DNA from: Candidatus Pacearchaeota archaeon
GTDB taxonomy: Archaea > Nanobdellota > Nanobdellia > Pacearchaeales > GW2011-AR1
Reading direction: 5' to 3'
Assembly (NCBI GenBank): GCA_041651235.1
Contig: JBAZJQ010000001.1
Span: 558,449-622,448, forward strand
Length of the DNA: 64,000 nt
Shown here: piece after piece, positions 1 to 64,000 of the stretch
How the letters are laid out: every line of letters starts with the position of its first letter
Numbering within the stretch: position 1 is the stretch's first letter
Notes under the pieces: generated by a model
What the model was told of the DNA's origin: nothing
The model's input: only the letters and a program-made list of their open reading frames with translations
Database searches by the model: none
Translations under genes and position numbers: made by a program

Positions 1-68
1 AAAAATAGATTTTTTATGTAATTCTATTATATTCTCAATATTTTTATTATCTAATTTTAATTGCTGTA

Positions 69-1022
69 TCATTTTTTCCTCATCTTGCAAACAAAAAAAC
101 CTTCCATGTTGTTATCATGGTGATAAATTCTTTTGGCTTTTGCAATATTTTTATTTAATTCTTGATTTTTCCAACTCGTTATTCCATTTCTTGTTTTTAT
201 TGGCAAATTGAAATCTAGGATTTCAATTTCATCTTGAAATTTGTCTAATAAATGCTGAATAACTAGTTCGTTTTCTTCTGGAGAATGAGTACAAGTTGAG
301 TAAACCATTATTCCATTGGGTTTTAGTAATTCAAATGCTGATTCTGCTAATTTTTTTTGTTTTGAGCTTAGACTTTTTAGTAATCCTTCTGACCATTCTA
401 AAAAAGTTCTAGGAGATAGTCTTATGTTTCCTTCACCTGAACAAGGAACATCTGCAAGTATTTTATCAAATTGAAAATTAAGTTTTTTTAGTTTCTCGCA
501 TAATTCAACTCCATTATGTCTTGTTACAATTGTATTTGTTATTCCCATTCTTTCTAAATTTGCAGATAAAATAGATATTCTTGACATTGATAAGTCATTT
601 GCAATTATTGTTCCTTGATTATTCATTTTAGCTGCTAGCTGAGTTGTTTTGCTTCCAGGAGAGGCGCATAAATCTAGGATAGTATCATCAATCTGCGGTT
701 GAAGGGCGATTATTGGCATCATTGATGTAATTTCTTGAGAATAATAATATCCTAAAATATGCTCTTTTGTTTTTCCTAATTCTCCTGGCTGTAATTCTGA
801 TATTATTTGAATTATTTCGGGATGATTTTCTATTTGCTTGATTTTCCAGCCCTTTTCTATTAATCTTGATTTTAATTCTTCTGGAGAGATTTTTAGAGTA
901 TTAACTCTAATTGATTTTGAGGGTTTTGTTTTGCAGCATTCAAAGAATTCATTTACATCTTCTTCATTTTCAAGAAGAGCTTTTATTCTTTCAATAAATT
1001 TGGGTTTTGGTTCGTAATTCAT
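69..1022 (-). CDS. NOL1/NOP2/Sun-family RNA (cytosine-C5)-methyltransferase
   Basis: 317-aa ORF; SAM-binding DLCASPGSKTTQLA, catalytic DVPCSGEG (motif IV) and YSTCT (motif VI). Confidence 0.85.
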   Translation of the reverse strand: MNYEPKPKFIERIKALLENEEDVNEFFECCKTKPSKSIRVNTLKISPEELKSRLIEKGWKIKQIENHPEIIQIISELQPGELGKTKEHILGYYYSQEITSMMPIIALQPQIDDTILDLCASPGSKTTQLAAKMNNQGTIIANDLSMSRISILSANLERMGITNTIVTRHNGVELCEKLKKLNFQFDKILADVPCSGEGNIRLSPRTFLEWSEGLLKSLSSKQKKLAESAFELLKPNGIMVYSTCTHSPEENELVIQHLLDKFQDEIEILDFNLPIKTRNGITSWKNQELNKNIAKAKRIYHHDNNMEGFFVCKMRKK

Positions 1023-1141
1023 ATTTTTAGTTGTTTAAGATAATTATTAAAGTTAATGAATTTGAATCTCTCACAATCTTTATAAACTCATTTTATCTAA
1101 AAATATTTCTCCAAAATTTAAATTTTAACTTAAATATAAAA

Positions 1142-1438
1142 ATGGTAAAAAAATATATTAGAAATGATGAAAAATATCCTCTTTTTAGGCTTGTAAAGAA
1201 TGATTTATATCAGGTAATTGAAGGAGATGGGAGATTTAGTGGTTTGATAGATAAAATACAAAAAGAAGCTAGTGCAGACAAGTTGAAAATTAAAGAAAAA
1301 GATATTAAGAGATATATTGCCTGGATAATGTTTCATGATTATAAGATGAATAGAGAGTTATTTTTTAAATCAGTTGGAAGTCATACTTATGCTCCTAAAG
1401 TTATTTATGGAGATTTAAAGATTTTTTCTGATAATTAA
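1142..1438 (+). CDS. hypothetical protein (orphan)
   Basis: ORF 1031..1438 trimmed to first ATG (MVKKYIRN...); no motif recognised. Confidence 0.35.
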   Translation: MVKKYIRNDEKYPLFRLVKNDLYQVIEGDGRFSGLIDKIQKEASADKLKIKEKDIKRYIAWIMFHDYKMNRELFFKSVGSHTYAPKVIYGDLKIFSDN

Positions 1439-1493
1439 AATATATTTTGATTTGAACAAATGTTTTTAAGGTTAATTTTTATTTTTTATTATA

Positions 1494-1916
1494 ATGAAAA
1501 GACCTGAAATTGGAGTATCAATAATTTTAATGAAAGAAAATAAAGTATTGATGGGCAAAAGAAAAAATTCTCATGGAAATGGAACCTGGAGTTTTCCTGG
1601 TGGACATTTAAAGATGTTTGAGAATTTAAGATATTGTGCTTTAAGAGAGCTTGAAGAAGAAACGGGATTTAGACAAAATAGACATCATTACTTAATGGAT
1701 TTTTCTCCGTGTGTTTTAACAGAGGATTTTTTTGAAGAAGAAAAAAAGCATTATCTTACTCACTATTTTAGAGCTAAACATATTAATGGAGCTCCTAGAG
1801 TTATGGAACCAAACAAATGCGATCAGTGGAAATGGTATGAATGGAATAAAATGCCTAGTAATTTATTTCTTCCTATTAAAAACTTAAAAAGTAAAGGATA
1901 TGATCCTTTTAGGTAG
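1494..1916 (+). CDS. NUDIX hydrolase
   Basis: Nudix box GGHLKMFENLRYCALRELEEETG (GX5EX7REUXEEXGU). Confidence 0.8.
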   Translation: MKRPEIGVSIILMKENKVLMGKRKNSHGNGTWSFPGGHLKMFENLRYCALRELEEETGFRQNRHHYLMDFSPCVLTEDFFEEEKKHYLTHYFRAKHINGAPRVMEPNKCDQWKWYEWNKMPSNLFLPIKNLKSKGYDPFR

Positions 1917-1923
1917 TTATAAA

Positions 1924-3195
1924 ATGAAAATAGGCATAATTGGTGGAAGCGGATTAGATGATCCAAAACTTTTAACTGATTATCAGGAGAAATATACAGA
2001 TACTCCTTTTGGAAAACCTAGTTGCGCTTTGGTTTGTGGGAAATTAAATGGAGTTGAAGTTGTTATTTTAGCTAGACATGGAAAAGAACATACGATTTCT
2101 CCTGGAAATATAAATTACAGAGCAAATATTTATGCTTTAAAGCAAGAAGGCTGTGATTATATTCTTGCTACTTCTGCTGTTGGGAGTTTGAAAGAAGAAA
2201 TTGAACCTGGGAATCTTGTTTTTCCTAATCAGTTTTTGGATTTTACAAAAAACAGAAAAAATACTTTTTTTGAAGATGAAGTTAAGCATACTCCCATGGC
2301 AGAACCTTATAATAATAAGTTAAGAAGTTTATTGTGCGATTGTTGTAATAAACTTGGTTTGGAATATCATAATGAAGTTACAATGGTTGTTATTGAAGGC
2401 CCTAGATTTTCTACAAAAGCAGAAAGTTTTATGTTTAGACATTTAGGAGCAGATATTATTGGAATGACAGGATGTCCTGAATGCAGTTTAGCTAATGAAC
2501 TTGGTGTTCCTTATCAGACAATTGCAATGTCAACTGATTATGACTGCTGGAAAGAAGATGAAGAACCAGTTAGTTTTGAGATTGTTTTAAAGAGAATGAA
2601 AGAAAATGCAGATAAAGTTAAACAATTATTAATTGATGTTGTTCCTAAAATTGCTAGTGTAGATAGTGATTTTATTAAAAGTAAAATAAGAACAATTCCT
2701 GATTTTCCAAAACCAGGAATTATGTTTAGAGACATTACTACTTTAATAAAAGATAGTGAAGGAATGAATAGAGTTATTGAAATGTTTTATAATAAATATA
2801 AAGATAAAGAAATTGATGTTGTTGCTGGAATTGAATCAAGAGGATTTATTTTTGGAAGTATCTTAGCTAATAAGCTTGGAGTTGGTTTTGTTCCTATAAG
2901 AAAACCTGGAAAACTTCCAGGGGAAACTATTAAACAAGAATATTCTTTAGAATATGGAAAAGATGCAGTTGAAATTCATAAAGATGCAATTGAATCTGGA
3001 AAAAGAGTTTTGCTAATTGATGATTTGCTAGCTACTTCGGGCACCATGGGAGCAACTTGCAGTCTTATTGAACGAATAGGGGGAGAGATTATCGAATGTG
3101 CTTTTGTAATAGAATTAGAAGATTTAGGTGGAAGAAAAAAGCTTGAAGATAAAGGATATAGTGTGTTTAGTATTGTTAAGTTTGAAGGAGAATAA
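1924..3195 (+). CDS. fusion protein: 5'-methylthioadenosine/purine nucleoside phosphorylase (N-terminal) + adenine phosphoribosyltransferase (C-terminal)
   Basis: N-terminal MKIGIIGGSGL...ARHGKEHTISPGNINYRANIYALK...ATSAVGSL is MTAP/PNP-like. C-terminal IRTIPDFPKPGIMFRDITTL...GIESRGFIFG...VLLIDDLLATSGTMGA is the APRT PRPP-binding signature. Start trimmed to ATG 1924. Confidence 0.85.
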   Translation: MKIGIIGGSGLDDPKLLTDYQEKYTDTPFGKPSCALVCGKLNGVEVVILARHGKEHTISPGNINYRANIYALKQEGCDYILATSAVGSLKEEIEPGNLVFPNQFLDFTKNRKNTFFEDEVKHTPMAEPYNNKLRSLLCDCCNKLGLEYHNEVTMVVIEGPRFSTKAESFMFRHLGADIIGMTGCPECSLANELGVPYQTIAMSTDYDCWKEDEEPVSFEIVLKRMKENADKVKQLLIDVVPKIASVDSDFIKSKIRTIPDFPKPGIMFRDITTLIKDSEGMNRVIEMFYNKYKDKEIDVVAGIESRGFIFGSILANKLGVGFVPIRKPGKLPGETIKQEYSLEYGKDAVEIHKDAIESGKRVLLIDDLLATSGTMGATCSLIERIGGEIIECAFVIELEDLGGRKKLEDKGYSVFSIVKFEGE

Positions 3196-3366
3196 ATTTT
3201 TTTGTTGTTTTACTATTTTATTTATAATATACTAAACTGATGATATGTTTTATTGTGATTGTGCAGCTTCTTATAATTATAGTTTTTTATTTATATTTAG
3301 GAGTTTATTTATTTGCTTAAATGTTTTTCCAAAAACATTTAAAAACCATGTTTTCTTTTATATGAT

Positions 3367-4143
3367 ATGGGATTTGGTGATATCTTTTCAAAATCATGGG
3401 GTGAATATAAAAATAAATTTTGGGTTTTTACTCAGATATTCTTGTTATTTGGATTTCTTCCATCAATAATTTTATTTTTAGCTAATAAATCTTATTTAGA
3501 AAATTTTAATAATTTAATTGTTTCTGCAATCCAAAATAATTCTGGAGTGTTTAATAGCATAATCTCTTATATTTTTGTTGATAATCTAAGTTATACTTTG
3601 TTCCTGGCATTTTTAGGAATTTTAGTTTTTGCATTAGGAATATTAATGGGAGCTAGTTTTATTGTTAATGCTTTTTCAGGAAAAAAACTTGGATTTAAAG
3701 AATCTCTTAAAGGAGGAAAAAAATATTTTTGGAAATATTTTTGGTTTTCAGTTGTTTATAGTATATTTATTATATTATTATTTTTGTTATTAGTTGTTCC
3801 GGGTATAATTTTCATGATTTACTGGATTTTTGGAGCTTATATCTTAATTAATGAAAATAAAGGAATTTTAGCTTCATTAAAAGAAAGTAGAAAATTAATA
3901 AAAGGAAAATGGTGGAAGACATTTGGTTATTTTATCTTATTTAGTTTAATAATAATTGTTATTTCATGGATAGCTTCTCTTATTGGTTTTGGTTTAGAAA
4001 AAACTTTTTTATGGATATTGGGAAAACCTTTATGTTTTGAAGGATTTACTAATAGTATTTTTGTACAGCTAGCAAGTGTTGTAATTGCTCCTTTAAGTGT
4101 ATTATTTTTTAAGAATTTTTATTTAAGTATGAAAAAGAGATAA
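3367..4143 (+). CDS. polytopic membrane protein, unknown function
   Basis: 258 aa with about six hydrophobic helices. Confidence 0.55.
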   Translation: MGFGDIFSKSWGEYKNKFWVFTQIFLLFGFLPSIILFLANKSYLENFNNLIVSAIQNNSGVFNSIISYIFVDNLSYTLFLAFLGILVFALGILMGASFIVNAFSGKKLGFKESLKGGKKYFWKYFWFSVVYSIFIILLFLLLVVPGIIFMIYWIFGAYILINENKGILASLKESRKLIKGKWWKTFGYFILFSLIIIVISWIASLIGFGLEKTFLWILGKPLCFEGFTNSIFVQLASVVIAPLSVLFFKNFYLSMKKR

Positions 4144-4155
4144 TTCTGAAGAAAA

Positions 4156-4512
4156 TTATCCTGTGGGTTTTTCTCTTGATTTTATAAGATGTGTAAAAAA
4201 CAAATTTAAGGAGTTATTATCATCACTTTTCCTTTTTAGATGATATTTGCATCCACCATAATCAAATGAAACATCTCCTTCTTTATTACTTTTAATATTA
4301 TTTGAACTATTGGGTAATTTGAATTCATTTTGATATTCCCTTTCATTTATTTCTAAATAAAGAGGATTTAAGCAAAATTCATCTTTATCATTTCCAGGAC
4401 GTATACTAAAACAAATATTTCCATAAGGATTTTCTGGTAGTTGTTCAACTGCCCCTACTATTTCTTCTAAATAGATTCCAGGGCAGTTAAAAATAACTTT
4501 ATTTTTATCCAT
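4156..4512 (-). CDS. hypothetical protein (orphan), third gene of an SD-led minus-strand cluster
   Basis: 118-aa ORF; GGGAGG 13 nt upstream of the ATG, inside the end of the upstream gene. Confidence 0.45.
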   Translation of the reverse strand: MDKNKVIFNCPGIYLEEIVGAVEQLPENPYGNICFSIRPGNDKDEFCLNPLYLEINEREYQNEFKLPNSSNNIKSNKEGDVSFDYGGCKYHLKRKSDDNNSLNLFFTHLIKSREKPTG

Positions 4513-4520
4513 TTTGTTTC

Positions 4521-5084
4521 TTATTGCAAACCTCCCGCTTTATACATTCTTTTCATAGCTTTTTTCCAAAATTCATTTGTTTCATTACATTGTCTATTAA
4601 AGATATTAGCTGTCCAATTTTCTCCATCATCAATTAATTCCTTTGCTCTTCCATAAAGAAGTTTAGCATCCTCGTAATCATGATTAAGTTCAGCTAATTT
4701 TCCCCCATATAAGCAGGCATCGATGTAATTAAGAATAAAGTCATAATTTCCTGTCCAATTTTCTCCATAACCTTCATGGCATTTAAAGTTACAATCATTA
4801 AAATGAGTTACTTGCTTTGTTAATTTTTTAATTTCTCTAATTGCTTTTCGAGACTTTCCAGATGCAGCAAGTCTGCATAATCTTGCAAGACCGCCTTCTA
4901 ACCCATAAATAACTGAATTTTCTAATTGCTCTTTAATCGTTTTTTCAAAACCCAATATTGCTTTTTCTCCTTTACCATAACTAGGGTTATTCAAATCAGT
5001 TTTTAATCCGATTATATCTCTATAATCTATTCTCTTGCTTTTCTTAAATATCGATAGTATATTGTATTTCATTTTATTCATCAC
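4521..5084 (-). CDS. hypothetical protein (orphan) with conserved leader
   Basis: 187-aa ORF preceded by GAAAGGAGGTGATGAATAAAATG. True start is probably ATG 5081 or 5072, not GTG 5084. Confidence 0.5.
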   Translation of the reverse strand: MMNKMKYNILSIFKKSKRIDYRDIIGLKTDLNNPSYGKGEKAILGFEKTIKEQLENSVIYGLEGGLARLCRLAASGKSRKAIREIKKLTKQVTHFNDCNFKCHEGYGENWTGNYDFILNYIDACLYGGKLAELNHDYEDAKLLYGRAKELIDDGENWTANIFNRQCNETNEFWKKAMKRMYKAGGLQ

Positions 5085-5149
5085 CTCCTTTCAGAGGTTT
5101 TGTTTCAATTTTGTTTTTTGTTTGTGTTTTCATTTTGTTTGTTTTTATG
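5085..5149 (-). promoter_or_regulatory. conserved A/C-rich leader + strong SD, copy 1
   Basis: Minus-strand reading: AAACAAACAAAATGAAAACACAAACAAAAAACAAAATTGAAAC...GAAAGGAGGTG. Core shared with copies at 5714..5820 and 25960..26085. Confidence 0.55.
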
Positions 5150-5200
5150 ATGTATATTTATCTTCATATAATTAAAAAATTTAAAATAAAATTTGTATTA

Positions 5201-5713
5201 TTATCTCTGGACAGTATATTTTATCTTAGATATATGGTACCAATCCCCATAGCCTTCAAGCTTGCCATCTCTTTCTTCCGCATCCTGTATACCCAGAGTA
5301 ATATAATGTTTTTCTTGCTTGGTTCTAGCGTTTACAACTACCTTTTCATGTGCCACAAAAGCTGAATCCTTCCTCTTAAATTCATCGCATTTCCATACAG
5401 GATATTCATGATTCACAAACTGGGAAGCCTTAAATAAATCCCCTTTGCAGTAATAATCAGTAAGAGCTTCCTTGTTACAATAAAGTTTATCAAAATGTCC
5501 CCGAATAGTAACAGGAATTTCTTCCGGATCCCCCCAGGGCACACGATAAAACTTACCCAAATACTTAACAATAGATTTCTTATTATCTTTTTCATTAGAA
5601 GCTTGCCAGTAAGCATAAAGATTATCTGCTAAGTTCTCCGCGTTAATTGGTTCATCAAGAACAACACGCTTTCCAGTTAGTCTTTCTTTTAATGTCGCCA
5701 CCATTTTATTCAT
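5201..5713 (-). CDS. hypothetical protein (orphan) with conserved leader
   Basis: 170-aa ORF preceded by TTGAAAGGAGGTAATGAATAAAATG; visibly higher G+C than its neighbours. Confidence 0.5.
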   Translation of the reverse strand: MNKMVATLKERLTGKRVVLDEPINAENLADNLYAYWQASNEKDNKKSIVKYLGKFYRVPWGDPEEIPVTIRGHFDKLYCNKEALTDYYCKGDLFKASQFVNHEYPVWKCDEFKRKDSAFVAHEKVVVNARTKQEKHYITLGIQDAEERDGKLEGYGDWYHISKIKYTVQR

Positions 5714-5820
5714 TACCTCCTTTCAACTCTTTATTAAATTGAGTCTCAACTAAGCTTATTTTATTCTCATTTTTTTGTGTTATTTTATTTGTCATTTTGT
5801 TTTTTATTTGTATTTTATTA
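5714..5820 (-). promoter_or_regulatory. conserved A/C-rich leader + strong SD, copy 2
   Basis: Minus-strand reading: AAAAAACAAAATGACAAATAAAATAACACAAAAAAATG...TTTAATAAAGAGTTGAAAGGAGGTAATG. Confidence 0.5.
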
Positions 5821-5920
5821 TTTATTGTTATTATATAATGGTAACACTACTATATCAATGTTATTAGCTTAAAATTGTTCAAAACGCAAGATTTAAATAT
5901 ATTATTGCTTTTTAATTAAA

Positions 5921-6880
5921 ATGATTAGTTTAGATTTAAAAGATAGGAAGATATTATATGAATTAGATAAAGACTGCAGGCAGAGTTCTTCTGAGATAGG
6001 TAAAAAAATTAGATTAAATAAGAATACGATTAATTACAAAATTAAAAGAATGGAAGCTGAAGGGATAATCCAAGGATATTATGCGATAATTGATAGTTCA
6101 AAATTAGGATATTTTAGTTTTAGAGTTTATTTGAAATTTTTTAATACAACTAAAGAAAAAGAACAGGAAATAATAAAATGGTTAAAAGAAAATAAAAAAG
6201 TAGGTGTTGTTTCTAAATTTGATAGTATTTATGATTTGGGTTTTTTTGTATGGGTTAAAACTATTTATGAATTTGATGATTTTTGGGTAGAATTCAAGAA
6301 AAATTTCAGGGAATTTTTTTGGAATGAAAAAGTGCATGTTTTTTCAAAAGTCTATCATTTTAAAAGAAGATATTTATTAGAAGAAAAAAGACAATTAAGT
6401 GAAAAGTATGAAATAATTGGAAGTAATAAGATAGAAGATTATGATAATTTAGATCTAAAAATCCTGATGTTATTAGCTAAAAATTCTAAAATTCCATTAA
6501 TAGATTTAGCTAGTAAGCTTAAATCTCCTCCTAGAACTATTGCGTTTAGGATAAAAAGACTTGAGAAAAAAGAGATTATACAGGGGTATAGAGTAATTAT
6601 TAATATGGAGAAAATTGGCTATGAATATTATAAAATTGATTTTATATTAAATGAAATGCATGATTTTGAGAAATTAATTAATTATGCAAAAAATAATCCT
6701 AATATAATTTATATTGATAGGACTTTAGCTGAACTTGATTTTGAAATCGATGTTGAAGTTAAGAACAGACAAGAGCTGCAAAAATTAATAGAAAATATAA
6801 AAGTTAATTTTAGTATTCGCGATACAGAAGTATTTATTGTAAAAGAATATTATAAGCTTGAGACTTTGCCTCAGGTTTAA
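5921..6880 (+). CDS. tandem (double) Lrp/AsnC-family transcriptional regulator
   Basis: Two HTH_AsnC-like modules: LDLKDRKILYELDKDCRQSSSEIGKKIRLNKNTINYKIKRMEAEGIIQGY and LDLKILMLLAKNSKIPLIDLASKLKSPPRTIAFRIKRLEKKEIIQGY. Confidence 0.8.
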   Translation: MISLDLKDRKILYELDKDCRQSSSEIGKKIRLNKNTINYKIKRMEAEGIIQGYYAIIDSSKLGYFSFRVYLKFFNTTKEKEQEIIKWLKENKKVGVVSKFDSIYDLGFFVWVKTIYEFDDFWVEFKKNFREFFWNEKVHVFSKVYHFKRRYLLEEKRQLSEKYEIIGSNKIEDYDNLDLKILMLLAKNSKIPLIDLASKLKSPPRTIAFRIKRLEKKEIIQGYRVIINMEKIGYEYYKIDFILNEMHDFEKLINYAKNNPNIIYIDRTLAELDFEIDVEVKNRQELQKLIENIKVNFSIRDTEVFIVKEYYKLETLPQV

Positions 6881-6923
6881 AAAAGATAATTCTATATATT
6901 TGACTGCTTATTTATATGTATAT

Positions 6924-7016
6924 TGATAATGTATAAACTCATATCTTATGCAGATGAGATGATTAAAATTTCGATAAACAGATTACTTATTGTTTGTCTT
7001 AAGAAGATAAGATATT
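6924..7016 (+). repeat. intergenic modular repeat, locus 1 (degenerate A + B + C)
   Basis: TGATAATGTATAAACTCAT ... TGCAGATGAGATGATTAAAATTTCGAT ... ACAGATTACTTATTGTTTGTCTTAAGAAGATAAGATAT. Confidence 0.7.
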
Positions 7017-7037
7017 ATGAATTAAATAGCCTTAAAA

Positions 7038-7145
7038 ATGAACAAACAAAAATTAATTGAAAGCTTGAAAGAAAAAGGATTTAATGAGAAAATTATAACT
7101 GCATTTTTAGTGTTAAAAGAGAGGATTTTGTTTTTGTTCATTTAG
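7038..7145 (+). pseudogene. possible remnant of a protein-L-isoaspartate O-methyltransferase N-terminus
   Basis: 35-codon ORF MNKQKLIESLKEKGFNEKIITAFLVLKERILFLFI resembles Pcm N-termini (..L.E.L...G.I....V..AF..VPRE.F) but stops before the methyltransferase fold. Confidence 0.3.
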
Positions 7146-7206
7146 TAGAATAGGAGGTTTGAAGCTATAATTAGATTTATAAGTCGAATGTTTTTATATA
7201 TTTTCT

Positions 7207-7455
7207 ATGAAAACTAATTACCATCCACCTAGTGCAGAAAGTTTAGGATTAACTAGGGAACAATACAGACTTATGAGTCTAAAAGACTTAGTTAGGTACA
7301 GATCAACTAGAAAAATACCTCAAAAAACAGCAAATGATGAAGAAAGAGGCTCTTCTCAAACACCTCACCAGACTCGCTGTCTTTTTTATCATGGATTATT
7401 TCCTGAATTAGATCCTAATGGAGATTTTGACAGCTGGGCTTCTATCTTAGCTTAG
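7207..7455 (+). CDS. hypothetical protein (orphan)
   Basis: 82-aa ORF, no motif. Confidence 0.3.
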   Translation: MKTNYHPPSAESLGLTREQYRLMSLKDLVRYRSTRKIPQKTANDEERGSSQTPHQTRCLFYHGLFPELDPNGDFDSWASILA

Positions 7456-7465
7456 ACAATAATAT

Positions 7466-9829
7466 TTAAAATTCCCCTAATTTCATTTGCTTTTTGCCTT
7501 CTATTAATTGATTAATATCTACATTGAAAACTTCAAAGATGTTTTCAACTGCTGGAAGAATCTGATTGTTTAAATAATAATTAATATCATATTTTCCTGA
7601 TTCATCAATCATCTTAGCTCTGTCTCTTACAAGTGCTTTTTTATTATCTGATTCTGCAATATAATATTGAATTAACATGCCTAAATTAATTGGAATATTT
7701 TTTGCAATCATTTTTCTTGCAATTGCAATATGAGGAGTATTTGCTTTGTATTCATCAATTGATTTTTTTAGCTGAGTTCTTATTACTAATTCAGATAATT
7801 CAATTTTTCTTTCTTTAATTTTCTTAATTGTTTCTTTAATATATTCCAGTGCTTTTTTTTCATTTCCATCTGTAAGAATTAATTTTAGTATTTTGCTTTG
7901 AACTTCTCTTGCTAAATTACACCAGTCTCTTCTTACTGTTTCAAATCCTCTTATTTTTAGTTTATTATCTTCTGTAATAAGTGCATATTTCTTTTTTGCT
8001 CCAAATTCCCCTGTTCTTTTTGTTACCCAGATTCCTCTTTTATAGAAATCTTCCAGTTCCAGCTCCATTATTCCTGGAAGATGTTCATTAATTTGTTTTA
8101 ATAAATCAAGAGCTTGTTTTTTTGATTTGTTATCCAGACTTACTGCAATACTATCGGTATCACTATAAATTGGCTGAAAATTTGATTGTTCAAATTTTTT
8201 AATTGCTGATTTTATGTTTTCTCTTGCAAAATAAGCTGTTGATGCAGCTGCTTCTAAACAATAATATCTTGCTCCGAAAAATCCTTGATAACCATAAGCT
8301 GCATTTGCTATTAGCTTAAATGCATTGCTTCTTGCTTTTAAAATTGGATTGGGATTTTTATTATATTCTTTTTTAAATTCTCTTCTTTTTTCAATAATCT
8401 GCTTTAGAAGTTCAGGAAAAAATCCTGGTTTTTTTGAAAAATAAACTTTTTTATTATTTATTTCTGAAATTATATTTGTTTTTTCTTTGGATAGAGTTGA
8501 TAGACTGAGATTATAAGACACAATAACACTTGCATACATACTTGAGAAATCAAACATAGCAATATCATTGTATAATCCTGGTTTGGGCTGGAAAACAAAA
8601 GCTCCTTCATATTTTTCTCTTTCAATTCTATTTGAAATTTCTTCATGACTTGCTTTGTGCTTTGCTATTTCATTGAATTTATGGAGATTATGAAGAATAT
8701 AGTTTTCAACATTTTGAGACATTGAATCTCTAGATACATCATAAGGAGGTTCTTGAAGAACTCTTGAAAATTCTAAAATATCTGGCCAAACCTTTTCAAA
8801 TAATTTATATGTTAAAACTGAATCTTGAAGATTATATTCAAAAAAATCTTCCCAATGCTTTTGTGTATGTTCTGTTTTATTCATATCAATATGAGAAATA
8901 TCATTCTTTTTTTCTCCAATAAGTTCATTTGCAACTTCATTTAAAGAAAGAGTTTCTGACTGGAGATACTGGCTGTATGCTACTTGTATAAATCTAAATA
9001 AATCTACATGAGTTATTCCTTTTATTTTTCCTGATAAAACTCTTCCTCTGGAAAAAATAGGAGCAGAATTATCTAATCCTAGTGATAATTTTACTTTGTT
9101 ATGCTCTGCTCTTGCTCTTAAATAAGGCAAATCAAAACCATCTGAAAAATAACCTACTAAAAAATCTGGGGAATATTCTTTTATATATTTTACAAAAGCT
9201 TCTAGCATTTCTGCTTCATCTTTAAAATATTCAACAAAGGATTTTTTTGATTGTTTTTTCCAGGTAAGAACTTTTTTGAAATTATTACCTACTAATGAAA
9301 TCATTAAGATTTCTCCTTTTCCTATTTCAAATTCATTTGTTTCAATATCATAAGCTAGAAATTTCGGATGAAATTGAATATCTGATTGTGATTGTGTTAT
9401 TTTCTCTGCTTTAATTACAAAATCTACTTCTAAATTAGAACATTCATTATTTGATGCAAGTTCTCCTTCAATTTCCCATAACGTTAAAGGTGTTAGCTTA
9501 TTTTCAATTAAGAATTTAGTTATTATATTGATATCATTTTCATAAACTTCAAACTTTTCTGCAATTTCTTTTGTTTGTTTTGATGAGGAGGTATAAACTT
9601 TTAGTGCTTTAACTGGTTTTCCTAAGAAATTTTTGGATTCTTCTTGTATCTTGATTGTATCTAGTTTTTTCTTTGCCTTTTCTATATCTTTAATTATATA
9701 GCACCAGTCATTAAATTGCTTTAAGATACATAATCTCTTGCCTTTCTCATTTCTCCCATATACTTGAATATAGGTTTGATTATTTAGTTCAAAGGATTCA
9801 AAATTAATAGGGATAAATGTGAATTTCAT
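7466..9829 (-). CDS. polB: family-B DNA polymerase
   Basis: Exo I YDIETN, Exo II YNLQDS, Pol A DFSSMYASVIVSYNLS, Pol B KLIANAAYGY, Pol C YSDTDSI; 787 aa, no intein. Confidence 0.95.
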   Translation of the reverse strand: MKFTFIPINFESFELNNQTYIQVYGRNEKGKRLCILKQFNDWCYIIKDIEKAKKKLDTIKIQEESKNFLGKPVKALKVYTSSSKQTKEIAEKFEVYENDINIITKFLIENKLTPLTLWEIEGELASNNECSNLEVDFVIKAEKITQSQSDIQFHPKFLAYDIETNEFEIGKGEILMISLVGNNFKKVLTWKKQSKKSFVEYFKDEAEMLEAFVKYIKEYSPDFLVGYFSDGFDLPYLRARAEHNKVKLSLGLDNSAPIFSRGRVLSGKIKGITHVDLFRFIQVAYSQYLQSETLSLNEVANELIGEKKNDISHIDMNKTEHTQKHWEDFFEYNLQDSVLTYKLFEKVWPDILEFSRVLQEPPYDVSRDSMSQNVENYILHNLHKFNEIAKHKASHEEISNRIEREKYEGAFVFQPKPGLYNDIAMFDFSSMYASVIVSYNLSLSTLSKEKTNIISEINNKKVYFSKKPGFFPELLKQIIEKRREFKKEYNKNPNPILKARSNAFKLIANAAYGYQGFFGARYYCLEAAASTAYFARENIKSAIKKFEQSNFQPIYSDTDSIAVSLDNKSKKQALDLLKQINEHLPGIMELELEDFYKRGIWVTKRTGEFGAKKKYALITEDNKLKIRGFETVRRDWCNLAREVQSKILKLILTDGNEKKALEYIKETIKKIKERKIELSELVIRTQLKKSIDEYKANTPHIAIARKMIAKNIPINLGMLIQYYIAESDNKKALVRDRAKMIDESGKYDINYYLNNQILPAVENIFEVFNVDINQLIEGKKQMKLGEF

Positions 9830-9867
9830 GATTTTAAGAATAGAAACAGATATTTAAGGATTGGGGT

Positions 9868-10137
9868 TTATTTTTTATAGATATTATCGTGATGATCAAA
9901 ATCATCAAAATTAATTGTATCTGTTGACTTAATATATTGGAATATTAATACAAAATGTCCAATGTGAACTCTCTTTGAATCTTTCATATTATATCTTAAA
10001 TTTTTATAATGTTCAATATCATAAGAATTAACAATTTCATTTATTTTTTTAATAAGCTGTTCGTGAATATTAGGATTTTTCTTTGATAGTTTTTTGATTT
10101 TATCATTAAGATGCTCACTAATCTGAAAATTATGCAT
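9868..10137 (-). CDS. RelE/ParE-superfamily toxin-like protein
   Basis: 89 aa; KNLRYNMKDSKRVHIGHFVLIFQY...HHDNIYKK resembles the RelE/YafQ core and C-terminal H..Y. A small antitoxin-like gene lies immediately upstream. Confidence 0.5.
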   Translation of the reverse strand: MHNFQISEHLNDKIKKLSKKNPNIHEQLIKKINEIVNSYDIEHYKNLRYNMKDSKRVHIGHFVLIFQYIKSTDTINFDDFDHHDNIYKK

Positions 10138-10156
10138 TTTTACCTCTTTTGAATTT

Positions 10157-10393
10157 TTAGTCTGTAGATTTTCTTAAATCTTCAATAGAATTATACTTAA
10201 TATATTTTCCTTTTCTTATTTTCTCAAGTTTTTCTAAGTATTCTGGTCTTAATTCTGGTTCAAGAAAACTTTCTTCATAAGCTCTTGCTATAAAAGCAAC
10301 TGCTTCACTTTTGTTTTTTAATCCAAATTTTGCTTTAATAATATTTAATATTCTATCTTCTCTTTCATTAATGTCAATTATATTCTGAACCAT
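10157..10393 (-). CDS. antitoxin-like small protein (DUF2683-like)
   Basis: Trimmed to ATG 10393: MVQNIIDINEREDRILNIIKAKFGLKNKSEAVAFIARAYEE...EPELRPEYLEKL. Gap to the toxin-like gene is 19 nt. Confidence 0.45.
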   Translation of the reverse strand: MVQNIIDINEREDRILNIIKAKFGLKNKSEAVAFIARAYEESFLEPELRPEYLEKLEKIRKGKYIKYNSIEDLRKSTD

Positions 10394-10517
10394 TTTATAA
10401 TATATTATAATAAAATATAATGTTTTATTATATTTAAATGTTACTATTTTATATCTGTATTTACTTCTAAATGGTAACAATAATAATGTTTATATACTAG
10501 TTTTGCTTATAAATAAT

Positions 10518-10730
10518 ATGGAAATTAATGGTATAAGAATTGGATCTGGAAGACAGGTTATACCTGTTCAAAGCGTTGAAAATAGAGGAAATTATGGCCA
10601 TGGAAGTTATGATGAGCAAAGAAATAGAAGACCTTTGGTTAGCTCAAGGTTTGATTTTGGATATGATTATAAAGGCAGGAAATGGATATTTAGAGATAAT
10701 GAAAATAATGAGGTTGATTTAAAAGCATAA
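10518..10730 (+). CDS. hypothetical small protein, gene 1 of a 3-gene operon
   Basis: 70 aa from ATG 10518; stop lies 1 nt before the next start. Confidence 0.4.
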   Translation: MEINGIRIGSGRQVIPVQSVENRGNYGHGSYDEQRNRRPLVSSRFDFGYDYKGRKWIFRDNENNEVDLKA

Positions 10731-10731
10731 A

Positions 10732-11277
10732 ATGAGCAGACAAGGATTATTATTTGGAGAATTACCACAGGAAGAACGAGAATCACATTTAGAAGAAATT
10801 ACATATGTACCTGGAAATGCAAGAATAGCATCTGTACAGAGGGGAGATAATCTTACTTTCTATAGGTTATGTAATGAACAAGGATTAGAGCCTGAAGAAT
10901 GCTATAGAAGTCAATATGAACAAGGAAGATTGGATTTTGAAAAACTCGTTTTAGAAAATAATTTGGGGGAAGTTGTTGGAAATATTGGTCCGACATCTTA
11001 TAAAAAACAAGAAAGAATATCAAGAAAAACTTCTAGTAGAAAAAGTAAAAATCAAGATAAATATCCTTTGCTTTTAGCTGCTGCTAGGCAAGAAGGAGTT
11101 AGATCTGATGATGTTTATGAAGATATAGAGACTAAAAGAAAGCATTTAAAACAAATAATGGGATATAGGAATTTAATAGGCTCAAAAGGAGTAAGAATCA
11201 GAATTGAGGATGTTAATGCTGAAAGAATCGGAAAAGCATATCAAGAACATATTAATATGGCTAGGAAATATGAATGA
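10732..11277 (+). CDS. hypothetical protein, gene 2 of a 3-gene operon
   Basis: 181 aa; ATGA overlap with gene 3. Confidence 0.5.
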   Translation: MSRQGLLFGELPQEERESHLEEITYVPGNARIASVQRGDNLTFYRLCNEQGLEPEECYRSQYEQGRLDFEKLVLENNLGEVVGNIGPTSYKKQERISRKTSSRKSKNQDKYPLLLAAARQEGVRSDDVYEDIETKRKHLKQIMGYRNLIGSKGVRIRIEDVNAERIGKAYQEHINMARKYE

Positions 11278-11921
11278 TGGAATCTATAGATCAACAAAAA
11301 TTAGAACAAATTCTTGAAGAGTTGAATAGAAAGGGGATTAGTAAAAAATATATAAGTTCTATTGGCAAGGATATTTCATCTAGGCGAAGGTATCATCCTC
11401 TTTTTTCTGGAGATTTTAAAGAGATTCAAGAAGTTCATCAAATGGATTGTTTTTTTTCAACACCAGAAAAACCAATTTTAGCAACATATGGATTAGCTAA
11501 TTGTTTGGGAGTTTTAGCATATGACCCCCTAAAGAAAATAGCATTTTTAGGACATTCTGATGCTTTTTCTTATAAGTATAAAGGAGAAGATAAACTAGGA
11601 CATCCTTCAGTAAATGCACATGTATCAAGATTCTTCTGGGATTTAAGAGATAGAAAAGATAATTATTTACTTGATGCTTGGATTGTTATTGGGAGTAATC
11701 CAGATAATAAGGCTATAGAGACAACTGAAAATACATTCAAGGATTTAAATAATAGCCCATATTTTTCAGGTGTTAGAATAAGAAAACTTGAAAGATTAAA
11801 TGTTAAGGATGATGGAAGTATAGGGATTGACTCAAGGACAGGTAGATTATTTTCTTATGATCCTAAATTAAATCCTCTTCCTAGACAAGAGGGATTTTGG
11901 AGCCAAGTTAAACTATTTTAA
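11274..11921 (+). CDS. CheD-like (Cys/His deamidase-fold) protein, gene 3 of the operon
   Basis: YGLANCLGVLAYDPLKKIAFLGHS matches the CheD catalytic core pattern GLGSCV.V...D...K.....H (nucleophile Cys, His about 17 residues later). Confidence 0.45.
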   Translation: MMESIDQQKLEQILEELNRKGISKKYISSIGKDISSRRRYHPLFSGDFKEIQEVHQMDCFFSTPEKPILATYGLANCLGVLAYDPLKKIAFLGHSDAFSYKYKGEDKLGHPSVNAHVSRFFWDLRDRKDNYLLDAWIVIGSNPDNKAIETTENTFKDLNNSPYFSGVRIRKLERLNVKDDGSIGIDSRTGRLFSYDPKLNPLPRQEGFWSQVKLF

Positions 11922-11982
11922 AGAAATATTTCATATAAGATTTAATGCAAATTTTTATTAATACTTATTTATTATATTTTTC

Positions 11983-13008
11983 ATGGGATTACAAATAGGT
12001 GAGATTATAACCAAAAATGAAATTAAGTTTTCTGATTTAAAGGGAAAGATAATTGCTGTTGATGCATTTAATGCAATTTATCAGTTTCTTACTACAATAA
12101 GACAGCCAGATGGAACTCCTTTAAAAGATTCTAGTGGAAATGTAACTAGTCATATATCTGGGTTGTTTTATAGAAATATGAGCTTAATTTTAGAAGGAGT
12201 TAAGTTAATTTATGTTTTTGATGGTGAAGCTCCTGAGCTAAAGAAAAAAACAAGAGAAAATAGAGAAGGTATCAAAGAGCAGTATAAAGAGAAATACAAA
12301 AAAGCTGTTGAAGACGAAGATGTTGAAGCAATGGGAAAATATGCAAGATTTGAAACTAGATTAGATAAAGAAAAAATTGAAGAGAGCAAGGAATTATTAG
12401 AAGCAATGGGTATTGCTGTTGTACAAGCTCCTTCAGAAGGAGAAGCTCAAGCTAGTTATTTAGCTAAAAATAAAACAGCTTATGCTGTTGCTAGCCAGGA
12501 TTATGACTGCTTGATGTTTAAATGCCCTTTATTAATTCAGAATTTAAGTTTAGCTAGAAAGAGAAAAACTATTTCAGGTTATAAAGAAGTTTTTCCGCAG
12601 GTTATTCAGTTAGATAGTGTGCTTGCTGAATTAGAAATTAATCAAGAGCAATTAATTTGTCTAGGAATTTTATGTGGAACTGATTATAATCCTGGAGGTG
12701 TAAAAGGATTAGGGCCTAAAAAATCTTTGAAAATAGTAAGAGAATATAAAACAAAAGAAAAGATTTTTGATGCTATTGAGAATGATGAGAAATTTGAAAA
12801 ATATGAATTAGACTTTGACTGGAAAGAAATATATGAAGAAATTGAAAATCCAAAAGTTAAAGATGTCAAAATTGAATTTCCTAAAATAAATAAGGAAAAA
12901 ATAAGAGAGATATTAAGAAGCCATGATTTTTCAGAAGAAAGAATAAATAATCAGTTAGAGAAAATTGATGAGTTGAAAAAACAGAAATCGCAAAAAACAC
13001 TTTTCTGA
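11983..13008 (+). CDS. fen: flap endonuclease 1
   Basis: MGLQIGEII...GKIIAVDAFNAIYQFL, SEGEAQASYL, SQDYDCLMF, LGILCGTDYNPGGVKGLGPKKSL (H3TH). Confidence 0.95.
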   Translation: MGLQIGEIITKNEIKFSDLKGKIIAVDAFNAIYQFLTTIRQPDGTPLKDSSGNVTSHISGLFYRNMSLILEGVKLIYVFDGEAPELKKKTRENREGIKEQYKEKYKKAVEDEDVEAMGKYARFETRLDKEKIEESKELLEAMGIAVVQAPSEGEAQASYLAKNKTAYAVASQDYDCLMFKCPLLIQNLSLARKRKTISGYKEVFPQVIQLDSVLAELEINQEQLICLGILCGTDYNPGGVKGLGPKKSLKIVREYKTKEKIFDAIENDEKFEKYELDFDWKEIYEEIENPKVKDVKIEFPKINKEKIREILRSHDFSEERINNQLEKIDELKKQKSQKTLF

Positions 13009-13023
13009 ATTTATGGAATATCG

Positions 13024-13126
13024 GTAATGTATTAAGACATGAGATGAGTTGATGAGAAGATTAAGCTTTGTTTGATATCTTTTAAGAATAAATGATTTGT
13101 TATTTGTTTTATTAAGATATTAATAT
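13024..13126 (+). repeat. intergenic modular repeat, locus 2 (A+B+C)
   Basis: GTAATGTATTAAGACAT / GTTGATGAGAAGATTAAGCTTTGTTTGAT / AATGATTTGTTATTTGTTTTATTAAGATATTAATAT; begins 16 nt after the fen stop. Confidence 0.75.
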
Positions 13127-13136
13127 TATTTAAGAA

Positions 13137-13886
13137 TCAATCTTCTCCTAAAACAAAATTAGGATTATCATCACTTATAGTTTTTGTGAACTTTCCTGCT
13201 AGTTCAACTTCTGCTTTTAGTTTTTCTCTATTAAGTTCTTCTTCTTGTTTTGCTTTTTTTTCTTTATTAGATTTAAATAAATCTGCAAGATTTTTAGAAA
13301 AAATAGAACCTAAGACAAAAAGAATTATTATAATCCCTGCTCCTATTAATTGCATCCACCAAGTATTAAAAACAGCAATTGCACTGATTATAAGTTCGGC
13401 TAATTTTTTTATTATTCCTATTAGTGAGATAATTATTATTGTTCCCAGTGAGATTGCTATTTGAGTAAAATCAGATACAGGCAAAAATTCTGAAGCTCTA
13501 TAAATATACATGAAGATAGTTATCCATAGAGTTAAAGATAGTAAAAATAACCAGCTTAGACTCGGTTCTATCCCTAAAAAGAATTTAAAAATAGGATCGG
13601 TATATGGGGATATCTTATTATATCTATTTATTACTGGTCCAATATAAGTGTTATTCGCAAGAATTTTTCCCCATTCTTGTTTCAGATATTGAGTCTTGTC
13701 ATTTTCATTTTGGAATTTTCCTCCAATTGTTTGTATTTTTTCTAATTCAATTGGAAGTCCTGAATCTGGATTTACTTCTCCTAATCCTAAATCAGGCAAG
13801 GGAGGAGATTCTTCTGCTTTAATAGAAATTGCTAATATATTTAAGAGTAATAATGATATTAATAAAAATACAAATCTCTTTTTCAT
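13137..13886 (-). CDS. signal-peptide membrane protein, unknown function
   Basis: N-terminal signal/anchor, several TM helices, K/E-rich C-terminal tail. Confidence 0.55.
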   Translation of the reverse strand: MKKRFVFLLISLLLLNILAISIKAEESPPLPDLGLGEVNPDSGLPIELEKIQTIGGKFQNENDKTQYLKQEWGKILANNTYIGPVINRYNKISPYTDPIFKFFLGIEPSLSWLFLLSLTLWITIFMYIYRASEFLPVSDFTQIAISLGTIIIISLIGIIKKLAELIISAIAVFNTWWMQLIGAGIIIILFVLGSIFSKNLADLFKSNKEKKAKQEEELNREKLKAEVELAGKFTKTISDDNPNFVLGED

Positions 13887-13926
13887 AAATTAATTAAGAA
13901 GATGGTGTTTTTAAAACTAATTAATT

Positions 13927-14571
13927 TTAAGATCTATAACGTAAATTTTGTGCTTCAGTATTTAATGCACTTACATCTGCAGCAGCTTTATATGCTTTTG
14001 AAGTCTTTTTGCTTAATTCTTTATTAAATCTTATTTTATCTATCCATCTATGTAGTGGAGCAGAACCTGTAAATATTGCTACAGCTAAAACAACAAATAT
14101 TACTCCAATCATAATCATTCCAATCATTCCTCCTGCCCCGACCATTACCGCAATAAAATACATTAATCCTCCAACTATTTTTCTTGTTCCCCCGGATAAA
14201 ACTAAAATTATTAATGCTCCTATTCCTATAACTAAATTTGTAAAAGTACTAAGAGGTAATAAATTAGCTAACTCTAAAATAATTAAGCTAAAAACAATAA
14301 ATCCTATTACTGAAACCACTAACCACATATTGGCTGGTTGATCTGATCCTGTCTTTTGGTCTGGAACAATATATTTTTCAAGGATATTTGTGTTTATCCA
14401 GCTCCAAACCTTTGTATTTGTTGAATCGTAGGTATTTGAATCATATAAAGGATTATTGGTTGCAGGTGCAGTAGTATCATCTGCACTACTTATCATGATT
14501 AAATTAATAGTTAGTAATGTTAGAATTAAAACTGGCAAAATGAATACTTTCTTATTTATCCTCTTTTCCAT
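13927..14571 (-). CDS. signal-peptide membrane protein, unknown function
   Basis: N-terminal signal/anchor and about four TM helices. Confidence 0.55.
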   Translation of the reverse strand: MEKRINKKVFILPVLILTLLTINLIMISSADDTTAPATNNPLYDSNTYDSTNTKVWSWINTNILEKYIVPDQKTGSDQPANMWLVVSVIGFIVFSLIILELANLLPLSTFTNLVIGIGALIILVLSGGTRKIVGGLMYFIAVMVGAGGMIGMIMIGVIFVVLAVAIFTGSAPLHRWIDKIRFNKELSKKTSKAYKAAADVSALNTEAQNLRYRS

Positions 14572-14647
14572 GTTATTTTATGTTGTTTATTGTTTAAAAA
14601 TGTTTTTATAATTCGATATAGTATAAGTGATTATTGTTCTTTATTAA

Positions 14648-14860
14648 TTATCTTCTTTCTTGATATTTTGGTTTTGGTTTCCAGATTAATAAGATTCCTA
14701 AAACAATAATTACAATTTGATAGATAATTTCTCCTGGTGTTAAAACACTTAGAAATTTATATGTTGAAAAAAAAGTATTTACTGAAGATATTTTTAATAA
14801 GAAAGGCCAAGCTCCTAAGATTATTATAATCAAGCCAATTATTTTTTCTTTTGCACCCAT
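14648..14860 (-). CDS. small two-TM membrane protein
   Basis: 70 aa, two hydrophobic helices, basic tail. Confidence 0.4.
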   Translation of the reverse strand: MGAKEKIIGLIIIILGAWPFLLKISSVNTFFSTYKFLSVLTPGEIIYQIVIIVLGILLIWKPKPKYQERR

Positions 14861-14914
14861 TTTCTAATTATTTTAAGATGAGATTATTTATAAATCCTTT
14901 GATTTATTTAATTT

Positions 14915-15088
14915 ATAATCTATTAAGACATAAGATGTGCAGATGATGGCTTATTGGTAATATAAAATCTTAATAGCTGAGTTGATGAGCAGATTAAGCT
15001 TTGTTCGATGTTAATTATTATGGATTAAATATAATTTAAATTTTAATAGACAGATGTTTTGTTGTTTGTTTTAAGAAGAGATGGATAT
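14915..15088 (+). repeat. intergenic modular repeat, locus 3 (A+B+B+C)
   Basis: ATAATCTATTAAGACAT / GTGCAGATGATGG / GAGTTGATGAGCAGATTAAGCTTTGTTCGAT / GACAGATGTTTTGTTGTTTGTTTTAAGAAGAGATGGATAT. Confidence 0.75.
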
Positions 15089-15132
15089 TAATTTAGAATA
15101 AAATATTAATTATAAGGATTTGCACGGCCTCC

Positions 15133-15780
15133 TTAAGGAGTAGGTTTGTTTCTTCCTGCAATTGCCCAAGCTATTCCAGCTATAATAACAAGGATTATTA
15201 CTGGATAACTAATGATTATTTCATAAAGGTTTTGTATATCATACGGCAAAGTATATGCTGTTAATTCATTTAAATTAATTGTTTTTAATAAAATCCAGAC
15301 ACTAATTCCTACAATTATTAATGCAATTCCATTTCCTGTATATTGGCTCAGTTTTCTATGAAATGGAATAGACAATACAATTACAAAGATAATTGCAATT
15401 AGAGTTATCCAGGTAGTTAAAGTATTTCCTAAATATCCTGAAATAAATCCTTGTCTTGTTACTGCTGCAGCAGCAAGCAATGCAACAGCTCCTGCAATTA
15501 CTGCAATAGCCCCCTTGTTTTGTTCAGATTCATGAAGCCAGGGATGATATTTGTCTTTTATATTCCGTCTAAACATTCCTGATAAAGATAAATAAACAAA
15601 TGCAAAAACAATTAAAAATATTATAAAAAATACAAACCATTCATTGTCTAACAATTGAGAAGGAGTATAATACCCCCAAGAATTAAATGGACTCCAGCTG
15701 TAAGAATATGCTAAAATAGTCGGCAACACACTAAGTATGATTATTGATGATACTAGAATCAAAGATAGTCCTCTTTTCAT
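15133..15780 (-). CDS. polytopic membrane protein, unknown function
   Basis: 215 aa, signal/anchor plus about five TM helices. Confidence 0.55.
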   Translation of the reverse strand: MKRGLSLILVSSIIILSVLPTILAYSYSWSPFNSWGYYTPSQLLDNEWFVFFIIFLIVFAFVYLSLSGMFRRNIKDKYHPWLHESEQNKGAIAVIAGAVALLAAAAVTRQGFISGYLGNTLTTWITLIAIIFVIVLSIPFHRKLSQYTGNGIALIIVGISVWILLKTINLNELTAYTLPYDIQNLYEIIISYPVIILVIIAGIAWAIAGRNKPTP

Positions 15781-15880
15781 ATTATATTTAGAAAAAACAG
15801 ATTTAAATATCTTATTGTATTTGCAATTATTGATTTTATATTGAGATTTTAATTATTAATAATGTTAATGACTGATGCTT

Positions 15881-16068
15881 TTTGTAGATGATAAGATTAA
15901 GATGCTGATGATTTATATTTAAAATTATTTATCGATAACTTATTAAGGCATTCGTTGAGTTGATGATAAGATAGCAAGTTCATTAGATTGATTAATGAAA
16001 AATCAAAGATTGCTTATTTCTTTTTTATCTCAGATGACTTGTTGTTTGTTTTGTTAAATTATTGATAT
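15881..16068 (+). repeat. intergenic modular repeat, locus 4 (B+A+B+C)
   Basis: TTTGTAGATGATAAGATTAAGATGCTGATGAT / ATAACTTATTAAGGCAT / GAGTTGATGATAAGATAGCAAG / TCAGATGACTTGTTGTTTGTTTTGTTAAATTATTGATAT. Confidence 0.7.
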
Positions 16069-16121
16069 ATTCAATTAATGTTTTTAGATAGTATTAAAAA
16101 TATATCTTACTTAATTGTTTT

Positions 16122-16898
16122 ATGGCAGATTATGATCTATTGGGGAATATTGCAGTTATAAAGTCAGAAGAAAAAGGAAGAAAAAAAACAAAATCTGAAA
16201 AATTAAAGCAAGCAAAAGAGTTATTGAAAAAACCTGGAATAAGAACTGTTTTGGAAAAAGCAAGTGATGTTAAAGGAAGATTAAGAACAATAAGAGCAAA
16301 GCATGTTTTAGGTGAGAAAAATAAAATAGCTTTAATAAAAGAAAATGACTGCTCATTTAAATTTAATGTTGAAACATGTTATTTTTCTCCTAGATTATCT
16401 AATGAAAGAAAATTGATTGCAGATAAGATAAAAAACAGAGAGAGAGTTTTAGTTATGTTTGCAGGGGTTGGTGTTTATCCAATTGTTATTTATAAAAAAT
16501 CCCAGGCAGAGGTTGTGGGGGTTGAATTGGGGAAAGATTGCTGTAATTATTTTAAAGAAAATTTGAAATTAAATAAAATTCCTGAAGGAAAAATAAAAAT
16601 TATTCAGGGAGATGTTAAGAAAAAAATAAATATTAAGCTAGGTAAATTTGATGTTATTTTAATGCCTCGCCCGAATCTAAAAGAAAGTTTTTTGAAACCT
16701 GCTTTAATTGTTTCAAAAAAAGGAACAAGAATTTATTATAATGCTTTTTGTCATGTAAATGAGATAAAGAAAGTTTCTAAAGATTTAGTTAGTGAAGCTA
16801 AAAGTTTGGGTAAGAAAATCAAAATATTAAAAATTGTAAAAGCAGGAGATATTGCTCCATATAAATATAGATATCGAATTGAGATGAAAGTTATTTAA
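16122..16898 (+). CDS. Trm5/Taw2-type (Met-10+ like) tRNA methyltransferase
   Basis: DLLGNIAVI start, FKFNVETCYFSPRLSNER, SAM motif VLVMFAGVGVY, FDVILMPRP. Confidence 0.8.
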   Translation: MADYDLLGNIAVIKSEEKGRKKTKSEKLKQAKELLKKPGIRTVLEKASDVKGRLRTIRAKHVLGEKNKIALIKENDCSFKFNVETCYFSPRLSNERKLIADKIKNRERVLVMFAGVGVYPIVIYKKSQAEVVGVELGKDCCNYFKENLKLNKIPEGKIKIIQGDVKKKINIKLGKFDVILMPRPNLKESFLKPALIVSKKGTRIYYNAFCHVNEIKKVSKDLVSEAKSLGKKIKILKIVKAGDIAPYKYRYRIEMKVI

Positions 16899-17235
16899 AC
16901 CGGGGTGGTTGTTTTGAAAGATATTGATCTTGTTGGGGATAGCTAGGATTTTCTGGAGGAGAATAAACATCATCGCAAAATAATTTTCCATCACCTAATT
17001 TAGCATCGCTTAATAGTTTATATGTATTAAAAATAGGATCCATTGAACTAATTGTTCCACCATCTTTTATTGGAAAATCAGGATCTATTGCTAATTTTTG
17101 GATTAAAGTTCCATGATTTATTCCTCTTTCAGGATCATGTATATCTGCCATAAAGTCCATATTTAGAAATATTGTTTTTCTTTTTTCTTCGGGATTACTT
17201 TTGTCTTTTTTAGGATCACTATCTTTATTACTCAT
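16891..17235 (-). CDS. hypothetical protein (orphan)
   Basis: 114-aa ORF, no motif. Confidence 0.35.
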   Translation of the reverse strand: MSNKDSDPKKDKSNPEEKRKTIFLNMDFMADIHDPERGINHGTLIQKLAIDPDFPIKDGGTISSMDPIFNTYKLLSDAKLGDGKLFCDDVYSPPENPSYPQQDQYLSKQPPRFK

Positions 17236-17506
17236 TTGTATAAATTATTTTTTAGGTTTATAAATTTGATTGTATAAAACAATTAATATTATAAATAAAA
17301 GATTTTTTGGTAATACATGGGAAAGGAAAATGATTGTGGGTATAAAGATAAGAGATTTAAAATAATTGGAGTTTTTGGAAATTCTAATTTATGCGAACAA
17401 CTTAGTTGCCCTGATTGTTATGGAAACTATAATTATTCTGGAGAAGGTGCTGATTTCGGGATATGTGCAAGTGGATTAGAAGGTTATGTTGATAAGTCTA
17501 CAACAA

Positions 17507-18802
17507 CTACTCCGAAAAGCTAGTTTTTAATGCACTTGGAGCTTCTCCACCATGCCAGGTGAATCTTGGCCTTACTCTTATTGGATATAATCTTTCTGAA
17601 TTATCATCTAAGATTACTGCAGAACCTTTTGAAGAAGGAAGCTGATTCATTGTTTTTTGAATGTTTTCTAATAAATAACTTTGCATAATTTCATTTAGCG
17701 CTTCTCTGTCTTTTTTGTTTGTAAGTTTATGAGACATTACAATATCTGATTGAGTCATAACATCTCTGTGAATTACTCCGGGTTGCTGGGTTGCAAGAAC
17801 CATTGATATTCCGGGCTGTCTCCCTTCCCTTAATAATTGAACAAGAGCATTTGTTGCAGGAGTTTTTTCATTCATTGGAAGAAATTCATGAGCTTCATCA
17901 ATAAAAAGCCAAATCATTGGCATCTCATTTATTTTTTTTGTTGAAAATCCTCTTTGAATCGAATCAATTTCTTCTTTTTTTCTTGCTAGTATTCTTTGAT
18001 TGAATAGCTTCTTTGAAATTAATCCTATTAATAATGCTCTTACATTGAAGGTTGATGTTGAAGAATAAACAGATAAGTCTAATATAGTTGTTATTCCAGG
18101 ATTAACAAGATCTTCTATTTTTGTTGCTTGTTCATTTTTGTTTGCAAACACTTTCCAGGATTTTGCTGCTTCAAATAAAGAAATAGCTGCTTTTCTAGTA
18201 TCTTCTGTTGATTCATTGTCTTTTTTAATCTCTTGAATTATCTCTTCTAAATCGAAATTTTCTTTTAAGTTATAAATTATTTTTTGAATTAAAACTGAAA
18301 TAGGTTCAGTCATACTTAGATTAAAAATAGAAAGCCAATCTTCAATATCTAACTCAGATACGGCTAGTGCAAGTTTTTTATCAACAGGAATTTGTCTTTT
18401 TTCATATTCTTTGAAATATCCTGCAGGGGCCCACACAACAACTGGAAGATTTTTTGATTTTAACTGCCAGTCAGCTAGTAGTTCTTGTTCTTTTTCATTT
18501 TTGTATTTCATTGTCCAGAAGATCCCCATTGTATCAAAAATTATTGGAGCAATATTATTTTTTACTTCATTTGGCAAATCAGAAATTTCTTCTGCAATTA
18601 CTCCTATTGTATATGATTTACCTGAGCCTCTTTTTCCTGCAATCAAAACTACATGGCTTCTTATAACATCCATCCAAATTAAATTAGAAAGAGAGGTATA
18701 ATTTCCCATTGTAACATAACCTTTTCCAAGATAAACTAACCCTTTATCACCAAATTTTTCTTTATCAGATTTAGTTCTTCCTATTATAATATCATATGCC
18801 AT
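17507..18802 (-). CDS. HerA/FtsK-superfamily (DUF87-like) P-loop ATPase
   Basis: Walker A AGKRGSGKSYT, Walker B WLFIDEAHEFLP, 431 aa. Confidence 0.7.
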   Translation of the reverse strand: MAYDIIIGRTKSDKEKFGDKGLVYLGKGYVTMGNYTSLSNLIWMDVIRSHVVLIAGKRGSGKSYTIGVIAEEISDLPNEVKNNIAPIIFDTMGIFWTMKYKNEKEQELLADWQLKSKNLPVVVWAPAGYFKEYEKRQIPVDKKLALAVSELDIEDWLSIFNLSMTEPISVLIQKIIYNLKENFDLEEIIQEIKKDNESTEDTRKAAISLFEAAKSWKVFANKNEQATKIEDLVNPGITTILDLSVYSSTSTFNVRALLIGLISKKLFNQRILARKKEEIDSIQRGFSTKKINEMPMIWLFIDEAHEFLPMNEKTPATNALVQLLREGRQPGISMVLATQQPGVIHRDVMTQSDIVMSHKLTNKKDREALNEIMQSYLLENIQKTMNQLPSSKGSAVILDDNSERLYPIRVRPRFTWHGGEAPSALKTSFSE

Positions 18803-18932
18803 CTTTTTGTTTGTTAATGATTTAATTAAACAATTTGTCTTTTTAATTTTATTGTATTTTTCTATTATATATATTGCAAAAGATGGACTTATAGTGCGAA
18901 AGGTTTTTAAATGCTGGAAAATTAAAAGGAAA

Positions 18933-19955
18933 ATGGAAGAAGGTATGAGCGATAAAACAGAGATGATGATTGATAATAATCCTGATAAGATGAATATTTC
19001 TAAGATGACTAATAAAATGAAAAAAAATCCCTGGATGGTTTCTAGTATTGTTTTAGGGATTATTGCTATTGTGTTATTAATAATTGTTATGAGGGGAGGA
19101 ATTACTGGAAATGTTATTGGAGGAAGTGATGCTGGTGCTAATTTAGTTGATTATCTTAATGAAAAGACAGGCGGAGGAGTTGAATATGTTTCTAATGAAG
19201 ATTTAGGAAACATATATCAAGTTACTGTTTCTTATCAAGGACAGGAATTACCTGTTTATGTTACTAAAGATGGAAAGTATTTTGTTCAGGGGGCTATTCC
19301 TATAACTGGGGATGTTGTGGATGAAACTACAACTGAAACACCTACCGAAGTTGTTAAATCTGACAAGCCTGTTGTTGAAGCTTATATTTTCTCATACTGC
19401 CCTTATGGATTGCAATTTGAAAAAGCATTATTCCCTGTTTATGATTTATTAAAAGATAAAGCAGATATTAATATTGTTGCAATTGGAGCAATGCATGGGG
19501 AATTTGAAAAAATTGAATCTTTAAGACAAATAAGTATAGAACAATTATATGGAAAAGATAAATTATTTGCGTACTTAAAAGAATTTGATGTTAATGAAGA
19601 TATTGGTGCTTGTAATGGAGATGATACTTGCTTGAATAAATATCTTCCTGCAATATATACTAAACTAGGAATAGATAAGACTAAAGTTGAAAATTATATG
19701 GATACAAGTGCAGAAGCAATTTATAATACACAAGGAGAAAAAGCAAGTTCACTTGGAATTTCTGGATCTCCGACATTTGTAATAAATGGAGCTCAAGTTC
19801 AAGTTGGAAGAACTCCTGAAGCAATAAAAGCAGCAGTATGCGATGCTTTCACAACTGCTCCTAGTGAATGTTCACAGACTTTATCTTCAACATCAGCTAG
19901 TGCAGGATTTGGAGCTTCTGCTGGAAGTTCTGCAAGCAGCACTGCGAGTTGCTAA
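18933..19955 (+). CDS. membrane-anchored DsbA/thioredoxin-fold protein with CPYG in place of CxxC
   Basis: Trimmed to ATG 18933. One TM helix, then IFSYCPYGLQFEKAL and C-terminal LGISGSPTFVINGAQV (DsbA-family cis-Pro loop region), then a Ser/Ala-rich tail. Confidence 0.55.
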   Translation: MEEGMSDKTEMMIDNNPDKMNISKMTNKMKKNPWMVSSIVLGIIAIVLLIIVMRGGITGNVIGGSDAGANLVDYLNEKTGGGVEYVSNEDLGNIYQVTVSYQGQELPVYVTKDGKYFVQGAIPITGDVVDETTTETPTEVVKSDKPVVEAYIFSYCPYGLQFEKALFPVYDLLKDKADINIVAIGAMHGEFEKIESLRQISIEQLYGKDKLFAYLKEFDVNEDIGACNGDDTCLNKYLPAIYTKLGIDKTKVENYMDTSAEAIYNTQGEKASSLGISGSPTFVINGAQVQVGRTPEAIKAAVCDAFTTAPSECSQTLSSTSASAGFGASAGSSASSTASC

Positions 19956-19968
19956 TGGAGAATTTATT

Positions 19969-20334
19969 ATGAAGATTTCTGAATTAAAAACAAATCAAGG
20001 GAATGTTGAAGTAGAAGGGACAATTAAAGAAATTGGTGAAATAAGGACTTTTAATAAATTTGGAAGAGAATTAAGAGTTGCTAATGCTATTTTAAGTGAT
20101 GATTCTGGAAGTGTTAAATTAACTTTATGGAATGATGATGCAACTAGATTCAGCCAAGGAGATAAAATCAAGATAAGCAATGGTTATGTTGGAGAATTTC
20201 AAGGTGAAAAGCAATTATCTTCTGGAAAGTTTGGAAAAATAGAAAAATTAGGCTCAGGTCCTAAATCTAAAGATGATACAGATGAGATAATTGAAGAGTT
20301 AGGTGAAGTTGAAGAAGAATCTGGAGATTATTAA
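19969..20334 (+). CDS. OB-fold single-stranded nucleic-acid-binding protein (SSB/RPA-like)
   Basis: Trimmed to ATG 19969. VEVEGTIKEIGEIRTF..FGRELRVANAILSDDSGSVKLTLWND OB-fold pattern plus an acidic C-terminal tail DDTDEIIEELGEVEEESGDY. Confidence 0.55.
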   Translation: MKISELKTNQGNVEVEGTIKEIGEIRTFNKFGRELRVANAILSDDSGSVKLTLWNDDATRFSQGDKIKISNGYVGEFQGEKQLSSGKFGKIEKLGSGPKSKDDTDEIIEELGEVEEESGDY

Positions 20335-20344
20335 TAAATTATTG

Positions 20345-20403
20345 GATGAATTTTTTATAATATAAAATTTAAATGCTGAATTGATGATTAAGATGTTTAT
20401 GAT
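20345..20403 (+). repeat. intergenic modular repeat, locus 5 (D+B)
   Basis: GATGAATTTTTTATAATATAAAATTTAAATGCTGAATTGATGATTAAGATGTTTATGAT; begins 11 nt after the stop. Confidence 0.7.
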
Positions 20404-20455
20404 TTTGTTATTGATTTATGATTATTAATTGAATGATATTTTAATTATTATATAT

Positions 20456-21958
20456 TCATATTACTCTTCTTTCTCTTTCTGGTATTTGTTTTGAAGTTCT
20501 TTTTTTACGTTTATATTCAATATATCTTGATTTTGCATCTAAATATACTTCAGGAATATTTCCATGCATATAAAAATCTCTATTTAATCCTTTATAATTA
20601 AATACACATTTTCCATGTGAACTGGAAAGTCTCATTAATGTCATAGGACTTCTATTTAATAAATCTCCTAAATCTGAATAAGAGAGACTATGTCTATTTT
20701 TTAATACAAATCCAAGGATAAATCTCGCTTTCATACCATTTTCATCTCTTGAATCTGATAAAATTTCTTGTTTCTGGAGCTTTAAGTCTTGATATGCAAA
20801 ATCATATAATTTATTCAAATCTAATTCAATTTGTTTTTCATCTTTTTTATTTTTTAAATAATTTTTATCTTCTTTATTTTGCTGTGGATATAGCCCCCAG
20901 ATTTTTTTAAAATCTTCTTCAGGGTTTCCTGTTGGAATAAATTCATTCCCATTTAAATAACTCTTCACTTTTCTACAAGCTAATATAACTGTTGCATGAT
21001 TTTTGTCTCCCATTATTCTTCCTATGTTTGGATAGCTTCCAATATGATCTCCATTAATTGTAGGGCTGTCTTGAAAATTTTCTCTTAATAAAAACATTAC
21101 TAATTGTCGTATTTTGCTTATTTCTCTTGTTTTTTTACTTCCCTCTATATCCTCTCTAGTGATTCCTTTTTCTTGTATTATTTCATATAATCTGCCTAAA
21201 TATCCATCAAAGTTTGTTTGAGTAATTGTTTCTTTTGTTTTTTCTTCAAGGTTTGTTCCTTGTTGGGTGAGATAGTCAGTTACATCAGGATCATTGGTAT
21301 ACCATACTCCTGCTTTTAAGGCATTAGTAATTACTCTTTTCATTTTTGCTTGTTGTTCAAAAAAAGTTTGTTCTTGATATTTTGGTTTAGGTCTAAATCT
21401 TATTTCTGCATAGTATTGATCAGGTGTTCCTATTTTTCTTTTAGTTAATATTTCTCCTATAGTTGTTAGTTGTTCTAAAAATGATTCTATTTTGTTATCT
21501 CTTTCTGGGTCAGTTACAGGTGCTGCAATTCTTAATTTGTATAAGTTATTTTCTTCAGGTTCAAAAACAAGATTTAATATAACTTTTTCTTCAGAATTTG
21601 CTAATTGTTCTAAATCTGGGTCTGAAATTCTTAGTTTTCTTTGTAGTGTAAGCTGATGCATTACTGCTAGAGGGGTTGTTTTTATTCTTGTAACTTGATA
21701 TCCTTCAATTAAATTATCTATTATTGGTTGGAAAGCTTGCAAATCTTCTTCTTGAGTTTTTCTTGGAATTAACTGATTCTCTCTTTTTACATATAATGGA
21801 GGAATAGGATAATCTTTTAATTGGTCTGTTCTAACAACAAAAATTTGTTCTTTTGGAGGTATGACTTCAACAATAGATGCATTAGAAGAAAGAGTTATTA
21901 TTTGAGATTTTTGACTATTTGGAATATCTGTTGTTTCTTCTTTGATATCTTGTATCAT
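20456..21958 (-). CDS. protein with two DnaA domain-IV-like (Bac_DnaA_C) HTH modules, third gene of the RFC operon
   Basis: KKTREISKIRQLVMFLLRE...IGRIMGDKNHATVILACRKV parallels E. coli DnaA [19 protein letters not shown]...[20 protein letters not shown]. A weaker second copy is SRDENGMKARFILGFVLKN..SYSDLGDLLNRSPMTLMRL. ATGA overlap with the rfcL stop. Confidence 0.6.
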   Translation of the reverse strand: MIQDIKEETTDIPNSQKSQIITLSSNASIVEVIPPKEQIFVVRTDQLKDYPIPPLYVKRENQLIPRKTQEEDLQAFQPIIDNLIEGYQVTRIKTTPLAVMHQLTLQRKLRISDPDLEQLANSEEKVILNLVFEPEENNLYKLRIAAPVTDPERDNKIESFLEQLTTIGEILTKRKIGTPDQYYAEIRFRPKPKYQEQTFFEQQAKMKRVITNALKAGVWYTNDPDVTDYLTQQGTNLEEKTKETITQTNFDGYLGRLYEIIQEKGITREDIEGSKKTREISKIRQLVMFLLRENFQDSPTINGDHIGSYPNIGRIMGDKNHATVILACRKVKSYLNGNEFIPTGNPEEDFKKIWGLYPQQNKEDKNYLKNKKDEKQIELDLNKLYDFAYQDLKLQKQEILSDSRDENGMKARFILGFVLKNRHSLSYSDLGDLLNRSPMTLMRLSSSHGKCVFNYKGLNRDFYMHGNIPEVYLDAKSRYIEYKRKKRTSKQIPERERRVI

Positions 21959-23154
21959 TTTATCTCTGATAATAATTCCTGCTTTTTCTCTTTTAAATAT
22001 TCCTGTTCTTTATCATCTAGATCTAATGACTCATAATCTTTTTGAGAGAATATTAAAGGGAACAAAAAGCTTTCTTTCATCGCTTTCTTCTTAGATATAT
22101 GATTAAATTGAGCATATTTTGATACTATTGATTTCTTTTTTGCATTTTTCTGGTTTGAGAGCCAAATTTTTAGTATTCTTGAAGGTCTTTTATATCCTGT
22201 GAATTTTTTGTATTTAATTTTAGTTGCAGAAGATATTCCTGCTGATAAAAAGAAGTTCTCATAAACTAAAAATCTCCAGTATTGCTGTCTATATATTCTT
22301 CCTTTAAATAAATCTGCTTTGCTTAAACTATCATAAGCTTTTGCTAATGCCTGCCCTTGATATTCCATAGGAATATTTTCTTCTACCCATAGAATTATCT
22401 CATCTAGTTCCATCTGAGTTTCATCTAATATAGAAAGTGTTTTTTTGTTTGGAGATTCTTGGAATATTTTTTTTAATGCATTGAAAATGCTTTCTTCTTT
22501 TTCTCTTTCACTTATTTCTTCAATAAATGCATCTTCACCAAGGGAAAGAACTGATTGCAAGTCATTTAATGCTGCTCTTATATCCCCTCTTGATTTACTT
22601 GAGATTAAATTTAATGTTTCTGGCTTCAAAGTCCTATTTTCTTTTTGAAGAACTGCATGAAGAATATCTAATACAATCTCTTGTTTTAGCTCTTTTAAGC
22701 TAACTAGCTGGCATTTTTTTCTTAGTAGACTGAATTTTTGCTGCCAAATATCATTTGCAGTTATAATAATTGGGTGGGGTGTTTTGTCAATTAGCGCGAT
22801 TAATTCTGGAAGTCCTCCTCTGTCCGAGGCTGTTATTCCATCTGCTTCATCCATTAAAATTAGCTTTCCTTTTTTAAATAAAGATTGCTGTTTTATTGCA
22901 GGAGATAAAACTTCTTCTAATTTTGAACGATTTCTCAAATCACTTGCATTTAGTTCAAATAATTCTAAATTTAATTCATTTGCAAGTGCAATTGCAATTG
23001 ATGTTTTTCCTGTTCCAACAGGACCGCTTAGTATTAAGGCTCTTTTTAATGGAAATTTTTTGAAAAATATTTGAACTTCCTGGATAACTGAGTCTTGTCC
23101 CTTTATTTCTGAGAATTTTTTTACACGATATTTTTCAATTAATGGAAGAGTCAT
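21955..23154 (-). CDS. rfcL: replication factor C large subunit
   Basis: Walker A LSGPVGTGKTS, Walker B LILMDEADGI; overlaps rfcS by 4 nt. Confidence 0.85.
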   Translation of the reverse strand: MTLPLIEKYRVKKFSEIKGQDSVIQEVQIFFKKFPLKRALILSGPVGTGKTSIAIALANELNLELFELNASDLRNRSKLEEVLSPAIKQQSLFKKGKLILMDEADGITASDRGGLPELIALIDKTPHPIIITANDIWQQKFSLLRKKCQLVSLKELKQEIVLDILHAVLQKENRTLKPETLNLISSKSRGDIRAALNDLQSVLSLGEDAFIEEISEREKEESIFNALKKIFQESPNKKTLSILDETQMELDEIILWVEENIPMEYQGQALAKAYDSLSKADLFKGRIYRQQYWRFLVYENFFLSAGISSATKIKYKKFTGYKRPSRILKIWLSNQKNAKKKSIVSKYAQFNHISKKKAMKESFLFPLIFSQKDYESLDLDDKEQEYLKEKKQELLSEIK

Positions 23155-24125
23155 TTTATAATGCCTTTGCCAGCAAGAACAAATCCTGCTAAAAGAGCTT
23201 CTAATTGAATAAATTCATCACTGCCTTCAACTAATCTAAATTCAACTTCCCCTGTTTTCTCTGTTAACCGAACTTTAAGCTCATCATCAATCTGAAGATT
23301 CCATATTTCTTTTTGAATTGATTTTATAATATCTGTTCCTGAAACAGATTCTTTAAGCATAACCTCTAATAATTTTTCTTTTGATTTAATAAAATCTCCT
23401 GAAAGAGCATATTCTAGAACAATTTTAATGTCTGCTGGTTTTGCACTTGAAGCTAAGGTATTAATTAAATCAGGGGTTATTGAAGGAGAAATTGATGCAG
23501 ATGCTTGCAATAAGTTAATAACTCTTCTGCAGTCTCCTTCTGAAGCTTCATATAATGATTCTATTGTTACATCTGAAATTTGAAGTTTTTCTTTTTCTGC
23601 AATTAATCTTATTCTTTTTTCTATATCTTTTTTTTCTAATAGTTTAAATCTAAAAATAGCACATCTTGACTGAATAGGGTCTATTATTTTTGAAGAGTAG
23701 TTGCAGGACATAATAAATCTGCAGGTTGAAGTGTAGTTTTCCATTGTTCTTCTTAAAGCCTGTTGAGCTTCTCTTGTTAATGCATCTGCTTCATCTAAAA
23801 AAATAACTTTAAAAGGGACATTTCCAATTGCTTTTGTTCTTGCAAAATCCTTTACTTTTTGCCTTACAACATCAATTCCTCTTTCATCAGAAGCATTTAA
23901 TTCTAAGTAATTTTCTTTCCAATTAATCCCAAATAATTCCCTTACAATTATTAGAGCTAGTGTTGATTTTCCTGTTCCAGCAGGACCTGCAAATAGTAAA
24001 TGAGGTATATTAAGAGATTTAGTTAGATTTTTTGTCTTTTTTATTATTTCATCCTGCCCTACAACTTCTTCAAATTTTTTAGGTCTATATTTTTCAGTCC
24101 AAATAGCAGTATTGTTATTATCCAT
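23151..24125 (-). CDS. rfcS: replication factor C small subunit
   Basis: WTEKYRPKKF, FAGPAGTGKST, VIFLDEADALT, SRC motif PIQSRCAIFRF. Confidence 0.95.
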   Translation of the reverse strand: MDNNNTAIWTEKYRPKKFEEVVGQDEIIKKTKNLTKSLNIPHLLFAGPAGTGKSTLALIIVRELFGINWKENYLELNASDERGIDVVRQKVKDFARTKAIGNVPFKVIFLDEADALTREAQQALRRTMENYTSTCRFIMSCNYSSKIIDPIQSRCAIFRFKLLEKKDIEKRIRLIAEKEKLQISDVTIESLYEASEGDCRRVINLLQASASISPSITPDLINTLASSAKPADIKIVLEYALSGDFIKSKEKLLEVMLKESVSGTDIIKSIQKEIWNLQIDDELKVRLTEKTGEVEFRLVEGSDEFIQLEALLAGFVLAGKGIIK

Positions 24126-24148
24126 CTTTTAGTAAAAATCGGAAAGTC

Positions 24149-24158
24149 TTTTTATAAA
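24149..24158 (-). promoter_or_regulatory. TATA-box-like element upstream of rfcS (suggests a leaderless transcript)
   Basis: Minus-strand TTTATAAAAA ends 24 nt upstream of the rfcS ATG; no SD in between. Confidence 0.35.
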
Positions 24159-24250
24159 GATTGTTATAATGGGATGTATGGTAGATAAAAAGGTATTAAT
24201 AATATAAAAAATATACAATAAGATATCTGTTATTTAGCTTAATGTCCGTA

Positions 24251-24560
24251 GTTAAGATGTTTGTTCTATAAGATATTGATATTTATAATTTATTAAGACA
24301 TATGTTATGCATAGGATATTAAGATGTTGATGATGATTTTTACTGAATTTTTTATAATCTTATAGAACAAACATTTTGTAGATGAGAAGATTAAAATGTT
24401 TTTGACATTTATTATTAATTGATAATTATTTTAATATTAATGAGAGTATTTTGATGAATAGATGTTTTGTTGTTTGTCTTAAGAAGATATAGATATATTA
24501 CTATATTTGGAATGTTAAGGTCTTATACTTTATACAGAAGAGGGTTAAGATGTTTATAAT
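24251..24560 (+). repeat. intergenic modular repeat, locus 6 (densest cluster; several A/B/C/D modules plus an internal inverted repeat)
   Basis: ATAATTTATTAAGACAT, GCATAGGATATTAAGATGTTGATGAT, TACTGAATTTTTTATAATC, TTGTAGATGAGAAGATTAAAATGTTTTTGAC, AATAGATGTTTTGTTGTTTGTCTTAAGAAGATATAGATAT, ACAGAAGAGGGTTAAGATGTTTATAAT. Also an imperfect (18/19) inverted repeat AAGATGTTTGTTCTATAAG (24254) / CTTATAGAACAAACATTTT (24359). Confidence 0.75.
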
Positions 24561-24613
24561 TAATCTGATAAATATATATTAATATAATTTTATTAAAATA
24601 TTAAGAATTAAGC

Positions 24614-24724
24614 TTATTCTCCTCTTCTTTGCTTTCTTTTCTTCTTTACACGTCTAAGTCTTTTTCTCTGCCATTTCCATCTCATTTGGTTTTTCTTTTT
24701 CCAACGTCTTGAGCTTCTTTTCAT
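24614..24724 (-). CDS. very basic 36-aa peptide, probable ribosomal protein L41e
   Basis: Below the ORF-track cutoff. MKRSSRRWKKKNQMRWKWQRKRLRRVKKKRKQRRGE resembles the K/R-rich L41e pattern (..RWKKKRMRRLKRKRRK..). Confidence 0.45.
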   Translation of the reverse strand: MKRSSRRWKKKNQMRWKWQRKRLRRVKKKRKQRRGE

Positions 24725-24800
24725 AGAATTTAATTGAAATTTTGGTTTATAAATCTTTAGATTGAAAGTTTTTTAAAGGTATTATACTAGGATATTTTGA

Positions 24801-24873
24801 AGCCCTGTAGTCTAGCGGTCAAGGATCCGGCCCTCTGGAGGCTGGGACCCAGGTTCGAATCCTGGCGGGGCTA
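24801..24873 (+). tRNA. tRNA-Gln (anticodon CUG)
   Basis: Hand-folded cloverleaf: acceptor AGCCCTG/CGGGGCT, anticodon stem CGGCC/GGCTG, loop CTCTGGA, T arm CCAGG-TTCGAAT-CCTGG; no encoded CCA. Confidence 0.9.
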
Positions 24874-24874
24874 T

Positions 24875-25861
24875 TTAGTTATAATTATTCTTGAATAAAT
24901 TACCAAATCCTGGAGTCCACTCATCAGTTATCATTAAAACTGAATCTACTGTCCTTATTACTTCAGGAAATTCTTTTTTTAAATTTTCTATGATTTTGTA
25001 ATATTCTTGATAATTGTTTACAATTAATTCGGGTTCTATCTGAGATAGGTTTCTAATAAAGTATTGAACATTCGGCAGAGATGAAATATAACTTAAAAGT
25101 CTTTTTTCATCTTCTTTTGTGTATTTTTCTAATTTTATTATAGCTTTATATAACTCTAACCCTAACTTGTTAAGATCAACCCCGATTCTATATTGAGTTA
25201 TTACTTCCTTTTCTTTTAATTTTTTTAGTCTATTTTTGATAATAATTTCTGTAGACCTAATTCTTTTAGCCAGTTCTGTCAGAGAAATTCTTCCGTTATT
25301 TACTATTTGAGCAAGAATAGCATAATCTTTCTGGTCAAGATCATTATTTACAACTTCGCCAGCAAACATTGTAGGCTGGGTTATTTCATTTGTAAAATAC
25401 ATTTTTGAATATTGCTTAACATCAACAAGAATGCCATCTTCTTGATCAACGATTATTTTATTAAATTGAGACATAAAGTCATTTTTTATTTCATAAAATT
25501 CATAATCTGTTTTTGCAAAAATGGAGATTATTAAATCCCAGCTCCCAGAACATTCTCCCATCCAATAAACTCTCCCTAATGAACGCAAATATTTAAACAA
25601 CTTATCTTTTTCTAAGGGGATATTCTTTAGTTTGACATAAATTTTATAGGCTTTAAATCCCATTTTATTAGGATTAATTGCTGTTTGAAATCCAGTGATT
25701 ATCCCTCTTTTGATTAATTGATTAATTCTATATTCAACTGCTTGGCGAGATTTTCTAATTTTCTTAGCTAAAATTGTTGAAGGAACCCTACAATTTTTAT
25801 CTAGTTCTGCAAGAAGTTTTTTATCGGCCTTGTCTAATAAAAGCTTGTTTATTTCAACCAT
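24875..25861 (-). CDS. tandem (double) Lrp/AsnC-family transcriptional regulator, paralog of 5921..6880
   Basis: Trimmed to ATG 25861. LDKADKKLLAELDKNCRVPSTILAKKIRKSRQAVEYRINQLIKRGIITGF and LDQKDYAILAQIVNNGRISLTELAKRIRSTEIIIKNRLKKLKEKEVITQY. Confidence 0.8.
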   Translation of the reverse strand: MVEINKLLLDKADKKLLAELDKNCRVPSTILAKKIRKSRQAVEYRINQLIKRGIITGFQTAINPNKMGFKAYKIYVKLKNIPLEKDKLFKYLRSLGRVYWMGECSGSWDLIISIFAKTDYEFYEIKNDFMSQFNKIIVDQEDGILVDVKQYSKMYFTNEITQPTMFAGEVVNNDLDQKDYAILAQIVNNGRISLTELAKRIRSTEIIIKNRLKKLKEKEVITQYRIGVDLNKLGLELYKAIIKLEKYTKEDEKRLLSYISSLPNVQYFIRNLSQIEPELIVNNYQEYYKIIENLKKEFPEVIRTVDSVLMITDEWTPGFGNLFKNNYN

Positions 25862-25959
25862 ATTTAGCATAAGAGATATATAGTTTATAAATATTATCAT
25901 TTATGCTTAAATATTAAAAGAAAGTTTAATATGCTTTATAATCTTGTGATGAATAACTA

Positions 25960-26085
25960 AACAGCAGAAATAAACAAACAAAATGAAAAACAAAAAACAA
26001 CATAAGATTTGCATAAGAAATTCAAGTGCAGAACTTGAACTAGGTTATACTTTAATAAACAAATTGAAAGGGGGTAAACAACAAA
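25960..26085 (+). promoter_or_regulatory. conserved A/C-rich leader + SD, copy 3
   Basis: AAATAAACAAACAAAATGAAAAACAAAAAACAACATAAG ... TTTAATAAACAAATTGAAAGGGGGTAAACAACAAAATG. Confidence 0.5.
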
Positions 26086-26883
26086 ATGGCTAAAAGGATA
26101 GTAACAAATAAACGATTTGATGCTTATTTGGATAAATTGTGTAACAAAATAAACACTGCAAGTAGGATTCATGGAAATATAAATCAATTAAATAAACAAT
26201 CGAATCTTGAAAATAGAATAGGTATTTTAAACGGCAAAATAGCAGAGAGAGTAGCTTCTGAATGTAAAGAAGAACCAGTTTGCGAAAGTCTTCCTTACGT
26301 AATATTATGGGGCTATCGGGATTTATTAAAAGAAAAACAGTGTCCTGAAATTGATTTTTATTCTAGAATGCAAGGTATTTTAGATTATGCCCAAAATAAA
26401 ATAAAGATTGCACAAGAAAAGTCAGGAGAAAATATTGATGTAGAACATAAGCTTTACGAAAAGAATCAAAATTTTGGACTTAGTGATTTGGATATACAAG
26501 AATTAACTAGGATTGAAGATGAACATCGTGAATGTTCCAATGCAGTGAATAATTATATAATTGTTGGAAACCAATTACTAGGACATCAAATAATCCATAG
26601 TTTTCATCAATTAGCTGAAAGCAAAGAAAAACCAATTGCTAGATTTTATGAAAGAAGATTGACAGAAAAAGAATATAATTTATTTATAAATTCTTCATAT
26701 GAAGAAATAATGGATTATCTTTTGATTGAGTGGGAGATGAAAGATTTTGATGAAGATAGGAGGAAATATCATTCTTTTGGTGTATATAATTGGACTGAGA
26801 TGCCTAAGGAGAATTCTATGTTCAGTATTCAGAAGAAAATCGCTAAATGGAATAAAAAAGAAACTTCTGAAGAAGAATTTTAA
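26086..26883 (+). CDS. hypothetical protein (orphan) with conserved leader
   Basis: 265-aa ORF, no motif; divergent from the tandem-Lrp gene. Confidence 0.5.
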   Translation: MAKRIVTNKRFDAYLDKLCNKINTASRIHGNINQLNKQSNLENRIGILNGKIAERVASECKEEPVCESLPYVILWGYRDLLKEKQCPEIDFYSRMQGILDYAQNKIKIAQEKSGENIDVEHKLYEKNQNFGLSDLDIQELTRIEDEHRECSNAVNNYIIVGNQLLGHQIIHSFHQLAESKEKPIARFYERRLTEKEYNLFINSSYEEIMDYLLIEWEMKDFDEDRRKYHSFGVYNWTEMPKENSMFSIQKKIAKWNKKETSEEEF

Positions 26884-26942
26884 TTTTTTTCTATTTTTTA
26901 TTATTTCAAAAACTTTAAATATTAGTTAAACTTATATATTTC

Positions 26943-27194
26943 ATGGAAGGTAAGCTAATTGGAGAGGTAAGTAATTTCTTTGAACACGTTAGTGTTGCTG
27001 CTATAAAGCTAACTGGAAATGTAAAATTAGGAGCTACAATAAGAATTGTTGGGGGAGATAAGGATTTTACAGAAATTGTTGATAGCATGCAATTACAGCA
27101 TAAAAATGTCACTTCTGCAAAAAAAGGTGATGAAATTGGAATTAGAATAAGTGATAAAGCAAGAAAAGGATATAAGGTTTATTTAGTTAAGTGA
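26943..27194 (+). CDS. small beta-barrel protein resembling EF-Tu/IF2 domain II
   Basis: 83 aa; VAAIKLTGNVKLGATIRIVG...VTSAKKGDEIGIRI pattern. Confidence 0.4.
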   Translation: MEGKLIGEVSNFFEHVSVAAIKLTGNVKLGATIRIVGGDKDFTEIVDSMQLQHKNVTSAKKGDEIGIRISDKARKGYKVYLVK

Positions 27195-27209
27195 TTCTGT
27201 TGGATTGGG

Positions 27210-27259
27210 ATAGTCTATTAAGATAAATGCGTTGTTTGATATGATAAGATGTTAATGAG
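27210..27259 (+). repeat. intergenic modular repeat, locus 7 (A + B-like)
   Basis: ATAGTCTATTAAGATAA ATGCGTTGTTTGATATGATAAGATGTTAATGAG; begins 16 nt after the stop. Confidence 0.6.
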
Positions 27260-27359
27260 ATAATTAAATATGAATTTCTGATGATTGAGTTTATCTGCTG
27301 ATTTTTATTGTTCTTCGAATAATAAACATTTAAAAAGAATCCGAAAGTTAACTAATTAT

Positions 27360-27432
27360 GCCCCTTTCATCTAGAGGCCAAGGATCCAGCCTTCTCAAGG
27401 CTGTAACCCGGGTTCAAATCCCGGAGGGGGCA
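27360..27432 (+). tRNA. tRNA-Glu (anticodon CUC)
   Basis: Acceptor GCCCCTT/AGGGGGC, anticodon stem CAGCC/GGCTG, loop TTCTCAA, T arm CCGGG-TTCAAAT-CCCGG. Confidence 0.9.
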
Positions 27433-27473
27433 TAATTCAAAATACTTATAAATAAAGTTTTTGTATAATATGT

Positions 27474-28016
27474 ATGAAAGAGGTAAGATTAATTCGAAAA
27501 GAGGATCTGAAAGCAAAAGAAAATATAATTCTTGATTTAGATTCTTATGGAGATATATTCTCTGATTTTGATTTAAGGGATTATAGTGTTAAGGCGTTAT
27601 CTGATGATTTTTTATCTGAATGCAAAAAAGCTTCTTTAGATAAAGAAGATAATGTAAAACTTATTTTAGTTCTAGGAAAATCAAAAAGAAATGTTAAAGA
27701 AGAAATTAAAATTAAAAAAAGACTTAAAGAACATTTTATTAAGCATTTTCATAAAAACAAAAAGGAAATAAATCGAGTAAGGAATCAAGGGTTTATTTGG
27801 TTTTTAATAGGGACTATGCTTATGTTTGTTGCAACTTTTGTATATGAAAAAACTGGATTTTTCTTTAAATTAATTGAAGTAATGTCTGAACCTGCTGCCT
27901 GGTTTATGTTTTGGGAAGGATTAGACAAAGTGTTTATTTATTCAAGAGATAAAAAGCCTAATTTTGAATTTTATAAAAAAATGGCTCACTCAAGTATAAT
28001 TTTTGCAAGTCATTAA
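27474..28016 (+). CDS. hypothetical membrane protein
   Basis: 180 aa, two TM helices in the C-terminal half. Confidence 0.45.
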   Translation: MKEVRLIRKEDLKAKENIILDLDSYGDIFSDFDLRDYSVKALSDDFLSECKKASLDKEDNVKLILVLGKSKRNVKEEIKIKKRLKEHFIKHFHKNKKEINRVRNQGFIWFLIGTMLMFVATFVYEKTGFFFKLIEVMSEPAAWFMFWEGLDKVFIYSRDKKPNFEFYKKMAHSSIIFASH

Positions 28017-28031
28017 CTTAGAATTTTCACT

Positions 28032-28152
28032 TTTTTATAATTTATTATGACAAATGTTTTGCAGATGAAAGGATTAAAATATTTAAGATATATGCAAATT
28101 TTTATTAATTAAAGATTTATTATTTAATTTGACAGATAGAGAGATATAAGAA
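28032..28152 (+). repeat. intergenic modular repeat, locus 8 (D/A + B + C-like)
   Basis: TTTTTTATAATTTATTATGACAA / TTTTGCAGATGAAAGGATTAAAATATTTAAGAT / GACAGATAGAGAGATATAAGAA; begins 16 nt after the stop. Confidence 0.65.
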
Positions 28153-28195
28153 AATTTCTAGTTAAATTTAAAAACAAATAAGAAGAAAGAATTTT

Positions 28196-29311
28196 ATGCA
28201 CTATCATTTAATTTTAACTGAATTATGCAATTCTAACTGCAAGTATTGCTATGAAAAATCAATGAGGGAAGCAGAATTAGGGATTAAATCAAATTTTGAA
28301 TTTGAAATGAACCCTGCTGTTTCCGAAGTTGATATAAATAAATTAAAGGAATTTTTGGAGAGAGATAAGAACCCTGTTTTGATTTTTTATGGAGGAGAGC
28401 CTTTGTTAGAGATAGAAAAAATAAAAAAGATTATTGATAATGGAAACATTAAGAATCTTAAATTTAGAATGCAGACAAATGGAAAACTTCTTGATAAAAT
28501 TCCTACTGAATATTTGAATAAAATAGATAAGATTTTAATTTCAATTGATGGAAATAAAAAAAGAACTGACTTTAACAGGGGAGATGGAACTTATGATAAA
28601 TTAGTTGAAAATATAAATTTGATTAGAAGAAATGGATATAAAGGTGAAATTGTTGCTAGAATGACAATAGGTTTTTCAGATATTTATGAACAGGTTTTGC
28701 ATCTTATTGATTTAACTAAAGAGCGGTTGTTTGATTCTATACATTGGCAGTTAGATGCTGGTTTTTACAGCCATGATTTTAATGAAAAAGAGTTTTCTAG
28801 ATTTGTTGAAGAATATAATTCGGGGGTTAAAAATTTAGTTGATTTTTGGATTGAGGAGATGTATTGTGGAAATGTTTTGAAATTATATCCTTTTATGGGG
28901 ATTATGGAAAGTATTTTGAATAATGAAAAAACTTTGCTTAGATGTGGGGGAGGACATTCTGGTTTTGCAATAACAACGAATGGAATGATAAGCGCATGCC
29001 CTATTATGAATTCAATAAAAGATTTTTATGTAGGAGATATAAACTGCAATGTGGATAAATTAAAAAAAATAGAAATTTCTGAATGCAATAGTTGTAATTA
29101 TCTTAATTTATGCGGGGGAAGATGCTTGTATTGGAGAAAAGCAAAATTATGGCCTGAAAAAGGAGATGAAATGATTTGCAATACAATTAAATTTTTAATT
29201 AATTTATTAAAAGAAAAGGAAAATGAAATAAAACAATTAATTGATAAGAAAATTATAAAAAAAAGTGATTTTTTTTATGAAAAATATTTTGGGCCTGAAA
29301 TAATTCCCTAA
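28196..29311 (+). CDS. radical SAM / SPASM-domain protein (peptide- or protein-modifying type)
   Basis: CNSNCKYCY (CX3CX2C) at the N-terminus. C-terminal Cys clusters CGGGHSGFAITTNGMISACP and CNSCNYLNLCGGRC. Confidence 0.85.
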   Translation: MHYHLILTELCNSNCKYCYEKSMREAELGIKSNFEFEMNPAVSEVDINKLKEFLERDKNPVLIFYGGEPLLEIEKIKKIIDNGNIKNLKFRMQTNGKLLDKIPTEYLNKIDKILISIDGNKKRTDFNRGDGTYDKLVENINLIRRNGYKGEIVARMTIGFSDIYEQVLHLIDLTKERLFDSIHWQLDAGFYSHDFNEKEFSRFVEEYNSGVKNLVDFWIEEMYCGNVLKLYPFMGIMESILNNEKTLLRCGGGHSGFAITTNGMISACPIMNSIKDFYVGDINCNVDKLKKIEISECNSCNYLNLCGGRCLYWRKAKLWPEKGDEMICNTIKFLINLLKEKENEIKQLIDKKIIKKSDFFYEKYFGPEIIP

Positions 29312-29386
29312 TAGAATAACAAAAGATTTATAATATGCTTTTTCTTAATTTAATTATAAGTTTTAAACTTAAAAAGGAGGTAAAAA

Positions 29387-29596
29387 ATGGCAAAAGAAGG
29401 CAATGCAGTAGGAAAATTAATGAGCTTAGCTGCTTGGTTAACTGGGATTCTAGTTTCTTTAGCAGTTGGTTTCGGAATGATTGACGGAGTATTACCAATT
29501 AGATGGATTCCAAATATCATTACTGTGATTGCAGGTTGGGTTGTTGTTATATTAACAATAGTTAGCCTGGTATTAGCAATAGCTAATAAATTCTAA
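29387..29596 (+). CDS. small two-TM membrane protein
   Basis: 69 aa; strong SD AAGGAGGT 7 nt upstream. Confidence 0.55.
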   Translation: MAKEGNAVGKLMSLAAWLTGILVSLAVGFGMIDGVLPIRWIPNIITVIAGWVVVILTIVSLVLAIANKF

Positions 29597-29670
29597 TTTT
29601 TTGTTCTATTTTTTATCTTTATCTTTTTTATTTTTTAATCGCTTAATCAGAGTTCTAATTTTAATATACT

Positions 29671-29724
29671 GATAATTTATTAGGGCATAATTTGTGCAGA
29701 TGAGAAGATTAAGAGGTTTATAGG
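29671..29724 (+). repeat. intergenic modular repeat, locus 9 (A+B)
   Basis: GATAATTTATTAGGGCAT / TTTGTGCAGATGAGAAGATTAAGAGGTTTATAGG. Confidence 0.7.
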
Positions 29725-29782
29725 ATTATCAAAAATTTTTATTTTAAGAAAGTTTTATAAATGTTTATTTCTTTAAAGTTTT

Positions 29783-30436
29783 ATGAAAAAGAGTTTAATG
29801 ATATTTGTTTTAGGAGTTTTATTAATTGGATTAGTCTTAGCTGCTCAAGGAAATGGTAATTCTGTTGTTAGTGGAAATAACGCAGTTCAGAATAATGAAG
29901 AAAACCAAGAAAGTAATCTGGGAGAAAATAATCAAATACAAGATATGATTTCAAATAAACTTATGGCTGGAGAATATGAGACTGAAAATGGAAAAAAACT
30001 TAAAATTCAATTGAAGGATAACAATAAAATTCAGTTAAGAGTGAGAAATGTTTCTGCTGACTGTGATTGTAATCTAACTCAGGAGAAAGTCCAGAATAAA
30101 ACTAAATTAAAAATGCAGTTAAGTAATGGTATAAATTCAGAAATTAAAATTATGCCTGATGTTGCAAGTGAAACTGCATTAGCTAGATTAAGATTAAGGG
30201 TCTGTAATGAATCTAATAATTGCACCCTGCAGTTAAAAGAGGTTGGAAATGGAGAAAAAACCAAAGCTATATATGAAATTCAAATTGAGAGACATTCAAG
30301 AATTTTGGGGATATTCCAAGCTAAAATGCAGAATAGAGTCCAGGTAGATGCTGAAAATGGAGAAGTTATTCAAGCTAAAAAACCTTGGTGGGCTTTTTTA
30401 GCAACTGAACCAGAAGAAGAAATCTCTGTTGATTAA
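29783..30436 (+). CDS. secreted protein, unknown function
   Basis: Signal peptide MKKSLMIFVLGVLLIGLVLAAQG; C-terminal KKPWWAFLA motif. Confidence 0.5.
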   Translation: MKKSLMIFVLGVLLIGLVLAAQGNGNSVVSGNNAVQNNEENQESNLGENNQIQDMISNKLMAGEYETENGKKLKIQLKDNNKIQLRVRNVSADCDCNLTQEKVQNKTKLKMQLSNGINSEIKIMPDVASETALARLRLRVCNESNNCTLQLKEVGNGEKTKAIYEIQIERHSRILGIFQAKMQNRVQVDAENGEVIQAKKPWWAFLATEPEEEISVD

Positions 30437-30552
30437 AAGAATTATAATCTATTAGATAATTTATGAAGACATTCATTTCTTTGAGGAGAGGGAGACATTA
30501 ATAAAACTTGATTTTTCGTTAGTTTTATTAATATGCATATTTTATTCATAAT

Positions 30553-33171
30553 ATGGATTGGCATGCATTATCTGAAAAAGAGGTATTTGAAGAACTGAAT
30601 TCTAGTTTAAAAGGTCTTAATGAAGAAGAAGTGGATAAAAGACTTCATCAATATGGGCACAATGTTTTGAAAAAAACAAAGCACTTTGATGCACTTAAAA
30701 TATTTTTAAATCAATTTAAATCCTTTTTAATTTTAATTTTAATTTTTGCAGCTATATTATCTATTTTTATGAAATCTCTTGTAGATTCTATTGTTATTTT
30801 TGCTATTTTGATTTTAAATGCAGGCTTAGGTTTTACTCAGGAGTACAAAGCAGAAAAGGCAATTGAGCAACTAAAAAAGATGATGGTTTCTGAAGCAAAA
30901 ATTATTCGAGGAGGAAAAATAATGAAGATCGATTCTAAGTATCTTGTTCCAGGAGATATTCTTGTTTTAGATGAAGGAGATAAGATTATGGCAGATGCAA
31001 GAGTAATCGAATCAGACGGGTTAAATGTCAATGAATCTGCTTTGACAGGAGAAAGTGTGCCTATATTAAAAATCAGCAAAAAGATCAGCTTAAAGACTGC
31101 TTTAGCAGAAAGAATAGATATGGTTTATCAAGGAACTTCTGTTGTTTCTGGTTCTGGAAAAGCGGTTGTTGTAAATACTGGAATGACGAGTGAATTTGGA
31201 AGGATTTCTGAGCTTGTTCAAGAGATTAAATCTGAAGAGAATCCATTTAAAGAAAAATTAGATAATTTTGCAAAGAAAATAGGAATTATTATTTTATTTT
31301 TATCTGCATTAATTGTTGTATTATTAGTCTGGAATGGAATTGAAGTCTTTCAATCACTTTTAGTTGCAGTTAGTTTAGCTGTTGCCGCAATACCTGAAGG
31401 ATTGCCTGCTGTTGTTTCTTTAGGACTCGCTTTTGCAACAAAAAGAATGCTTGCACATAAGGTTTTAGTTAGAAAACTTCCTGCTTCTGAAACTTTAGGG
31501 AGAGTAACTGTTATTTGTACAGATAAAACAGGGACTTTAACACAAGAGAGAATGAGAGTAACTGAGATTTATTCGAATGGAGATTTTAATTCTAAAAAAG
31601 GAAGCGAATTACTTTTTAAAATAGGAATCTTATGCAATAAAGCTAGACAGGAGATAAATGGAAAAGAAGAATATCTTATTGGAGACCCTACTGAACAATC
31701 TTTAATTATTGCTGCTAAAGAGAATTTTTTAAATAAAAAAGAGTTAACTGAAAAAAATCCTAAGTTTAAAGAATTTCCATTTAATTCAACCAGAAAAATG
31801 ATGTCAGTAATCAGAAAAACAGATAATAAATTAATAAGTTATGTTAAAGGGGCTCCTGAAAAAATTTTATCCAAATCTAATTATGAGTTTATTAATGATC
31901 GGACAATAAGATTAACTGAAGATAGAAGAAAGGAATTAACAGAATCTTATGAGAAAATGGCTAAAAAAGGACTTAGAGTATTAGGTTTTTCTTATAAAGT
32001 TGTTGGAAAAGAAAACATTTCAGAAGAAGAAGCAGAAAGTAATTTAATTTTTGTGGGTTTTCAAGGAATGATTGATCCTCCAAGACAAGAAGTAGAAAAT
32101 GCAATAAAATTATGCAAGGATGCAGGAATTAAAGTTTTAATGATTACTGGAGATAATAAGTTAACTGCAACTGCAGTTGCAAGTGAAATTGGATTGCATG
32201 GAAAAACAATTGATTCAAAAGAACTTGCAGAAATGAGTGATTATCAGTTATTTAATGAAATTAATAATATAGCTGTTTTTTCAAGAAGTTCTCCTGAAAG
32301 CAAATTGAGAATTATTAATATTCTGAAAAAGAAAAATGAAATTGTTGCAATGACTGGGGATGGGGTTAATGATGTTTTGGCTTTGAAAAGAGCAGATATT
32401 GGTATCGCAATGGGGATAAGAGGAACAGATGTTGCCAGAGACTCTTCAGATATTGTGCTTTTAGATGATAATTTTGCCTCAATTGTTAATGGGATTAAAG
32501 AAGGAAGAGGAATTTATGATAATACTAAGAAATTTATTAAACTTCTTTTAGCTGTTAATTTTTCAGAGTTATTGCTGGTTTTATTTGTTATGCTTGCTTT
32601 TAGAAATCCTGCATTTTTACCATTATTACCTTTGCAGATATTATGGATAAATTTAATTACAGATAGCTTGCCTGCTTTAGCACTGACTGTTGAACCTACT
32701 GAAAAAGATGTTATGAAGAGAAAACCTAATCGGGAGGGGATATTGTATGGAATAACTGGATTTTTATTGTTAGGAGGAATTATCGCATTTATAATTAATG
32801 TATTAGCTTTTTCTTATTATGGAATAACTTTAGAGAATATGGATAAAGCAAGGACTTTGGCTGTTACAAGCTCCATATTATTCCAGATCATTTTTGCATT
32901 TAACTGCAAGAGTAATGGGCCTGTGTTTAAATCTGCTAAGAATAAATATTTAATTTATGCTGTTTTGGCTTCTTTAGGAATACATTTAGTTGCATTATAT
33001 ACTCCTTTAAGCAAAGTATTTTCTTTTGTTAAATTAGGTGTTCTGGATTGGATTATTCTTTTTAGTATGTGTCTTCTTGGTTTTGCTATTATTGAATTAA
33101 GCAAATATACTATTCATAAGCGCAATGTTTTTAAGGAACCTAAGATTAGTATAAATGTAAAAGAAAGGTAA
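30553..33171 (+). CDS. P-type cation-transporting ATPase (type II, Ca2+/cation family)
   Basis: TGES, phosphorylation site CTDKTGTLT, MITGDN, hinge TGDGVNDVLALKRADIGIAMG; about ten TM helices. Confidence 0.95.
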   Translation: MDWHALSEKEVFEELNSSLKGLNEEEVDKRLHQYGHNVLKKTKHFDALKIFLNQFKSFLILILIFAAILSIFMKSLVDSIVIFAILILNAGLGFTQEYKAEKAIEQLKKMMVSEAKIIRGGKIMKIDSKYLVPGDILVLDEGDKIMADARVIESDGLNVNESALTGESVPILKISKKISLKTALAERIDMVYQGTSVVSGSGKAVVVNTGMTSEFGRISELVQEIKSEENPFKEKLDNFAKKIGIIILFLSALIVVLLVWNGIEVFQSLLVAVSLAVAAIPEGLPAVVSLGLAFATKRMLAHKVLVRKLPASETLGRVTVICTDKTGTLTQERMRVTEIYSNGDFNSKKGSELLFKIGILCNKARQEINGKEEYLIGDPTEQSLIIAAKENFLNKKELTEKNPKFKEFPFNSTRKMMSVIRKTDNKLISYVKGAPEKILSKSNYEFINDRTIRLTEDRRKELTESYEKMAKKGLRVLGFSYKVVGKENISEEEAESNLIFVGFQGMIDPPRQEVENAIKLCKDAGIKVLMITGDNKLTATAVASEIGLHGKTIDSKELAEMSDYQLFNEINNIAVFSRSSPESKLRIINILKKKNEIVAMTGDGVNDVLALKRADIGIAMGIRGTDVARDSSDIVLLDDNFASIVNGIKEGRGIYDNTKKFIKLLLAVNFSELLLVLFVMLAFRNPAFLPLLPLQILWINLITDSLPALALTVEPTEKDVMKRKPNREGILYGITGFLLLGGIIAFIINVLAFSYYGITLENMDKARTLAVTSSILFQIIFAFNCKSNGPVFKSAKNKYLIYAVLASLGIHLVALYTPLSKVFSFVKLGVLDWIILFSMCLLGFAIIELSKYTIHKRNVFKEPKISINVKER

Positions 33172-33172
33172 A

Positions 33173-33481
33173 ATGATAAGCTGGATAATTATTGCAATAC
33201 TAGGAATTTTTGCATATATGGTAATGAAGGCAGTGCATATAAGACATAGAGCTACTTTGCTTATAATTATTGTATTAGCTATATTTTTAGTAATAACCAT
33301 GGGAATTGTTTCTCAGAATAATTCTTTGGATTTAAGCACAACCAAGGGATTTTTTGATGCAGTTAAAGTTTATATGGGTTGGTTAGGAAACGGATTTCAA
33401 AATATGAAACATCTTACTGGTAATGCAGTTAAAATGGATTGGACATCAATTAATGGAAGTTTTGTAAATAAAACGGGATAA
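33173..33481 (+). CDS. small membrane protein
   Basis: 102 aa, two TM helices; starts 1 nt after the ATPase stop. Confidence 0.45.
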   Translation: MISWIIIAILGIFAYMVMKAVHIRHRATLLIIIVLAIFLVITMGIVSQNNSLDLSTTKGFFDAVKVYMGWLGNGFQNMKHLTGNAVKMDWTSINGSFVNKTG

Positions 33482-33489
33482 TCTATAAC

Positions 33490-33699
33490 ATGAAAACTTT
33501 AATTTTAATAATCGTGTTTTTGCTTATAGGGGCTTTTTTTATTATTTCAAATGAAAACATCAAAATGAATAGCAAGGAGAATGTTTATCATTTTTTTGGA
33601 TTGTATGCTGATTGGTTTGATAAATTAATTGGTAATGGAAAAACAGCAAGTGGTTATGTTGTTAAAATGGAATGGTTACCTGGTGAAGGGAAGGTTTGA
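33490..33699 (+). CDS. small membrane protein
   Basis: 69 aa, one TM helix; shares the C-terminal motif KMDW/KMEW with the preceding ORF. Confidence 0.4.
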   Translation: MKTLILIIVFLLIGAFFIISNENIKMNSKENVYHFFGLYADWFDKLIGNGKTASGYVVKMEWLPGEGKV

Positions 33700-33899
33700 T
33701 TAGGAAGAAGAGATGTTAAATCTTTTTTGAAAAGCTCATTATCGCAGGAACTGCATTGATATATTGGTTCGCAATATCCATTAACTCTTTGATATCTTGT
33801 ATGGATATGTAGGGAATTCTCTTCACATATTCTGCAATATGCAGTTATATTATCTCTTTTATCCTCTTTTGGCCCTTTCATTAAATTGGGTATTAACAT
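33654..33899 (-). CDS. possible zinc-ribbon protein
   Basis: CRIC...CSSC pairs; overlaps the convergent ORF by 46 nt, so uncertain. Confidence 0.3.
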   Translation of the reverse strand: MLIPNLMKGPKEDKRDNITAYCRICEENSLHIHTRYQRVNGYCEPIYQCSSCDNELFKKDLTSLLPNQTFPSPGNHSILTT

Positions 33900-33917
33900 T
33901 GATTTAAAAGTGTTATG

Positions 33918-34052
33918 GAGTAAAGATGTTTATTAGATACGATTAATGTATTAATAATTTATTAAGACATCAGTTTTGTTTGAGATAGTTAAGATATGTT
34001 TGATTAGCTTTATGAACAAATGATTGTTTGTGTGTTTTATTATAATACTGAT
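33918..34052 (+). repeat. intergenic modular repeat, locus 10 (A+B+C)
   Basis: AATAATTTATTAAGACAT / GTTTTGTTTGAGATAGTTAAGATATGTTTGAT / GAACAAATGATTGTTTGTGTGTTTTATTATAATACTGAT. Confidence 0.7.
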
Positions 34053-34071
34053 TTTTGTATATTTGTATAAA

Positions 34072-34638
34072 TCAATTACAAACTTCTTTTTTCGGAATAA
34101 TTAATGTTTGATAAGAACAAGTTACATCTTCATAAGTTTCAAATTCTGCTTTGAATGTTTGATTTGATAAAGCTTCTATTGTTTTTTTAACATAAATCTC
34201 TTCTAGTTCTGAATTATCCAGTGAAAATTCTATTTCAAATTCTCCTGTTGTTGTTTCATCAAGATTATACAAATCTAAAGAACAAATTATTAAATTATCC
34301 TCTCTTTCTTGCTTGAAATTTTTTATTCCATATGAGATTTGTTTTAAAATGCAATTTGCATCTGAAGGAATTTCTGGTGTTGAAGTAGTTCCATCACTGC
34401 TACTTCCTCCCCTTCCTCCACCAGAACCTCCGCTTCCTGAACTGCTAGAACCGCTACTTCCAGATATTGTATTTGAATTAATATCTTCTGTATTAGTATT
34501 TATGTTTTCGTTGTTTTGATTATTATTTTCATCATCTATAATTGCATTTCCTGTTTGATTTGGATTTTTCATAATAAAAAATATTCCTGTTCCTACAATT
34601 AATACTATAAATAATATCAAGAATATTTGCAATTTCAT
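34072..34638 (-). CDS. membrane-anchored or secreted protein with an N-rich and Gly/Ser-rich linker
   Basis: N-terminal TM/signal, SGSSGSSSSGSGGSGGGRGGSS linker, Cys-containing C-terminal domain. Confidence 0.5.
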   Translation of the reverse strand: MKLQIFLILFIVLIVGTGIFFIMKNPNQTGNAIIDDENNNQNNENINTNTEDINSNTISGSSGSSSSGSGGSGGGRGGSSSDGTTSTPEIPSDANCILKQISYGIKNFKQEREDNLIICSLDLYNLDETTTGEFEIEFSLDNSELEEIYVKKTIEALSNQTFKAEFETYEDVTCSYQTLIIPKKEVCN

Positions 34639-34687
34639 ACAATAAAAAGATATTTAATGCTTATAAATATTCTTGAATAAGCTGGAT

Positions 34688-34746
34688 TGTGTTTTATTAA
34701 TGTTAAAAATAAACGCTTGAGCAACAGAAGATTAAGCGGATTAAAT
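34688..34746 (+). repeat. intergenic modular repeat, locus 11 (B, degenerate)
   Basis: GCTTGAGCAACAGAAGATTAAGCGGATTAAAT. Confidence 0.5.
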
Positions 34747-34795
34747 TAGAGATTATTGGTGAATTTAATTATTTATGAGATATACTTTTTTAATA

Positions 34796-34871
34796 AGCCA
34801 CAGCCGGGAGTCGAACCCGGGACCTTTACATTACCAATGTAACGCTACTACCAAAACTGAGCTACTGCGGC
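34796..34871 (-). tRNA. tRNA-Thr (anticodon GGU)
   Basis: Minus strand GCCGCAGTAGCTCAGTTTTGGTAGTAGCGTTACATTGGTAATGTAAAGGTCCCGGGTTCGACTCCCGGCTGTGGCT. Anticodon stem TTACA/TGTAA, loop TTGGTAA. Confidence 0.9.
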
Positions 34872-34985
34872 ATATTTATTTTTTATTAGCTAAGTATTTA
34901 TAATTTATTAAAAATGCTTGTATTTCTATGTAAGTAAATGTATTTCTATAGAAATATTTAAAAAGGGAGAAAACTTCTTTCTTTT

Positions 34986-35135
34986 ATGCAAAAAAAGGTG
35001 ACTCTTAGCTTAGATTCTGAAACATATCAAAAATTCCAGGAATTTTGTGAAGAAAATGATATTATGCTTTCTAAAAGAATTGAGAGATTAATTAACAAAC
35101 ATTTAGAAGAAAATAAAAAAGGAGGAAAAAAATGA
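34986..35135 (+). CDS. ribbon-helix-helix (CopG-like) small protein
   Basis: Below the ORF-track cutoff. MQKKVTLSLDSETYQKFQEFCEENDIMLSKRIERLINKHLEE has an RHH pattern (beta strand VTLSLD plus two helices). Its stop overlaps the next start (ATGA). Confidence 0.5.
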   Translation: MQKKVTLSLDSETYQKFQEFCEENDIMLSKRIERLINKHLEENKKGGKK

Positions 35136-37666
35136 AAATAAAATACTTGAGTTTAATTTGTATTAGTTTTATTTTAATGCTAGTTTTAATTACTAATTTA
35201 TCTGCTGTTTGTACAGTTACTTTTGATAAAGATATTTATCATAATCAGGAAACAGTGACTGCAGCTATGTCTTGTTCAGAAGCAACTGAAAAATCAAAGA
35301 GTTATACTCTGAACTGGACAAATTCTTCTGGTTATCAATTAGAATTAGATACAGGAACAACCCCTGCTATCAGTGATACTCAATTTTTTAAAACATATGT
35401 TTTATCTCCTACATATAGTTCAGTTTATGGAGGAATTATTAATGCTACTTTAATTGGTTCTAATTTAGAAGGAAATGACTGGGCAAATGTAACTAATGCT
35501 GGTGCAAGTGATTTAGTTATTACTAATGCTAGTTTTACTTCAATTGTTTTACTTGGAAAAAGAATAGGGATAAAATTTGATATAAAAGACGAGAATAACA
35601 AAAAGATAAGTAATGCAAAATGCTCTGTTAATATCTTAGACAGTGGGAATAACCCAATAGACTCCTCTATCAGAGAATTTTATAGTTTTGATGGAAGAGC
35701 TAGTTTTACTCAAGAAATAACTAAAGATAGTTTTAATGAAGGAAGTGAATATAGAGCAGAAATTAGATGCACTTGTGGGGGAAACAACACAAATGAAGCT
35801 TGTTTTGATGAAGAGGGAACTGTAGTTATAAACAGCAAAGGAACTGCTTCTGGTCCTTTTGTTACAAATACTTGGCTGACTGTTAATACTTTAACTGATA
35901 AATCTATTTATCATATGAAAGACGAAATCTTTATTTGTGTTAATGTCACGAATGTAGATTCAAATTCTAGAGTCCCTATGCATATTTATAATCAAGTGAG
36001 ATGTAGCCGGGATTTAGACAATAATAGTGATTTAGATAGGGTTTTGATAATTTCAGATGATGAAGAACCTGATGAAAGGGGGATTTCAGTTAATACAACT
36101 CAAATGCAATGCAAAAGATTTGTTATTCCTGAATCGTCTTATTTGCAAGGGAGAAATTCACAATGTTATGCATCTACTACTGTTTGGGTTTTAGACCAAA
36201 ATAGAGAAAAAATTGTAAGCTATGCTACAACAAGTCCTGCATTTAATATAACTAGTGATGAACTAAATATAATTCCTGATTGGGAAAGAATCTCAGAATA
36301 TGTTTTTAATTCCATAATTAATTTAAGTGATTCTAATTTTGCTAATGTTAATGGAACTGGCATAGGCAATATAGATCTTAAATTACATAAAGTTTCCTCT
36401 ACAATTAAATCTTCTGAACAATATGGAGAAACAGAAATTGGTTTAGATAGTTTCGTTAACACTAAATATATAAAAAATATCACCGGGTATAACTTAACTG
36501 GTACTTTTACTCCTTATTTAGAAATTTTAGAAGATGGAAGTGTTGAAATTGAATTAAGAGATGTTGATATTTCTTCTAATGGATGGTACAATATAACTCT
36601 TGAATTTAATAGCTTTGAGGAAAGGCAAAGTTCTGCATTAGAAGGCATAGAAAACAAAACTGGAACCTTCCATTTAGATGTTAGCTGTCCTTCAACAGGA
36701 ACAATTGGAAATGATATGGATTGTGTAATTACTGCTTATGTTGAAGATTCTCAGTTAATGGAAAAAGAAGCTGATTTCACTTGTTATATTTCAGATGGGG
36801 TCTTTAGTTACAGTTCTGTTAATTTTAATCAAATGATTACAAGAACTCCTCTCTCTTTAACAAGAAGTTTTTCTGTTCCTTCTAGTTTTGTTTCTGGACA
36901 AAATTATATATTGCAGTGTTATGCAGATTATTATAATCTCGGAAGCAGAAGAGACAGCTTTTATGATACATTTATTGCTTCAACACCTGCAGAAGGAGGT
37001 GGAAGTTCAAGTGAAGGAGGTTCAGATAAAGGAATAAATGATAGTGGAAAAGCTCCAATAACTGGAGGAGTAGTTGATGAAGGAGATAATGAAACTCCTA
37101 TAAATATTATTGATTTGTTTAACGAAAAGCCTTATGTTGTTTATTTTGTCTTATTAATAGTTATACTAACTATAATTATTTTATTAATCAGGCATAGAAA
37201 ATGCAAAGATAGTTATCATGTTTCAAGCAAAACTAACTGGAAAGGTATTGTTGTTAGCATATTAAAATTCTTATTAGTTGTTATTATTTTTGCAGTTATA
37301 ATTATAGCTTTGGTTTATGGTTATCCAGCTCTTAAGAATAATTCAATACAATTGACAAGTAGTTCATATTCAATTTTGCAAGATAGCTTATTTAGAAATA
37401 TAATTTTAATAGGTTTTATTGTATTAATGATAATTATTTTGTTTAAAGCATTGAATTTAAGAGGAGAGATAAGATTTGGAGATAGCCCAAAATCTTATGA
37501 AGATAAGCAGTATTCTAAAATGCAGAATAATATTAATAAGATGGTATTAAAAAGAGAAATTGAAAGAGAAAAAGAAAGAATTAAAGATTCTTATAAAACA
37601 AGAAAAGTTTCTCCAGGAGAATTTAGCAGATTTCTTAATAAAATAGAAGATAAGATTGAAAAATAG
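35132..37666 (+). CDS. large Cys-rich surface protein with signal peptide and C-terminal TM helices
   Basis: 844 aa; signal MKIKYLSLICISFILMLVLITNLSAV; many N-x-S/T sequons; Gly/Ser linker; three C-terminal TM helices; SD AAGGAGG. Confidence 0.7.
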   Translation: MKIKYLSLICISFILMLVLITNLSAVCTVTFDKDIYHNQETVTAAMSCSEATEKSKSYTLNWTNSSGYQLELDTGTTPAISDTQFFKTYVLSPTYSSVYGGIINATLIGSNLEGNDWANVTNAGASDLVITNASFTSIVLLGKRIGIKFDIKDENNKKISNAKCSVNILDSGNNPIDSSIREFYSFDGRASFTQEITKDSFNEGSEYRAEIRCTCGGNNTNEACFDEEGTVVINSKGTASGPFVTNTWLTVNTLTDKSIYHMKDEIFICVNVTNVDSNSRVPMHIYNQVRCSRDLDNNSDLDRVLIISDDEEPDERGISVNTTQMQCKRFVIPESSYLQGRNSQCYASTTVWVLDQNREKIVSYATTSPAFNITSDELNIIPDWERISEYVFNSIINLSDSNFANVNGTGIGNIDLKLHKVSSTIKSSEQYGETEIGLDSFVNTKYIKNITGYNLTGTFTPYLEILEDGSVEIELRDVDISSNGWYNITLEFNSFEERQSSALEGIENKTGTFHLDVSCPSTGTIGNDMDCVITAYVEDSQLMEKEADFTCYISDGVFSYSSVNFNQMITRTPLSLTRSFSVPSSFVSGQNYILQCYADYYNLGSRRDSFYDTFIASTPAEGGGSSSEGGSDKGINDSGKAPITGGVVDEGDNETPINIIDLFNEKPYVVYFVLLIVILTIIILLIRHRKCKDSYHVSSKTNWKGIVVSILKFLLVVIIFAVIIIALVYGYPALKNNSIQLTSSSYSILQDSLFRNIILIGFIVLMIIILFKALNLRGEIRFGDSPKSYEDKQYSKMQNNINKMVLKREIEREKERIKDSYKTRKVSPGEFSRFLNKIEDKIEK

Positions 37667-37707
37667 GCTATAGATAATTTTTTAAAGACCTAATTTATAG
37701 GGCTTTT

Positions 37708-38187
37708 ATGGAAGAATCAGGTTTAGATAAATTAAAACAAGGTTATGAAATTCTTAAAAATAAATATAATCTGCCTAGTTTTGATGAAATGAATAAGTTA
37801 TTTGAAATAGAAGAATTATGTGATTGTGAAACTGATTTTTTAATTAGAAGAATAAGAAGAACTATTTCTGAAAGAGTTTCTGGACATTTGAGATTTGTTG
37901 AAACTTTGCTTAATCCCAGCAATGCACCAATTTTCTTTTTTAAATTAATTAAAAAACTTGATTCAGATGATAAAGAAAAGTTAAATAATATTTTAGAAGA
38001 GTTGGGCATGTTTGAGATAGACTTGGTTAAATTAGATTTGGAGTTTAATGAAGAAAAAGAAGCTGAGTTTGTTAATAATATATTTAATAGATTTTCTGAA
38101 ATAAAAAAACAGCTTTTAGAAATTGTTGATAAATTAGAAAACGGAGATAATAAAAAAGAAGATAATGAGAGAAGCTATTTTGGATGA
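37708..38187 (+). CDS. hypothetical acidic protein
   Basis: 159-aa ORF, no motif. Confidence 0.45.
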   Translation: MEESGLDKLKQGYEILKNKYNLPSFDEMNKLFEIEELCDCETDFLIRRIRRTISERVSGHLRFVETLLNPSNAPIFFFKLIKKLDSDDKEKLNNILEELGMFEIDLVKLDLEFNEEKEAEFVNNIFNRFSEIKKQLLEIVDKLENGDNKKEDNERSYFG

Positions 38188-38478
38188 TTGGGATTGATTA
38201 ACATCGGGATTAAGAGAAGTTGTTTGCAGTAACTTTAATCAATAAAATGGGCAAACAATTTGAGTTAATTTCAGGTTTTCACTAAGAAAATTGCAGATAG
38301 GCAAAAGAAATTACCTCTTAATCGCTGTTCAGGGATTTTTCAACATAAAAACATGAGTGGCGAACTAAGAGCCCTCGAGAGTCACAGATGAGTGGATGGT
38401 GGGAATGTTTGTCTAAAACCAATAGAATGAGAGAAATCACCTTTTTTGTTTCTTTTTTCCTAAAAAAGAAGTTTGTCT

Positions 38479-39104
38479 TTATCTCTTTTTTCTAAAGATT
38501 AAAAGTAAAACAATGATTAAAATCAATACTGCTAGACCATAAAATAAATACATCCCGTAACCTTCAAAATCCTAATTTGAACTTTCTTCAAAACTTAGGG
38601 CGGTAAGTGAACTATAATCTGGAATCTGTCTTTCTACAGAGCCAGTCATACCTTCTGGAGCAGAACCTCCTCCAAGAAGCAAACCAGGAGTTAGCTGCTC
38701 TTCAATATTCACTAAATCTTCATCACTAGCCCCAACAATAATGCCTTTAGCAGACAACATCTTTAAGGCTGTTGGAAGAAACTCAACTGCAGTATCTGCA
38801 TAATCTGGAGTGGTAAAAACTGAAAGATAATATTTATTTAAATCCTCGTCATATCTAACCTGGAAACCATTTCCACGACCACCTTCATCAGATAACTTAA
38901 AGATGATTGATCTCCAAGTGCTTCCATCATCAAAGATACAGGAGCCTTCTGAACAAAAACTTTCAATAGCATCCATATCTATCTTTATTTTATACCTTCA
39001 TTCAATTCAGCAAATCCAGTATTTCCTGGAACTAATGCAGAAGCCAAGTTAATTGAAAGCAAAGCTAAAAATAAAAATGTAGTAATTGAATATATATTTT
39101 TCAT
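38479..39104 (-). pseudogene. disrupted gene for a small secreted, C-terminally anchored protein (three pieces)
   Basis: Piece 1 is a 39-aa signal-peptide ORF 39104..38985 (MKNIYSITTFLFLALLSINLASA...). Piece 2 is a 134-aa body 38976..38572 in another frame; one extra A in the AAAA run would fuse them. Piece 3 follows an in-frame TAG at 38572-38574: DFEGYGMYLFYGLAVLILIIVLLLIFRKKR, a TM anchor ending at 38479. Confidence 0.5.
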
Positions 39105-39289
39105 GAAATAAATAGGTTTAAGGTATTTATAAATGTTTTTTTAACTTCAATGCTATTTGAAGTTAGTTTCATTCTATGAAATAAGAAAAATTTGGGAGAG
39201 CAATAGCGAATCTCTTAACCTTTGTTAGAAAAAGTGCGAAGCATTTTTTGAGTTTGTTTTGATTGGATAAAAGAAGTTTTTTCCTGTTT

Positions 39290-39560
39290 AGTTAGGCTAC
39301 AATCTGCTATCTAGGCGCGGGTGGTCGGGGGATGGCCTAAAGGATATTTTGCATTTTTAGTTTAGAACTTTCTTCTTCTGGGGCGGGGAATTCATTAGTT
39401 AAGCCAGATTCGAATTTGGGCGTAAGTCTGTGAACGTTTGCGCATAAGGAAAGTGCGAATGAAATGAGCATTTGGGTGAGTGAGTGCGCGAGCGAACTCT
39501 TTATGCGCTGTTCAACGAGGTGAGGACTAAGTCCGAAAGTGCAACGTCCCTTTAGCGTTT
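39290..39560. ncRNA. GC-rich non-coding island, candidate structured RNA (family not assigned)
   Basis: About 47% G+C by my count over 39301-39540, against a much lower background. No ORF of 60 aa or more in any frame. Stems GCGCATAA(39440)/TTATGCGC(39501) and GGAC-TAA-GTCC (39524-39534). GAAAGTGC[GA]A occurs three times (39230, 39449, 39535). Confidence 0.4.
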
Positions 39561-39571
39561 AGTTTGGAGCT
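39558..39571. repeat. left arm of a perfect 14-bp inverted repeat bracketing ORF 39609..39887
   Basis: TTTAGTTTGGAGCT; exact reverse complement at 39887..39900. Confidence 0.9.
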
Positions 39572-39608
39572 ACAAAAGATTAATAAGGTTGGAAATTATG
39601 AAATAATT

Positions 39609-39887
39609 ATGAAATCAATAAAAGAACTAAAGAATCCAGATATTATTACAATTAATAAAGAAAAATTTCAAGTTATTGAGAATTCAAGTGTCTGGTATCA
39701 TACAGATAGAAATGAATTAGAAATGGGAGTCGGATTAATTAAGATTGGAGAAAAAAGTATGACTCCCACACATGCCCTGCATTATATTTATGAAAAACCA
39801 GACAATATAAAATTATGGAAATTTTTCGCTTACAGTAAAGATAAAAAAGAGATGGAAGAGACTAATCTGGATTCTCATAATTTCTAA
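39609..39887 (+). CDS. hypothetical protein enclosed by the inverted repeat
   Basis: ORF-track start 39564 is a TTG inside the repeat arm; first ATG is 39609 (MKSIKELKNPD...); no motif. Confidence 0.35.
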   Translation: MKSIKELKNPDIITINKEKFQVIENSSVWYHTDRNELEMGVGLIKIGEKSMTPTHALHYIYEKPDNIKLWKFFAYSKDKKEMEETNLDSHNF

Positions 39888-39900
39888 GCTCCAAACTAAA
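39887..39900. repeat. right arm of the perfect 14-bp inverted repeat
   Basis: AGCTCCAAACTAAA, overlapping the ORF stop codon. Confidence 0.9.
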
Positions 39901-39914
39901 TGTCGATGAACATA

Positions 39915-39944
39915 ATCATATCATAACTTTAGTGATGATATGAT
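39915..39944. terminator. 10-bp perfect hairpin between convergent genes (terminator-like)
   Basis: ATCATATCAT-aactttagtg-ATGATATGAT. Confidence 0.35.
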
Positions 39945-39997
39945 ATCACTGGGAGATGTTAGTATAACTTCTAAGGGTATTTTATTTTAAAAAATAT

Positions 39998-41668
39998 TTA
40001 CATTAAATCTTCAATGTTTAGCTCTAATGTTGCAACTGGCATCTTAATTTTATTGTTCTTTAGAACATTAGGATTGGTTTCTCCTAAAATCCCAATTGAT
40101 TCCTGCTTTTTATCTTTATTAACTATTATCTCTCCTACTCTGCCTTCAATAAAACTTGAGTTTTCTGTTTCTCTTATTTCATATGTTTTATTTAGCATTT
40201 TCATTAAATAATCTAGAATTTGTTTTATTTCTGTAAAATTAGCTTTATCTGAACATATGGAAATACATAATTTTTCAGTTTCTTTTATCTGAGTTTCTGA
40301 ATTCTTGTAATCATTATCATTTTCAAATACTTTTCCTAATTCAAATAATTTTTGAGGATATTCTGCATTTGAATTTTCACTTAATATTTGAATTGATTGA
40401 GCTATTAATGAATTTCTTAAAATATTGTTTTCTGTTTTAGAATCAAGAACTTCAATTACTTTATGATTAAATTCTTTTATTGAAAGATTTTTGTATTGTT
40501 TTTCTTTTGTTGATAAATGGAATGTTGAAATTTCTTGTAATTTTAATCCAATTAAAATTTCTGATATTTTTCTCTTTAAGATAGCAAGAGGATTTTCTTC
40601 TCCAATTGTTGAAATTGCAGGGATTTCTTCTTTGAAATTGTCATAACCATATGCAATTGCTATTTCTTCTGTTAAATCAATTTCGTGAAGAATATCAGTT
40701 CTGTAGGCAGGAATTAAAGCAATAGCCTTTGTTTTTTGTTTTTCAAATCCAATACCCATTTTTTCCAATAATTTTATTATCTCTTTTTCAGTTAAGTTTA
40801 ATCCAAGTGTTTTGTTAATTGTTTCAATTGTAAATTCTAATTTTTCTGGTTCTAGGTTTGGGGATAACTCTGTTTTAGAGTCTTTTATCTCCATTTGATA
40901 GATTTTACCTTCCATATCTGCCAGAGAAGTTACAATCATGTTGAGGGTCTTTTGAAGATATTCTTTGTTAAATCCAGAGCATTCAATAAAAATATCTTTT
41001 GTATTTTCTGTTATTTTACCTGTTTTATGAGAGTTTATTATAGGGGGCATAGATAAGACTTCATTATTTGCATCTTGGAAAATTGGGAATAATTCATAAT
41101 CTTTTAGTAAATTTCCATATTCTCTTCCTGCTGGATGTTGAGATAAAATCTGTTTTCCTGTTATTTCTTTTGGAAATTCTAGTGGCTGGAATTTAATTTC
41201 TTCTGGTTTTTTAGCTAAAAAAGTAATTGGAAGTTTTATTGATTCTAATGGATAAATTCCAATTGCTAGTTTTTTTCTGTTTCTTCCATAACTTGCATGA
41301 AGTTTTTCTTGAATATCAATTATGTTTTTTATTTTTTCATCATTTAGTTTTAATCCCCTTACAATAGCACAAGCTGTAAATGGCCTTACATTTTTAACTG
41401 ATTTATCTATTGTTACTTTGAAATCTTTTTCTGGTTTTTCTAGTTTATATTTTTTAATTTCTGGTTTTTTTAAGAAACAACTTAGTGCTCTTGCAAATCC
41501 CTGAAAAGACAATAAATCTGGCCTGTTTGGGAAAACTTCGACACTTATTTCACTTTCACTTATTTCTTCAACAGGAGTTCCAAACATAGTTATTTTGTTT
41601 TCAATTTCAGATGTTATTTTTCCTATTTCTTTTTCAAGTTCTTTTTTGTTTAGTGTTAAGATTGTCAT
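39998..41668 (-). CDS. pheT: phenylalanyl-tRNA synthetase beta subunit (archaeal type)
   Basis: MTILTLNKKELEK...VEVFPNRPDLLSFQGFARAL (B3_4/B5 region), 556 aa. Confidence 0.9.
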   Translation of the reverse strand: MTILTLNKKELEKEIGKITSEIENKITMFGTPVEEISESEISVEVFPNRPDLLSFQGFARALSCFLKKPEIKKYKLEKPEKDFKVTIDKSVKNVRPFTACAIVRGLKLNDEKIKNIIDIQEKLHASYGRNRKKLAIGIYPLESIKLPITFLAKKPEEIKFQPLEFPKEITGKQILSQHPAGREYGNLLKDYELFPIFQDANNEVLSMPPIINSHKTGKITENTKDIFIECSGFNKEYLQKTLNMIVTSLADMEGKIYQMEIKDSKTELSPNLEPEKLEFTIETINKTLGLNLTEKEIIKLLEKMGIGFEKQKTKAIALIPAYRTDILHEIDLTEEIAIAYGYDNFKEEIPAISTIGEENPLAILKRKISEILIGLKLQEISTFHLSTKEKQYKNLSIKEFNHKVIEVLDSKTENNILRNSLIAQSIQILSENSNAEYPQKLFELGKVFENDNDYKNSETQIKETEKLCISICSDKANFTEIKQILDYLMKMLNKTYEIRETENSSFIEGRVGEIIVNKDKKQESIGILGETNPNVLKNNKIKMPVATLELNIEDLM

Positions 41669-41988
41669 TTTTTCTTAATTAAATTTTCAATATTATTTAA
41701 TTTATTGTCTATTATATTAAATTTATAATTAATATTTTTTAATTCCCCTTTAATTCTTTCAAATCCAACAGCAGTATGTTTATCAATTGAAAATAATTTT
41801 TTCCATAATAATAGTTCTGAAGATCCTGCAAAAGTGATTATTCCAATTATGGCTCCTGTTTCTGTTGGTGAGCCATGAAGGAGCCATAAAGCTATGCTTA
41901 TCATTCCAATTATAATTAACCAGAATATTATATCTTCAAATTTTATTGTTGCTTTTTTATTTTCCATTTTACCTAAATAATAATGCAT
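41665..41988 (-). CDS. small membrane protein
   Basis: 107 aa, two TM helices; overlaps the pheT start by 4 nt. Confidence 0.4.
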   Translation of the reverse strand: MHYYLGKMENKKATIKFEDIIFWLIIIGMISIALWLLHGSPTETGAIIGIITFAGSSELLLWKKLFSIDKHTAVGFERIKGELKNINYKFNIIDNKLNNIENLIKKK

Positions 41989-42151
41989 ATATGCCTAATG
42001 CTATTAGGGCAAATATTAATATCCAAAATAATATATCTGTTATTTTCATTTTTCCTTTATAGCAGCTATTAGCTCATCAAACTTGTTATTTATTGTTTCT
42101 TCTAAACTTTCTAAAACATCTCTTATTTCTTCAAGTTCTGTTTTTGTTTCT

Positions 42152-42520
42152 TCAGTCATTTTTATTGTCAATACCTCCTGCTAATTTATTTGCATGCCCT
42201 ACTTTTTTCATTACTTCTGGAGGCATTCTTTTTTCATATTCTTCTAATGTGTTTGCAATTGCTTTTTCTGCATCAACTCCTGTTTGGTTTGCTATTTTTA
42301 ATAATAAAAATAAAGTATCTCCAATATAATCTGAAACTTCCTCTTGTTTTTCATTTAATATTTGTTTTTGTTTTTCATCATTAATCCATTTTATTAAATT
42401 CCATAACTCTCCTCCTTCTTCAGTTATGTTTAATAATAAATCTTTAATATTCCAATCATCTTCCCAACCTCTTGCTTTATCAAATTCTTTTATTTTGTCT
42501 TGAGCTTCTTTTAATTCCAT
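42152..42520 (-). CDS. MazG-like nucleotide pyrophosphohydrolase
   Basis: FDKARGWEDDWNIKDLLLNITEEGGELWN...EEVSDYIGDTLFLLLKIANQTGVD (EExxE/D metal motifs). Confidence 0.7.
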   Translation of the reverse strand: MELKEAQDKIKEFDKARGWEDDWNIKDLLLNITEEGGELWNLIKWINDEKQKQILNEKQEEVSDYIGDTLFLLLKIANQTGVDAEKAIANTLEEYEKRMPPEVMKKVGHANKLAGGIDNKND

Positions 42521-44037
42521 TATTTCCTCCAGATTTTTTGGGTTCTTAATTTATTTAAATCATTTCCATACATTTCTCTTAAATCAGTTATATTAAAGAA
42601 TTCCATTATTATTCTATCAAAGCCAGGGCCCCAAGCTAATACTGGAATATGTTTTCCAAAAAATGGAATTGTAACTTCTGGCCTGAACATTCCTGCTCCT
42701 CCAAATTCAACCCATTTTTTATGAATTGGATGGAAAACATCAATTTCCAAGCTAGGTTCTGTATATGGGAAATATCCTGGACGAATTCTTATTTTTTCAT
42801 AACCCATTTTTTCAAAGAATTCCTTTAAATAACCTAATAACTGCCTGAAATTTGCATTTTCATCAACTACAATTCCTTCTGTTTGATTAAATTCAAATCC
42901 ATGGGACCAGTCAACTGTTTCATTTCTAAAGCATTTTCCTAATGCAAAATATTTAGCTGGAAATTCTTTATTTTCTGCTATTTTCTTTAAAGTTTGAGCA
43001 GATAAACAAGTTGTATGAGTCCTCATTACTACTTTTTTTGCATCTTGTTCATTCCATTCATAATTCCAGCCTTTGCTTCCTTTTATTTTTCCTTCATGAG
43101 CTGCTTTAATTTCTTCTATTAGTTTTTTTTCAGGAAGTTTAGCTTCTTTATTTTTAATAAAAAAAGTATCTTGCATTTCTCTTACTGGATGATCTTGAGC
43201 TGTAAATAAAGAATCAAAATTCCAAAATCCTGATTGAATTAAATTACCTGTCATTTCTTTGAAACCCATTTCTAACCAGATTTTTTTTGCATAATCTGTT
43301 GCTTGATTAACAAAATGTTTTTTTCCACCATAGATTCTTGGAACAGGACTTTGAATATCATATCTTCTGAATTTTTTACCTTTACACCCATTGGATTTAA
43401 GCATTTGAGGTGTAACAGCTTCTATTAAATCATCTTTTTTTAAATCTTGACTCATTAGTTCTTCTCCTAATTTTGTTAGATTTATTTCAGTTGTTTTTTT
43501 ATCCTGCATATCAATTATATTTTTTCTTGATTTTAAATTTTCAAATGCAAATTTTTCTTCTGGTTTTAAATCATTTAGATTTCTAGGAAGGGATTCTAAG
43601 AATTGCTCTTCAAATGATTTTTTAGAAATTTCTTCTTTTGTTCCTGAAAGCATTAAATTTCCATTTATAACATTGACAAGTGCTTTTCTTTTTAAAACTC
43701 CTAAAGCTGCTTTAAATTCATTATCATTAAGCTTTGTTTGTTTTTGAGCTTCTTGCAATGAAATAGAATTTTTTTCAGAAATTATATTCATAAGATTTCT
43801 TTCTGGAAGTCCCTTTTTTACATACAAAAGTCCATTTATTCCTAATTCAATTAGTTTTTCTTGTTTTGAGCTTATTTCAACTATCTTTTTATTAGATAAG
43901 AATTCTAATGCTCTTAGTATAGCTACTTCCTCTAAATTAGTCTCTTCCTTTATTTTATCTAAACTCTCTTTTAAATAAGGTATTATTTTTCTTTCATTAG
44001 GGGATAAAGATTCAATAAGCTTGTTTAAATTATCCAT
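42520..44037 (-). CDS. pheS: phenylalanyl-tRNA synthetase alpha subunit (archaeal type)
   Basis: Class II motifs: HPVREMQDTFF, MRTHTTCLS, GKCFRNE, GFEFNQTEG, AWGPGFDRI. Confidence 0.9.
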   Translation of the reverse strand: MDNLNKLIESLSPNERKIIPYLKESLDKIKEETNLEEVAILRALEFLSNKKIVEISSKQEKLIELGINGLLYVKKGLPERNLMNIISEKNSISLQEAQKQTKLNDNEFKAALGVLKRKALVNVINGNLMLSGTKEEISKKSFEEQFLESLPRNLNDLKPEEKFAFENLKSRKNIIDMQDKKTTEINLTKLGEELMSQDLKKDDLIEAVTPQMLKSNGCKGKKFRRYDIQSPVPRIYGGKKHFVNQATDYAKKIWLEMGFKEMTGNLIQSGFWNFDSLFTAQDHPVREMQDTFFIKNKEAKLPEKKLIEEIKAAHEGKIKGSKGWNYEWNEQDAKKVVMRTHTTCLSAQTLKKIAENKEFPAKYFALGKCFRNETVDWSHGFEFNQTEGIVVDENANFRQLLGYLKEFFEKMGYEKIRIRPGYFPYTEPSLEIDVFHPIHKKWVEFGGAGMFRPEVTIPFFGKHIPVLAWGPGFDRIIMEFFNITDLREMYGNDLNKLRTQKIWRK

Positions 44038-44144
44038 TTTATTAAATAGATTAAGTGTTTTATAAATTTATTTAGTTGAAATAACTTAAATGATATATAT
44101 AAGTTTATAATAATGTATTTAAATGTAAGTTTGTTAATTAATAT

Positions 44145-44618
44145 ATGGTTATAGCAGTTGAGTTAGCAATGTCTTGTAATAAAAGAAGGGAAGGATTAAC
44201 TGATGAACTAATAGGTGCTGCGATTAAACATGTTAAAACTAGCCGGGACCCAGATATTAGAGGATTAGTTTCTATTATGGCAAAAAAATTGCAAGACTCA
44301 AGAACCTCTTACATACCCAATGTCCTTTCTCATCATTATCTTGGAGGGGAGGCCACAAATATATTTCAATGCACTGAAGATTCCCAAGTTTTTTTGGCTA
44401 GATATTTACTAGAAAAATCTGCTCCTGAAGGATTAACTGTTCAGATTCTGCGGAATTCAAAATCTCCTTTTTTGATTACAGACCAAATCAGAACTAAAGC
44501 ATATGAACTGAGTCAAACTAGTGGAAAAGACGATTTTTCAAATTGGATTCTTGCCCAACATTCTTATGTCTGTGGTGCAGAAGGATTTTTTTATTCTATC
44601 GAAAAACCCCATTTATAA
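44145..44618 (+). CDS. hypothetical protein (orphan)
   Basis: 157-aa ORF, visibly higher G+C, no motif. Confidence 0.35.
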   Translation: MVIAVELAMSCNKRREGLTDELIGAAIKHVKTSRDPDIRGLVSIMAKKLQDSRTSYIPNVLSHHYLGGEATNIFQCTEDSQVFLARYLLEKSAPEGLTVQILRNSKSPFLITDQIRTKAYELSQTSGKDDFSNWILAQHSYVCGAEGFFYSIEKPHL

Positions 44619-44624
44619 ATTTAT

Positions 44625-45074
44625 TTAGTTAAAAAAAGCTTGTTTTGCCTGACTTGTAGAAGCTGTTAGGCTAAGAAATAAACTCATTATGTCTTGTTTT
44701 GATTTTTTATTAAGAATTATGATTTTGGTTCCTGTTCTTTTGCATAAATTAATATTTTGGATTATTCTTGCTAGAACTTCTGCTTTTTCTTTTTTAGGAA
44801 GTTTAGTTATTTCATTTAAATTAATTGCTATCTGAATGTTGTTTTGCTTGGCTAATTTGCATAAAACTTCATTTAAGCCAGAATCTCTTTGCTTTAACTT
44901 GTTTTTTCTATTATGCATCTCGGGACTTAATAACATATTTATATCTTTATTCTCTAGTAGTTTTCTGTTAAATTCATAATCTTGAGCTTTAACTATAATT
45001 GTTCTGTTTTCTTTTTTTAATTTTTGAATTTGCTTTCTAGCTTCATTTAAATTAGTTGTATTAATTATTTCCAT
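44625..45074 (-). CDS. RNase P protein component 3 (Rpp30-like), short form
   Basis: INMLLSPEMH...DSGLNEVLCKLAKQNNIQIAINLNEI...AEVLARIIQNINLCKRTGTKIIILN aligns by eye with Pyrococcus Rpp30 [38 protein letters not shown]...[25 protein letters not shown]. Confidence 0.55.
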   Translation of the reverse strand: MEIINTTNLNEARKQIQKLKKENRTIIVKAQDYEFNRKLLENKDINMLLSPEMHNRKNKLKQRDSGLNEVLCKLAKQNNIQIAINLNEITKLPKKEKAEVLARIIQNINLCKRTGTKIIILNKKSKQDIMSLFLSLTASTSQAKQAFFN

Positions 45075-45131
45075 ATTTATTGTATAATACAAATGTTTTT
45101 AAGCATTAAAAATGTTTTTGAAACCTGAAAA

Positions 45132-45560
45132 ATGGGGAAATATACAGTAGATTATAACGCATTTGTAAAGATAATTAAAAAGGAGAATGAATATGTCGCA
45201 GAAGTAAGGATTCCATTAAGCGCTTCGCTTGTTAAATCTCAACAGATTGATCCGATAAACTGCCTGATTCCTTTAATTTTTGAAAAAGGGAATTATATTT
45301 TTGATATAAAAAATGCAACAGATAAATCTGGAAAGCCTTATGTTATGGGAGGAAATGAGTTTAGAATTTCTAAAGGAAAAAAACTTCTAGAGCTTTTGTG
45401 TAAAGATCCATTTAGTTTTGATGAAGAAGATATTGGGGAGGTAATTACTAAGACTTTGATGTTTAATAAGCAAGAGGGTTCTTCTTCTAATAAAAGAATT
45501 GAGAAGGGGTATAATGGAAGATCTAGACTTCAAAGATCTATAGATAGCCCTCGAAATTAG
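45132..45560 (+). CDS. hypothetical protein (orphan)
   Basis: 142-aa ORF, no motif. Confidence 0.35.
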   Translation: MGKYTVDYNAFVKIIKKENEYVAEVRIPLSASLVKSQQIDPINCLIPLIFEKGNYIFDIKNATDKSGKPYVMGGNEFRISKGKKLLELLCKDPFSFDEEDIGEVITKTLMFNKQEGSSSNKRIEKGYNGRSRLQRSIDSPRN

Positions 45561-46252
45561 CCCTTAATCCTTGAACCAATAAAATACTTGTTGTTTAACA
45601 CCTTATCTAAATTTTCTATATCTGGACCAAGAATATAAGTTGTTATGTTATGCTTTTTAATTATTTTTGCAGCTGTCTGATCTAATACAAAGTTCTGTCC
45701 AGGCTTAAATTTAATTTGATTTGCTATTTTTAAAAAATCTTTGTGATTTATTTCAGGGATAAATTTAGCTGATTTAAATTTTTTTGGATTTTTATCATAA
45801 AGCCCATTTACATTTGTTAGATTAATAAAATCACTATTAAAATAATGAGCTAGTTTTGCTGAAGTAGAATCAGAGGTTTGCTTTTTTGCATATCTTAATG
45901 CACCACAAAAAACAAAATCATTAAATTTTAACATGCTTTCTATTTCTTTCATGTCGTGAGGAATACCTTGATTAGCATCTTTTCCAAAGAAATAAGTTAA
46001 AAATCTTGCATTTAGTCTTGTTACTGAAATTCCAAGCAAACTCTGAAAATATTCCTTGTTTTTTATATTTTCATTATCTAATCCATGAATATATGTTCTT
46101 GCTATACTTCCTCCCCCACAAACAACTACAAATTTGTATTTATTTTTGTTTTTTTCAAGAACTTTTTTAAATTTATTTAGAAATTCATTATTTATCTTAT
46201 CTGGAACAATCATACTTCCACCTAAGCTTAATACAATCACCTTTTTTTCCAT
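45557..46252 (-). CDS. pyrH: amino-acid-kinase-family enzyme, probably archaeal UMP kinase
   Basis: Trimmed to ATG 46252. VIVLSLGGSMIVP, FVVVCGGGSIARTYI, YDKNPKKF. Confidence 0.6.
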   Translation of the reverse strand: MEKKVIVLSLGGSMIVPDKINNEFLNKFKKVLEKNKNKYKFVVVCGGGSIARTYIHGLDNENIKNKEYFQSLLGISVTRLNARFLTYFFGKDANQGIPHDMKEIESMLKFNDFVFCGALRYAKKQTSDSTSAKLAHYFNSDFINLTNVNGLYDKNPKKFKSAKFIPEINHKDFLKIANQIKFKPGQNFVLDQTAAKIIKKHNITTYILGPDIENLDKVLNNKYFIGSRIKG

Positions 46253-46348
46253 ATTATAATTAAGATAAATTTCTGGTTTATTTAAAGGTTTTTGATGTAT
46301 TGTCTGTAGTATAATAATTGTTTTTAAGGACATTTTGCATACTGATTT

Positions 46349-46735
46349 ATGAGCAGTCATGAATATATCTCTGGACAGTATTTTGCTCAGGCATTTAGAG
46401 ATTTTATTATTCATGATAAAGGAGCATTTAGAGTATTAGGTGGAGGGGGAGTAAATCCAGATAAAGTTAGACATTCTGGGAAAACTCTTTCTTTTCCTTA
46501 TCTTAATTTAGACCATCGTTTATTTTTTGAAGATTCTATTGGAGATAAACAAATAGTTACACATGAAATACATTATTCAGAAAATGGCAATGAATGCGAA
46601 GAAGATTATAGTTTAAATTTAGATATTCAAAGAACTAGAACTGGAAGAGCTTCTGAAAATTATTCTAAAAATGTTTTGGAGCTTTTTGTTGGAGATATGA
46701 AAAAGTTCCATAGAAAACATTTAAACAGTAAATAA
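46349..46735 (+). CDS. hypothetical protein (orphan)
   Basis: 128-aa ORF, no motif. Confidence 0.3.
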   Translation: MSSHEYISGQYFAQAFRDFIIHDKGAFRVLGGGGVNPDKVRHSGKTLSFPYLNLDHRLFFEDSIGDKQIVTHEIHYSENGNECEEDYSLNLDIQRTRTGRASENYSKNVLELFVGDMKKFHRKHLNSK

Positions 46736-46999
46736 ATTAGTATCCTGGACATCAAAGATTTTTAATCTTGCTCCGCAATCTAACCAGCCATGAGCATAAT
46801 TTAAGCATCCATAAGCATTTACATAATTCCCTTGCTTTTCAAAATGTTTTGAATCTGATAAATAGCATTCCACCATTTCTATAATTTCTTTTGCTTGTTT
46901 TTCTTTTCCTTTAACAATTGATTTCTTAACTACTGCTAAAGCTTTGCTTGTGAGATTATAGTACTTTTCAATTTTTTCTTTGGTTATTTGTTTTTCCAT
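46721..46999 (-). CDS. DUF357-like small protein
   Basis: YLSDSKHFEKQGNYVNAYGCLNYAHGWLDCGARL pattern. Confidence 0.45.
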   Translation of the reverse strand: MEKQITKEKIEKYYNLTSKALAVVKKSIVKGKEKQAKEIIEMVECYLSDSKHFEKQGNYVNAYGCLNYAHGWLDCGARLKIFDVQDTNLFTV

Positions 47000-47019
47000 T
47001 TTATGTTTTTATTATCTTT

Positions 47020-47057
47020 GGTAATTTATTGTTTGTTTTATTAAGATATTGATATTC
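47020..47057 (+). repeat. intergenic modular repeat, locus 12 (A fused to C)
   Basis: GGTAATTTATTGTTTGTTTTATTAAGATATTGATATTC. Confidence 0.6.
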
Positions 47058-47193
47058 AATTATACTAAATAAAACCCTGTTTAAATATATTTTCAAATAA
47101 GCTTTTGAAAAGCATGTTTCTGATATGGCGGTTTGTCTTGTTTATATTGAATTACCTAAATCATTTAAAAAAGGAAAATATTTGGATAATTGA

Positions 47194-47226
47194 AAAAGAG
47201 AGGGAAGGGAGGGGAGCTCCTCTCTT
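47194..47226. other. GC-rich stem-loop with purine/G-tract loop
   Basis: AAAGAGAGG(47194-47202) pairs with CCTCTCTTT(47218-47226); loop GAAGGGAGGGGAGCT; followed by CTTTT. Confidence 0.4.
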
Positions 47227-47295
47227 TCTTTTAAATTGATATGAAAAATATTTAAAGTATCTTTTCTTAGTTATAATTGAAGGAGGTTAATGAAA

Positions 47296-47469
47296 ATGCA
47301 AAGTAAATGGTATGCTTGGCTGATTTTGATTTTAGGTATCTTGTTAATTTTACCCAAGATAGGAATCACGCAACTTGGAGATTTAACTATCGGAATTACC
47401 TCTTGGTTAGTCCCAATAATAATTCTTGTTGTTGCAATAATTGGCTTGATAAAAAGCTACAAAAAATAA
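47296..47469 (+). CDS. small two-TM membrane protein
   Basis: 57 aa, below the ORF-track cutoff. MQSKWYAWLILILGILLILPKIG...; SD AGGAGGT 8 nt upstream. Confidence 0.4.
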   Translation: MQSKWYAWLILILGILLILPKIGITQLGDLTIGITSWLVPIIILVVAIIGLIKSYKK

Positions 47470-47482
47470 ATCTTTAATTTTT

Positions 47483-48247
47483 TTATCTTATTTTTTGATA
47501 ACCTAAAATCCTATTTATAATAAATCTTGAACCTACAAATTCTGAAATTATTGCAGATATAACTAAATCTCCGACTGCTGCTTTTAAAATCCCCCCAGTT
47601 ATGGGGATTCTTGCTTGTCTTGAAAATTCATTTATAATCTCGGTTATTTCTTCTTGAGTTAGACTAAATTCAGTTGTGTTTACTCTGTTATTCTTTTTTA
47701 CAAGAACATTTTTTCCTGGACCAGAGCATTCAATTGATTGTATTTTTTGATCTTTTAATAACTGCTCCATCTTACCTAAATTAAAATCAGTTGGTCTTGG
47801 TTGGGCTACTGGTTGAATTTCTTTTAAAGTTTGCATTTGAGGACTCATTTCTTTTACCAACTTTTGACTTGGAATCATTGCAGGAGATTTCATGAATTGC
47901 CTGGGTCTTTGGATATCTGGATGAGGGGTAATTGATTGTTTTATCCTATGAAAAATTGGTTTTCTCTTTTCAATTATTGGAGAAGAAATAAATTGTTTTG
48001 GCTCTAATGGTTTTACTGGAATTATAATCTGCGTTTCTAATTGTTTTTTTTCTTGAATTGAAGGCATAAATGCTTTTCCTATTGCTTGTTCAGGAGATTC
48101 TAAAGGAGCTATAAATTTTTGTCTTAATTTTTCTACTTCAATTAATTTTTTTCTTTCTTCTTCGCTTTTAGAATTTAATAATAATGCGGCTGTGAATTTT
48201 CTTAAAAATATAATTCTATCTTCAGGTTTAATTAACTTTAGTGCCAT
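47483..48247 (-). CDS. protein ending in a FlaI/CpaF/VirB11-type N-terminal region but lacking the ATPase core
   Basis: IQSIECSGPGKNVLVKKNNRVNTTEFSLTQEEITEIINEFSRQARIPITGGILKAAVGDLVISAIISEFVGSRFIINRI parallels I.eImvNGp..v.vE..G.......F.....l..ii.ri....gr.i....P..dA.L.DGsRv.a......G..ftIRK. The ORF stops where the Walker A motif would follow. Confidence 0.4.
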   Translation of the reverse strand: MALKLIKPEDRIIFLRKFTAALLLNSKSEEERKKLIEVEKLRQKFIAPLESPEQAIGKAFMPSIQEKKQLETQIIIPVKPLEPKQFISSPIIEKRKPIFHRIKQSITPHPDIQRPRQFMKSPAMIPSQKLVKEMSPQMQTLKEIQPVAQPRPTDFNLGKMEQLLKDQKIQSIECSGPGKNVLVKKNNRVNTTEFSLTQEEITEIINEFSRQARIPITGGILKAAVGDLVISAIISEFVGSRFIINRILGYQKIR

Positions 48248-48633
48248 TAAAACTTTGGAAGAGGTTTGGGTCTTGAAGCTTCAAAATTTTCTGGTGAAAG
48301 GGGATGTCTAGGTTCTCTTTGTTTTATTTTGTCTTCCATTAAAATGATCCCCCTCGCAATTGTTTTGTTCTGGTCCAATAAAGAATCTAATTTTTTTAAT
48401 AATTCGTTATCCGATTTATTAATTGAACCTTCTGATTTATCCTCGTATTTTTCAGAAAAACTTTTTGCAGAAATTTCAAATAATTGAAGCATTTTAGAAA
48501 TATTCGTTGAAAGCTCATCGAACCTTACTGCAAGATTAGTAAGAACTTTTTGAAGATTAATAAAGTTGTTGAGTAATGCTTTTTCTATATCTTCTTTATC
48601 CATTATTTTATTTGCACTAGTCTTTTTTGTCAT
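48247..48633 (-). CDS. hypothetical coiled-coil protein, co-transcribed with 47483..48247
   Basis: 128 aa; its stop overlaps the downstream start by 1 nt. Confidence 0.4.
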   Translation of the reverse strand: MTKKTSANKIMDKEDIEKALLNNFINLQKVLTNLAVRFDELSTNISKMLQLFEISAKSFSEKYEDKSEGSINKSDNELLKKLDSLLDQNKTIARGIILMEDKIKQREPRHPLSPENFEASRPKPLPKF

Positions 48634-48726
48634 AATTAGGATAGGAAAAGGTAATTTATAAATTTTGGGTTTATTTATTTTTTATGTTTTAGCAGGATTT
48701 AAATATATATTTTGCTCAGCTATAAT

Positions 48727-49590
48727 ATGAAAAAGGTGGTGATAGGATATATTTTTAGTGAAAAAAGAAAAGGAAGAGATGAAAAACTCTTTTTAAAATT
48801 AGCTAAAAAGAAGAATATAGAGTTATATATGATTAATTCTAGAAAGATATCGAATATTAATGAAATAGGAGAAGTAGAAAATATAGCTAAAAAGTGCGAT
48901 ATTTTTTATAATAATTCTGCAGAAGAATTTGCATTGGAAATAGCTAAAATGATTGAAGAAACAGGAAAAAGGGTTATTGATTCTTCTCGAACTTATTATT
49001 ATAGTGAAGATAAATGGATGTGTTATTTGATTTGCAAGGAAAATAAAATTCCCACATTGAATACAATTCTTTTATCAGAAAATCTTGGTGTTGCCAGAAA
49101 AGAGTTGAAAGATTTTGGCCATTGGCCAGTTATTTTAAAAAGAGTTTACGGTTGTATGGGAGAATATGTTGATAAAGCAGATGATCTTAATGGAGCTGAA
49201 AAGATAATAAAAAAATTTTGGAGAAAAGGAAGCGAGAAGATCCCGGTTATTGCTCAGGAATTTGTTAAATCTTCCAGTTATAGAGTTTTAGTTATTGGGG
49301 GAAAGATAGTTCAGACTGCTTTAAAAGAAAGCAAGAACTGGAAAGCAACAGGAGTTCATGCAACTAAATTCAAGAAATTTCCTGTTGATAAAGAACTTAT
49401 TAAAGTAATCAAGAGATTGACTAATGCCACTAAAATAAATGTTTGTGGTGTTGATTTATTTAAGAAAAACGGAAAATGGATTGTTCTTGAAATTAATGCA
49501 GAACCTGCTTTTGATTTTTTTGAAAATGAAAGAGAAAAGATAATAGGTTTAGTTTTAGATTTAGTTAAGAGTAAAGTTAAGAAAAGATAA
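48727..49590 (+). CDS. ATP-grasp ligase (RimK/LysX-like)
   Basis: Trimmed to ATG 48727. WPVILKRVYGCMGEYV, IAQEFVKSSSYRVLVIGGKIV, VCGVDLFKKNGKWIVLEINAEP. Confidence 0.7.
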   Translation: MKKVVIGYIFSEKRKGRDEKLFLKLAKKKNIELYMINSRKISNINEIGEVENIAKKCDIFYNNSAEEFALEIAKMIEETGKRVIDSSRTYYYSEDKWMCYLICKENKIPTLNTILLSENLGVARKELKDFGHWPVILKRVYGCMGEYVDKADDLNGAEKIIKKFWRKGSEKIPVIAQEFVKSSSYRVLVIGGKIVQTALKESKNWKATGVHATKFKKFPVDKELIKVIKRLTNATKINVCGVDLFKKNGKWIVLEINAEPAFDFFENEREKIIGLVLDLVKSKVKKR

Positions 49591-49600
49591 AGTAGATTAT

Positions 49601-49647
49601 CAATAATTTATTAAGACATAAACTCGGCAGAGGATAAGAGTATCTTT
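49601..49647 (+). repeat. intergenic modular repeat, locus 13 (A + degenerate B)
   Basis: CAATAATTTATTAAGACAT / ACTCGGCAGAGGATAAGAGTATCTTT; begins 11 nt after the stop. Confidence 0.6.
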
Positions 49648-49682
49648 TAATGTTTTTTATTCTCTAAGGATATTTAGAGAAA

Positions 49683-50432
49683 TCAAATTTTATCATAAAG
49701 CTTCTCTGATTTTTCTATTTCCTTTAGGTTGATCTCTGCAACTATTAAATCTTCTTTTTTTATTGCTTCTTTTAAAATCCTGTGAGGAGAAACAATTGCA
49801 GAATAAGAAACTAAATCTTTTTCATTTATTAGTGGGTTGCATATTGCAACGAAAAAGAGATTTTCAAATGCTCTTGCTGAAACCAGTGCTTTTAACAATA
49901 AAGTTTCTCTTTTTTTGTGTTGGTTATCATATGCTTTTTTTTCATAACACCATTGAGCAGGACAAAATATAATTTCTGCCCCTTCTTCTTTCATTTTTTG
50001 AAATAATCTTGGAAATGCCAAATCCCAACATATAACAATTCCGATTGTTGCAAAATCAGTTTTAAAGACTTTTACTCTAGTTCCTGCTTCGGTTTTATCT
50101 CCATATAAATTTATTTTCTTGTAATTTCCTGCTATTTCTCCTTTTCTGTTAATTAGAACTGCGGTATTGTAATCTCTGCCTTTATGATTAATATCTTCTG
50201 TTATAATACACCAAATAGAGTGTTTTTTGCATTCTTCTTGTATTTCCTTTAAAATAGGATTTTTTAATGTTATTACTGCGGTTTTATGGACACAGGATTC
50301 AGGAAAGCAGATTATGTCAGCTCCTTTTTTTGAAGCCATATGGATGTATGCTCTTATTTTTTCTAAATTATCTTTTTCAGAAATATTAAAGTATTTTATT
50401 GGAGCTAGAGCAATAATTGGGTTTTTTTTCAT
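49683..50432 (-). CDS. carbon-nitrogen hydrolase (nitrilase superfamily)
   Basis: Trimmed to ATG 50432. Catalytic triad context ICFPESC (Glu), YKKINLY (Lys), IVICWDLAFP (Cys). Confidence 0.8.
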   Translation of the reverse strand: MKKNPIIALAPIKYFNISEKDNLEKIRAYIHMASKKGADIICFPESCVHKTAVITLKNPILKEIQEECKKHSIWCIITEDINHKGRDYNTAVLINRKGEIAGNYKKINLYGDKTEAGTRVKVFKTDFATIGIVICWDLAFPRLFQKMKEEGAEIIFCPAQWCYEKKAYDNQHKKRETLLLKALVSARAFENLFFVAICNPLINEKDLVSYSAIVSPHRILKEAIKKEDLIVAEINLKEIEKSEKLYDKI

Positions 50433-50505
50433 ATTATAAGGAATCGTGAGAAATATATAAATGTGATGGAGAGTAAATGGGGACAGGGGGAATTTAACCC
50501 CCATC

Positions 50506-50790
50506 TCAAGCTCTGGAGGCTCGAATTCTAACATTGAAATATGTCCCCCTATAATATTTAGGAATTTTATTCAATTCCTTTTGCTCCAATATAATTATTC
50601 TATTTTTACCTATTAAAAACCTATCTTTTTTTGGTTTTTGGTGAGATATGAGTATTCCTGTATTTGAATTAATCTCTTCTAGATATCTATCTAGCTGATT
50701 TATTTTATATATAGATATATCTTTTAATTTGTAATCTTTAATTTTAATTATAATCTTTTTATCTTTTCTTTCTAGAATTCTTAGGTTTTT
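50506..50790 (-). other. 94-codon open frame without ATG/GTG, in the +1 frame relative to the upstream PIN gene
   Basis: KNLRILERKDKKIIIKIKDYKLKDISIYKINQLDRYLEEINSNTGILISHQKPKKDRFLIGKNRIIILEQKELNKIPKYYRGTYFNVRIRASRA. A stop-free run this long is unexpected in AT-rich DNA. Confidence 0.35.
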
Positions 50791-51454
50791 AAAGCCCTTT
50801 CATTTCTTCTATTTCTTCTTCTGAAATAGAGCAGCCTTTATATTTTAAGCCATATAACATTGCTTCATATGCTCTTGGGTCTTTTAAATCAATCAAGCCC
50901 TTTTTATGGGCAATATAAGCAAGTTCAGTTGAACGAATTATTTTATAATCCTTAAAATGCTTGTAATTTTCTCTATTTGCTTTAACAGAGGTTTTTAGTT
51001 TTTTTTGCAATAATTTTCTTAAATTCTCTGGATTTTCGCAAAGCATTTTTGTTGTTCTTTCATCAATAACTAGAGTACATTCATCTTTTAAAATAGAGCA
51101 TAAAGCTAGTGCAGCACATTCACCTTTATCTAATAAATGAATATCCTTCTCATTTGCTCTAAAAGTAGAATTAGCTGTTTGCATTAAAAATTCTCTTATT
51201 TCTCTTAATCTTTGAACTTCGTGTTCATTTATATTTGCATGTTTTATTACTCCTTCTTCAAATAATGCTTTTAACTGGATCGCTCCTAATTCAAATCTTT
51301 TTATATTCAAAGGAGTATCAATTATTTCTTGTTTTACTTCTTTGGTTATAAGAAAATCTCCTTTAAATTCATGTTTTAATTTTCTTAAGATTGGAAGAAT
51401 TCCGTTCATTGAGAAATTAATTAATGGACCCGAATCAAAGATTAGATGTTTCAT
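50789..51454 (-). CDS. PIN-domain-like protein
   Basis: LIFDSGPLINF (first Asp), DKGECAALAL, TLVIDERT acidic residues in PIN order. Confidence 0.5.
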   Translation of the reverse strand: MKHLIFDSGPLINFSMNGILPILRKLKHEFKGDFLITKEVKQEIIDTPLNIKRFELGAIQLKALFEEGVIKHANINEHEVQRLREIREFLMQTANSTFRANEKDIHLLDKGECAALALCSILKDECTLVIDERTTKMLCENPENLRKLLQKKLKTSVKANRENYKHFKDYKIIRSTELAYIAHKKGLIDLKDPRAYEAMLYGLKYKGCSISEEEIEEMKGL

Positions 51455-51708
51455 TTTTTATTTCTTTTTAATTTATTTATTTTATCTTCTAACTTTTTGA
51501 ATCTTGCATCATTATTAACATCAAATATCCATTCTAAAAATAATATTCCTGGAAAAACTATTAAAAAAGTTATTATTATTCCTTCTATACTCAATCTTTT
51601 TATCTGGCTCCAATCTAAACCAAAAAATACCCCATGTACAATCATTGTAATTGATGCAAGTATTGAAAATACTAAGATTATTAATATTTGTTTTTTTAAA
51701 AGTTTCAT
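51451..51708 (-). CDS. small membrane protein
   Basis: 85 aa, two TM helices; 4-nt overlaps on both sides. Confidence 0.4.
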   Translation of the reverse strand: MKLLKKQILIILVFSILASITMIVHGVFFGLDWSQIKRLSIEGIIITFLIVFPGILFLEWIFDVNNDARFKKLEDKINKLKRNKK

Positions 51709-52265
51709 TCAAAAGTTTCCTCTGCTAATTTAATTCTTTTTTTTAATAGCATTGTTATTCCTAAATTAACATCTCCAATACCTACTTTGCCTGCATATTC
51801 AGCTAACTCCCAAACAGAAATCCCTAAAATTTTTGCTGTTTTTTCCATTGAAATACCATGCTCATAAATCTTTGATGCTTTGTTTATTTGAGCTTTTCTA
51901 AATACGTCGCTAATATATGCTTTCAAATTACCTGAAAGGGAATCGATTAATTTTCTTATAAGTTCTATTTCACTTCTAAATCCCCCAATATCATCTTTTC
52001 TCATTAAAATAATTAAATTATTTATGCTTTTTATGTATCTTCCTGAAAAACCAGTCCAGTTTTTTTGTTTTTTATATTCTTCTCTTTCTAAGATTTTGCT
52101 TAGAGAATAAATAATTACTGCTAGAGAAATTATATCGGGATCCTGCTCTATTGAAGCCTGGTGAATAATGGTATTGCTTAGTGCTCTAATTTCACTATAA
52201 TCTTCTCTTTTAAGTGCCTTTTGAACTTCTTCAAGAATATTGATTATATGTTTTCTTTCCCTCAT
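51705..52265 (-). CDS. hypothetical protein with C-terminal HTH-like segment
   Basis: MEKTAKILGISVWELAEYAG near the C-terminus. Confidence 0.4.
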   Translation of the reverse strand: MRERKHIINILEEVQKALKREDYSEIRALSNTIIHQASIEQDPDIISLAVIIYSLSKILEREEYKKQKNWTGFSGRYIKSINNLIILMRKDDIGGFRSEIELIRKLIDSLSGNLKAYISDVFRKAQINKASKIYEHGISMEKTAKILGISVWELAEYAGKVGIGDVNLGITMLLKKRIKLAEETFE

Positions 52266-52320
52266 TTTATTCTTATCATAAGAAGGATAATTATATAAAT
52301 ATTCCTTTAGTTGTTTGTTT

Positions 52321-52707
52321 ATGGAAGTTATACTCGATACTAATTTTCTTATTTATTGTGCAAAAGAAAAATTAGATTATGTTGAAAAAATTAGTAATCT
52401 GCTGAATGAGAATTACGAATTAGTTGTACCTAAGCAAGTTATAAAAGAACTAACTAGTCTAAAAAATGATAAATTCAAGAAGGTTTCTGGAAAAGATAAA
52501 ACTGCTTGCGACTTAGCTTTGAAGTTATTGAAGTTTAATAAAATTAAAATTGTGAGTCCTATTGGAGATAGTGTTGATGACGCAATTATTAATCTTTCTA
52601 AAGAAGATAGTAAAAATATAGTTTGTACTTTAGACAGGGAAATGAGGCATATTTTAGGGAGAGTTATTCTATTGAATAAAGATAAACAGTTGATTTTAAC
52701 GAGATAA
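52321..52707 (+). CDS. PIN-domain endonuclease (Fcf1/Utp24-like)
   Basis: MEVILDTNFLIY, VVPKQVIKEL, DDAIINL..VCTLDREMR; typical position upstream of rpoE'. Confidence 0.7.
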   Translation: MEVILDTNFLIYCAKEKLDYVEKISNLLNENYELVVPKQVIKELTSLKNDKFKKVSGKDKTACDLALKLLKFNKIKIVSPIGDSVDDAIINLSKEDSKNIVCTLDREMRHILGRVILLNKDKQLILTR

Positions 52708-52755
52708 CTGCTTAGGAGTAAGCTTTATAAATATACTTTTTTCTATTATAATACA

Positions 52756-53361
52756 ATGTTCTATGTAGTTGATGTGGAGGATTATGTAAGAGTAGAACCT
52801 AAGTTATTTGGACTTAAAACTAGCGATGCTGTTGCTCAACAACTTCAAGAAACGTATAAAGAATACCATGATAAAGAAATTGGAGAGGTTGTTGGAGTAA
52901 TTTCAGTTGCAGAAGTTGGAGAGGGCATTATAATTCCGGGAGATGGAGCTGCTTATTATAAATCTAAATTTAGGATAGTTGCTTGGAAACCTGAATTACA
53001 GGAATTATGCTTTGGGATTATTGAAGAAATAACTAATTTTGGTGCTTTTATGAATTTAGGGGTTATGAAAGGAATGATTCATATAAGCCAGACAATGGAC
53101 GATTATGTTTCATTTTCATCAACAAATACTTTACTTGGGAAAGATTCAAAGAAAATTTTGAAAAAAGGAGATGCTTGCTTAGCGAGAGTTGTTGCATTAT
53201 CTTATAAAGGAGATAATCCCAAAATAGGATTGACTATGAGACAGCCCGGATTAGGAAAATTAGAATGGATTGAAGAAGAAAAAAGAAAAAATAAAAAATC
53301 AACAAAATCAGAAGAGCCTGCTGTTAAAAAAACATTTAAAGATAAAAAGGAGAAAAAATAA
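52756..53361 (+). CDS. rpoE1: DNA-directed RNA polymerase subunit E' (Rpo7)
   Basis: MFYVVDVEDYVRVEPKLFG N-terminus; S1 domain GIIEEITNFGAFMNLGVMKGMIHISQ; K/E-rich tail. Confidence 0.85.
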   Translation: MFYVVDVEDYVRVEPKLFGLKTSDAVAQQLQETYKEYHDKEIGEVVGVISVAEVGEGIIIPGDGAAYYKSKFRIVAWKPELQELCFGIIEEITNFGAFMNLGVMKGMIHISQTMDDYVSFSSTNTLLGKDSKKILKKGDACLARVVALSYKGDNPKIGLTMRQPGLGKLEWIEEEKRKNKKSTKSEEPAVKKTFKDKKEKK

Positions 53362-53362
53362 A

Positions 53363-53728
53363 ATGGTGGAATATATTTGGGTTGATAAGCTTGGAGAATT
53401 ACCTTTTGTGAGAAGTAAAGCTGATAGGGTAGGTTTGGGAATTCAGAATCTTTCTCAAGATGATGTTTTGGATTTTGGGCAGCATAAAGAAGTTGTTGTT
53501 GATGCATCAAATATTTGTTTTCCAAATCAGAATTCTTTTCATTTACATACTATGAGAAGAGGTTTAGATAATAGTTCAATCGAGTTAATTATAAGGGGGC
53601 AAGTAAGTATGAATAGAGAAGGACCTTATGCAACTATTCATAAGAATGACGACGTTCTTTTAAGAACTCTTAATCATGGGAGAGGATATGATTTTTTAAA
53701 TAAAGTATTATTAGGAGCTGGACTTTAA
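53363..53728 (+). CDS. hypothetical protein (orphan) between rpoE' and spt4
   Basis: Trimmed to ATG 53363, 1 nt after the rpoE' stop; 121 aa; no motif. Confidence 0.4.
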   Translation: MVEYIWVDKLGELPFVRSKADRVGLGIQNLSQDDVLDFGQHKEVVVDASNICFPNQNSFHLHTMRRGLDNSSIELIIRGQVSMNREGPYATIHKNDDVLLRTLNHGRGYDFLNKVLLGAGL

Positions 53729-53729
53729 A

Positions 53730-53915
53730 ATGGCAAAAGAAAAAGCATGCAAGAATTGCAAGAGAATATATGAAGGAGATTTATGCCCTAATTGTGAAAG
53801 AAAAGATACATCAGATACTTTCAAAGGCAAAGTTGAAATTATAAATCCTGAAAAATCAGAATTAGCAAAAGAATTAAAAGTAAATAAAAAAGGAATTTAT
53901 GCTATTAAATTATAA
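53730..53915 (+). CDS. spt4: transcription elongation factor Spt4 / RNAP subunit E''
   Basis: Zinc ribbon CKNC...CPNC followed by F.G.v.IinPe.S..A. Confidence 0.8.
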   Translation: MAKEKACKNCKRIYEGDLCPNCERKDTSDTFKGKVEIINPEKSELAKELKVNKKGIYAIKL

Positions 53916-53916
53916 A

Positions 53917-54090
53917 ATGGAAAATTTAGAAAATACAGCCGTAATTCCAACTGAAGGATGGACTAGAACTATTTGCCCTTTAGCTTTTAAGGGATGTGAA
54001 GGAGCAAGAGATAATTTAAATTATTTTAACAGGATTTGCTCTAATAATTATTATTTATGTCAATTAGTTACTGAAAAGATAGATAAATAA
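53917..54090 (+). CDS. small Cys-rich protein
   Basis: 57 aa from ATG 53917, tightly packed between spt4 and S24e. Confidence 0.35.
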   Translation: MENLENTAVIPTEGWTRTICPLAFKGCEGARDNLNYFNRICSNNYYLCQLVTEKIDK

Positions 54091-54091
54091 A

Positions 54092-54427
54092 ATGGAAATT
54101 AAACAAAATATAAGAAATGATTTAGTGAAAAGAAATGAGATATTTGGGGTTTTGCATAGTGAAGCAAATCCAGGATTTGCTTCTATTAAAAAGTTAGTTT
54201 CTGAGCAAACTAAAAAACCAGAAGAGGCAATTGATGTTTTTAGTATAAAAGGAAGTTTTGGTTCTAAGAAATTTGATATAAAAGCGTATGCTTATGATTC
54301 TGCTGAAGATTTAAAGAAAGCAGAGCAGAAAACGCAAAAGCAATTAATAGCAGAGAAAAAAGCAGAAGAAGAAAAAAAGAAAGCAGAAGCTGAAGCTAAA
54401 AAAGCTGCTGAAACTCCTGCTGCGTAA
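54092..54427 (+). CDS. rps24e: ribosomal protein S24e with K/E/A-rich C-terminal extension
   Basis: NDLVKRNEIFGVLHSEANPGFASIKKLVSEQTKKPEEAIDVFSIKGSFGSKKFDIKAYAYDS. Confidence 0.8.
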   Translation: MEIKQNIRNDLVKRNEIFGVLHSEANPGFASIKKLVSEQTKKPEEAIDVFSIKGSFGSKKFDIKAYAYDSAEDLKKAEQKTQKQLIAEKKAEEEKKKAEAEAKKAAETPAA

Positions 54428-54446
54428 AATTAATTCTTGAATTTAT

Positions 54447-54590
54447 TTATGAATTTTTTATAATATTAATTTTTAGATGATTTGGAGATATAAGATTAAG
54501 CTTTGTTGGATATTTCTAATTGATGAAATTTTTATAATATTAAAATTGAAATGATGAGGTGATGAGGTTATTAAGATGTTTACAATTATT
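54447..54590 (+). repeat. intergenic modular repeat, locus 14: tandem duplication of a ~73-bp D+B unit
   Basis: Unit 1 TTATGAATTTTTTATAATATTAATTTTTAGATGATTTGGAGATATAAGATTAAGCTTTGTTGGAT. Unit 2 TTGATGAAATTTTTATAATATTAAAATTGAAATGATGAGGTGATGAGGTTATTAAGATGTTTACAAT. Confidence 0.7.
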
Positions 54591-54652
54591 GATTAATTAT
54601 TTTTAAAGCATATTTATGAAACATTTAAATAGAATTAATTCTTTTAATACTT

Positions 54653-54865
54653 ATGAAAAGGAAGAGTGTAAGAAAGAGATTGAGTGAGACAAGTGTAGCT
54701 AGATTAATGAATAGTGATTTAAATGATGATGTTAGAGAAATAGAAAGAGAAATCAGGCAAGGAGAAAGATGGGTTATTGAAAGAAGAAAGTTCTTTATTA
54801 AACTAGCAATTCTTACAGGTATGATTTTGATTCTTTTAGTTTTCTCTCATTTTTATTTAGCTTAA
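54653..54865 (+). CDS. small single-TM protein
   Basis: 70 aa, basic N-terminal half, one TM helix. Confidence 0.35.
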   Translation: MKRKSVRKRLSETSVARLMNSDLNDDVREIEREIRQGERWVIERRKFFIKLAILTGMILILLVFSHFYLA

Positions 54866-55103
54866 TAATCTTGGATAAGTTTAAAAATTCTAAAAATATC
54901 TTTTTTTATGGATAAACTTGAAGGAAAAGTTGAAAGAGTAAAACAGGTAACTAATTTTCATTTGGATCTGAATAATTGCATTTATGTTGGTTGTGGGATT
55001 GAAATTGCATTTGCTGGAGCTCATAACTTAGCACAAAGATTTAAAAATGCTTATTATCATCTCTTACATATACCTCATAAACATCAAAGTTATACAATTT
55101 AAA

Positions 55104-55298
55104 ATGGTAAAAAATCTAACTAAAAGAAAGAAGAAAAACAAACCTACTTCAAAGAAATATACAAAATACAAATTTGAAGGAAATAATATAATCAGAGAAA
55201 AAAGCTGTCCAAGATGCGGAGCAGGAGTTTTTTTAATGAAAACTAAAGATAGGCTTTATTGTGGAAGATGTCATTATACAGAATTCTTAAAGCAATAA
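55104..55298 (+). CDS. rps27ae: ribosomal protein S27ae
   Basis: Trimmed to ATG 55104. CPRCGAGVFLMKTKDRLYCGRCHYTEF zinc ribbon after a basic N-terminus. Confidence 0.85.
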   Translation: MVKNLTKRKKKNKPTSKKYTKYKFEGNNIIREKSCPRCGAGVFLMKTKDRLYCGRCHYTEFLKQ

Positions 55299-55332
55299 AA
55301 ATCTTTATAAAGACGGGATTTAGTGTTTTTTT

Positions 55333-56319
55333 ATGAAGTTATTAGATAGATTAAGAGATAAAGAAATTTGGGTTACTGGAAAAGGAGGAACTGGGAAAAC
55401 GACTGTTTCATCTGCATTAGCAATGCATTATGCTAATCAAAAAGAGTGGGTTCTTGCTTTTGATATTGATGGTTATCATTCAATGCCTGATGCTTTTTTA
55501 CCAGAAACAAATGATTTTCAATTTAAGATACCTGAAAATGAAGTATATACTTTATATGATAAATTTGGAGTTGATTTGGATTTGTGTTTAGTTTCTCCTT
55601 CAAAAATCATTGATTATATTAGAATGAATAGAGGAAAAAATCATGAAAATAGAACAAGAGGATTACCCCATTATTTTGGAATATTACATCTCTATGATGT
55701 TCTAGAACAATTAGGTACTTTTGTTGCTAATGAAGATTTAGCTTCTTTATGCTTGATTTGTGCAGAAAGAAATATGAGATTGAATTCCCCTGAAGTAAGA
55801 GATGGAAGAAAAGCTAGATTTATTTATGATAATCAGTCAAGTAACGCAACTATTAATTTATTGAACAGAGCTTCAGGTTGTGTTGAAAGATTAAAAGTTA
55901 TGCAAAATAATAAAAGAAAGTGGAATATTGGAGCAAAAGCAGCTGGCTGGCCAGATATGGCTTCTTTTGTTAATGATGGTTATATTAAAAATTTGCAACA
56001 ATATATAGACTCATTTGTTAGTTTAAATGAAGTAATTAAAGATCCTTTAAGAACCTCTTATGTAATCGTTACTGGAACAGAAAAAAGAGAAATGGTTGAA
56101 ACAATGAGATTATTAGATGAATTAAAAGAAAAAAAATTTCCAGTTGGAGCTATTTTGTTAAATAGATTTCATAATTCTCATAGAGCAAGATTAGAGGGGT
56201 TTGAAAAAGATATGAAGGGAACTCCAGTTTATACAATTCCTAGATTACCTAGTTTAGAATCTTCAGAAAATGATAAAAGAAGATTATTGCATTTTGTTGA
56301 TTCTATAGAAGAATATTAG
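55333..56319 (+). CDS. ArsA/Get3-like (SIMIBI) P-loop ATPase, divergent
   Basis: Deviant Walker A VTGKGGTGKTTVSSALA; FDIDGYHS in place of the StDPAHS motif. Confidence 0.55.
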   Translation: MKLLDRLRDKEIWVTGKGGTGKTTVSSALAMHYANQKEWVLAFDIDGYHSMPDAFLPETNDFQFKIPENEVYTLYDKFGVDLDLCLVSPSKIIDYIRMNRGKNHENRTRGLPHYFGILHLYDVLEQLGTFVANEDLASLCLICAERNMRLNSPEVRDGRKARFIYDNQSSNATINLLNRASGCVERLKVMQNNKRKWNIGAKAAGWPDMASFVNDGYIKNLQQYIDSFVSLNEVIKDPLRTSYVIVTGTEKREMVETMRLLDELKEKKFPVGAILLNRFHNSHRARLEGFEKDMKGTPVYTIPRLPSLESSENDKRRLLHFVDSIEEY

Positions 56320-56637
56320 AATGAATATGAAAAAGTGGAACAGAACTTAAAAAAGTAATGTTATAATCCACTAAAAATCTCTTTTTATTAATTTTTAAGT
56401 ATGAATGTGAAAGGTGAATATCAAACCCCGGAAAAGCCAGTTTCAAGCCAAAAAGGCAAGTCTTTGCTCTTCTGGGGAAAAAGAGGTGATAATAATTATA
56501 GAGGTTTTAAGTATTTAAATCTTTCGGTATGTTGTAACTGACTAATGACATCAGTTGTTCTACACTTTCTTTTTATTTAAATTTAGATAGGAAAAGCATT
56601 TATAAGTTTAGTTATAATTTAATATAGAGAATTAAAA

Positions 56638-57789
56638 ATGGGTTTTGAAGAATTTTTGCCTGAAAGTAATGAAAATGAAGAGGTAGATGATTCATTATCT
56701 GAAGATAATGAAAGAACACGAAAATTGGATAAAATAGGGCAGAACCAGGTTTATGACCTTGTTACTGGAAAGCAACCAGATTGGCAGTCTATTATTTATG
56801 ATTTAATTCATACAGAACAGCTAGATCCTTGGGATGTGGATATTGTTGTTTTGACTAATAAATATTTTGAGAAATTATATGAATTAGAGGAACAAGTTGA
56901 GGGGGAAACTGATTTCTATATCTCAAGCAAAGTTCTTTTAGCTGCTGCTTTGCTTTTAAGAATCAAATCTGAATTTTTACTTAATAAACACATAAAAAGC
57001 ATAGATGAGATTTTATTTGGTAAAAAAGAAACTAAAGCAGTTATTATTGAAAGAATTAATATTGATGAAGATGAACTACCTCTTTTAATTCCTAAAACCC
57101 CCTTACCTAGACAGAGAAAAGTTACTTTAGCTGAATTAATGGAGGCATTAGATAATGCAATTAATACGGAATCTAGAAGAATTAAGAGAGAGGTTGCTGT
57201 TAAAAGAGCTCATAAGCTTTCTCATGTAGATATACCTCAATTTAGGAAAATTGATTTAAAAGATAGAATTAAGCAGTTTTATGCTAGGGTTTTAACCAGT
57301 ATTAAAAAAAAGGCACAAAAACCAGAAAAACATTTGAATAAAGTTAATTATCATAGTTTAATTGGAACTGAAAAAGAAGAAAAATTAGCTTGTTTTCTTC
57401 CTTTGTTGCATTTGAGTAATACCAGGAAATTATGGTTAGAGCAAGAAAAACATTTAGATGATATTTGGATTTATTTGTATGAATATTTTGATAAAAATAA
57501 AGATTCATTTTTTGAAGAACTGGAGAAAGATTTAGTAGGTTCATCTGATAATGAAATAACACAAGAATTAGTTGCAGATTTAGCTTACAAAGCTGCTGAA
57601 GAAGCTGAAGCAGAATCAGAAGCTAGTCCTCTTGATAAAGCAAGAGCAAAAAGAGAAGAGAAAAAGAAAATGGAAGAAGAAATTAAAAGAGAGTTAGAAG
57701 CAGAGTTGGGAATAAAAAGTGAAATAGAAAGAATTAATAAAGAAGAAAAAATTGATGAAATTAGTGGATTTGATGAAGATGAAAATTAA
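56638..57789 (+). CDS. scpA: segregation and condensation protein A (ScpA/kleisin-like) with long acidic tail
   Basis: WQSIIYDLIHTEQLDPWDVDIVVLTNKYFEKL N-terminal pattern; winged-helix-like C-terminal region. Confidence 0.55.
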   Translation: MGFEEFLPESNENEEVDDSLSEDNERTRKLDKIGQNQVYDLVTGKQPDWQSIIYDLIHTEQLDPWDVDIVVLTNKYFEKLYELEEQVEGETDFYISSKVLLAAALLLRIKSEFLLNKHIKSIDEILFGKKETKAVIIERINIDEDELPLLIPKTPLPRQRKVTLAELMEALDNAINTESRRIKREVAVKRAHKLSHVDIPQFRKIDLKDRIKQFYARVLTSIKKKAQKPEKHLNKVNYHSLIGTEKEEKLACFLPLLHLSNTRKLWLEQEKHLDDIWIYLYEYFDKNKDSFFEELEKDLVGSSDNEITQELVADLAYKAAEEAEAESEASPLDKARAKREEKKKMEEEIKRELEAELGIKSEIERINKEEKIDEISGFDEDEN

Positions 57790-58987
57790 ACAAGAATCAA
57801 TAAGAGCATATACATTGAAAAATGCAGTTGAACATGAAGGCAAAGCTGTTAGTGGAAGTGTTATTCCTGGATTATTTAACTGCGGATTACAAAAAGAACA
57901 AATAAAAGAAATAATGCCTTTAGTTGAAGATGTTGTTAAACAAGTTAATAAATTAAGTTTAGATTCACAGAAAAAAGAATTTGATAAATTAAAACATTTA
58001 ATTGGACATCGCCCTGAAAGAGAGGGATTACCTGAATTAGAAAATGCAAAAAAAGGAAAAGTTATAACAAGGATGGCTCCTTCGCCATCTGGACCTTTTC
58101 ATATAGGACATATTCTTACAATAGGGCCTAATTTTCTTTATGCAAGAAAATATAATGGAAAATTTTATCTGAGAATAGAAGATACAAATCCTGAAAATAT
58201 TTATCCTAAAGCATATAAAATGCTTGAAAATGAAATAAAATGGCTTTGCAATAACCAGGTCGAGATAGTTATTCAATCTAATAGAATGAGTCTTTATTAT
58301 AAATATTTAGAAAAATTATTTGATAAAAATGCAGTTTATGTCTGCACTTGTTCTGTTGAAGATTTTAAAAAATATTCTGATAAGAAAAAAGATTGCCCTT
58401 GCAGAAGTTTAACTGAAAGAGAGCAGTTTTTAAGATGGAAAAAAATGCTTGATAAAAATGGATATGGACAAGGGGAAGCTGTTGTTAGATTTAAATCTGG
58501 AATGCAGTTGAGTAATCCTGCTATGAGAGATTTTCCATTAGCAAGGATAAATTTAACTAAACATCCTTTGCAGGGAAATAAATACAGAGTCTGGCCTTTA
58601 ATGAATTTGTCAGTTAGTGTTGATGATATTGAAACAAAGGTAACGCATATTATTAGAGGAAAAGATCATATGGATAATGCAGAAAGGCAGAAAATGATTT
58701 TTAAGGCCTTAGGAAAAAAATATCCCTGGACTGCATTTATTGGAAGATTGAATTTCAAAGATTTAGAATTATCAACAACTCAAATGAGAAAAGATATTGA
58801 AGCTGGAAAGTATTCTGGATGGGATGATTTGAGATTACCTACTGCTGCTTCTTTGAAAAAGCAAGGATATAAACCTGAAGCGTTTTGGAAATTTGTTGAG
58901 CAAAGAGGAATAAGCGAAGTGGATAAAGTAATCAGTAAAGAAGATTTTTACAAAGTCCTTGATGATTTCAACAAAGAAGTGAAATAA
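57779..58987 (+). CDS. gltX: glutamyl-tRNA synthetase catalytic core, lacking the C-terminal anticodon-binding domain
   Basis: Archaeal-type N-terminus IRAYTLKNAVEHEGKAVSGSVIPGLF; HIGH = PSGPFHIGH; RIEDTNPE; LSTTQMRK (KMSKS equivalent); SGWDDLRLPT. The ORF ends about 50 aa after that, where full-length archaeal GluRS continues for about 150-200 aa. Confidence 0.8.
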   Translation: MKIKQESIRAYTLKNAVEHEGKAVSGSVIPGLFNCGLQKEQIKEIMPLVEDVVKQVNKLSLDSQKKEFDKLKHLIGHRPEREGLPELENAKKGKVITRMAPSPSGPFHIGHILTIGPNFLYARKYNGKFYLRIEDTNPENIYPKAYKMLENEIKWLCNNQVEIVIQSNRMSLYYKYLEKLFDKNAVYVCTCSVEDFKKYSDKKKDCPCRSLTEREQFLRWKKMLDKNGYGQGEAVVRFKSGMQLSNPAMRDFPLARINLTKHPLQGNKYRVWPLMNLSVSVDDIETKVTHIIRGKDHMDNAERQKMIFKALGKKYPWTAFIGRLNFKDLELSTTQMRKDIEAGKYSGWDDLRLPTAASLKKQGYKPEAFWKFVEQRGISEVDKVISKEDFYKVLDDFNKEVK

Positions 58988-58988
58988 A

Positions 58989-59113
58989 CTTATAATTTAT
59001 TGATGAATTTTTTAGTAATATAAAATTTTAAACAATGAGGTATCTGTTGATTAAGTTATTCTTATAAACATTTTAATCTTATCATCTTTTTTATTTGTCT
59101 TAATAGATTATAA
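58989..59113 (+). repeat. intergenic modular repeat, locus 15 (A/D + B, then inverted B + A)
   Basis: CTTATAATTTATTGATGAATTTTTTAGTAATATAAAATTTTAAAC / AATGAGGTATCTGTTGATTAAGTTATTCTTAT, then AAACATTTTAATCTTATCATC and TTATTTGTCTTAATAGATTATAA (reverse complements of B and A). Begins 2 nt after the GluRS stop. Confidence 0.7.
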
Positions 59114-59215
59114 AAATGGAGGAATATCTCAAATAATAATATTTATAAAGTGAAAAATCCTCGATATATTGATTAGATTTGTCTAATTAAAAAATATATG
59201 AAAGGAGGTATGAAA

Positions 59216-59680
59216 ATGAAGAATAAAAGAGCACAATCAGAAATCATAACTACTGTTTTAATCATATTATTAGTTCTTGCTGCAATTGTTATTGTATGGC
59301 AGGTAATTAATAGTACTGTTACTGAAGGCGGTAATCAAGTTACAAGTGGCGCGAGTTGTGTTGGAATTGGAATGGAAGTAGCTAAAGGAACTGTAGCCAA
59401 CACATATATAATCAAGAGAACTTCTGCAGGAGAAGTTTTTGAAGGAACTGTAACAGAAACTGTTCTTATTAATGGACAAACTGCAACTAAGGGTGCAACT
59501 ACTGGATGGGGATATACTATAAATCCGACAACTGCTAATTTGTTTAAAGATCCTTTAACAAGTGCAACAATAACTGTAACTGAAGATAATGCAGCACCAA
59601 CAACTGCAATTACAAAGGTTGAAGCAGCATTAAAAGTTGATGGAGATGTTTGTGGTTCAACAGGAACTTTAACAATTTAA
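59216..59680 (+). CDS. archaeal type IV pilin-like protein (class III signal peptide)
   Basis: MKNKRAQSEIITTVLIILLVLAAIVIVW: basic leader, A/Q cleavage context, hydrophobic helix. SD AAAGGAGGT. Confidence 0.6.
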   Translation: MKNKRAQSEIITTVLIILLVLAAIVIVWQVINSTVTEGGNQVTSGASCVGIGMEVAKGTVANTYIIKRTSAGEVFEGTVTETVLINGQTATKGATTGWGYTINPTTANLFKDPLTSATITVTEDNAAPTTAITKVEAALKVDGDVCGSTGTLTI

Positions 59681-59746
59681 TTTTTTATTTTTTTATTTTT
59701 TTAATATATTTTATTTTTTAACTTTAATTGGAATTTTTATATTTTG

Positions 59747-59872
59747 GTAATTTATTAAAACAATCGATTTGCAGATAATTAGATTAAGATGTGTTTGAGA
59801 TTATTTTTTAATTGATATTTTTGATGAACAGATATCTTGTTGTTTGTCTTAATAAGATATCGGCATATTGAT
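59747..59872 (+). repeat. intergenic modular repeat, locus 16 (A+B+C)
   Basis: GGTAATTTATTAAAACAA / ATTTGCAGATAATTAGATTAAGATGTGTTTGAGAT / GAACAGATATCTTGTTGTTTGTCTTAATAAGATATCGGCATATTGAT. Confidence 0.75.
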
Positions 59873-59914
59873 AATTAGGATTAGACTTATAAATGGAAAT
59901 TATTGTGTATTTAT

Positions 59915-61291
59915 ATGAAACCTCCACTTTTAGATGAAGTTAGAAAACCTAGCAAAACTCTTGCTGGAGTTACTCCAATTGCAGTAATGTGCAAGCCTAA
60001 AAAATGCAGGCATGGAACTTGTGTTTATTGTCCTAGCTTGAATGTCCCTCAGAGTTATACCCCTAAGAGTCCTCCTGTACTTAGAGCAGAAAGGCTCGCG
60101 TATGATTCTTATGAGCAGGTTATTTCTAGATTAAATGCATTTGAAGCAATGCACCATCCTACTGATAAAATTGAAATAATTATTATGGGGGGTAATTTTT
60201 TAGAATATCCTGGTTTGTACCAAAATAATTTTATCTTAGGAATTTATAATGCTCTTAATAGAAGTAAGAGCAGGAGTTTAGAAGAAGCTAAGAAGAAAAA
60301 TGAAAAATCTTTGCATAGATGTGTTGCATTGTGTATTGAAACAAGACCAGATAGCTGCTCTTTAGTTAATATTAAAAAAATGCTTTCTTGGGGAACAACA
60401 AGGGTTGAAATTGGTGTTCAATGCTTGGATGATGAAATTTATAAAAAAGTTAATAGGGGGCATAAAGTTAAGGATGTTGTGATAGCAAGCAAAATCTTGC
60501 GAGATTATGGGTTTAAAGTTGGATATCACATGATGTTAGGTCTTCCGGGTTCAGATTCAAAAAAAGATTTGAAAATGTTTAAAGAGCTTTTTGAGGATAG
60601 TAGATTTAAGCCAGACCAATTGAAGATTTATCCTTGCCAGGTTTTACAAGGATCAAGACTTGCTGATTGGCATAAAAAAGGAAAATACAAGCCTTATACA
60701 AAAGAGCAAACAGAAAAATTATTAATTAAAATAATGAAAATTATCCCTAATTATTGCAGAGTTATGAGAATTATGAGAGAGATTCATCCTGATTTTTTAA
60801 TTGAAGGAACCACAAGAATTGATTTAAGAAAAGATGTTGAAGAAAAATTAAAAAAAGAAAATGCAGATATTTCTGAGATAAGATTTAGAGAAGTTGGGTT
60901 TAATTTAAGAGATTTAGAAAAGGGAGAAAAAATAACAAGAAGATTGAATCTTAAGATTACAAAATATAAAGCAAGTAATGGAGAGGAATATTTTTTAGAG
61001 TTTATTAATAAAGAGAATATCTTGTTTGGATTATTAAGATTAAGAGTTTTTGATAATAAGGCTATTGTTCGAGAATTACATGTTTATGGACAAGCATTAG
61101 GTATTGGTGAAAAAGGAAATTTATTTGGACAGCATTTAGGTTTAGGAAAGAAATTGCTTAGCAAAGCAGAAGAAATTGCTAAAAAAGAAAATGCTAACCA
61201 ATTGCAGATTATTTCTGGAGTTGGAGTTAGAGAGTATTATAAGAAGTTAGGGTATAAGTTGAAAGAGGAATATATGGAGAAGAAGCTATGA
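59915..61291 (+). CDS. elp3: Elp3-type radical SAM + GNAT tRNA uridine(34) modification enzyme
   Basis: KPSKTLAGVTPIAVMCKPKKCRHGTCVYCP cluster, IIIMGGNF, C-terminal GNAT VRELHVYGQALGIG...QHLGLGKKLL. Confidence 0.9.
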   Translation: MKPPLLDEVRKPSKTLAGVTPIAVMCKPKKCRHGTCVYCPSLNVPQSYTPKSPPVLRAERLAYDSYEQVISRLNAFEAMHHPTDKIEIIIMGGNFLEYPGLYQNNFILGIYNALNRSKSRSLEEAKKKNEKSLHRCVALCIETRPDSCSLVNIKKMLSWGTTRVEIGVQCLDDEIYKKVNRGHKVKDVVIASKILRDYGFKVGYHMMLGLPGSDSKKDLKMFKELFEDSRFKPDQLKIYPCQVLQGSRLADWHKKGKYKPYTKEQTEKLLIKIMKIIPNYCRVMRIMREIHPDFLIEGTTRIDLRKDVEEKLKKENADISEIRFREVGFNLRDLEKGEKITRRLNLKITKYKASNGEEYFLEFINKENILFGLLRLRVFDNKAIVRELHVYGQALGIGEKGNLFGQHLGLGKKLLSKAEEIAKKENANQLQIISGVGVREYYKKLGYKLKEEYMEKKL

Positions 61292-61968
61292 CAATCCCAA
61301 TTAAGATAATTGATAAAGATAAGTTTGAAGAAAAACCTAATCAGGAAAAGGTTTGGGATGAAATTGCAAGAACCTGGGAAATCTATGTTGTTAAAGAAGT
61401 TCCAATTGTTAAAGAATTTTTAGAAAATAAAAAAGGGCTTGTTCTTGATTTGGGTTGTGGTAATGGGAGAAATATGATTGCTAATAAAAATATTCAATAT
61501 TATGGGGTTGATTTTTCTGAAGAACAATTGAAAAGAGCAAAAGAAGTTATTAAGAAAAGAAAAATCAAAGCTAAATTGTTTAAATCTTCTGCTGATAAAT
61601 TAGATAAAGAGATTTTTAAAAATGAAATATTTGATTATGGGTTGTTTATGGCTACTTTACATTGCCTGGAAAGTGAAGAAAAAAGAAAAAAAGCTATTTC
61701 TGAATTTTATAGAGTTTTAAAGCCAGGAGCTGAAGCTTTGATTTCAGTTTGGCTAAAAGATGATTTTAGATTTAAAGGGCATAAAAAAGATATTTATATG
61801 AGCTGGAGACAAGAAGGAATTCCTATAATGAGATACTATCATTTGTATTCTAAACAAGAATTAATTAAATTATTAAAGGGTGTTGGATTTGAGATTTTGG
61901 AGATATATTCTCCTAGAGAACATGACAGATTTTCAAAGAAAAATCTTGTTTTAAGAGTGAGAAAATGA
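61288..61968 (+). CDS. class I SAM-dependent methyltransferase (Methyltransf_11 type; Trm9-like is a hypothesis)
   Basis: VLDLGCGNGRN motif I, YGVDFSEEQL, RVLKPGAEALISVW; ATGA overlap with elp3. Confidence 0.7.
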   Translation: MTIPIKIIDKDKFEEKPNQEKVWDEIARTWEIYVVKEVPIVKEFLENKKGLVLDLGCGNGRNMIANKNIQYYGVDFSEEQLKRAKEVIKKRKIKAKLFKSSADKLDKEIFKNEIFDYGLFMATLHCLESEEKRKKAISEFYRVLKPGAEALISVWLKDDFRFKGHKKDIYMSWRQEGIPIMRYYHLYSKQELIKLLKGVGFEILEIYSPREHDRFSKKNLVLRVRK

Positions 61969-62306
61969 TAATAGGAAAAGAATTTAGATTTGAAGCAGCA
62001 CATTCACTTGAATGGCATAATGGAAAATGCAAAAATGTTCATGGCCATAGTTATAAGTTCCATGTTTTAGTTAAAGGAGAAGTTGACAAAGCAGGAATGG
62101 TTATTGATTTTTATGAATTAAATGAAATTATAAATGATGAAGTTTTGAGTTTCTTGGATCATTCTAATTTAAATGATATTATTGAAAATCCAACTGCAGA
62201 GAATATTTCTATCTGGATTTGGGATAAACTAAAAAACAAGATAAATGGATTATATGAAATTAAGTTATGGGAAACAGGAGATAGCTTTGTTGTATATAAT
62301 GGATGA
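61965..62306 (+). CDS. queD: 6-carboxy-5,6,7,8-tetrahydropterin synthase
   Basis: FRFEAAHSL...CKNVHGHSYKFHVLVKGEVDKAGMVIDF; 4-nt overlap with the upstream gene. Confidence 0.85.
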   Translation: MIIGKEFRFEAAHSLEWHNGKCKNVHGHSYKFHVLVKGEVDKAGMVIDFYELNEIINDEVLSFLDHSNLNDIIENPTAENISIWIWDKLKNKINGLYEIKLWETGDSFVVYNG

Positions 62307-62356
62307 TTGTTTTTAGATGGCATAATGCTTTTAAAGGAGTTTTTGGTTGCTGAACT

Positions 62357-62848
62357 ATGGCAGGAAAAGCTAATACTTCATCTAATGAATCTGAAAAACC
62401 TAAAATTGTTTATAGGAGGTATTTAATAGAATCTTCAGTTAAAGGAGATGAAATTATTCCTCATCCAGATTTTTATGAACCCATGAATGGTGAGACAAGA
62501 CATTTTAATGGGTGGCATATAGAGGGAAAGAGTGGAGAACAGCCTCTTCTTAGAGCTAGATATTTAGATGTTAATACTGCAGCTGAATTTTATGATAATT
62601 TTATATCTACTGGAGATAATAATGTAAGAAAGGATATTGTTATGAAAGTTTTTAGTCATGAAAATAATTTAGATTATTCTGGCAACAGAGAAGGAAGAAT
62701 TATATATTTAGATTCAAAAAAACAATTTAAAATAAGCAACCCTATTTTTGATATAATCCCCAAGTTTCCAGAAAAAGAAGAATCTTTAATTGTTCAGCCT
62801 ATTGAGAAAAAATTACATAAACCTTTTTTGGGATTTAGAAAACACTAA
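62357..62848 (+). CDS. hypothetical protein (orphan)
   Basis: 163-aa ORF, no motif. Confidence 0.35.
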   Translation: MAGKANTSSNESEKPKIVYRRYLIESSVKGDEIIPHPDFYEPMNGETRHFNGWHIEGKSGEQPLLRARYLDVNTAAEFYDNFISTGDNNVRKDIVMKVFSHENNLDYSGNREGRIIYLDSKKQFKISNPIFDIIPKFPEKEESLIVQPIEKKLHKPFLGFRKH

Positions 62849-62849
62849 T

Positions 62850-63998
62850 TTATTTCAAGATTTTTTTAATTTGAGATTCTGAAATAAAGTTTTCTTTTCC
62901 TGATGCCATATCTTTTAATTTGTATTTTTTCTTTTTTATTTCTTCATCACCTATAAATATTACATATTTTATTTGATAGGAATTTGCATAATCCAAAGCT
63001 TTGCTTGGTTTGTTATACATAATGCTTACAGGAATATTTAGCTTTCTTATTTTATCTGCTAGTGCAATTGCTTTTTTGTCTTGGTTTAAGCTGATTATTA
63101 ATAGTTTTTTATTTGAAATACTAATTTTAGAAATTAGTTCTAATCTATCTAATCCAAAAGAAACTCCTGTTGATTGTATTCCATTGATAGGATAACTTCC
63201 TCCTGCACATATTGTTTCTTTTAAATCTGATTTAACTTCAAATATAGTTCCATTATAGTAAGATAAACCTCTTGCTAAAAATGGCTGGAAATTGAATTTT
63301 ATTTTATAGTTATTGCAGATTTCTCTTAATTCCTGAATTTCTTTATAAGAATCATATTTCTTAAAATAAGATTCTGGTTTTTTTAATAGATTCAGTATCT
63401 TTTCTGCATTATATTTTTTTAGATTTTCTCTAATTTCTTTTTCAGATAATTTATCTAGTTTGTCTATTTCTTTTATAACTTGATTCTTATCTTTTATTTT
63501 TTGCTCTTCTAGAATCTCATTTAATAGTTTTCTATTGTTTAGATTTATTGTAAATTTTATATTTAATTTGTTTAAAATTTCTGAAATTATTTTTAAAATT
63601 TCTGCTTCATCTTTTAGAGAGCTTCCTATTATATCTGCATCACACTGTGTAAATTGTCTCCATCTGTTTCCTGTTACGGGCTCGTCTCTGAACACCTCTC
63701 CTATCTGATATCTTTTATAGGGAAGTTTTTTATTATTAGCCAGCCTTTTTAATTGGAATGTGAATTCATATCTTAAAGCTAATTTTCTCTCTCCTTTATC
63801 TTTTAATTTGAAAATATCGGATATTGTTTCTTCATTTGCATTATTACCTTTTACAAATTCTTCATATTCAATTATTGGAGTTTCAACTGGAATAAAATTA
63901 TAAGATTTGAATATATTTTCAATTATCTGCTTGATTTCATTTCTTTTAGAAGAATCTTCAATGTCTCTGAAGCCTTTTATTGTTTCTGTATTTACCAT
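62850..63998 (-). CDS. hisS: histidyl-tRNA synthetase
   Basis: IKGFRDI, LRYEFTFQLKR, YQIGEVFRDEP, RWRQFTQCDADIIG, GGSY...GVSFGLDRL. Confidence 0.9.
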   Translation of the reverse strand: MVNTETIKGFRDIEDSSKRNEIKQIIENIFKSYNFIPVETPIIEYEEFVKGNNANEETISDIFKLKDKGERKLALRYEFTFQLKRLANNKKLPYKRYQIGEVFRDEPVTGNRWRQFTQCDADIIGSSLKDEAEILKIISEILNKLNIKFTINLNNRKLLNEILEEQKIKDKNQVIKEIDKLDKLSEKEIRENLKKYNAEKILNLLKKPESYFKKYDSYKEIQELREICNNYKIKFNFQPFLARGLSYYNGTIFEVKSDLKETICAGGSYPINGIQSTGVSFGLDRLELISKISISNKKLLIISLNQDKKAIALADKIRKLNIPVSIMYNKPSKALDYANSYQIKYVIFIGDEEIKKKKYKLKDMASGKENFISESQIKKILK

Positions 63999-64000
63999 AG

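Follow-up and report, generated by a model that had tools for sequence, protein, structure and literature searches.

Domain IV of the bacterial initiator DnaA contacts DNA through residues that in E. coli are R399, P423, D433, H434, T435 and H439 (PMC7561715). Domain IV-type modules also occur in proteins that are not initiators. In Alphaproteobacteria, HdaB is a short, domain-IV-only protein that has lost R399, has kept L422 and has been shown to bind HdaA, which ties it functionally to a clamp-associated AAA+ replication protein (PMC7049699). The gene transfer agent regulator GafA of Rhodobacter likewise reuses a DnaA-type helix-turn-helix (HTH) in a non-initiator with other domains; its HTH is joined to a sigma-like C-terminal domain, and the protein binds the omega subunit of RNA polymerase (PMC9638019). 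Archaeal replication factor C (RFC), on the other hand, is encoded by rfcS-rfcL operons. The locus described here, in a 64-kb stretch of DNA (the window) from a Pacearchaeota archaeon with a tiny genome, brings the two together: its first two genes encode standard RFC subunits in a backbone that is syntenic across relatives, but they are followed by a third, translationally coupled gene, whose presence is limited to about 8% of the sampled related loci. We refer to the product of this gene as X.

24151..24158, minus strand: candidate archaeal TATA box TTTATAAA, separated from the rfcS ATG by 25 nt.
23151..24125, minus strand: rfcS, opening the operon and encoding the 324-aa small subunit of replication factor C (NCBIfam NF001679, 455.6 bits, cutoff 303; Pfam Rep_fac_C and AAA).
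21955..23154, minus strand: rfcL, replication factor C large subunit of the short type, 399 aa, sharing ATGA with rfcS (NCBIfam NF003229, 330.9 bits, cutoff 280).
20456..21958, minus strand: X, third gene, a DnaA-domain-IV-like HTH protein of 500 aa, sharing ATGA with rfcL (Pfam PF08299, 67.5 bits, E 1e-18).
19975..20334, plus strand: SSB/RPA-like gene, convergent to X, encoding a single OB fold followed by an acidic C-terminal tail (above cutoff in Pfam for each of Ssb-like_OB, tRNA_anti-codon and REPA_OB_2).

The rfcS and rfcL genes were called by NCBIfam equivalog models with both scores above cutoff, which places them in archaeal replication factor C. X shows no similarity to RFC or AAA proteins and on homology does not count as an RFC subunit; its NCBI name is 'MAG: helix-turn-helix domain-containing protein [Candidatus Pacearchaeota archaeon]'. 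As the initial annotation of this DNA had proposed, with the coordinates and both junctions given correctly, the three genes overlap pairwise through ATGA stop/start sequences (...ATAAAATGACTCTT... and ...GATAAAATGATACAA...). They therefore form one co-transcribed operon in which X is translationally coupled to rfcL, and with the rfcS-rfcL transcript as the template for its translation, the dosage of X would be expected to follow that of the clamp loader. ATGA overlaps are frequent in this genome (of the 37 pairs of co-directional neighbours in the window, 6 are joined in this way), and taken alone they do not imply a physical complex. The TTTATAAA box, which recurs with identical spacing at two syntenic loci, L085 and L086, may function as the promoter.

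The protein can be divided into five parts.

21599..21958, minus strand: residues 1-120, N-terminal extension, probably disordered over about 1-52 (pLDDT < 50 for 1-52).
21386..21589, minus strand: residues ~124-191, conserved beta-beta-alpha-beta-beta core, alignable across family types 1-3.
21179..21385, minus strand: residues ~192-260, long helical linker (DSSP helices 192-216, 224-233 and 237-263).
20894..21178, minus strand: residues ~261-355, DnaA domain-IV-like module 1 with the family tail F-x-P-T-G-x-x-x-x-D-[FY] (Pfam 55.8 bits alone).
20519..20836, minus strand: residues ~375-480, module 2, likewise DnaA domain-IV-like but degenerate, with its tail DFYMHGNIPEVYLDAKSRY (Pfam 19 bits alone).

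X matches Pfam PF08299 (Bac_DnaA_C) in two stretches, and its total of 67.5 bits is above the gathering cutoff of 31.5 bits in the HMMER comparison that had been called for. Scanned alone, module 1 (residues ~261-331) still exceeds this cutoff (E 4.8e-15), and the phmmer alignment with E. coli DnaA domain IV (PDB 1J1V) is collinear with a 10-residue insertion, which bears out the collinearity noted in the initial annotation. The top PDB matches in the phmmer search were 1J1V, 8BTG and 3PVP (E 0.02-0.08). Residues 240-355 are predicted to be helical in the AF2 model (pLDDT 78-91), and Foldseek with the whole-chain model, which is of low confidence and too poor for such a search, returned no match.

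A second, weaker copy had also been suspected. Module 2 scanned alone (residues ~392-437) falls below the Pfam cutoff (E 0.0015), yet a profile of this module and its relatives aligned with a profile of module 1 and bona fide DnaA domain IV at 99.6% hhalign probability (E 4e-24, 98 columns). On this profile-profile evidence, module 2 is a true homologue of DnaA domain IV, and its recognition helix is degenerate: NRSPMTLMRLSSSHGKCV stands in place of K-[ND]-H-A-T-V, with both Arg positions kept. The module has 35% identity to that of the family member P0008, its Y..Y.DA tail is invariant, and its AF2 pLDDT is below 50. Among the family members examined, a second module was found in the window protein only.

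Upstream of the HTH, X resembles nothing we could name. The initial annotation had recognised nothing in the first ~230 aa, and indeed there was no Pfam, NCBIfam, PHROG or PADLOC match over the N-terminal ~250 aa. From about residue 60 to 120 the sequence is common to type-1 relatives only and is absent from type-2 and type-3 members in the family alignments, and the helical linker varies in sequence and length among relatives. The core was modelled by AF2 (residues 60-240) with a pLDDT of ~80 over the core, and a Foldseek search of PDB and BFVD gave no match at E <= 1e-3. X has not been described before: its HTH is of the known DnaA domain IV kind, and the beta-beta-alpha-beta-beta core is novel.

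We also considered X as a DnaA replication initiator and rejected this, because the AAA+ domain (domain III) is absent, as had been stated. X has no match to PF00308 (Bac_DnaA) or to the domain I model PF11638 (DnaA_N), and it scores only 59 bits against TIGR00362 (cutoff 343.9), matching profile positions 359-423 alone. Compared with bacterial DnaA, X thus shares a homologous HTH above the Pfam threshold with a basic residue at the minor-groove position, but it lacks domains I-III and hence the AAA+ module, the ATP switch and oligomerisation on origin DNA. It further differs in its archaeal host, in the fusion of the HTH to an unrelated N-terminal domain, and in the insertion between the module halves and the degenerate second copy. 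GafA offers another parallel: its similarity to DnaA is at the HHpred level, much weaker than that of X, and the two proteins are unrelated outside the HTH.

The DNA-contact residues of E. coli DnaA correspond in module 1 to K276, P310, N320, H321, A322 and L326; three of these are kept or conservatively replaced, and the other three differ. In the type-1 alignment (A1), KNHATV, K276 and R284 do not vary, and H-A-T and R284 are near-invariant across the wider family, while the remainder of the protein diverges to 28-38% identity. Such conservation against a diverging background indicates, at the level of sequence, selection on a DNA-binding face.

This pattern matters for the possibility that X works as HdaB does, with its modules, especially module 2, binding an AAA+ partner (the RFC large subunit) and tuning clamp loading rather than binding DNA. 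Both proteins derive from domain IV without AAA+, and HdaB, which binds HdaA, is a precedent (PMC7049699); DnaA domain IV likewise binds the clamp-associated AAA+ protein Hda. X is coupled to rfcL and remains with rfcL, not rfcS, where inserted genes split the two (the P0003 locus and L086); in module 2 the recognition-helix signature is gone, yet the fold-defining positions and the tail are kept. However, HdaB has given up R399, whereas the contact residues of the X family are almost invariant, including the basic residue at that position, and the Hda-contact residue L422, kept in HdaB, is Y, F, L or S in the X family. Most relatives use RFC without X, and the commonness of ATGA overlaps in the genome takes weight from the coupling. 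We therefore regard such a modulator as improbable. As a candidate for the HdaB class of short domain-IV-only proteins, X was rejected, being a 500-aa protein with a large extra domain, K276 at position 399 and Y309 at position 422. X is archaeal, and proteins of its family span 250-500 aa.

The nearest relatives of module 1 lie in bacteria. All six contact residues, NHATV and an identical 12-mer, KNHATVILACRK, recur in a full-length Sedimentisphaerales DnaA adjoining gyrA, and NHATV and the contact positions are likewise identical in Pirellulales DnaA. In a word-indexed protein search the best DnaA match of X was P0002, which agrees at 100% identity with a DnaA from Pirellulales. Planctomycetota DnaA proteins have 45-53% identity with X over ~75 residues, and a similar aromatic-x-x-x-G motif lies behind the HTH in X. 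In 80 Planctomycetota loci, TTWTNCACA boxes crowd the DNA immediately upstream of dnaA (89 out of the 127 found in fully flanked loci) and TTTTCCACA is 6.7-fold over-represented; this pile-up shows that the variant helix belongs to working, box-reading initiators. We infer that the HTH module of X was acquired horizontally from bacteria, with Planctomycetota DnaA C-termini as its closest relatives, and that it has since become fully adapted to the base composition of the host, X matching its neighbours at GC 0.28 and GC3 0.12.

The X family is sparse (32 matches in 1.84 billion representatives) and fast-evolving, its 28-38% identity comparing with 66-88% for RFC. Fast evolution and patchiness would also suit a selfish or conflict-related gene. 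We gathered nine members with gene context by protein similarity, and six of the nine directly follow rfcL; homologues with rfcL directly upstream are P0003, P0004, P0005, P0007 and P0008. In relatives, the start of the gene lies anywhere from 17 nt upstream to 48 nt downstream of the rfcL stop. The convergent SSB gene occupies the same position in the P0003, P0004, P0007 and P0008 loci and is a conserved neighbour of X; the P0005 contigs end at the X homologue. A seventh member, L170, has an RPA gene downstream, giving two replication-gene arrangements, rfcL-X-<ssb and X-RPA. Homologues never linked to replication genes had been named beforehand as an outcome that would speak against the proposal, and rfcL upstream in five of them, SSB downstream in four and RPA in L170 are the reverse of this; the lack of a significant Bac_DnaA_C match, named as another such outcome, is contradicted by the Pfam score.

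Across 66 informative related rfcL loci, X is present in five (~8%), and in 24 rfcL is directly followed by ssb; X is thus accessory and not a core or regular part of the RFC operon. The backbone rfcL-ssb-dsb-herA-trm5 is syntenic in related genomes, unrelated genes included, so the conserved position of X is weak evidence of functional wiring. The positional conservation of X may stem from general synteny and not from function. The earlier suggestion of a DnaA-C-type binder wired to the clamp loader therefore stands as regards the operon and the rfcL, SSB and RPA linkage, and is weakened by the rarity of X and by the general synteny.

The same data raise the question of whether X is domesticated or selfish cargo, its module circulating as a DNA-binding domain among mobile elements of archaea or bacteria, that landed in the variable rfcL-ssb slot and persists in some lineages without a role in host replication. 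Its patchy distribution and very fast divergence would fit, as would the other, unrelated genes that occupy this slot in relatives. The distant members P0029 and P0031 lie in strings of tiny co-directional ORFs, and the HTH closest to that of X, at 54% identity, occurs in P0017 in fusion with an HNH nuclease motif. P0031 matches a phage 'DnaA-like' PHROG and P0020 another PHROG; membership of a phage, mobile-element or defence family did not extend to X, the PHROG matches being confined to these two distant proteins. No relative was found in 2.9 million viral contigs (IMG/VR), X, P0003 and P0008 have no PHROG match, and PADLOC gave no match for these three or for P0007. X is not flanked by an integrase, repeats or a tRNA-target signature, and its composition is fully host-like. 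Moreover, the shared strand and the tight rfcL junction across deeply diverged members suggest long vertical residence. We consider a cargo origin of this kind unlikely.

We then looked for DNA to which X might bind, and no binding site came to light.

24126..24613, no strand: non-coding spacer of 488 bp upstream of rfcS, unusually long, with repeats inside.
20388..20397, minus strand: a further exact AACATCTTAA copy, the fourth, 59 nt past the stop codon of X.

The spacer holds three AACATCTTAA copies (minus strand; 24252, 24319 and 24545) and a 21-nt inverted repeat (24254-24274 / 24357-24377). By a fair shuffle test the triplet is not significant, at least three copies of some 10-mer arising in 11% of shuffles, and AACATCTTAA is absent from other X-bearing loci. 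Two exact copies lie outside the spacer, one of them in the 121-bp gap behind X (p ~0.004), which is suggestive only. The window shows no enrichment of canonical DnaA boxes: where 9.5 copies of TTWTNCACA would be expected there are 3, none of them near the operon, and TTATCCACA and TTTTCCACA with one mismatch allowed are at chance level. DnaA boxes are no commoner in X-bearing than in X-lacking archaeal loci.

These searches bear on a role for X at or near an origin, where it would bind DnaA-box-like elements and help to recruit RFC or SSB, as a bacterial-style addition to Orc1/Cdc6-dependent initiation. Origin recognition is the ancestral job of domain IV, the contact residues of X match those of box-reading DnaAs, X is linked to RFC and SSB/RPA genes, replication genes abound in the region (PolB, FEN1, HerA-like, SSB and RFC), and the long rfcS spacer contains the inverted repeat. 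Against this, X has no AAA+ module, no DnaA-box cluster exists anywhere in the 64 kb, no orc1/cdc6 was found among the window ORFs scanned and cumulative GC skew has no turning point at the locus. About 90% of close relatives lack X and so must replicate without it, and there is no conservation of the spacer repeats among other loci that carry X. We give such a role little credence, and the initial proposal of an origin- or repeat-binding factor finds no origin, box cluster or conserved repeat tied to X.

On balance, X is probably an accessory, lineage-restricted, site-specific DNA-binding protein that is neither a replication initiator nor a core clamp-loader subunit. In such a protein, with its variable N-terminal extension, novel core and long helix, DnaA domain IV HTH, short conserved tail and degenerate second copy, the core and long helix may form an oligomerisation or partner-binding domain, although this role is a guess. 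Module 1 would dock on double-stranded DNA in the manner of DnaA domain IV, with K276 predicted at the minor-groove (R399) position and P310, N320, H321, A322 and L326 at major-groove contact positions. X would then most likely act as a regulator or site-marker on DNA tied to replication (RFC, SSB/RPA), comparable to GafA-type transcription factors.

A more far-reaching version of this, which we hold to be doubtful, is that X serves the sliding-clamp machinery of archaea as a DNA-site-specific adaptor, the HTH anchoring it at defined chromosomal sequences and the N-terminal domain or module 2 contacting RFC-L, SSB/RPA or PCNA. If true, particular loci would be singled out for clamp loading or replication restart, and a bacterial origin-recognition module would have been rewired to an archaeal/eukaryotic-type replisome in DPANN archaea.

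Replication and repair genes crowd around the rfc operon in this AT-rich (28% GC) window of a Candidatus Pacearchaeota (DPANN) MAG (647,740-bp contig). We refer to the product of the third gene of this operon as X.

Operon genes and replication or repair genes in the window (position, strand, product)
7466-9829, minus strand: family-B DNA polymerase, near the operon
11983-13008, plus strand: FEN1 (XPG_N/XPG_I), near the operon
17507-18802, minus strand: HerA-like ATPase, near the operon
19975-20334, plus strand: SSB with a single OB and an acidic tail, near the operon
20456-21958, minus strand: X, 500 aa, Pfam Bac_DnaA_C match
21955-23154, minus strand: rfcL (RFC large subunit), 399 aa, NCBIfam equivalog above cutoff
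23151-24125, minus strand: rfcS (RFC small subunit), 324 aa, NCBIfam equivalog above cutoff
56638-57789, plus strand: ScpA, farther from the operon

Both junctions, rfcS/rfcL and rfcL/X, read as ATGA overlaps, and 25 nt 5' of the rfcS ATG stands a TTTATAAA box that two syntenic loci carry with equal spacing. Therefore, rfcS, rfcL and X form a single transcription unit, in line with the initial annotation, which had called one operon from the overlaps. Such overlaps are common in the genome, joining 6 of 37 adjacent co-directional pairs, and prove membership of an operon, not of a protein complex. A strongly basic 36-aa ORF (MKRSSRRWKKKNQMRWKWQRKRLRRVKKKRKQRRGE; 24614-24724, minus strand), below the usual ORF-list length and kept 5' of rfcS in two related loci (L085 and L086), is probably ribosomal protein L41e. 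Upstream of this L41e-rfc region, just past a tRNA-Gln, lies a gene (24875-25900, minus strand) whose 341-aa product has a pair of AsnC/Lrp-type winged-HTH domains, and farther along an 844-aa ORF (35132-37666, plus strand) has no Pfam match at E <= 1e-5. The HerA-like gene of L085 (9556-11997, plus strand) carries an intein and a LAGLIDADG endonuclease; the window herA is without an intein.

Searched against Pfam Bac_DnaA_C (PF08299), the check proposed at first reading, X scored 67.5 bits (E 1e-18; cutoff 31.5), with module 1 (residues ~261-331) reaching 55.8 bits by itself and module 2 (residues ~392-437) just 19 bits (E 0.0015). The collinearity with E. coli DnaA domain IV noticed initially, interrupted by an insertion, was recovered by phmmer against 1J1V, the insertion being 10 residues long. 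Module 2 shares 19% identity with module 1 and 35% with the module at the C-terminus of P0008 and other small relatives, and has NRSPMTLMRLSSSHGKCV in place of the recognition-helix signature K-[ND]-H-A-T-V. A profile of module 2 and the P0008-like group aligned at 99.6% probability (E 4e-24) to one built from module 1 and true DnaA domain IV; the claim of two DnaA-like modules, the second weaker, is therefore correct. Neither an AAA+ nor a DnaA_N domain was found in X with Pfam/NCBIfam, and TIGR00362 gave 59 bits (cutoff 343.9), in agreement with the earlier view that X has no AAA+ module. Judged from its sequence, X cannot be a DnaA-type initiator. AF2 was confident only over residues 240-355 (pLDDT 78-91), and a separate model of residues 60-240 had a pLDDT of ~80 over its core. 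As in the first reading, which recognised nothing in the N-terminal part, Foldseek returned no match at E <= 1e-3 for the N-terminal model (mean pLDDT 64) against PDB and BFVD, or for the full-length model (mean pLDDT 55) against PDB. A PIP-box-like QEQTFF near residue 200, picked out by eye, is non-canonical and not conserved and was dropped.

Run exhaustively over 1.84 billion representative proteins, phmmer yielded just 32 matches to X at E <= 1e-3, among them the following groups.

Relatives of X
Type 1: P0003, P0004, P0005, P0007 and P0018 (348-494 aa), with a common N-terminal region, one module and the tail F-x-x-T-G-x-x-x-D-Y
Type 2: P0008, P0009, P0013 and P0021 (270-382 aa)
Type 3: P0006 and P0010, with members at loci L099, L101 and L109
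More distant: P0029 and P0031, matching the module-2 region only

All three types have a beta-beta-alpha-beta-beta core (residues ~124-191 of the window protein), a long helical linker, the HTH module and a tail; types 2 and 3 have a smaller N-terminal core in common. Among the members examined, a second module is present in the window protein alone. By identity, the match closest to module 1 (54%) is P0017, a 195-aa protein in which an HNH nuclease motif is fused C-terminally to a KNHATVIL-type HTH. The fusion suggests that homing-endonuclease-like proteins may also use this HTH to bind DNA.

E. coli DnaA reads the DnaA box through R399, P423, D433, H434, T435 and H439 (PMC7561715), and their counterparts in X are K276, P310, N320, H321, A322 and L326. 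Family-wide, H-A-T and R284 show little or no variation; K276 does not vary across the type-1 alignment, and the type-2 modules checked by eye likewise have K. Identity to the window proteins in related loci is 86-88% for rfcS, 66-72% for rfcL, 72-78% for herA and 63-70% for ssb; for X it falls to 28-38%, and this over just a part of the protein. That the contact face is near-invariant while the rest diverges rapidly argues that DNA binding is the likely selected function of X. The contrast is with HdaB, which consists of domain IV only, has lost R399 and binds instead to HdaA, an AAA+ protein (PMC7049699). An HdaB-like modulator of RFC is an unlikely reading of X. GafA, in which a DnaA-like HTH is reused in a non-initiator (PMC9638019), is a precedent for X.

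The same six residues, together with an identical 12-mer KNHATVILACRK, occur in a full-length DnaA (467 aa, adjoining gyrA) of a Sedimentisphaerales MAG. A word-indexed protein search with the single sequence or the type-1 alignment found only X itself and one DnaA (P0002, its best DnaA match), which is 100% identical to a Pirellulales DnaA. A pattern-based genome scan with the X family, dominated by Planctomycetota dnaA genes with KNHATV, gave 80 Planctomycetota loci, most 45-51% identical over residues 265-345, and yielded no archaeal locus with a taxonomic label. In those with full flanks, 89 of 127 TTWTNCACA boxes fall in the 1-kb bin directly upstream of dnaA, and Markov-based enrichment with position analysis found TTTTCCACA 6.7-fold over-represented in the dnaA loci; exact-9-mer clustering for a Planctomycetota box found nothing. 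Since the boxes pile up 5' of dnaA, the NHATV variant belongs to working, box-reading initiators. These loci (L002-L081; Phycisphaerae, Sedimentisphaerales and Pirellulales MAGs), with TTWTNCACA, mostly TTTTCCACA, clustered directly 5' of dnaA within about 1 kb, encode DnaA with K-N-H-A-T-V where R-D-H-T-T-V stands otherwise. This suggests that oriC sits at those boxes and that the K-N-H-A-T-V helix still reads a canonical-type box. We infer that the archaeal module descends from a bacterial DnaA C-terminus of the Planctomycetota NHATV type. It is no recent arrival, because its GC and GC3 equal those of its neighbours.

Genomic context was compared in nine members: the window and eight others found by similarity to X, an unbiased sample.

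Gene order around relatives of X
P0003: rfcS, 143-aa ORF, rfcL, X, convergent ssb
P0004: rfcL C-terminal fragment, X, convergent ssb
P0005: rfcL, X
P0007: rfcS, rfcL, X, convergent ssb, 362-aa ORF, herA and, farther on, trm5
P0008: rfcS, three inserted genes, rfcL, X, convergent ssb, herA, trm5
P0010: 3' of aEF-1beta, followed by a co-directional RPA-type gene (OB and Rep_fac-A_C)
P0029 and P0031: runs of tiny ORFs resembling mobile-element DNA

The synteny with rfc genes that the initial annotation had proposed to examine was indeed seen: rfcL directly precedes X in six of the nine, and a replication gene adjoins seven. In 80 locally annotated metagenome loci anchored on rfcL, the gene order rfcL-(X)-<ssb-<dsb-herA>-<trm5 is broadly kept. 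Among the 66 informative loci, the slot after rfcL holds an X-like gene in 5, ssb within 300 bp of rfcL in 24 and other unrelated genes in 37. None of the unannotated ORFs 3' of rfcL in other loci (93-311 aa) is related to X by the family HMM at relaxed thresholds. The presence of X in 5 of 66 loci and its 28-38% identity therefore make it an accessory, fast-evolving tenant of a variable slot, and since the unrelated dsb and trm5 are equally syntenic, its position alone is weak functional evidence. Between rfcL and ssb many relatives carry other cargo (L091-L151), a hot spot of gene-content variation: a minus-strand set of ~480-496-, 260-, 263- and 940-990-aa genes recurs in L104 and L122, and unannotated co-directional ORFs occur in L091 (239 aa), L136 (233 aa) and L149/L151 (311 aa). 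The setting of P0029 and P0031 would fit domesticated mobile-element cargo, a reading we consider improbable for X, as the core family has no PHROG or PADLOC match and a scan with the type-1 alignment found no relatives in viral contigs.

We also searched for a DNA target. Given the conserved L41e-like ORF, the rfcS upstream spacer is truly 488 bp. It holds three exact copies of AACATCTTAA (24252, 24319 and 24545), a fourth lying past the X stop (20388), all on the same strand; four of five exact copies thus flank the operon. It also holds a 21-nt inverted repeat (24254-24274 / 24357-24377; 95% complementary, 82 nt apart). The repeats neither reach significance against shuffled sequence nor persist in related loci: of the dinucleotide-shuffled spacers, 11% contain at least three copies of some 10-mer, and AACATCTTAA, missing from all other X-bearing loci, was rejected as an X binding site. 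Canonical and Planctomycetota-type DnaA boxes were rejected likewise, being unenriched in the window and in archaeal X-bearing loci. The initial proposal of an origin-, repeat- or promoter-binding factor thus gained no target here. Archaeal replication uses Orc1/Cdc6 initiation and a eukaryote-like replisome; no orc1/cdc6 was found among the window ORFs scanned. A role for X as an origin-associated factor appears very unlikely.

Taken together, we lean towards X being an accessory, site-specific DNA-binding factor that would be co-expressed with RFC. Databases already assign PF08299 and an HTH-protein name to X. We found no paper on the X family, its RFC linkage or the Planctomycetota-type recognition helix; a 2026 survey of 208 complete Nanobdellota genomes gives only the absence of bacterial dnaA (bioRxiv 10.64898/2026.05.13.725050). 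X is an accessory protein in which a known domain class takes a new architecture, and its host is unexpected. Because most relatives lack it, its general importance is limited, and were it no more than a transcription factor or mobile-element gene turned domestic, it would add modestly to the DnaA-type HTHs known to be reused (HdaB, GafA). The DNA-reading domain of bacterial DnaA, with the contact residues seen in Planctomycetota DnaA, stands in an archaeal family next to clamp-loader genes in six of nine cases. Should X recognise particular DNA sites and interact with RFC or SSB, it would stand as a natural case of archaeal machinery fitted with a bacterial replication module, and as a handle on replication regulation in DPANN archaea.

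Follow-up and report, generated by a model that had tools for sequence, protein, structure and literature searches.

A tandem Lrp/AsnC regulator and a conserved bidirectional control region beside a variable divergent gene in a Pacearchaeota genome: a candidate local switch

DPANN-type archaea have few transcription factors and their gene regulation is almost uncharted; our literature searches on tandem or fused Lrp proteins and on DPANN regulation found nothing specific. The closest described systems are the archaeal Lrp/AsnC (FFRP) regulators (P. furiosus LrpA, Sulfolobus Ss-LrpB, LysM and BarR, M. jannaschii Ptr2), which have a wHTH and a RAM fold in common with the protein described here. 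Most archaeal Lrp proteins autoregulate, through sites at their own TATA box or start, and adjoin their targets, often divergently and with one control region for both, while the documented activators (Ptr2, LysM, Ss-LrpB) bind just upstream of the BRE/TATA (PMC2995911). The locus that we analysed lies in a 64,000-nucleotide stretch of Candidatus Pacearchaeota DNA (the window, meaning the whole stretch) and resembles these systems, but differs in that two complete units are fused in one chain (fusions go unmentioned in the 2010 family review, PMC2995911), that the candidate operator has two arms of 9 bp each, with their centres 33 bp apart, in place of one 13-15-bp box, and that the controlled gene, here called the cargo, varies by genome where theirs is a fixed metabolic operon. 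NirDL/AhbAB is the only solved tandem Lrp-fold chain and also has radical SAM partners, yet it is an enzyme and not DNA-binding, whereas the window protein keeps canonical wHTH motifs and a conserved candidate operator. BrxR/CapW-type WYL regulators (PMC9122601) likewise bring a conserved ligand-sensing regulator and its operator beside many unrelated gene sets, although they are WYL rather than Lrp proteins from another domain of life, and their neighbours are phage-defence systems, whereas the cargo here has no PADLOC match. The integron, too, has a fixed promoter (Pc) reading into exchangeable gene units; the likeness is one of analogy only, as no recombinase lies beside either of the two units in the window, and 24700-27500 has no attI/attC-like or boundary repeats. 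Finally, translational coupling and leader peptides (erm-type leaders, coupled operon junctions) resemble the locus in having a short ORF that ends at or overlaps the next start. To our knowledge, such uORF or leader-peptide devices are hardly documented in archaea.

An earlier note had described 24875-26883 as a divergent cassette, with a double-Lrp regulator and an unrelated cargo gene behind a leader; the regulator lies in a 341-codon ORF (24875-25900, minus strand). All sequence strings quoted in it are present where it placed them, and its double-Lrp reading holds, with two HTH matches and two wHTH+RAM units in the model. The regulator and its control region comprise the following features.

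24875..25861, minus strand: tandem Lrp/AsnC regulator, 328 aa plus stop (Pfam, orthologue alignment, AF2 model)
25866..25874, no strand: left candidate operator arm AGCATAAGA, with consensus AGCATAAAT, lying 4 nt before the start codon of the regulator; forms an inverted repeat with 25899-25907
25884..25893, minus strand: regulator TATA box TTTATAAATA, centre ~27 nt from the ATG, conserved in 59 loci, putative promoter
25899..25907, no strand: right candidate operator arm ATTTATGCT, conserved in 59 loci
25917..25933, plus strand: divergent cargo promoter, BRE/TATA AAAGAAAGTTTAATATG (consensus AGAAAgTTTAATATA), conserved in 59 loci
25955..25975, plus strand: start-site box AACTAAACAGCAGAAATAAAC, conserved, last part of the conserved module

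Alignment of 31-32 orthologues places the true start of the regulator at the third in-frame ATG of the ORF (25861, MVEINK...) and not at 25900, so that the palindrome lies upstream of the regulator gene rather than inside it. In Pfam, HTH_24 and an HTH_AsnC-type domain match twice (residues 22-69 and ~187-238 of the 341-aa ORF, E 8e-17 and 3e-15), the AsnC-type N-terminal wHTH being present with both motifs canonical, and NCBIfam and Pfam matches fall on both halves. The AF2 model (pLDDT 81.6) consists of two repeats of a 3-helix wHTH (bundles at 11-51 and 177-217) and a beta-alpha-beta-beta-alpha-beta RAM domain (70-153 and 236-310), the latter recognised in the model, by fold matches and by phmmer, while Pfam AsnC_trans_reg is absent in this regulator and weak (E 4e-4) in its paralogue at 5921-6880. 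Each half superposes on whole Lrp/FFRP chains in Foldseek (TM 0.7-0.77, identity 18-24%), and in phmmer residues 9-128 and 175-299 align to full Lrp chains. The PDB sequence matches are all single-unit chains of about 140-190 aa; where the usual protein is a single ~150-aa HTH+RAM unit, two such units are fused here in a 328-aa chain, which is thus an architectural variant of the Lrp/AsnC family. We infer that the chain folds as an intramolecular pseudo-dimer, and the architecture suggests an unusual single-chain version of the Lrp dimer. The regulator has >400 homologues (the best 120 at 65-82% identity), and both regulators of the window have hundreds of orthologues (~50-82% identity) in Nanoarchaeota, Woesearchaeota and Pacearchaeota MAGs; a contig scan with a single-protein query returned 3 loci only. 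PADLOC matches on the regulator (Csa3/CasR) are limited to the wHTH.

Given this fold, the protein could instead be a sirohaem decarboxylase of the NirDL/AhbAB type working with radical SAM partners, as in haem and haem d1 synthesis, an alternative that we regard as very improbable. Its best full-length structural match is indeed NirDL (4ch7/4czc; TM 0.62-0.66, E ~1e-13; for 4ch7 TM 0.63-0.66, E 9e-14), about 40% of related loci have a radical SAM/SPASM neighbour with weak best matches to NirJ1/NirJ2/AhbC/AhbD, and AhbAB is known as an Lrp-fold enzyme that acts with radical SAM partners (PMC4145669). The tandem or heterodimeric Lrp-like fold of AhbA/AhbB/NirDL is, however, a shared architecture that says nothing on activity, and identity to NirDL is only 14%, below that of each half to true Lrp regulators. 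The AhbA and AhbB equivalog models (NF040708, NF040707) have cut-offs of 140 and 125 bits but reach only 20-34 bits, whereas models of regulators reach 56-96 bits; the two wHTH motifs are canonical, and a conserved palindrome flanks the TATA box of the gene itself on both sides. In ~60% of loci, including the window, the neighbour is not a radical SAM protein, and where it is, the tetrapyrrole-enzyme matches of the relatives' proteins reach 22-37 bits against cut-offs of 500-650, so that no tetrapyrrole context emerges.

The control region is conserved together with the regulator across many Nanoarchaeota, Woesearchaeota and Pacearchaeota genomes. In 59 related loci, AGCATAAAT-N24-ATTTATGCT brackets the regulator TATA box and is followed by the divergent BRE/TATA and then by the start-site box, giving a bidirectional region of ~110 bp. 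Columns of the operator arms are 80-99% conserved, against ~40-60% in neighbouring columns. Conservation of the palindrome around the regulator TATA box in all these loci thus footprints it as a plausible operator, as the earlier note had proposed. The right arm is the sole exact ATTTATGCTYAA in the window, the start-site box has no other good copy there, and no further operator or start-site boxes beyond chance were found in the 64 kb. Judging from TATA spacing, cargo transcription probably starts near 25958. The regulator is probably expressed from a leaderless mRNA, as the same TATA-ATG spacing without a Shine-Dalgarno sequence (SD) is seen for most window genes. Together these elements would make up a concrete operator and promoter model for one of the best conserved DPANN-type regulators.

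What lies on the far side of this control region differs from genome to genome. At 67 of 72 loci an opposite-strand ORF of at least 50 codons starts 92-166 nt from the regulator start, and these divergent genes fall into 33 BLAST clusters and >25 unrelated families: 28 (~40% of loci) are uncharacterised radical SAM/SPASM proteins, five have a receiver domain and the rest are mostly without Pfam match, many being orphans. Cargo identity does not follow regulator phylogeny, as regulators are 71.4% identical in pairs with the same cargo and 69.1% in pairs with different cargo, and even regulators that are 94-96% identical can face different genes (L006/L007, L074/L076, L003/L026), the swapped segment being flanked by homologous sequence on both sides in the first two pairs. 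The radical SAM cargo family of the relatives has no tblastn match in the window; a nearby radical SAM gene at 28196-29311 belongs to a different family, TIGR04084. In the window the exchangeable part is as follows.

25973..~26940, plus strand: variable segment (leader, 265-aa gene and terminator), with two other genes in its place in the closest relative (L095)
25983..26093, plus strand: uORF A MKNKKQHKICIRNSSAELELGYTLINKLKGGKQQNG, 36 codons, AACAAAATG start context (predicted, read from sequence)
26021..26039, plus strand: 7-bp hairpin TTCAAGT-GCAGA-ACTTGAA, inside uORF A
26066..26075, plus strand: strong Shine-Dalgarno GAAAGGGGGT, 10 nt ahead of the start codon of the cargo
26086..26883, plus strand: 265-aa orphan cargo gene, predicted all-helical
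26884..26899, plus strand: T-tracts TTTTTTTCTATTTTTT directly after the cargo stop codon, likely an archaeal terminator

The blastn alignment with the closest relative covers 24883-25972 and resumes at 26979, running through an EF-Tu-D2-like gene to tRNA-Glu. As homology ends at 25972, just before the leader, the leader belongs to the variable unit. It could be argued that there is no special slot at all, the tandem Lrp being an essential, global or chromatin-like regulator, conserved with its promoter for its own role, whose neighbours differ through heavy rearrangement; no more than an ordinary Lrp gene under autoregulation would then be left. The very high conservation of the regulator across diverse MAGs would fit such a role, the loci also vary in the genes that lie downstream of the regulator, and synteny is poor on both its sides beyond the closest relative, the only one to have the EF-Tu-D2-like far flank in common, so that part of the cargo variation may be ordinary genome scrambling. 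Nevertheless, we find this explanation improbable, since conservation of the divergent promoter and start-site box equals that of the promoter of the regulator itself, nearly all loci have a divergent neighbour at a set distance, the operator is not repeated elsewhere in the 64 kb, and between regulators 91-96% identical (DNA or protein) replacement is confined to the segment from the cargo start site, with homology resuming beyond it. The target position is a gene-turnover hotspot, occupied mostly by orphans and uncharacterised radical SAM enzymes.

We lean towards reading the locus as a local autoregulated switch made of the tandem Lrp, its bidirectional control region and an interchangeable gene. 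Two regulator chains would bind the two operator arms and occlude TBP/TFB at the regulator's own TATA box, resulting in autorepression; bound just upstream of the cargo BRE/TATA, the regulator could also activate or repress the cargo promoter, and its response might be tuned by a small ligand on the RAM domains.

The cargo itself is almost without relatives. No PHROG, PADLOC or NCBIfam match was obtained for the 265-aa protein or for the 170-, 187- and 118-aa cargos elsewhere in the window, the 265-aa protein has no Pfam match, and the four have no BLASTP similarity to one another at E <= 1e-4, in line with the earlier statement that the 265-aa protein is unrelated to the other three. Its sole homologue among 1.84 billion representatives (P0122; 35% identity, E 3e-45) is also divergent to a tandem Lrp, of a third paralogue type. 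Modelled alone in AF2 the cargo reaches pLDDT 37, and a two-sequence cargo profile found nothing below E 0.4 among PDB sequences. We considered a viral or proviral origin, which is unsupported as no relatives were found among IMG/VR viral contigs (searched with the cargo and the regulator alignment) or GenBank phages (cargo), and also a known anti-phage defence role, for which PADLOC had no match on any of the four window cargos.

A second unit of the window, regarded in the earlier note as copy 1 of a cassette of which 24875-26883 would be copy 2, has these features.

5921..6880, plus strand: paralogous tandem Lrp regulator, copy 1 (Pfam, full-length alignment with copy 2)
5875..5899, minus strand: copy 1-specific control box TATTTAAATCTTGCGTTTTGAACAA, common to L089, L090, L092, L094 and L096, unique in the window
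5706..5795, minus strand: uORF B MTNKITQKNENKISLVETQFNKELKGGNE, 29 codons, its end 1 nt short of the second ATG in the 170-aa gene
5201..5713, minus strand: 170-aa cargo of copy 1, matches no known family
5083..5098, minus strand: hairpin ACCUCU-GAAA-GGAGGU, locks the SD of the 187-aa gene, inside uORF C
5074..5133, minus strand: uORF C MKTQTKNKIETKPLKGGDE, 19 codons, in the third leader
4156..5084, minus strand: 187-aa and 118-aa cargo genes, behind leader C

The idea that the two units are copies of one cassette does not survive closer comparison. Their regulators (24875-25900 ORF against the 5921-6880 protein) align over the full length at 31% identity (E 1e-42) and are ancient paralogues, each with its own orthologue group (for copy 1, 847 matches with E <= 1e-20, of which the 120 best are 47-70% identical) and its own conserved control region, of the ATTTATGCTCAA type at 24875-25861 and with TATTTAAATCTTGCGTTTTGAACAA at copy 1. 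Nor does the leader belong to a cassette with the regulator, given where homology to the closest relative stops and that leader C precedes the 187-aa gene without an adjoining regulator. In copy 1, two gene units follow one another, and a leader and a T-tract belong to each. The recurring arrangement is a fixed regulator and control region with a docked, variable leader-plus-gene unit.

The resemblance between leaders, by contrast, was borne out. Leader A (25901-26085) scores 47 against leader B (5714-5920, minus strand), compared with 26.6 +/- 4.1 in dinucleotide shuffles (reached by 1/1000), and 61 against leader C (5085-5200, minus strand; shuffles 26.5 +/- 4.4, reached by 0/1000), while B against C scores 46 (4/1000). 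The three are mutual best matches when set against 33 other real intergenic regions of the window, clearly so for A (50 and 45, next best 32) and C (53 and 46, next best 31), and with a small margin for B (47 and 42 against a next best of 41). In each, the frame of a short A/C-rich uORF of 19-36 codons extends across a strong SD and closes where the cargo begins; uORF A runs through its SD and its TAA overlaps the cargo start. Shuffles had an equally long open frame with P 0.016 for uORF A and 0.019 for uORF B. The case for the uORFs is modest, in that uORF C alone is not significant (0.17) and uORFs B and C may have arisen one from the other by duplication. As SDs are rare in the window (a handful of genes only) and the genome is mostly leaderless, a uORF running through a strong SD to the cargo start suggests translational coupling.

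Such similarity may also be convergent, which we consider unlikely: the leaders would then have in common only the elements required by every efficiently translated SD-led gene of this lineage (TATA box, AACAAAATG start context rich in A/C, AAGGAGGT, A-rich spacer), and the uORFs would be accidents or functionless relics of displaced gene starts. The AACAAAATGA(A/C)AA... context opens real cargo genes in L023/L024, L074, L011 and L080, and since such A/C-rich start contexts are common at the cargo starts of relatives (L023/L024, L074, L080), some of what the leaders have in common is a generic initiation signal; the uORF ATG sits where relatives have their cargo ATG, the SD junction has stops in all three frames, at which every frame coming from upstream terminates, and leader B scores 41 and 40 against unrelated intergenic regions, nearly its score against C (42). 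Convergence would not readily account for A and C aligning over 80 nt including the promoter, a similarity absent from all 1000 shuffles, for three leaders that are reciprocal best matches, or for open frames that are rarer in shuffles, and among 96 related loci the exact junction TGAAAGGRGGTRA hardly occurs, which makes it genome-specific rather than generic.

Under the coupling reading, the docked unit would begin with a short upstream cistron, the uORF, and translation of the cargo behind it would be coupled to that of this first cistron. Neither leader A nor leader B is significantly structured; leader A is overall not unusually structured (z -0.7), which leaves the hairpin at 26021-26039 of doubtful significance. 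The hairpin of leader C folds better than all 200 of its shuffles (RNAfold z -3.9) and, as in erm-type leaders, holds the SD within the uORF, so that a ribosome translating uORF C would open it; A and B differ from erm-type leaders in lacking an alternative-hairpin attenuator, and no stalling motif was identified. Rfam reported 4 tRNAs only and no leader family in the window at gathering thresholds, and nothing relevant in six related loci at E <= 1. Relatives have a small pseudoknot leader, defined from five sequences with pairs counted by eye (MAFFT mis-registered one), and neither a generic pseudoknot scan nor a targeted regex found a copy of it in the window. The uORF-plus-SD leaders described here and the pseudoknot leaders of relatives would be new candidates for archaeal post-transcriptional control.

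On a more speculative note, tandem-Lrp modules could be DPANN-type 'expression docks', at which lineage-specific accessory genes (radical SAM/SPASM enzymes, receiver proteins and orphans among them) are repeatedly swapped exactly at the transcription start and bring their own translational adaptors; we advance this tentatively, as possible but doubtful. Paralogous regulators, each with a fixed bidirectional control region, may then serve as regulated landing sites, and the adaptors may be an SD coupled to a uORF in this genome and, elsewhere, an anti-SD hairpin or a small H-type pseudoknot. Should the control region be a docking site in general, it would mark where flexible, probably host-interaction-related genes sit and how they are switched on; 'expression docks' would, if real, be a new organisation of the flexible gene pool in very small archaeal genomes and, for archaea, an uncommon instance of control by a leader peptide or a riboswitch-like element. 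Concerning the smaller cargos of copy 1, chance alone is unlikely to produce open frames of 118-187 codons at 28% GC, and the GC content of the 170-aa gene (36.6%) is above that of every other ORF examined.

Judging from its sequence, the locus at 24875-26883 contains a conserved tandem-Lrp regulator with a bidirectional control region, a module that each genome carries in several paralogous versions. This module would serve as a dock for exchangeable gene units, and three such units, with a common leader made up of a short upstream reading frame (uORF) and an SD, lie in the window. The architecture and the genomic arrangement are new, while the regulator family is well known.

The reading frame at 24875-25900(-) contains two AsnC-type winged-helix matches, and its product (regulator 2) aligns over its full length with the 319-aa protein at 5921-6880 (regulator 1; 31% identity, E 1e-42). 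Alignment with 31 orthologues places the start of regulator 2 at the third in-frame ATG, 25861 (MVEINK...). In an AlphaFold model computed from the orthologue alignment (mean pLDDT 81.6), a three-helix wHTH precedes a beta-alpha-beta-beta-alpha-beta RAM domain, the pair being present twice; each half resembles classical Lrp/FFRP regulators (TM 0.7-0.77), and the PDB chains matched by sequence are all single units of 141-190 aa. Regulator 2 thus appears to be a single-chain double Lrp, and the winged-helix matches and the doubled wHTH-RAM unit bear out the double-Lrp regulator of the earlier note. Fused double units find no mention in a review of the archaeal family (PMC2995911). The sole full-length fold match is NirDL, a tandem Lrp-fold enzyme (TM 0.63-0.66, 14% identity), and this match, together with radical SAM proteins found as neighbours in other genomes, prompted the reading of regulator 2 as an AhbAB/NirDL-type enzyme partnered with radical SAM proteins. 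However, the equivalog models for such enzymes fall far short and score lower than the regulator models, the protein has canonical wHTH motifs, and the gene's own TATA box is flanked by a conserved palindrome, all of which speaks for a regulator.

More than 400 homologues of regulator 2 were found (the best 120 at 65-82% identity), in MAGs labelled Nanoarchaeota, Woesearchaeota or Pacearchaeota. Regulator 1 belongs to a separate group (847 matches at E <= 1e-20, with identities of 47-70% among the best 120), and neither regulator was found on viral contigs. By these comparisons the two are conserved paralogues and not copies of a cassette. The earlier note had taken the present locus for a second cassette copy, and what stands of this is that three units share a uORF-plus-SD leader; the regulators are paralogues, and the leader lies outside the regulator module.

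We fetched 96 related loci in all, and 59 non-redundant loci of the regulator 2 type were used to build a consensus of the control region, in which about 110 bp upstream of the regulator start are strongly conserved. Its elements, reading outward from the start of the regulator gene, which is CAT on this strand, are:

Element 1: tTTAGCATAAAT
Element 2: a 24-nt stretch with TTTATAAAT inside
Element 3: ATTTATGCTCAA, then about 10 nt
Element 4: AGAAAgTTTAATATA, then about 20-30 nt
Element 5, the last outward: a ACTAAATAGTAGTAAC-like box

Given this conserved order, the near-palindrome is a pair of inverted arms of 9 bp each, at 25866-25874 and 25899-25907, with their centres 33 bp apart. They enclose a TATA box whose centre is about 27 nt from the regulator 2 ATG. 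The first genes of the window mostly have a TATA-like box about 26-27 nt before the ATG, without an SD, which indicates leaderless first-gene mRNAs; the mRNA of regulator 2 is therefore probably leaderless too, and a protein bound at the arms would hinder TBP/TFB or RNA polymerase at the regulator promoter. The conserved inverted arms around the TATA box in 59 loci strengthen the earlier suggestion of a plausible operator. A further conserved TATA, accompanied by a purine-rich BRE, faces the other way, toward the gene divergent to the regulator (the cargo), whose transcript would be expected to start at a conserved box about 25 nt beyond. Loci of the regulator 1 type have the same layout with another box, TATTTAAATCTTGCGTTTTGAACAA then GAAATATTAATATA. 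Neither operator nor the start-site box recurs across the 64-kb window, which argues for regulators that act locally; archaeal Lrp proteins typically regulate their own genes and lie divergently beside their targets (PMC2995911).

What lies on the other side of the control region varies. A divergent ORF of at least 50 codons starts 92-166 nt from the regulator start at 67 of 72 loci, and these ORFs sort into 33 BLAST clusters: radical SAM proteins of about 380-500 aa, often with a SPASM domain (28 loci; no NCBIfam cut-off reached), receiver-domain proteins (5 loci), a B12-radical SAM protein and a methyltransferase-like protein (one locus each), the remainder being without family. Cargo type does not track the regulator tree: regulator identity is 71.4% for same-cargo and 69.1% for different-cargo pairs, radical SAM neighbours are spread throughout the NJ tree, and the pairs L006/L007, L074/L076 and L003/L026 have unlike neighbours despite 94-96% regulator identity. 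In the first two pairs DNA homology spans the regulator and control region, ends near the cargo start and restarts further on, so that a segment has been swapped between homologous flanks; in L003/L026 it continues through the leader and then ends, the cargo beyond being unlike. Ordinary synteny decay around an essential regulator would agree with the poor synteny beyond the closest relative, but it leaves unexplained why the divergent promoter is conserved, why the neighbour keeps a divergent orientation and a fixed distance, and why replaced segments have homologous flanks. Some cargo sets come with very small ORFs: two of 46-50 aa, possible peptide substrates, beside two radical SAM genes (L001, 955-1255), and AbrB/SpoVT-like proteins of about 45 aa (…KHGSQ..I.IPK…; L007/L025, ~3240-3390, and L092, 2065-2202). 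L092 also has, beside a regulator of the first type, an eRF1 gene with Hint/intein matches and a Y1 (IS200-type) transposase (4461-5942 and 6687-7097).

The window is AT-rich (28% GC) and has archaeal gene content; it includes the following features:

7466-9829, family-B DNA polymerase
23151-24125, RFC small subunit
24801-24873, tRNA-Gln(CTG), 1 nt from the stop codon of regulator 2
26943-27194 (+), stand-alone 83-aa EF-Tu domain 2-like protein (Pfam E 1.5e-5, under cut-off)
27359-27433, tRNA-Glu(CTC), 475 nt past the 265-aa cargo
28196-29311 (+), radical SAM/SPASM protein, TIGR04084 (304 bits, cut-off 225)

Two tRNA genes thus bracket regulator 2, the slot and the EF-Tu-domain-2-like gene. 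In L095, the closest relative, whose regulator is 82% identical to regulator 2, the last of these has a counterpart (62% identity) at the same position, marking the far edge of the slot. Nucleotide homology with L095 covers 24883-25972 and resumes from 26979, in the EF-Tu-domain-2-like gene, to tRNA-Glu; between these flanks the window has the leader and the 265-aa gene, and L095 has genes for 132 and 109 aa. At copy 1, homology with L096 ends at 5832. Since homology with relatives stops just before the leader, the leader is part of the variable unit and not of the regulator module. The radical SAM protein at 28196-29311 has no BLAST kinship with the radical SAM family neighbouring the regulator in other genomes.

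The leader likeness between copies 2 and 1 (leaders A, 25901-26085(+), and B, 5714-5920(-)) had been noted before; the quoted strings were located, and the shuffle check proposed there confirms the likeness: the local intergenic alignment scores 47 against 26.6 +/- 4.1 for dinucleotide shuffles, 1 of 1000 reaching 47. A third leader, C (5085-5200(-)), absent from the earlier list, precedes the 187-aa gene and matches A even better (61 against 26.5 +/- 4.4; 0/1000). It has its own TATA-like box (5167-5186), is preceded by T-tracts closing the 170-aa unit, and adjoins no regulator. Under a stricter control, in which the window's 33 other actual intergenic regions were compared on either strand, the three leaders are reciprocal best matches, with clear margins for A (50/45, next best 32) and C (53/46, next best 31) and a thin one for the low-complexity B (47/42, next best 41). 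Convergent initiation signals in place of homology are part of the explanation, as an A/C-rich start and an SD are shared, but convergence accounts neither for the reciprocal-best relation, nor for the 80-nt A-C alignment, nor for a junction motif nearly absent from the 96 related loci. Leader A also holds a 33-nt direct repeat between the uORF and cargo start regions (25973-26005, AACAAACAAAATGAAA..., and 26054-26086, AATAAACAAATTGAAA...; 73% identity, 81 nt apart).

Each of the three leaders has an ATG within AACAAAATGA, a context that opens real cargo genes of relatives (e.g., L023/L024, L074, L080), and the uORF ATG sits where the cargo start codon of relatives does. The putative uORFs A/B/C stay open for 36/29/19 codons, abound in A/C-rich codons for Lys, Asn, Thr and Gln, traverse the SD (AAAGGAGGTGAT, AAAGGAGGTAAT, AAAGGGGGTAAA) as ...LKGG... 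and close with a TAA overlapping or directly adjoining the cargo start. When the upstream part is dinucleotide-shuffled, frames this long arise in 1.6%, 1.9% and 17% of cases (Fisher combination P ~0.003, with B and C possibly not independent). Clear SDs occur in the window only at these leaders, at internal operon genes (33173, 42520-, 4512-), at 35132 and at 50534-; outside the leaders SDs mark internal operon genes, first genes being leaderless. The simplest reading would be that the cargo is a second cistron after a short first one; the uORFs could equally be relics of the displaced genes' 5' ends. Elsewhere in the window, a listed ORF begins ATGAAAGGAGGTATG (59198-59212); its first ATG is probably within an SD (AAAGGAGGT), and the ATG at 59210 is probably its true start.

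In leader C the SD is paired in a hairpin, ACCUCU-GAAA-GGAGGU (z -3.9), and as this lies within uORF C, translation of the uORF would free the SD; leaders A and B have no significant structure (z -0.7, -1.9). In relatives, leaders of unrelated cargo genes at loci of both types (regulator 2 type: L019, L035, L043; regulator 1 type: L090/L091, L096) carry a ~28-nt motif, AAGCC-G-NGCG-GGCUU-AAAR-CGCN, after the conserved start-site box and before the SD. It is able to form an H-type pseudoknot, with both-sided changes in P1 (C-G to U-A in L096) and P2 (A-U/U-A; C-G/U-A in L043 and L096), has no Rfam match, is absent from the window, and could be a small riboswitch or protein-binding element. The cargo leaders of L003 (~3860-3930) and L026 (~3395-3450), both on the minus strand, form a hairpin AGCC...GGCU with a covarying anti-SD loop, complementary to the downstream SD (loop/SD CCUCU/AGGGG and UCUCU/AGAGG, respectively).

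The four window cargo proteins have no match in Pfam, PHROG, PADLOC or NCBIfam and are mutually unrelated by BLASTP, as had been observed for the 265-aa cargo against those of 170, 187 and 118 aa. The 170-aa cargo (5201-5713(-)) has a GC of 36.6%, higher than in any of the 37 other ORFs checked (mean 29.1 +/- 2.2, max 35.2), and this raised GC hints at a recent foreign origin. For the 265-aa cargo (26086-26883(+)) a single homologue was found among 1.84 billion representatives (35% identity, E 3e-45). The gene of this homologue, too, has a tandem Lrp on its divergent side. That Lrp represents a third paralogue type, sharing 45% identity with regulator 2 and 52% with the second regulator in L003, so one cargo family is docked to different paralogous modules.

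Follow-up and report, generated by a model that had tools for sequence, protein, structure and literature searches.

A GC-rich, ORF-free island in a DPANN archaeal genome as a probable junction of an integron-like gene-cassette array

The GC-rich island without ORFs at positions 39290-39560 of the window (the whole 64-kb stretch of DNA analyzed here) is best explained as a junction in an integron-like gene-cassette array of a Woesearchaeota/Pacearchaeota-type DPANN genome, carrying an extended folded recombination site, a reading to which we assign a probability of about 0.7. The island is a composite in which the tail of a short cassette without an ORF and an attC-like hairpin precede the first part of the cassette that follows. 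A GC-rich, ORF-free island in a very AT-rich DPANN genome is not necessarily an RNA gene, since structured recombination sites give the same signal.

Composition and folding of the island

The initial annotation had taken the island for a probable structured RNA with about 47% G+C and no ORF of 60 aa or more, and both measurements are borne out: the G+C fraction is 0.467 at 39301-39540 and 0.469 at 39290-39560, compared with a mean of 0.281 for the window (28% for the genome), and the longest ORF has 44 aa and lies on the minus strand. Windows of 240 nt with a G+C fraction of at least 0.46 make up 0.1% of the total, every one of them at the island. The accompanying claim that only tRNA genes are this GC-rich was slightly overstated, since shorter GC-rich patches exist outside the island (e.g., 19761-19960, 34341-34500, 38561-780, and 59961-60160). 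We propose that the high G+C content results from the stems of the site and its C(GNA)G mini-hairpins.

All self-complementary segments reported earlier were found at their positions. Conservation and covariation in relatives, on which the RNA proposal was to be checked, were found for two of them, GCGCATAA/TTATGCGC and GGAC/GTCC. The decamer GAAAGTGCRA, described as occurring three times, is exact at 39449 and 39535 and has one mismatch at 39230, where AAAAGTGCGA stands. Folded as RNA, the single island sequence gives z-scores of -0.28 (plus strand) and +0.38 (minus strand), neither of them significant, and folded as single-stranded DNA in its chromosomal arrangement it gives z = +0.57. We propose that the island does not fold as a unit because the chromosomal site is split between neighboring cassettes. 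What stands of the structured-RNA proposal is a conserved, covarying secondary structure at the island; its reading as an RNA gene fails.

Candidate RNA genes and other RNA-based readings

Rfam searches covered the whole window at the gathering score, 39000-39800 at E <= 10, and 24 related loci, and returned only tRNAs and chance matches to SNORA4 and rimP. RNase P RNA and SRP RNA, the candidates named at the outset, found no match at the gathering score or at E <= 10 and none in 20 related loci, and no RNaseP_arch, RNaseP-T, or Archaea_SRP match lies at the island. A tRNA had also been suggested as a target for ARAGORN, but this program and the Rfam tRNA model give only the four known tRNAs of the window and nothing in the island, where CCAGATTCGAATTTGG, which resembles a T arm, lacks an acceptor partner and forms a loop of 6 nt.

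Archaeal RNase P and SRP RNAs are, like the island, GC-rich, ORF-free, and of similar length, and they share with it short look-alike strings (GGAAAGTGCG, AGTGCAAC, GGCGCGGGTGG), whereas the island family is multicopy and holds these strings in variable hairpins or mini-hairpins. The supposed CR-I core of RNase P, GGAAAGTGCG, begins a local hairpin with no fixed sequence in relatives (its 5' arm reads AAGTGC, AAGTCGC, or AAGTTTTTTGC), and AGTGCAAC, taken for a further piece of RNase P, is instead a G-T[GCA]A-C mini-hairpin. Neither the CR-V and P4 pairing of RNase P nor SRP helix 8 was found in the island. A rod domain with two tip hairpins is missing from many family members, and the "Alu-like" 5' stretch is G-rich and present in five loci only (the window, L029, L034, L048, and L062). 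The Rpp30-like ORF noted nearby does exist (44625-45092, minus strand); it matches PF01876 at E 6.6e-6, under the Pfam cutoff.

Several other readings were rejected. A riboswitch or 5' UTR of the 92-aa gene downstream is contradicted by a conserved BRE/TATA-like box between element and ORF and by the 40 of 44 family members that do not adjoin that gene, and a coding N-terminal extension of the 92-aa ORF by a stop in the hairpin loop of the window copy and a 16-nt insertion in L018. A housekeeping RNA gene as integration target, which the linked recombinases would suggest, is contradicted by several copies per locus and by pairing across the ORF. Putative interdigitated T-loops (UGCAA) binding the tRNA elbow were reread as GCA triloop mini-hairpins, and none of the look-alikes of K-turn, H/ACA, C/D, BHB-intron, and hairpin-ribozyme motifs fits on inspection by eye. 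A closing helix between the 5' and 3' parts of the island is weak, its true partner lying downstream of the ORF.

A four-site array beside pheT

The window array comprises four sites in 1.8 kb (38196-39964), located between a 159-aa gene and pheT, the end of which is at 39998. In two related loci, L002 and L003, whose PheRS-beta is ~70% identical, the homologue of the 159-aa gene comes directly after pheT and the array is missing, and the segment 38190-39995 is therefore extra. No match pointing to a viral origin was found in IMG/VR or phage records, no GC-skew switch marks a replication terminus or dif at the array, and no recombinase gene is present among the ORFs within ~3 kb on either side of it.

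Site 1 (38196-38333, plus strand) is a solitary attC-like hairpin that starts 9 nt past the stop codon (38187) of the 159-aa gene and consists of R'' GATTAAC (38196-38202), L'' (38206-38216), a branched tip, L' (38314-38325), and R' G38327|TTCAGG. It matches positions 19-107 of the family profile in nhmmer (E 2e-4) and is homologous to two L029 copies and to L031. Cassette A (38328-39224) opens with a variant 5' module, GGCGAACTAAGAGCCCTCGAGAGT, common to L029 and L062, followed by a G-rich stretch (38390-38410), and carries two minus-strand ORFs, one GC-rich (134 aa, 38572-38976) and one signal-peptide-like (39 aa, 38985-39104), neither of which has a Pfam or PHROG match. It ends in the partial site 2 (39185-39230, plus strand), the right half of a hairpin site only, which reads ATTTGGGAGAGC...CTCTTAACC TTTG39224|TTAGAA. 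Site 2 is ~90% identical to L015 2436-2530, is also present in L062, and stops at the GTT point, as other solitary copies do.

Cassette B (39225-39510, plus strand), which has no ORF of 60 aa or more, takes in the island's 5' third, with its tail within the island at 39290-39428, and carries site 3 at its end. It contains a mini-hairpin, AAAAAGTGC-GAA-GCATTTTTT (39229-39249), and a G-rich motif, GGCGCGGGTGGTCGGGGGATGGCC (39314-39337), that recurs upstream of sites in L062, L029, L034, and L048. Site 3 (39429-39516, plus strand), the attC-like hairpin in the middle of the island, matches the family profile at E 3e-31. Its 5' arm is formed by R'' TGTGAAC (39429-39435), the spacer GTTT, and L'' GCGCATAAGGA (39440-39450), its variable tip (39451-39497) by the hairpins AAGTGC/GCATTT and GAGT-GC-GCGA-GC-GA-ACTC, and its 3' arm by L' TCTTTATGCGC (39498-39508) and R' G39510|TTCAAC.

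Cassette C starts at 39511 with TTCAACGAGG, and its conserved 5' module (39511-39571, plus strand), which contains TTCAACGAGGTGA, makes up the island's 3' third. Within this module, the hairpin GGAC-TAA-GTCC (39524-39534) is flanked by tandem G.A and a T39521-A39537 pair and covaries in relatives (GGAT/ATCC, GGGC/GCCC, and outer C-G to T-A); it is followed by GAAAGTGCAACG, by AACG/CGTT at 39543-46 and 39556-59, and by the inverted repeat IR-L, TTTAGTTTGGAGCT (39558-39571). A BRE/TATA-like box, CAAAAG ATTAATAA (39573-39586, plus strand), a putative promoter element, is conserved at every locus with a close homologue and also in L012, a distant one, and because its center lies ~26 nt before the ATG, the 92-aa mRNA is predicted to be leaderless. 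The 92-aa ORF itself (39609-39887, plus strand), the cargo of cassette C, has no Pfam or PHROG match and only 16 homologue clusters among 5.8 billion proteins, and its cassette occurs in five different gene neighborhoods; in some contigs, homologues of the ORF are called as 134-140 aa. The end of cassette C and site 4 (39887-39964, plus strand) include IR-R, AGCTCCAAACTAAA (39887-39900), a perfect complement of IR-L, followed by R'' GATGAAC (39905-39911), a short hairpin (39915-39944), and R' G39958|TTAGTA; the cassette sequence running up to 39958 ends in GGGAGATG.

A repeat family organized in same-strand arrays

The 3' two-thirds of the island (39403-39575) are a member of a repeat family in metagenome contigs. 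An exact-pattern scan with 32 nt (23 fixed bases, one R, and 8 free positions) recovered 44 metagenome loci, 4 of which adjoin the 92-aa gene. Among 45 nonredundant loci, 23 carry two to five sites, all on one strand per locus and spaced 0.4-1.5 kb apart, mostly with single ORFs between them (range, 1-3), and thus form arrays in the sense of at least two sites less than 4 kb apart in the same orientation with short ORFs between. The ORFs show no orientation bias, about half lying on each strand relative to the repeats, and encode acetyltransferases, HIT proteins, and small uncharacterized proteins. Sites resemble each other more within an array than between genomes. Moreover, the similarity of solitary copies holds up to GTT and is lost right after it, and one L062 hairpin is chimeric, with two halves of different types. 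The long hairpin domain is optional; copies without it read (A)GTATAA-TCGCTG-TTATAC(G), which may resemble the Pyrococcus dif sequence, and their inverted repeats span only ~7-8 nt per arm, compared with ~11 bp in a dif-type site.

Each full site combines the R box GTATAAC...G|TTATAC with an L box that covaries strongly, a tip that varies, and a conserved module past G|TT. In the structure alignment, 88% of cells are paired, compared with 79% in shuffles, and none of 500 shuffles reaches the observed values. The L box forms an 11-bp helix with 94% of cells paired and 8 of 11 pairs changed on both sides, its sequence being free, as in attC sites. The tip can be as simple as a 6-nt loop or hold branched inserts exceeding 100 nt, and whole sites measure from 95 to over 215 nt. 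On the 5' arm, a 2-3-nt bulge (TC/TCG) separates the R and L boxes, and L' holds one extra T (or a G.T pair), a layout that departs from the extrahelical bases of canonical attC. Wobble pairs (29 G.T versus 24 A.C) show no bias toward either folding strand. C(GNA)G triloops occur in 43 of 239 hairpins of the site regions versus 19 of 2415 outside, and only four GNRA loops lie inside; GNA triloops closed by C-G are a stable DNA mini-hairpin motif (PMC13037366, PMC3201870).

The R-box consensus is GTATAAC/GTTATAC; of 23 sequences, 22-23 retain AAC/GTT and the A-T pair next to it. Sites that fully match the strict RYYYAAC/GTTRRRY consensus number only 9 of 49 and 4 of 64. A Hadarchaeota attC published earlier has the identical boxes GTATAAC..GTTATAC (PMC9668308), and the same R boxes are present in published attCs of Archaea that underwent recombination with IntI1. 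The outer pairs of the R box show no coevolution across the junction and the halves match within the cassette; such a lack of coevolution is expected if the two halves at a junction belong to different cassettes. The conserved module past GTT, which contributes a pair of hairpins and a single strand of the closing stem, belongs to the next cassette, and the site does not lie wholly at the cassette 3' end.

Complementary cassette ends and reconstructed circle junctions

The would-be closing helix of the island pairs not inside the island but with sequence 315 nt downstream, past the 92-aa ORF. The two ends of one cassette complement each other with a mean of -24.9 kcal/mol (n = 23), compared with -11.8 kcal/mol across array junctions (n = 40) and -13.2 for unrelated ends (P values of 7e-11 and 2e-14, respectively). 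In 12 of 15 cases, the reconstructed circle junction has a more stable fold than the array junction, with two ties and one worse (means of -48.6 and -37.2 kcal/mol, P = 8e-4). For the 92-aa cassette of the window, joining 39885-39958 to 39511-39575 yields a four-helix single-stranded DNA fold of -28.8 kcal/mol with a z-score of -6.9, and none of 200 shuffles is as good.

Linked recombinases and a proposed mechanism

XerA-like tyrosine recombinase genes are found at seven nonredundant loci in 434 kb; at six of these, the gene follows the array downstream and shares its orientation. The best family of the four linked recombinases that were scored is XerA (NF040815, 217-246 bits). On TIGR02249, these four score 194-207 bits, under the cutoff of 265, and match it in two stretches that skip profile positions ~182-238; the IntI extra domain near patch III was not found in these four. 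The array-linked recombinases could be ordinary chromosome-resolution enzymes.

From these patterns we infer recombination itself, its exact crossover point, the strand and single-stranded state of its substrate, and the acting enzyme, as follows. A XerA-family tyrosine recombinase without the integron-integrase insertion would cut and rejoin DNA at or beside G|TT of the R' box, and the cassette would leave as a circle and go back in at another site. In the circle, the joined cassette ends would fold as single-stranded DNA into a four-helix site in which the cassette's terminal inverted repeats form a closing stem and the R/L-box hairpin, which carries the variable tip, stands beside two small hairpins; this site would be complete only in the excised circle because its halves sit at opposite ends of the cassette. 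We regard it as possible, although somewhat less probable than its contrary, that Woesearchaeota and Pacearchaeota possess a cassette system distinct from classical integrons, which uses a XerA-family enzyme without the IntI domain and a four-helix single-stranded DNA site complete only in the excised circle.

Discussion

The same repeats could be read at the RNA level, as structured intergenic elements (terminators, signals for processing or stability, or pairing of 5' and 3' UTRs around each ORF) with a role comparable to that of bacterial REP/BIME, the arrays being simply rows of small genes between elements. Real covariation in several helices, the GA-rich internal loops and GCGA tetraloop of the window copy, the intergenic position just upstream of BRE/TATA-like boxes, and one conserved G.T position favoring the plus strand all speak for it. 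We nevertheless consider it unlikely, since a leaderless 92-aa mRNA would exclude IR-L, which lies upstream of the TATA-like box, and the R-box halves match within the cassette without coevolving across the junction. Moreover, chimeric hairpins and half sites ending at GTT fit recombination and not RNA function, GNA triloops are DNA-typical while GNRA loops are rare, recombinase genes are enriched nearby, and the ORFs may run with or against the repeats. Much less probable still, and close to refuted already, is a stand-alone noncoding RNA gene (for a highly diverged RNase P RNA, an SRP RNA, or a new tRNA-like RNA) used as an attachment site. Such a gene would account for a GC-rich, ORF-free stretch in an AT-rich genome, a 32-nt pattern exact in 44 loci, a minimal unit of cloverleaf-like four-helix topology, recombinase genes downstream as at tRNA genes, and the Rpp30-like gene nearby. 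However, Rfam gives no match even at E <= 10, P4/CR-V and SRP helix 8 are absent, the island yields no significant fold z-score, there are several copies per locus with an optional long hairpin domain, and the closing helix pairs across a protein-coding ORF instead of within the element.

The cassettes might be miniature integrative elements that hijack the host XerA at a dif-like site, with no platform or enzyme of their own, analogous to the IMEX (CTX, TLC, VGJ) that pile up at Vibrio dif; the copies without the long hairpin have the archaeal dif layout of two inverted arms and a 6-nt spacer, the recombinases score as XerA (NF040815, 217-246 bits), and a folded single-stranded attP is also used by CTX phage. 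Yet seven XerA-like genes right beside arrays, mostly in one fixed arrangement, suggest dedicated copies, the GC skew does not switch at the array as at a terminus, and the window array sits between pheT and a conserved gene and not at a recognizable dif, which makes this explanation improbable in our judgment. Many copies with inverted termini, a variable interior, and a patchy distribution would also suit a MITE, a small nonautonomous transposon with terminal inverted repeats GTATAAC/GTTATAC inserting between genes. This we find hardly credible: copies within a locus all point in the same direction, an unsystematic look noticed no target-site duplications, the cassette-specific complementarity across the ORF is left unexplained, and clustering of neighboring ORFs yielded no transposase, the recurrent linked enzyme being a tyrosine recombinase.

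Read as a cassette junction, the island belongs to a well-populated family of arrays linked to XerA-like recombinases. If confirmed, this family bears on the origin of integrons from Xer-type systems and on accessory-gene exchange among ultrasmall symbiotic archaea. The distinct cassette system considered above, if true, would explain how archaeal attC clusters are mobilized without an integron integrase and would offer a possible intermediate between Xer/dif recombination and integrons. The splitting of the site between cassette ends, the closing stem, and the GNA mini-hairpins lead to testable predictions on excision circles and single-stranded substrates.

Comparison with known recombination systems

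Among the Archaea with reported integrons and attC clusters are Woesearchaeales and Pacearchaeales (Ghaly et al. 2022, PMC9668308); only six archaeal integron integrases were reported, and most attC clusters lack a known enzyme (PMC9668308). In the partial set of attC sequences taken from the supplement of that study, no overlap with the motifs of the present family was found (PMC9668308). The family shares with integron attC sites and CALINs the same-strand arrays, the short single-ORF cassettes, and the structured imperfect palindromes between them, as well as an R'' that ends in AAC, an R' that starts with GTT, an L box that is paired but free in sequence, and a variable terminal structure. 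However, its site departs from the attC definition because a canonical attC has 6 nt past the crossover (TTRRRY) and no closing stem, whereas the family has ~50-100 conserved or structured nucleotides past G|TT and a 10-17-bp closing stem contributed by both ends of the same cassette. It further differs from attC in its R-L spacer, a 2-3-nt one-sided bulge, and from integrons in having ORFs on either strand, apparently with their own promoters, and recombinases without the IntI-specific domain that lie downstream of the array and co-oriented with it.

With Xer/dif recombination and IMEX, the family has in common a XerA-family enzyme, a minimal site of two inverted arms and a 6-nt spacer presumed to be cut at its edge, tandem buildup at one locus, and a putative folded single-stranded substrate, such as CTX uses; the copies GTATAA-TCGCTG-TTATAC fit the archaeal dif layout described previously (PMC8371274). 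In contrast to these systems, dozens of different cassettes are present here, each with its own structured site, the array is not placed at the replication terminus by the evidence, and the recombinase genes are array linked. Unlike the family described here, the VCRs of the Vibrio superintegron are canonical attC sites, have a true IntI carrying the extra domain as their enzyme, and form no cassette-spanning stem. Like it, they exceed 120 nt, are highly similar within a genome, and lie between numerous small, uncharacterized cassettes of a sedentary array in the chromosome.

Composition of the island and known RNA families

The island at 39290-39560, which the initial annotation took for a probable structured RNA, is indeed GC-rich and free of long ORFs. 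Its G+C content is 0.467 (39301-39540) vs 0.281 for the window, G+C of at least 0.46 occurs in just 0.1% of 240-nt windows, every one at the island, and its longest ORF has 44 aa, short of the 60 aa used as limit. All the inverted repeats listed there lie at the positions given, and two copies of a decamer counted three times are exact, the third (39230) having one mismatch. On the single sequence, pairings in the island are not above chance (RNA fold z-scores of -0.28 for the plus and +0.38 for the minus strand).

Searching the 64-kb window against Rfam 15, we found four tRNAs and nothing else; at 39000-39800, up to E = 10, there was no match save two chance ones outside the island, and ARAGORN, in accord with Rfam, found no tRNA in it. 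The suggested RNase P RNA and SRP RNA, neither with an Rfam match up to E = 10 at the island, are thus unsupported, as is a tRNA. The "Alu-like" 5' stretch read as a possible sign of SRP RNA is a G-rich motif of an ORF-less cassette (B, described below). The Rpp30-like ORF noted 5 kb away exists (44625-45092, minus strand; PF01876 E 6.6e-6, under the Pfam cut-off), and an RNase P RNA is therefore expected somewhere in the genome, though not at the island; Rfam detects none anywhere in the 64-kb window.

An insertion with a conserved element

PheRS-beta groups the organism with Woesearchaeota/Pacearchaeota. In two relatives (L002 and L003, PheRS-beta ~70% identical), the homologue of the window's 159-aa gene directly follows pheT, which makes 38190-39995 an insertion in the window. 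Within it, just 3' of the island, lies a 92-aa ORF (39609-39887, plus strand). Its homologues form just 16 clusters in a set of 5.8 billion proteins, and the closest of them keep the island's 3' two-thirds directly 5' of the ORF. There, the loci carry compensatory changes, as the initial annotation expected of a structured element: GCGCATAA/TTATGCGC vs GCGGATAA/TTATCCGC, and GGAC/GTCC vs GGAT/ATCC. A 16-nt insertion in one relative (L018) shows that the conserved stretch is non-coding, and a conserved BRE/TATA-like box between element and ATG rules out a 5' UTR of the 92-aa gene. Scanning metagenome contigs for exact matches to the core pattern gave 44 loci, just 4 of them adjoining the 92-aa gene; with one strict pattern, one sub-family was sampled. 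In the 20 loci tested, Rfam gave no match at the element. Viral contigs and phage records gave no match.

Two further features of related contigs concern tRNA genes. Two contigs that also bear cassette sites have tRNA matches of 114-116 nt (L061 149-264, L057 3922-4035), suggesting intron-containing genes, and in L002 a 336-aa ORF (8041-9051, minus strand) overlaps the 5' end of tRNA-Thr(GGU) (7983-8055) by ~15 nt.

Proposed sites and cassettes, and the window map

The family unit consists, 5' to 3', of a left stem strand (~15 nt), R'' (GTATAAC), a 2-3-nt bulge, L'' (11 nt), a variable tip ranging from a 6-nt loop to >100 nt with branches, L' (the partner of L''), R' (G|TTATAC), the conserved stretch GAKGCGA, a small hairpin GGAC-GAA-GTCC with tandem G.A on its flanks, a second conserved stretch GARAGTGCAACG, a variable second hairpin or loop, and a right stem strand (~15 nt). 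In a 24-sequence alignment, 88% of cells pair vs 79% in shuffles (0/500 shuffles reach the observed values), and pairing falls to ~40% when partners are slid by 1-3 columns. The L box has both-sided changes in 8 of its 11 pairs. The R box keeps its inner AACA/TGTT pairs alone, with frequent mismatches in the outer ones, which was the first clue that each half has a history of its own.

The family profile occurs in 2-5 copies each in 23 of 45 non-redundant loci, always on the same strand. Copies are spaced by 0.4-1.5 kb, and single ORFs of 60-400 aa, in either orientation, lie in the intervals. Sites take three forms: the hairpin alone, the hairpin with the conserved module, and a minimal GTATAA-TCGCTG-TTATAC with the module. 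Solitary hairpins are alike up to GTT and divergent beyond (GTT|CAGGG, GTT|AGAAA, GTT|CTTTG), and the crossover would lie at or next to G|TT, judging from this loss of similarity and from the integron model. One hairpin, ~130 nt upstream of the core in L062, combines a 5' arm of GGGATAAGG type with a 3' arm of CTTTAAGCCC type and looks like a recombinant of two site types. Long variable tips in five contigs (L045, L052, L062, L035, L051) have in common a module, …TCTCCTCGTGAAACAGAGCTGAGAA…, with GA-rich internal loops, which seems to travel between sites as a unit.

In the window, site 1 (38196-38333) is followed by cassette A (38328-39224), half site 2 (39185-39230), cassette B (39225-39510), site 3 (39429-39516, the middle of the island), cassette C (39511-39958; conserved module, promoter-like box, 92-aa ORF, right inverted repeat) and site 4 (39887-39964), with the pheT end at 39998. 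Thus, the island is the tail of cassette B, site 3, and the head of cassette C.

On its minus strand (38572-39104), cassette A bears a 134-aa ORF of 43-45% G+C, far over the genome mean, without a Pfam or PHROG match; a signal-peptide-like 39-aa ORF precedes it in another frame, and the two may be one foreign gene with a frameshift. Just 5' of half site 2, a perfect 9-bp inverted repeat with a 6-nt spacer (39142-39165; TAACTTCAA TGCTAT TTGAAGTTA) is laid out like a classical tyrosine-recombinase core site or a bidirectional terminator. The G-rich motif GGGGCGGGTGGTCGGGGGATGGC of cassette B (39314-39337) has a weaker variant at 38390-38410 and others in L062, L029 (two copies), L034, and L048, 45-100 nt 5' of sites, inside cassettes that lack an ORF or at the ends of cassettes. 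Candidate roles for the motif are a G-quadruplex, a small RNA, and a site for protein binding.

Pairing of cassette ends and the folding molecule

The presumed closing strand pairs with the far end of the same cassette, past the ORF, and not across the junction. Mean duplex energy is -24.9 kcal/mol within cassettes (n=23), vs -11.8 across same-site junctions (n=40; p 7e-11) and -13.2 between unrelated cassette ends (n=506; p 2e-14). Since the pairing sequences vary widely among cassettes, it is complementarity that is kept and not a protein-binding word. In 15 cases folded as single-stranded DNA, cassette ends rejoined as they would be in an excised circle did better than array junctions 12 times, equally well twice and worse once (mean -48.6 vs -37.2 kcal/mol, Wilcoxon p 8e-4). 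For cassette C, the joined ends (39885-39958 + 39511-39575) fold at -28.8 kcal/mol (z -6.9), with a closing stem of 15-17 bp (AGCTCCAAACTAAA / TTTAGTTTGGAGCT), a short hairpin, GGAC-TAA-GTCC, and an R box TGAACAT/ATG|TTCA, in which the unusual TTCA complements the cassette's own unusual TGAA; in the chromosomal arrangement, the island's fold has z +0.57.

The repeats might instead act at the RNA level, which we consider unlikely. In site hairpins, triloops of the form C(GNA)G or T(GCA)A predominate overwhelmingly; within site regions they cap 43 of 239 hairpins, vs 19 of 2415 outside. GNRA loops inside number four. C-G-closed GNA triloops form "extraordinarily stable" DNA mini-hairpins (PMC13037366, PMC3201870), and the exact mini-hairpin word GCGAAGC (or GCGTAGC) recurs at hairpin tips, as at 39235-39241 in the window (within 39229-39249) and in L030, L059, L048, L026, and L035. 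The triloop excess favours folding at the DNA level, short of proof. Wobble counts show no strand preference; we infer both the folding strand and the single-stranded state of the sites.

Linked recombinases and comparison with known systems

XerA-like tyrosine recombinase genes occur at 7 non-redundant loci in 434 kb, 6 of them downstream of an array and co-oriented with it; in L062, the gene (8492-9271) directly follows the last array site. Three of four recombinases tested attain the XerA model cut-off, none of the four attains that of the integron-integrase model, and all skip its specific insertion. The linked enzymes could be ordinary XerA. The solitary hairpins, the chimeric hairpin of L062, and these linked genes fit with recombination; no recombination product turned up.

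Among known systems, the integron cassette array comes closest. Archaea, Woesearchaeales and Pacearchaeales among them, are reported to have integrons and integrase-less attC clusters (PMC9668308), and one published archaeal attC has GTATAAC...GTTATAC boxes identical to those of the family. Arrays, the L box, and the variable tip are shared with integrons, and the R boxes resemble theirs. Unlike integron attC, the family site extends past the cassette's 3' end, and the enzyme linked to the arrays is not IntI. The minimal form may resemble the Pyrococcus dif sequence. In its layout, with an arm on each side of a 6-nt spacer, it is also like a Xer/dif site (PMC8371274). With some integron features present, others absent, and this likeness to dif, we file the system as one that works like integron cassettes, a variant and not a proven member.
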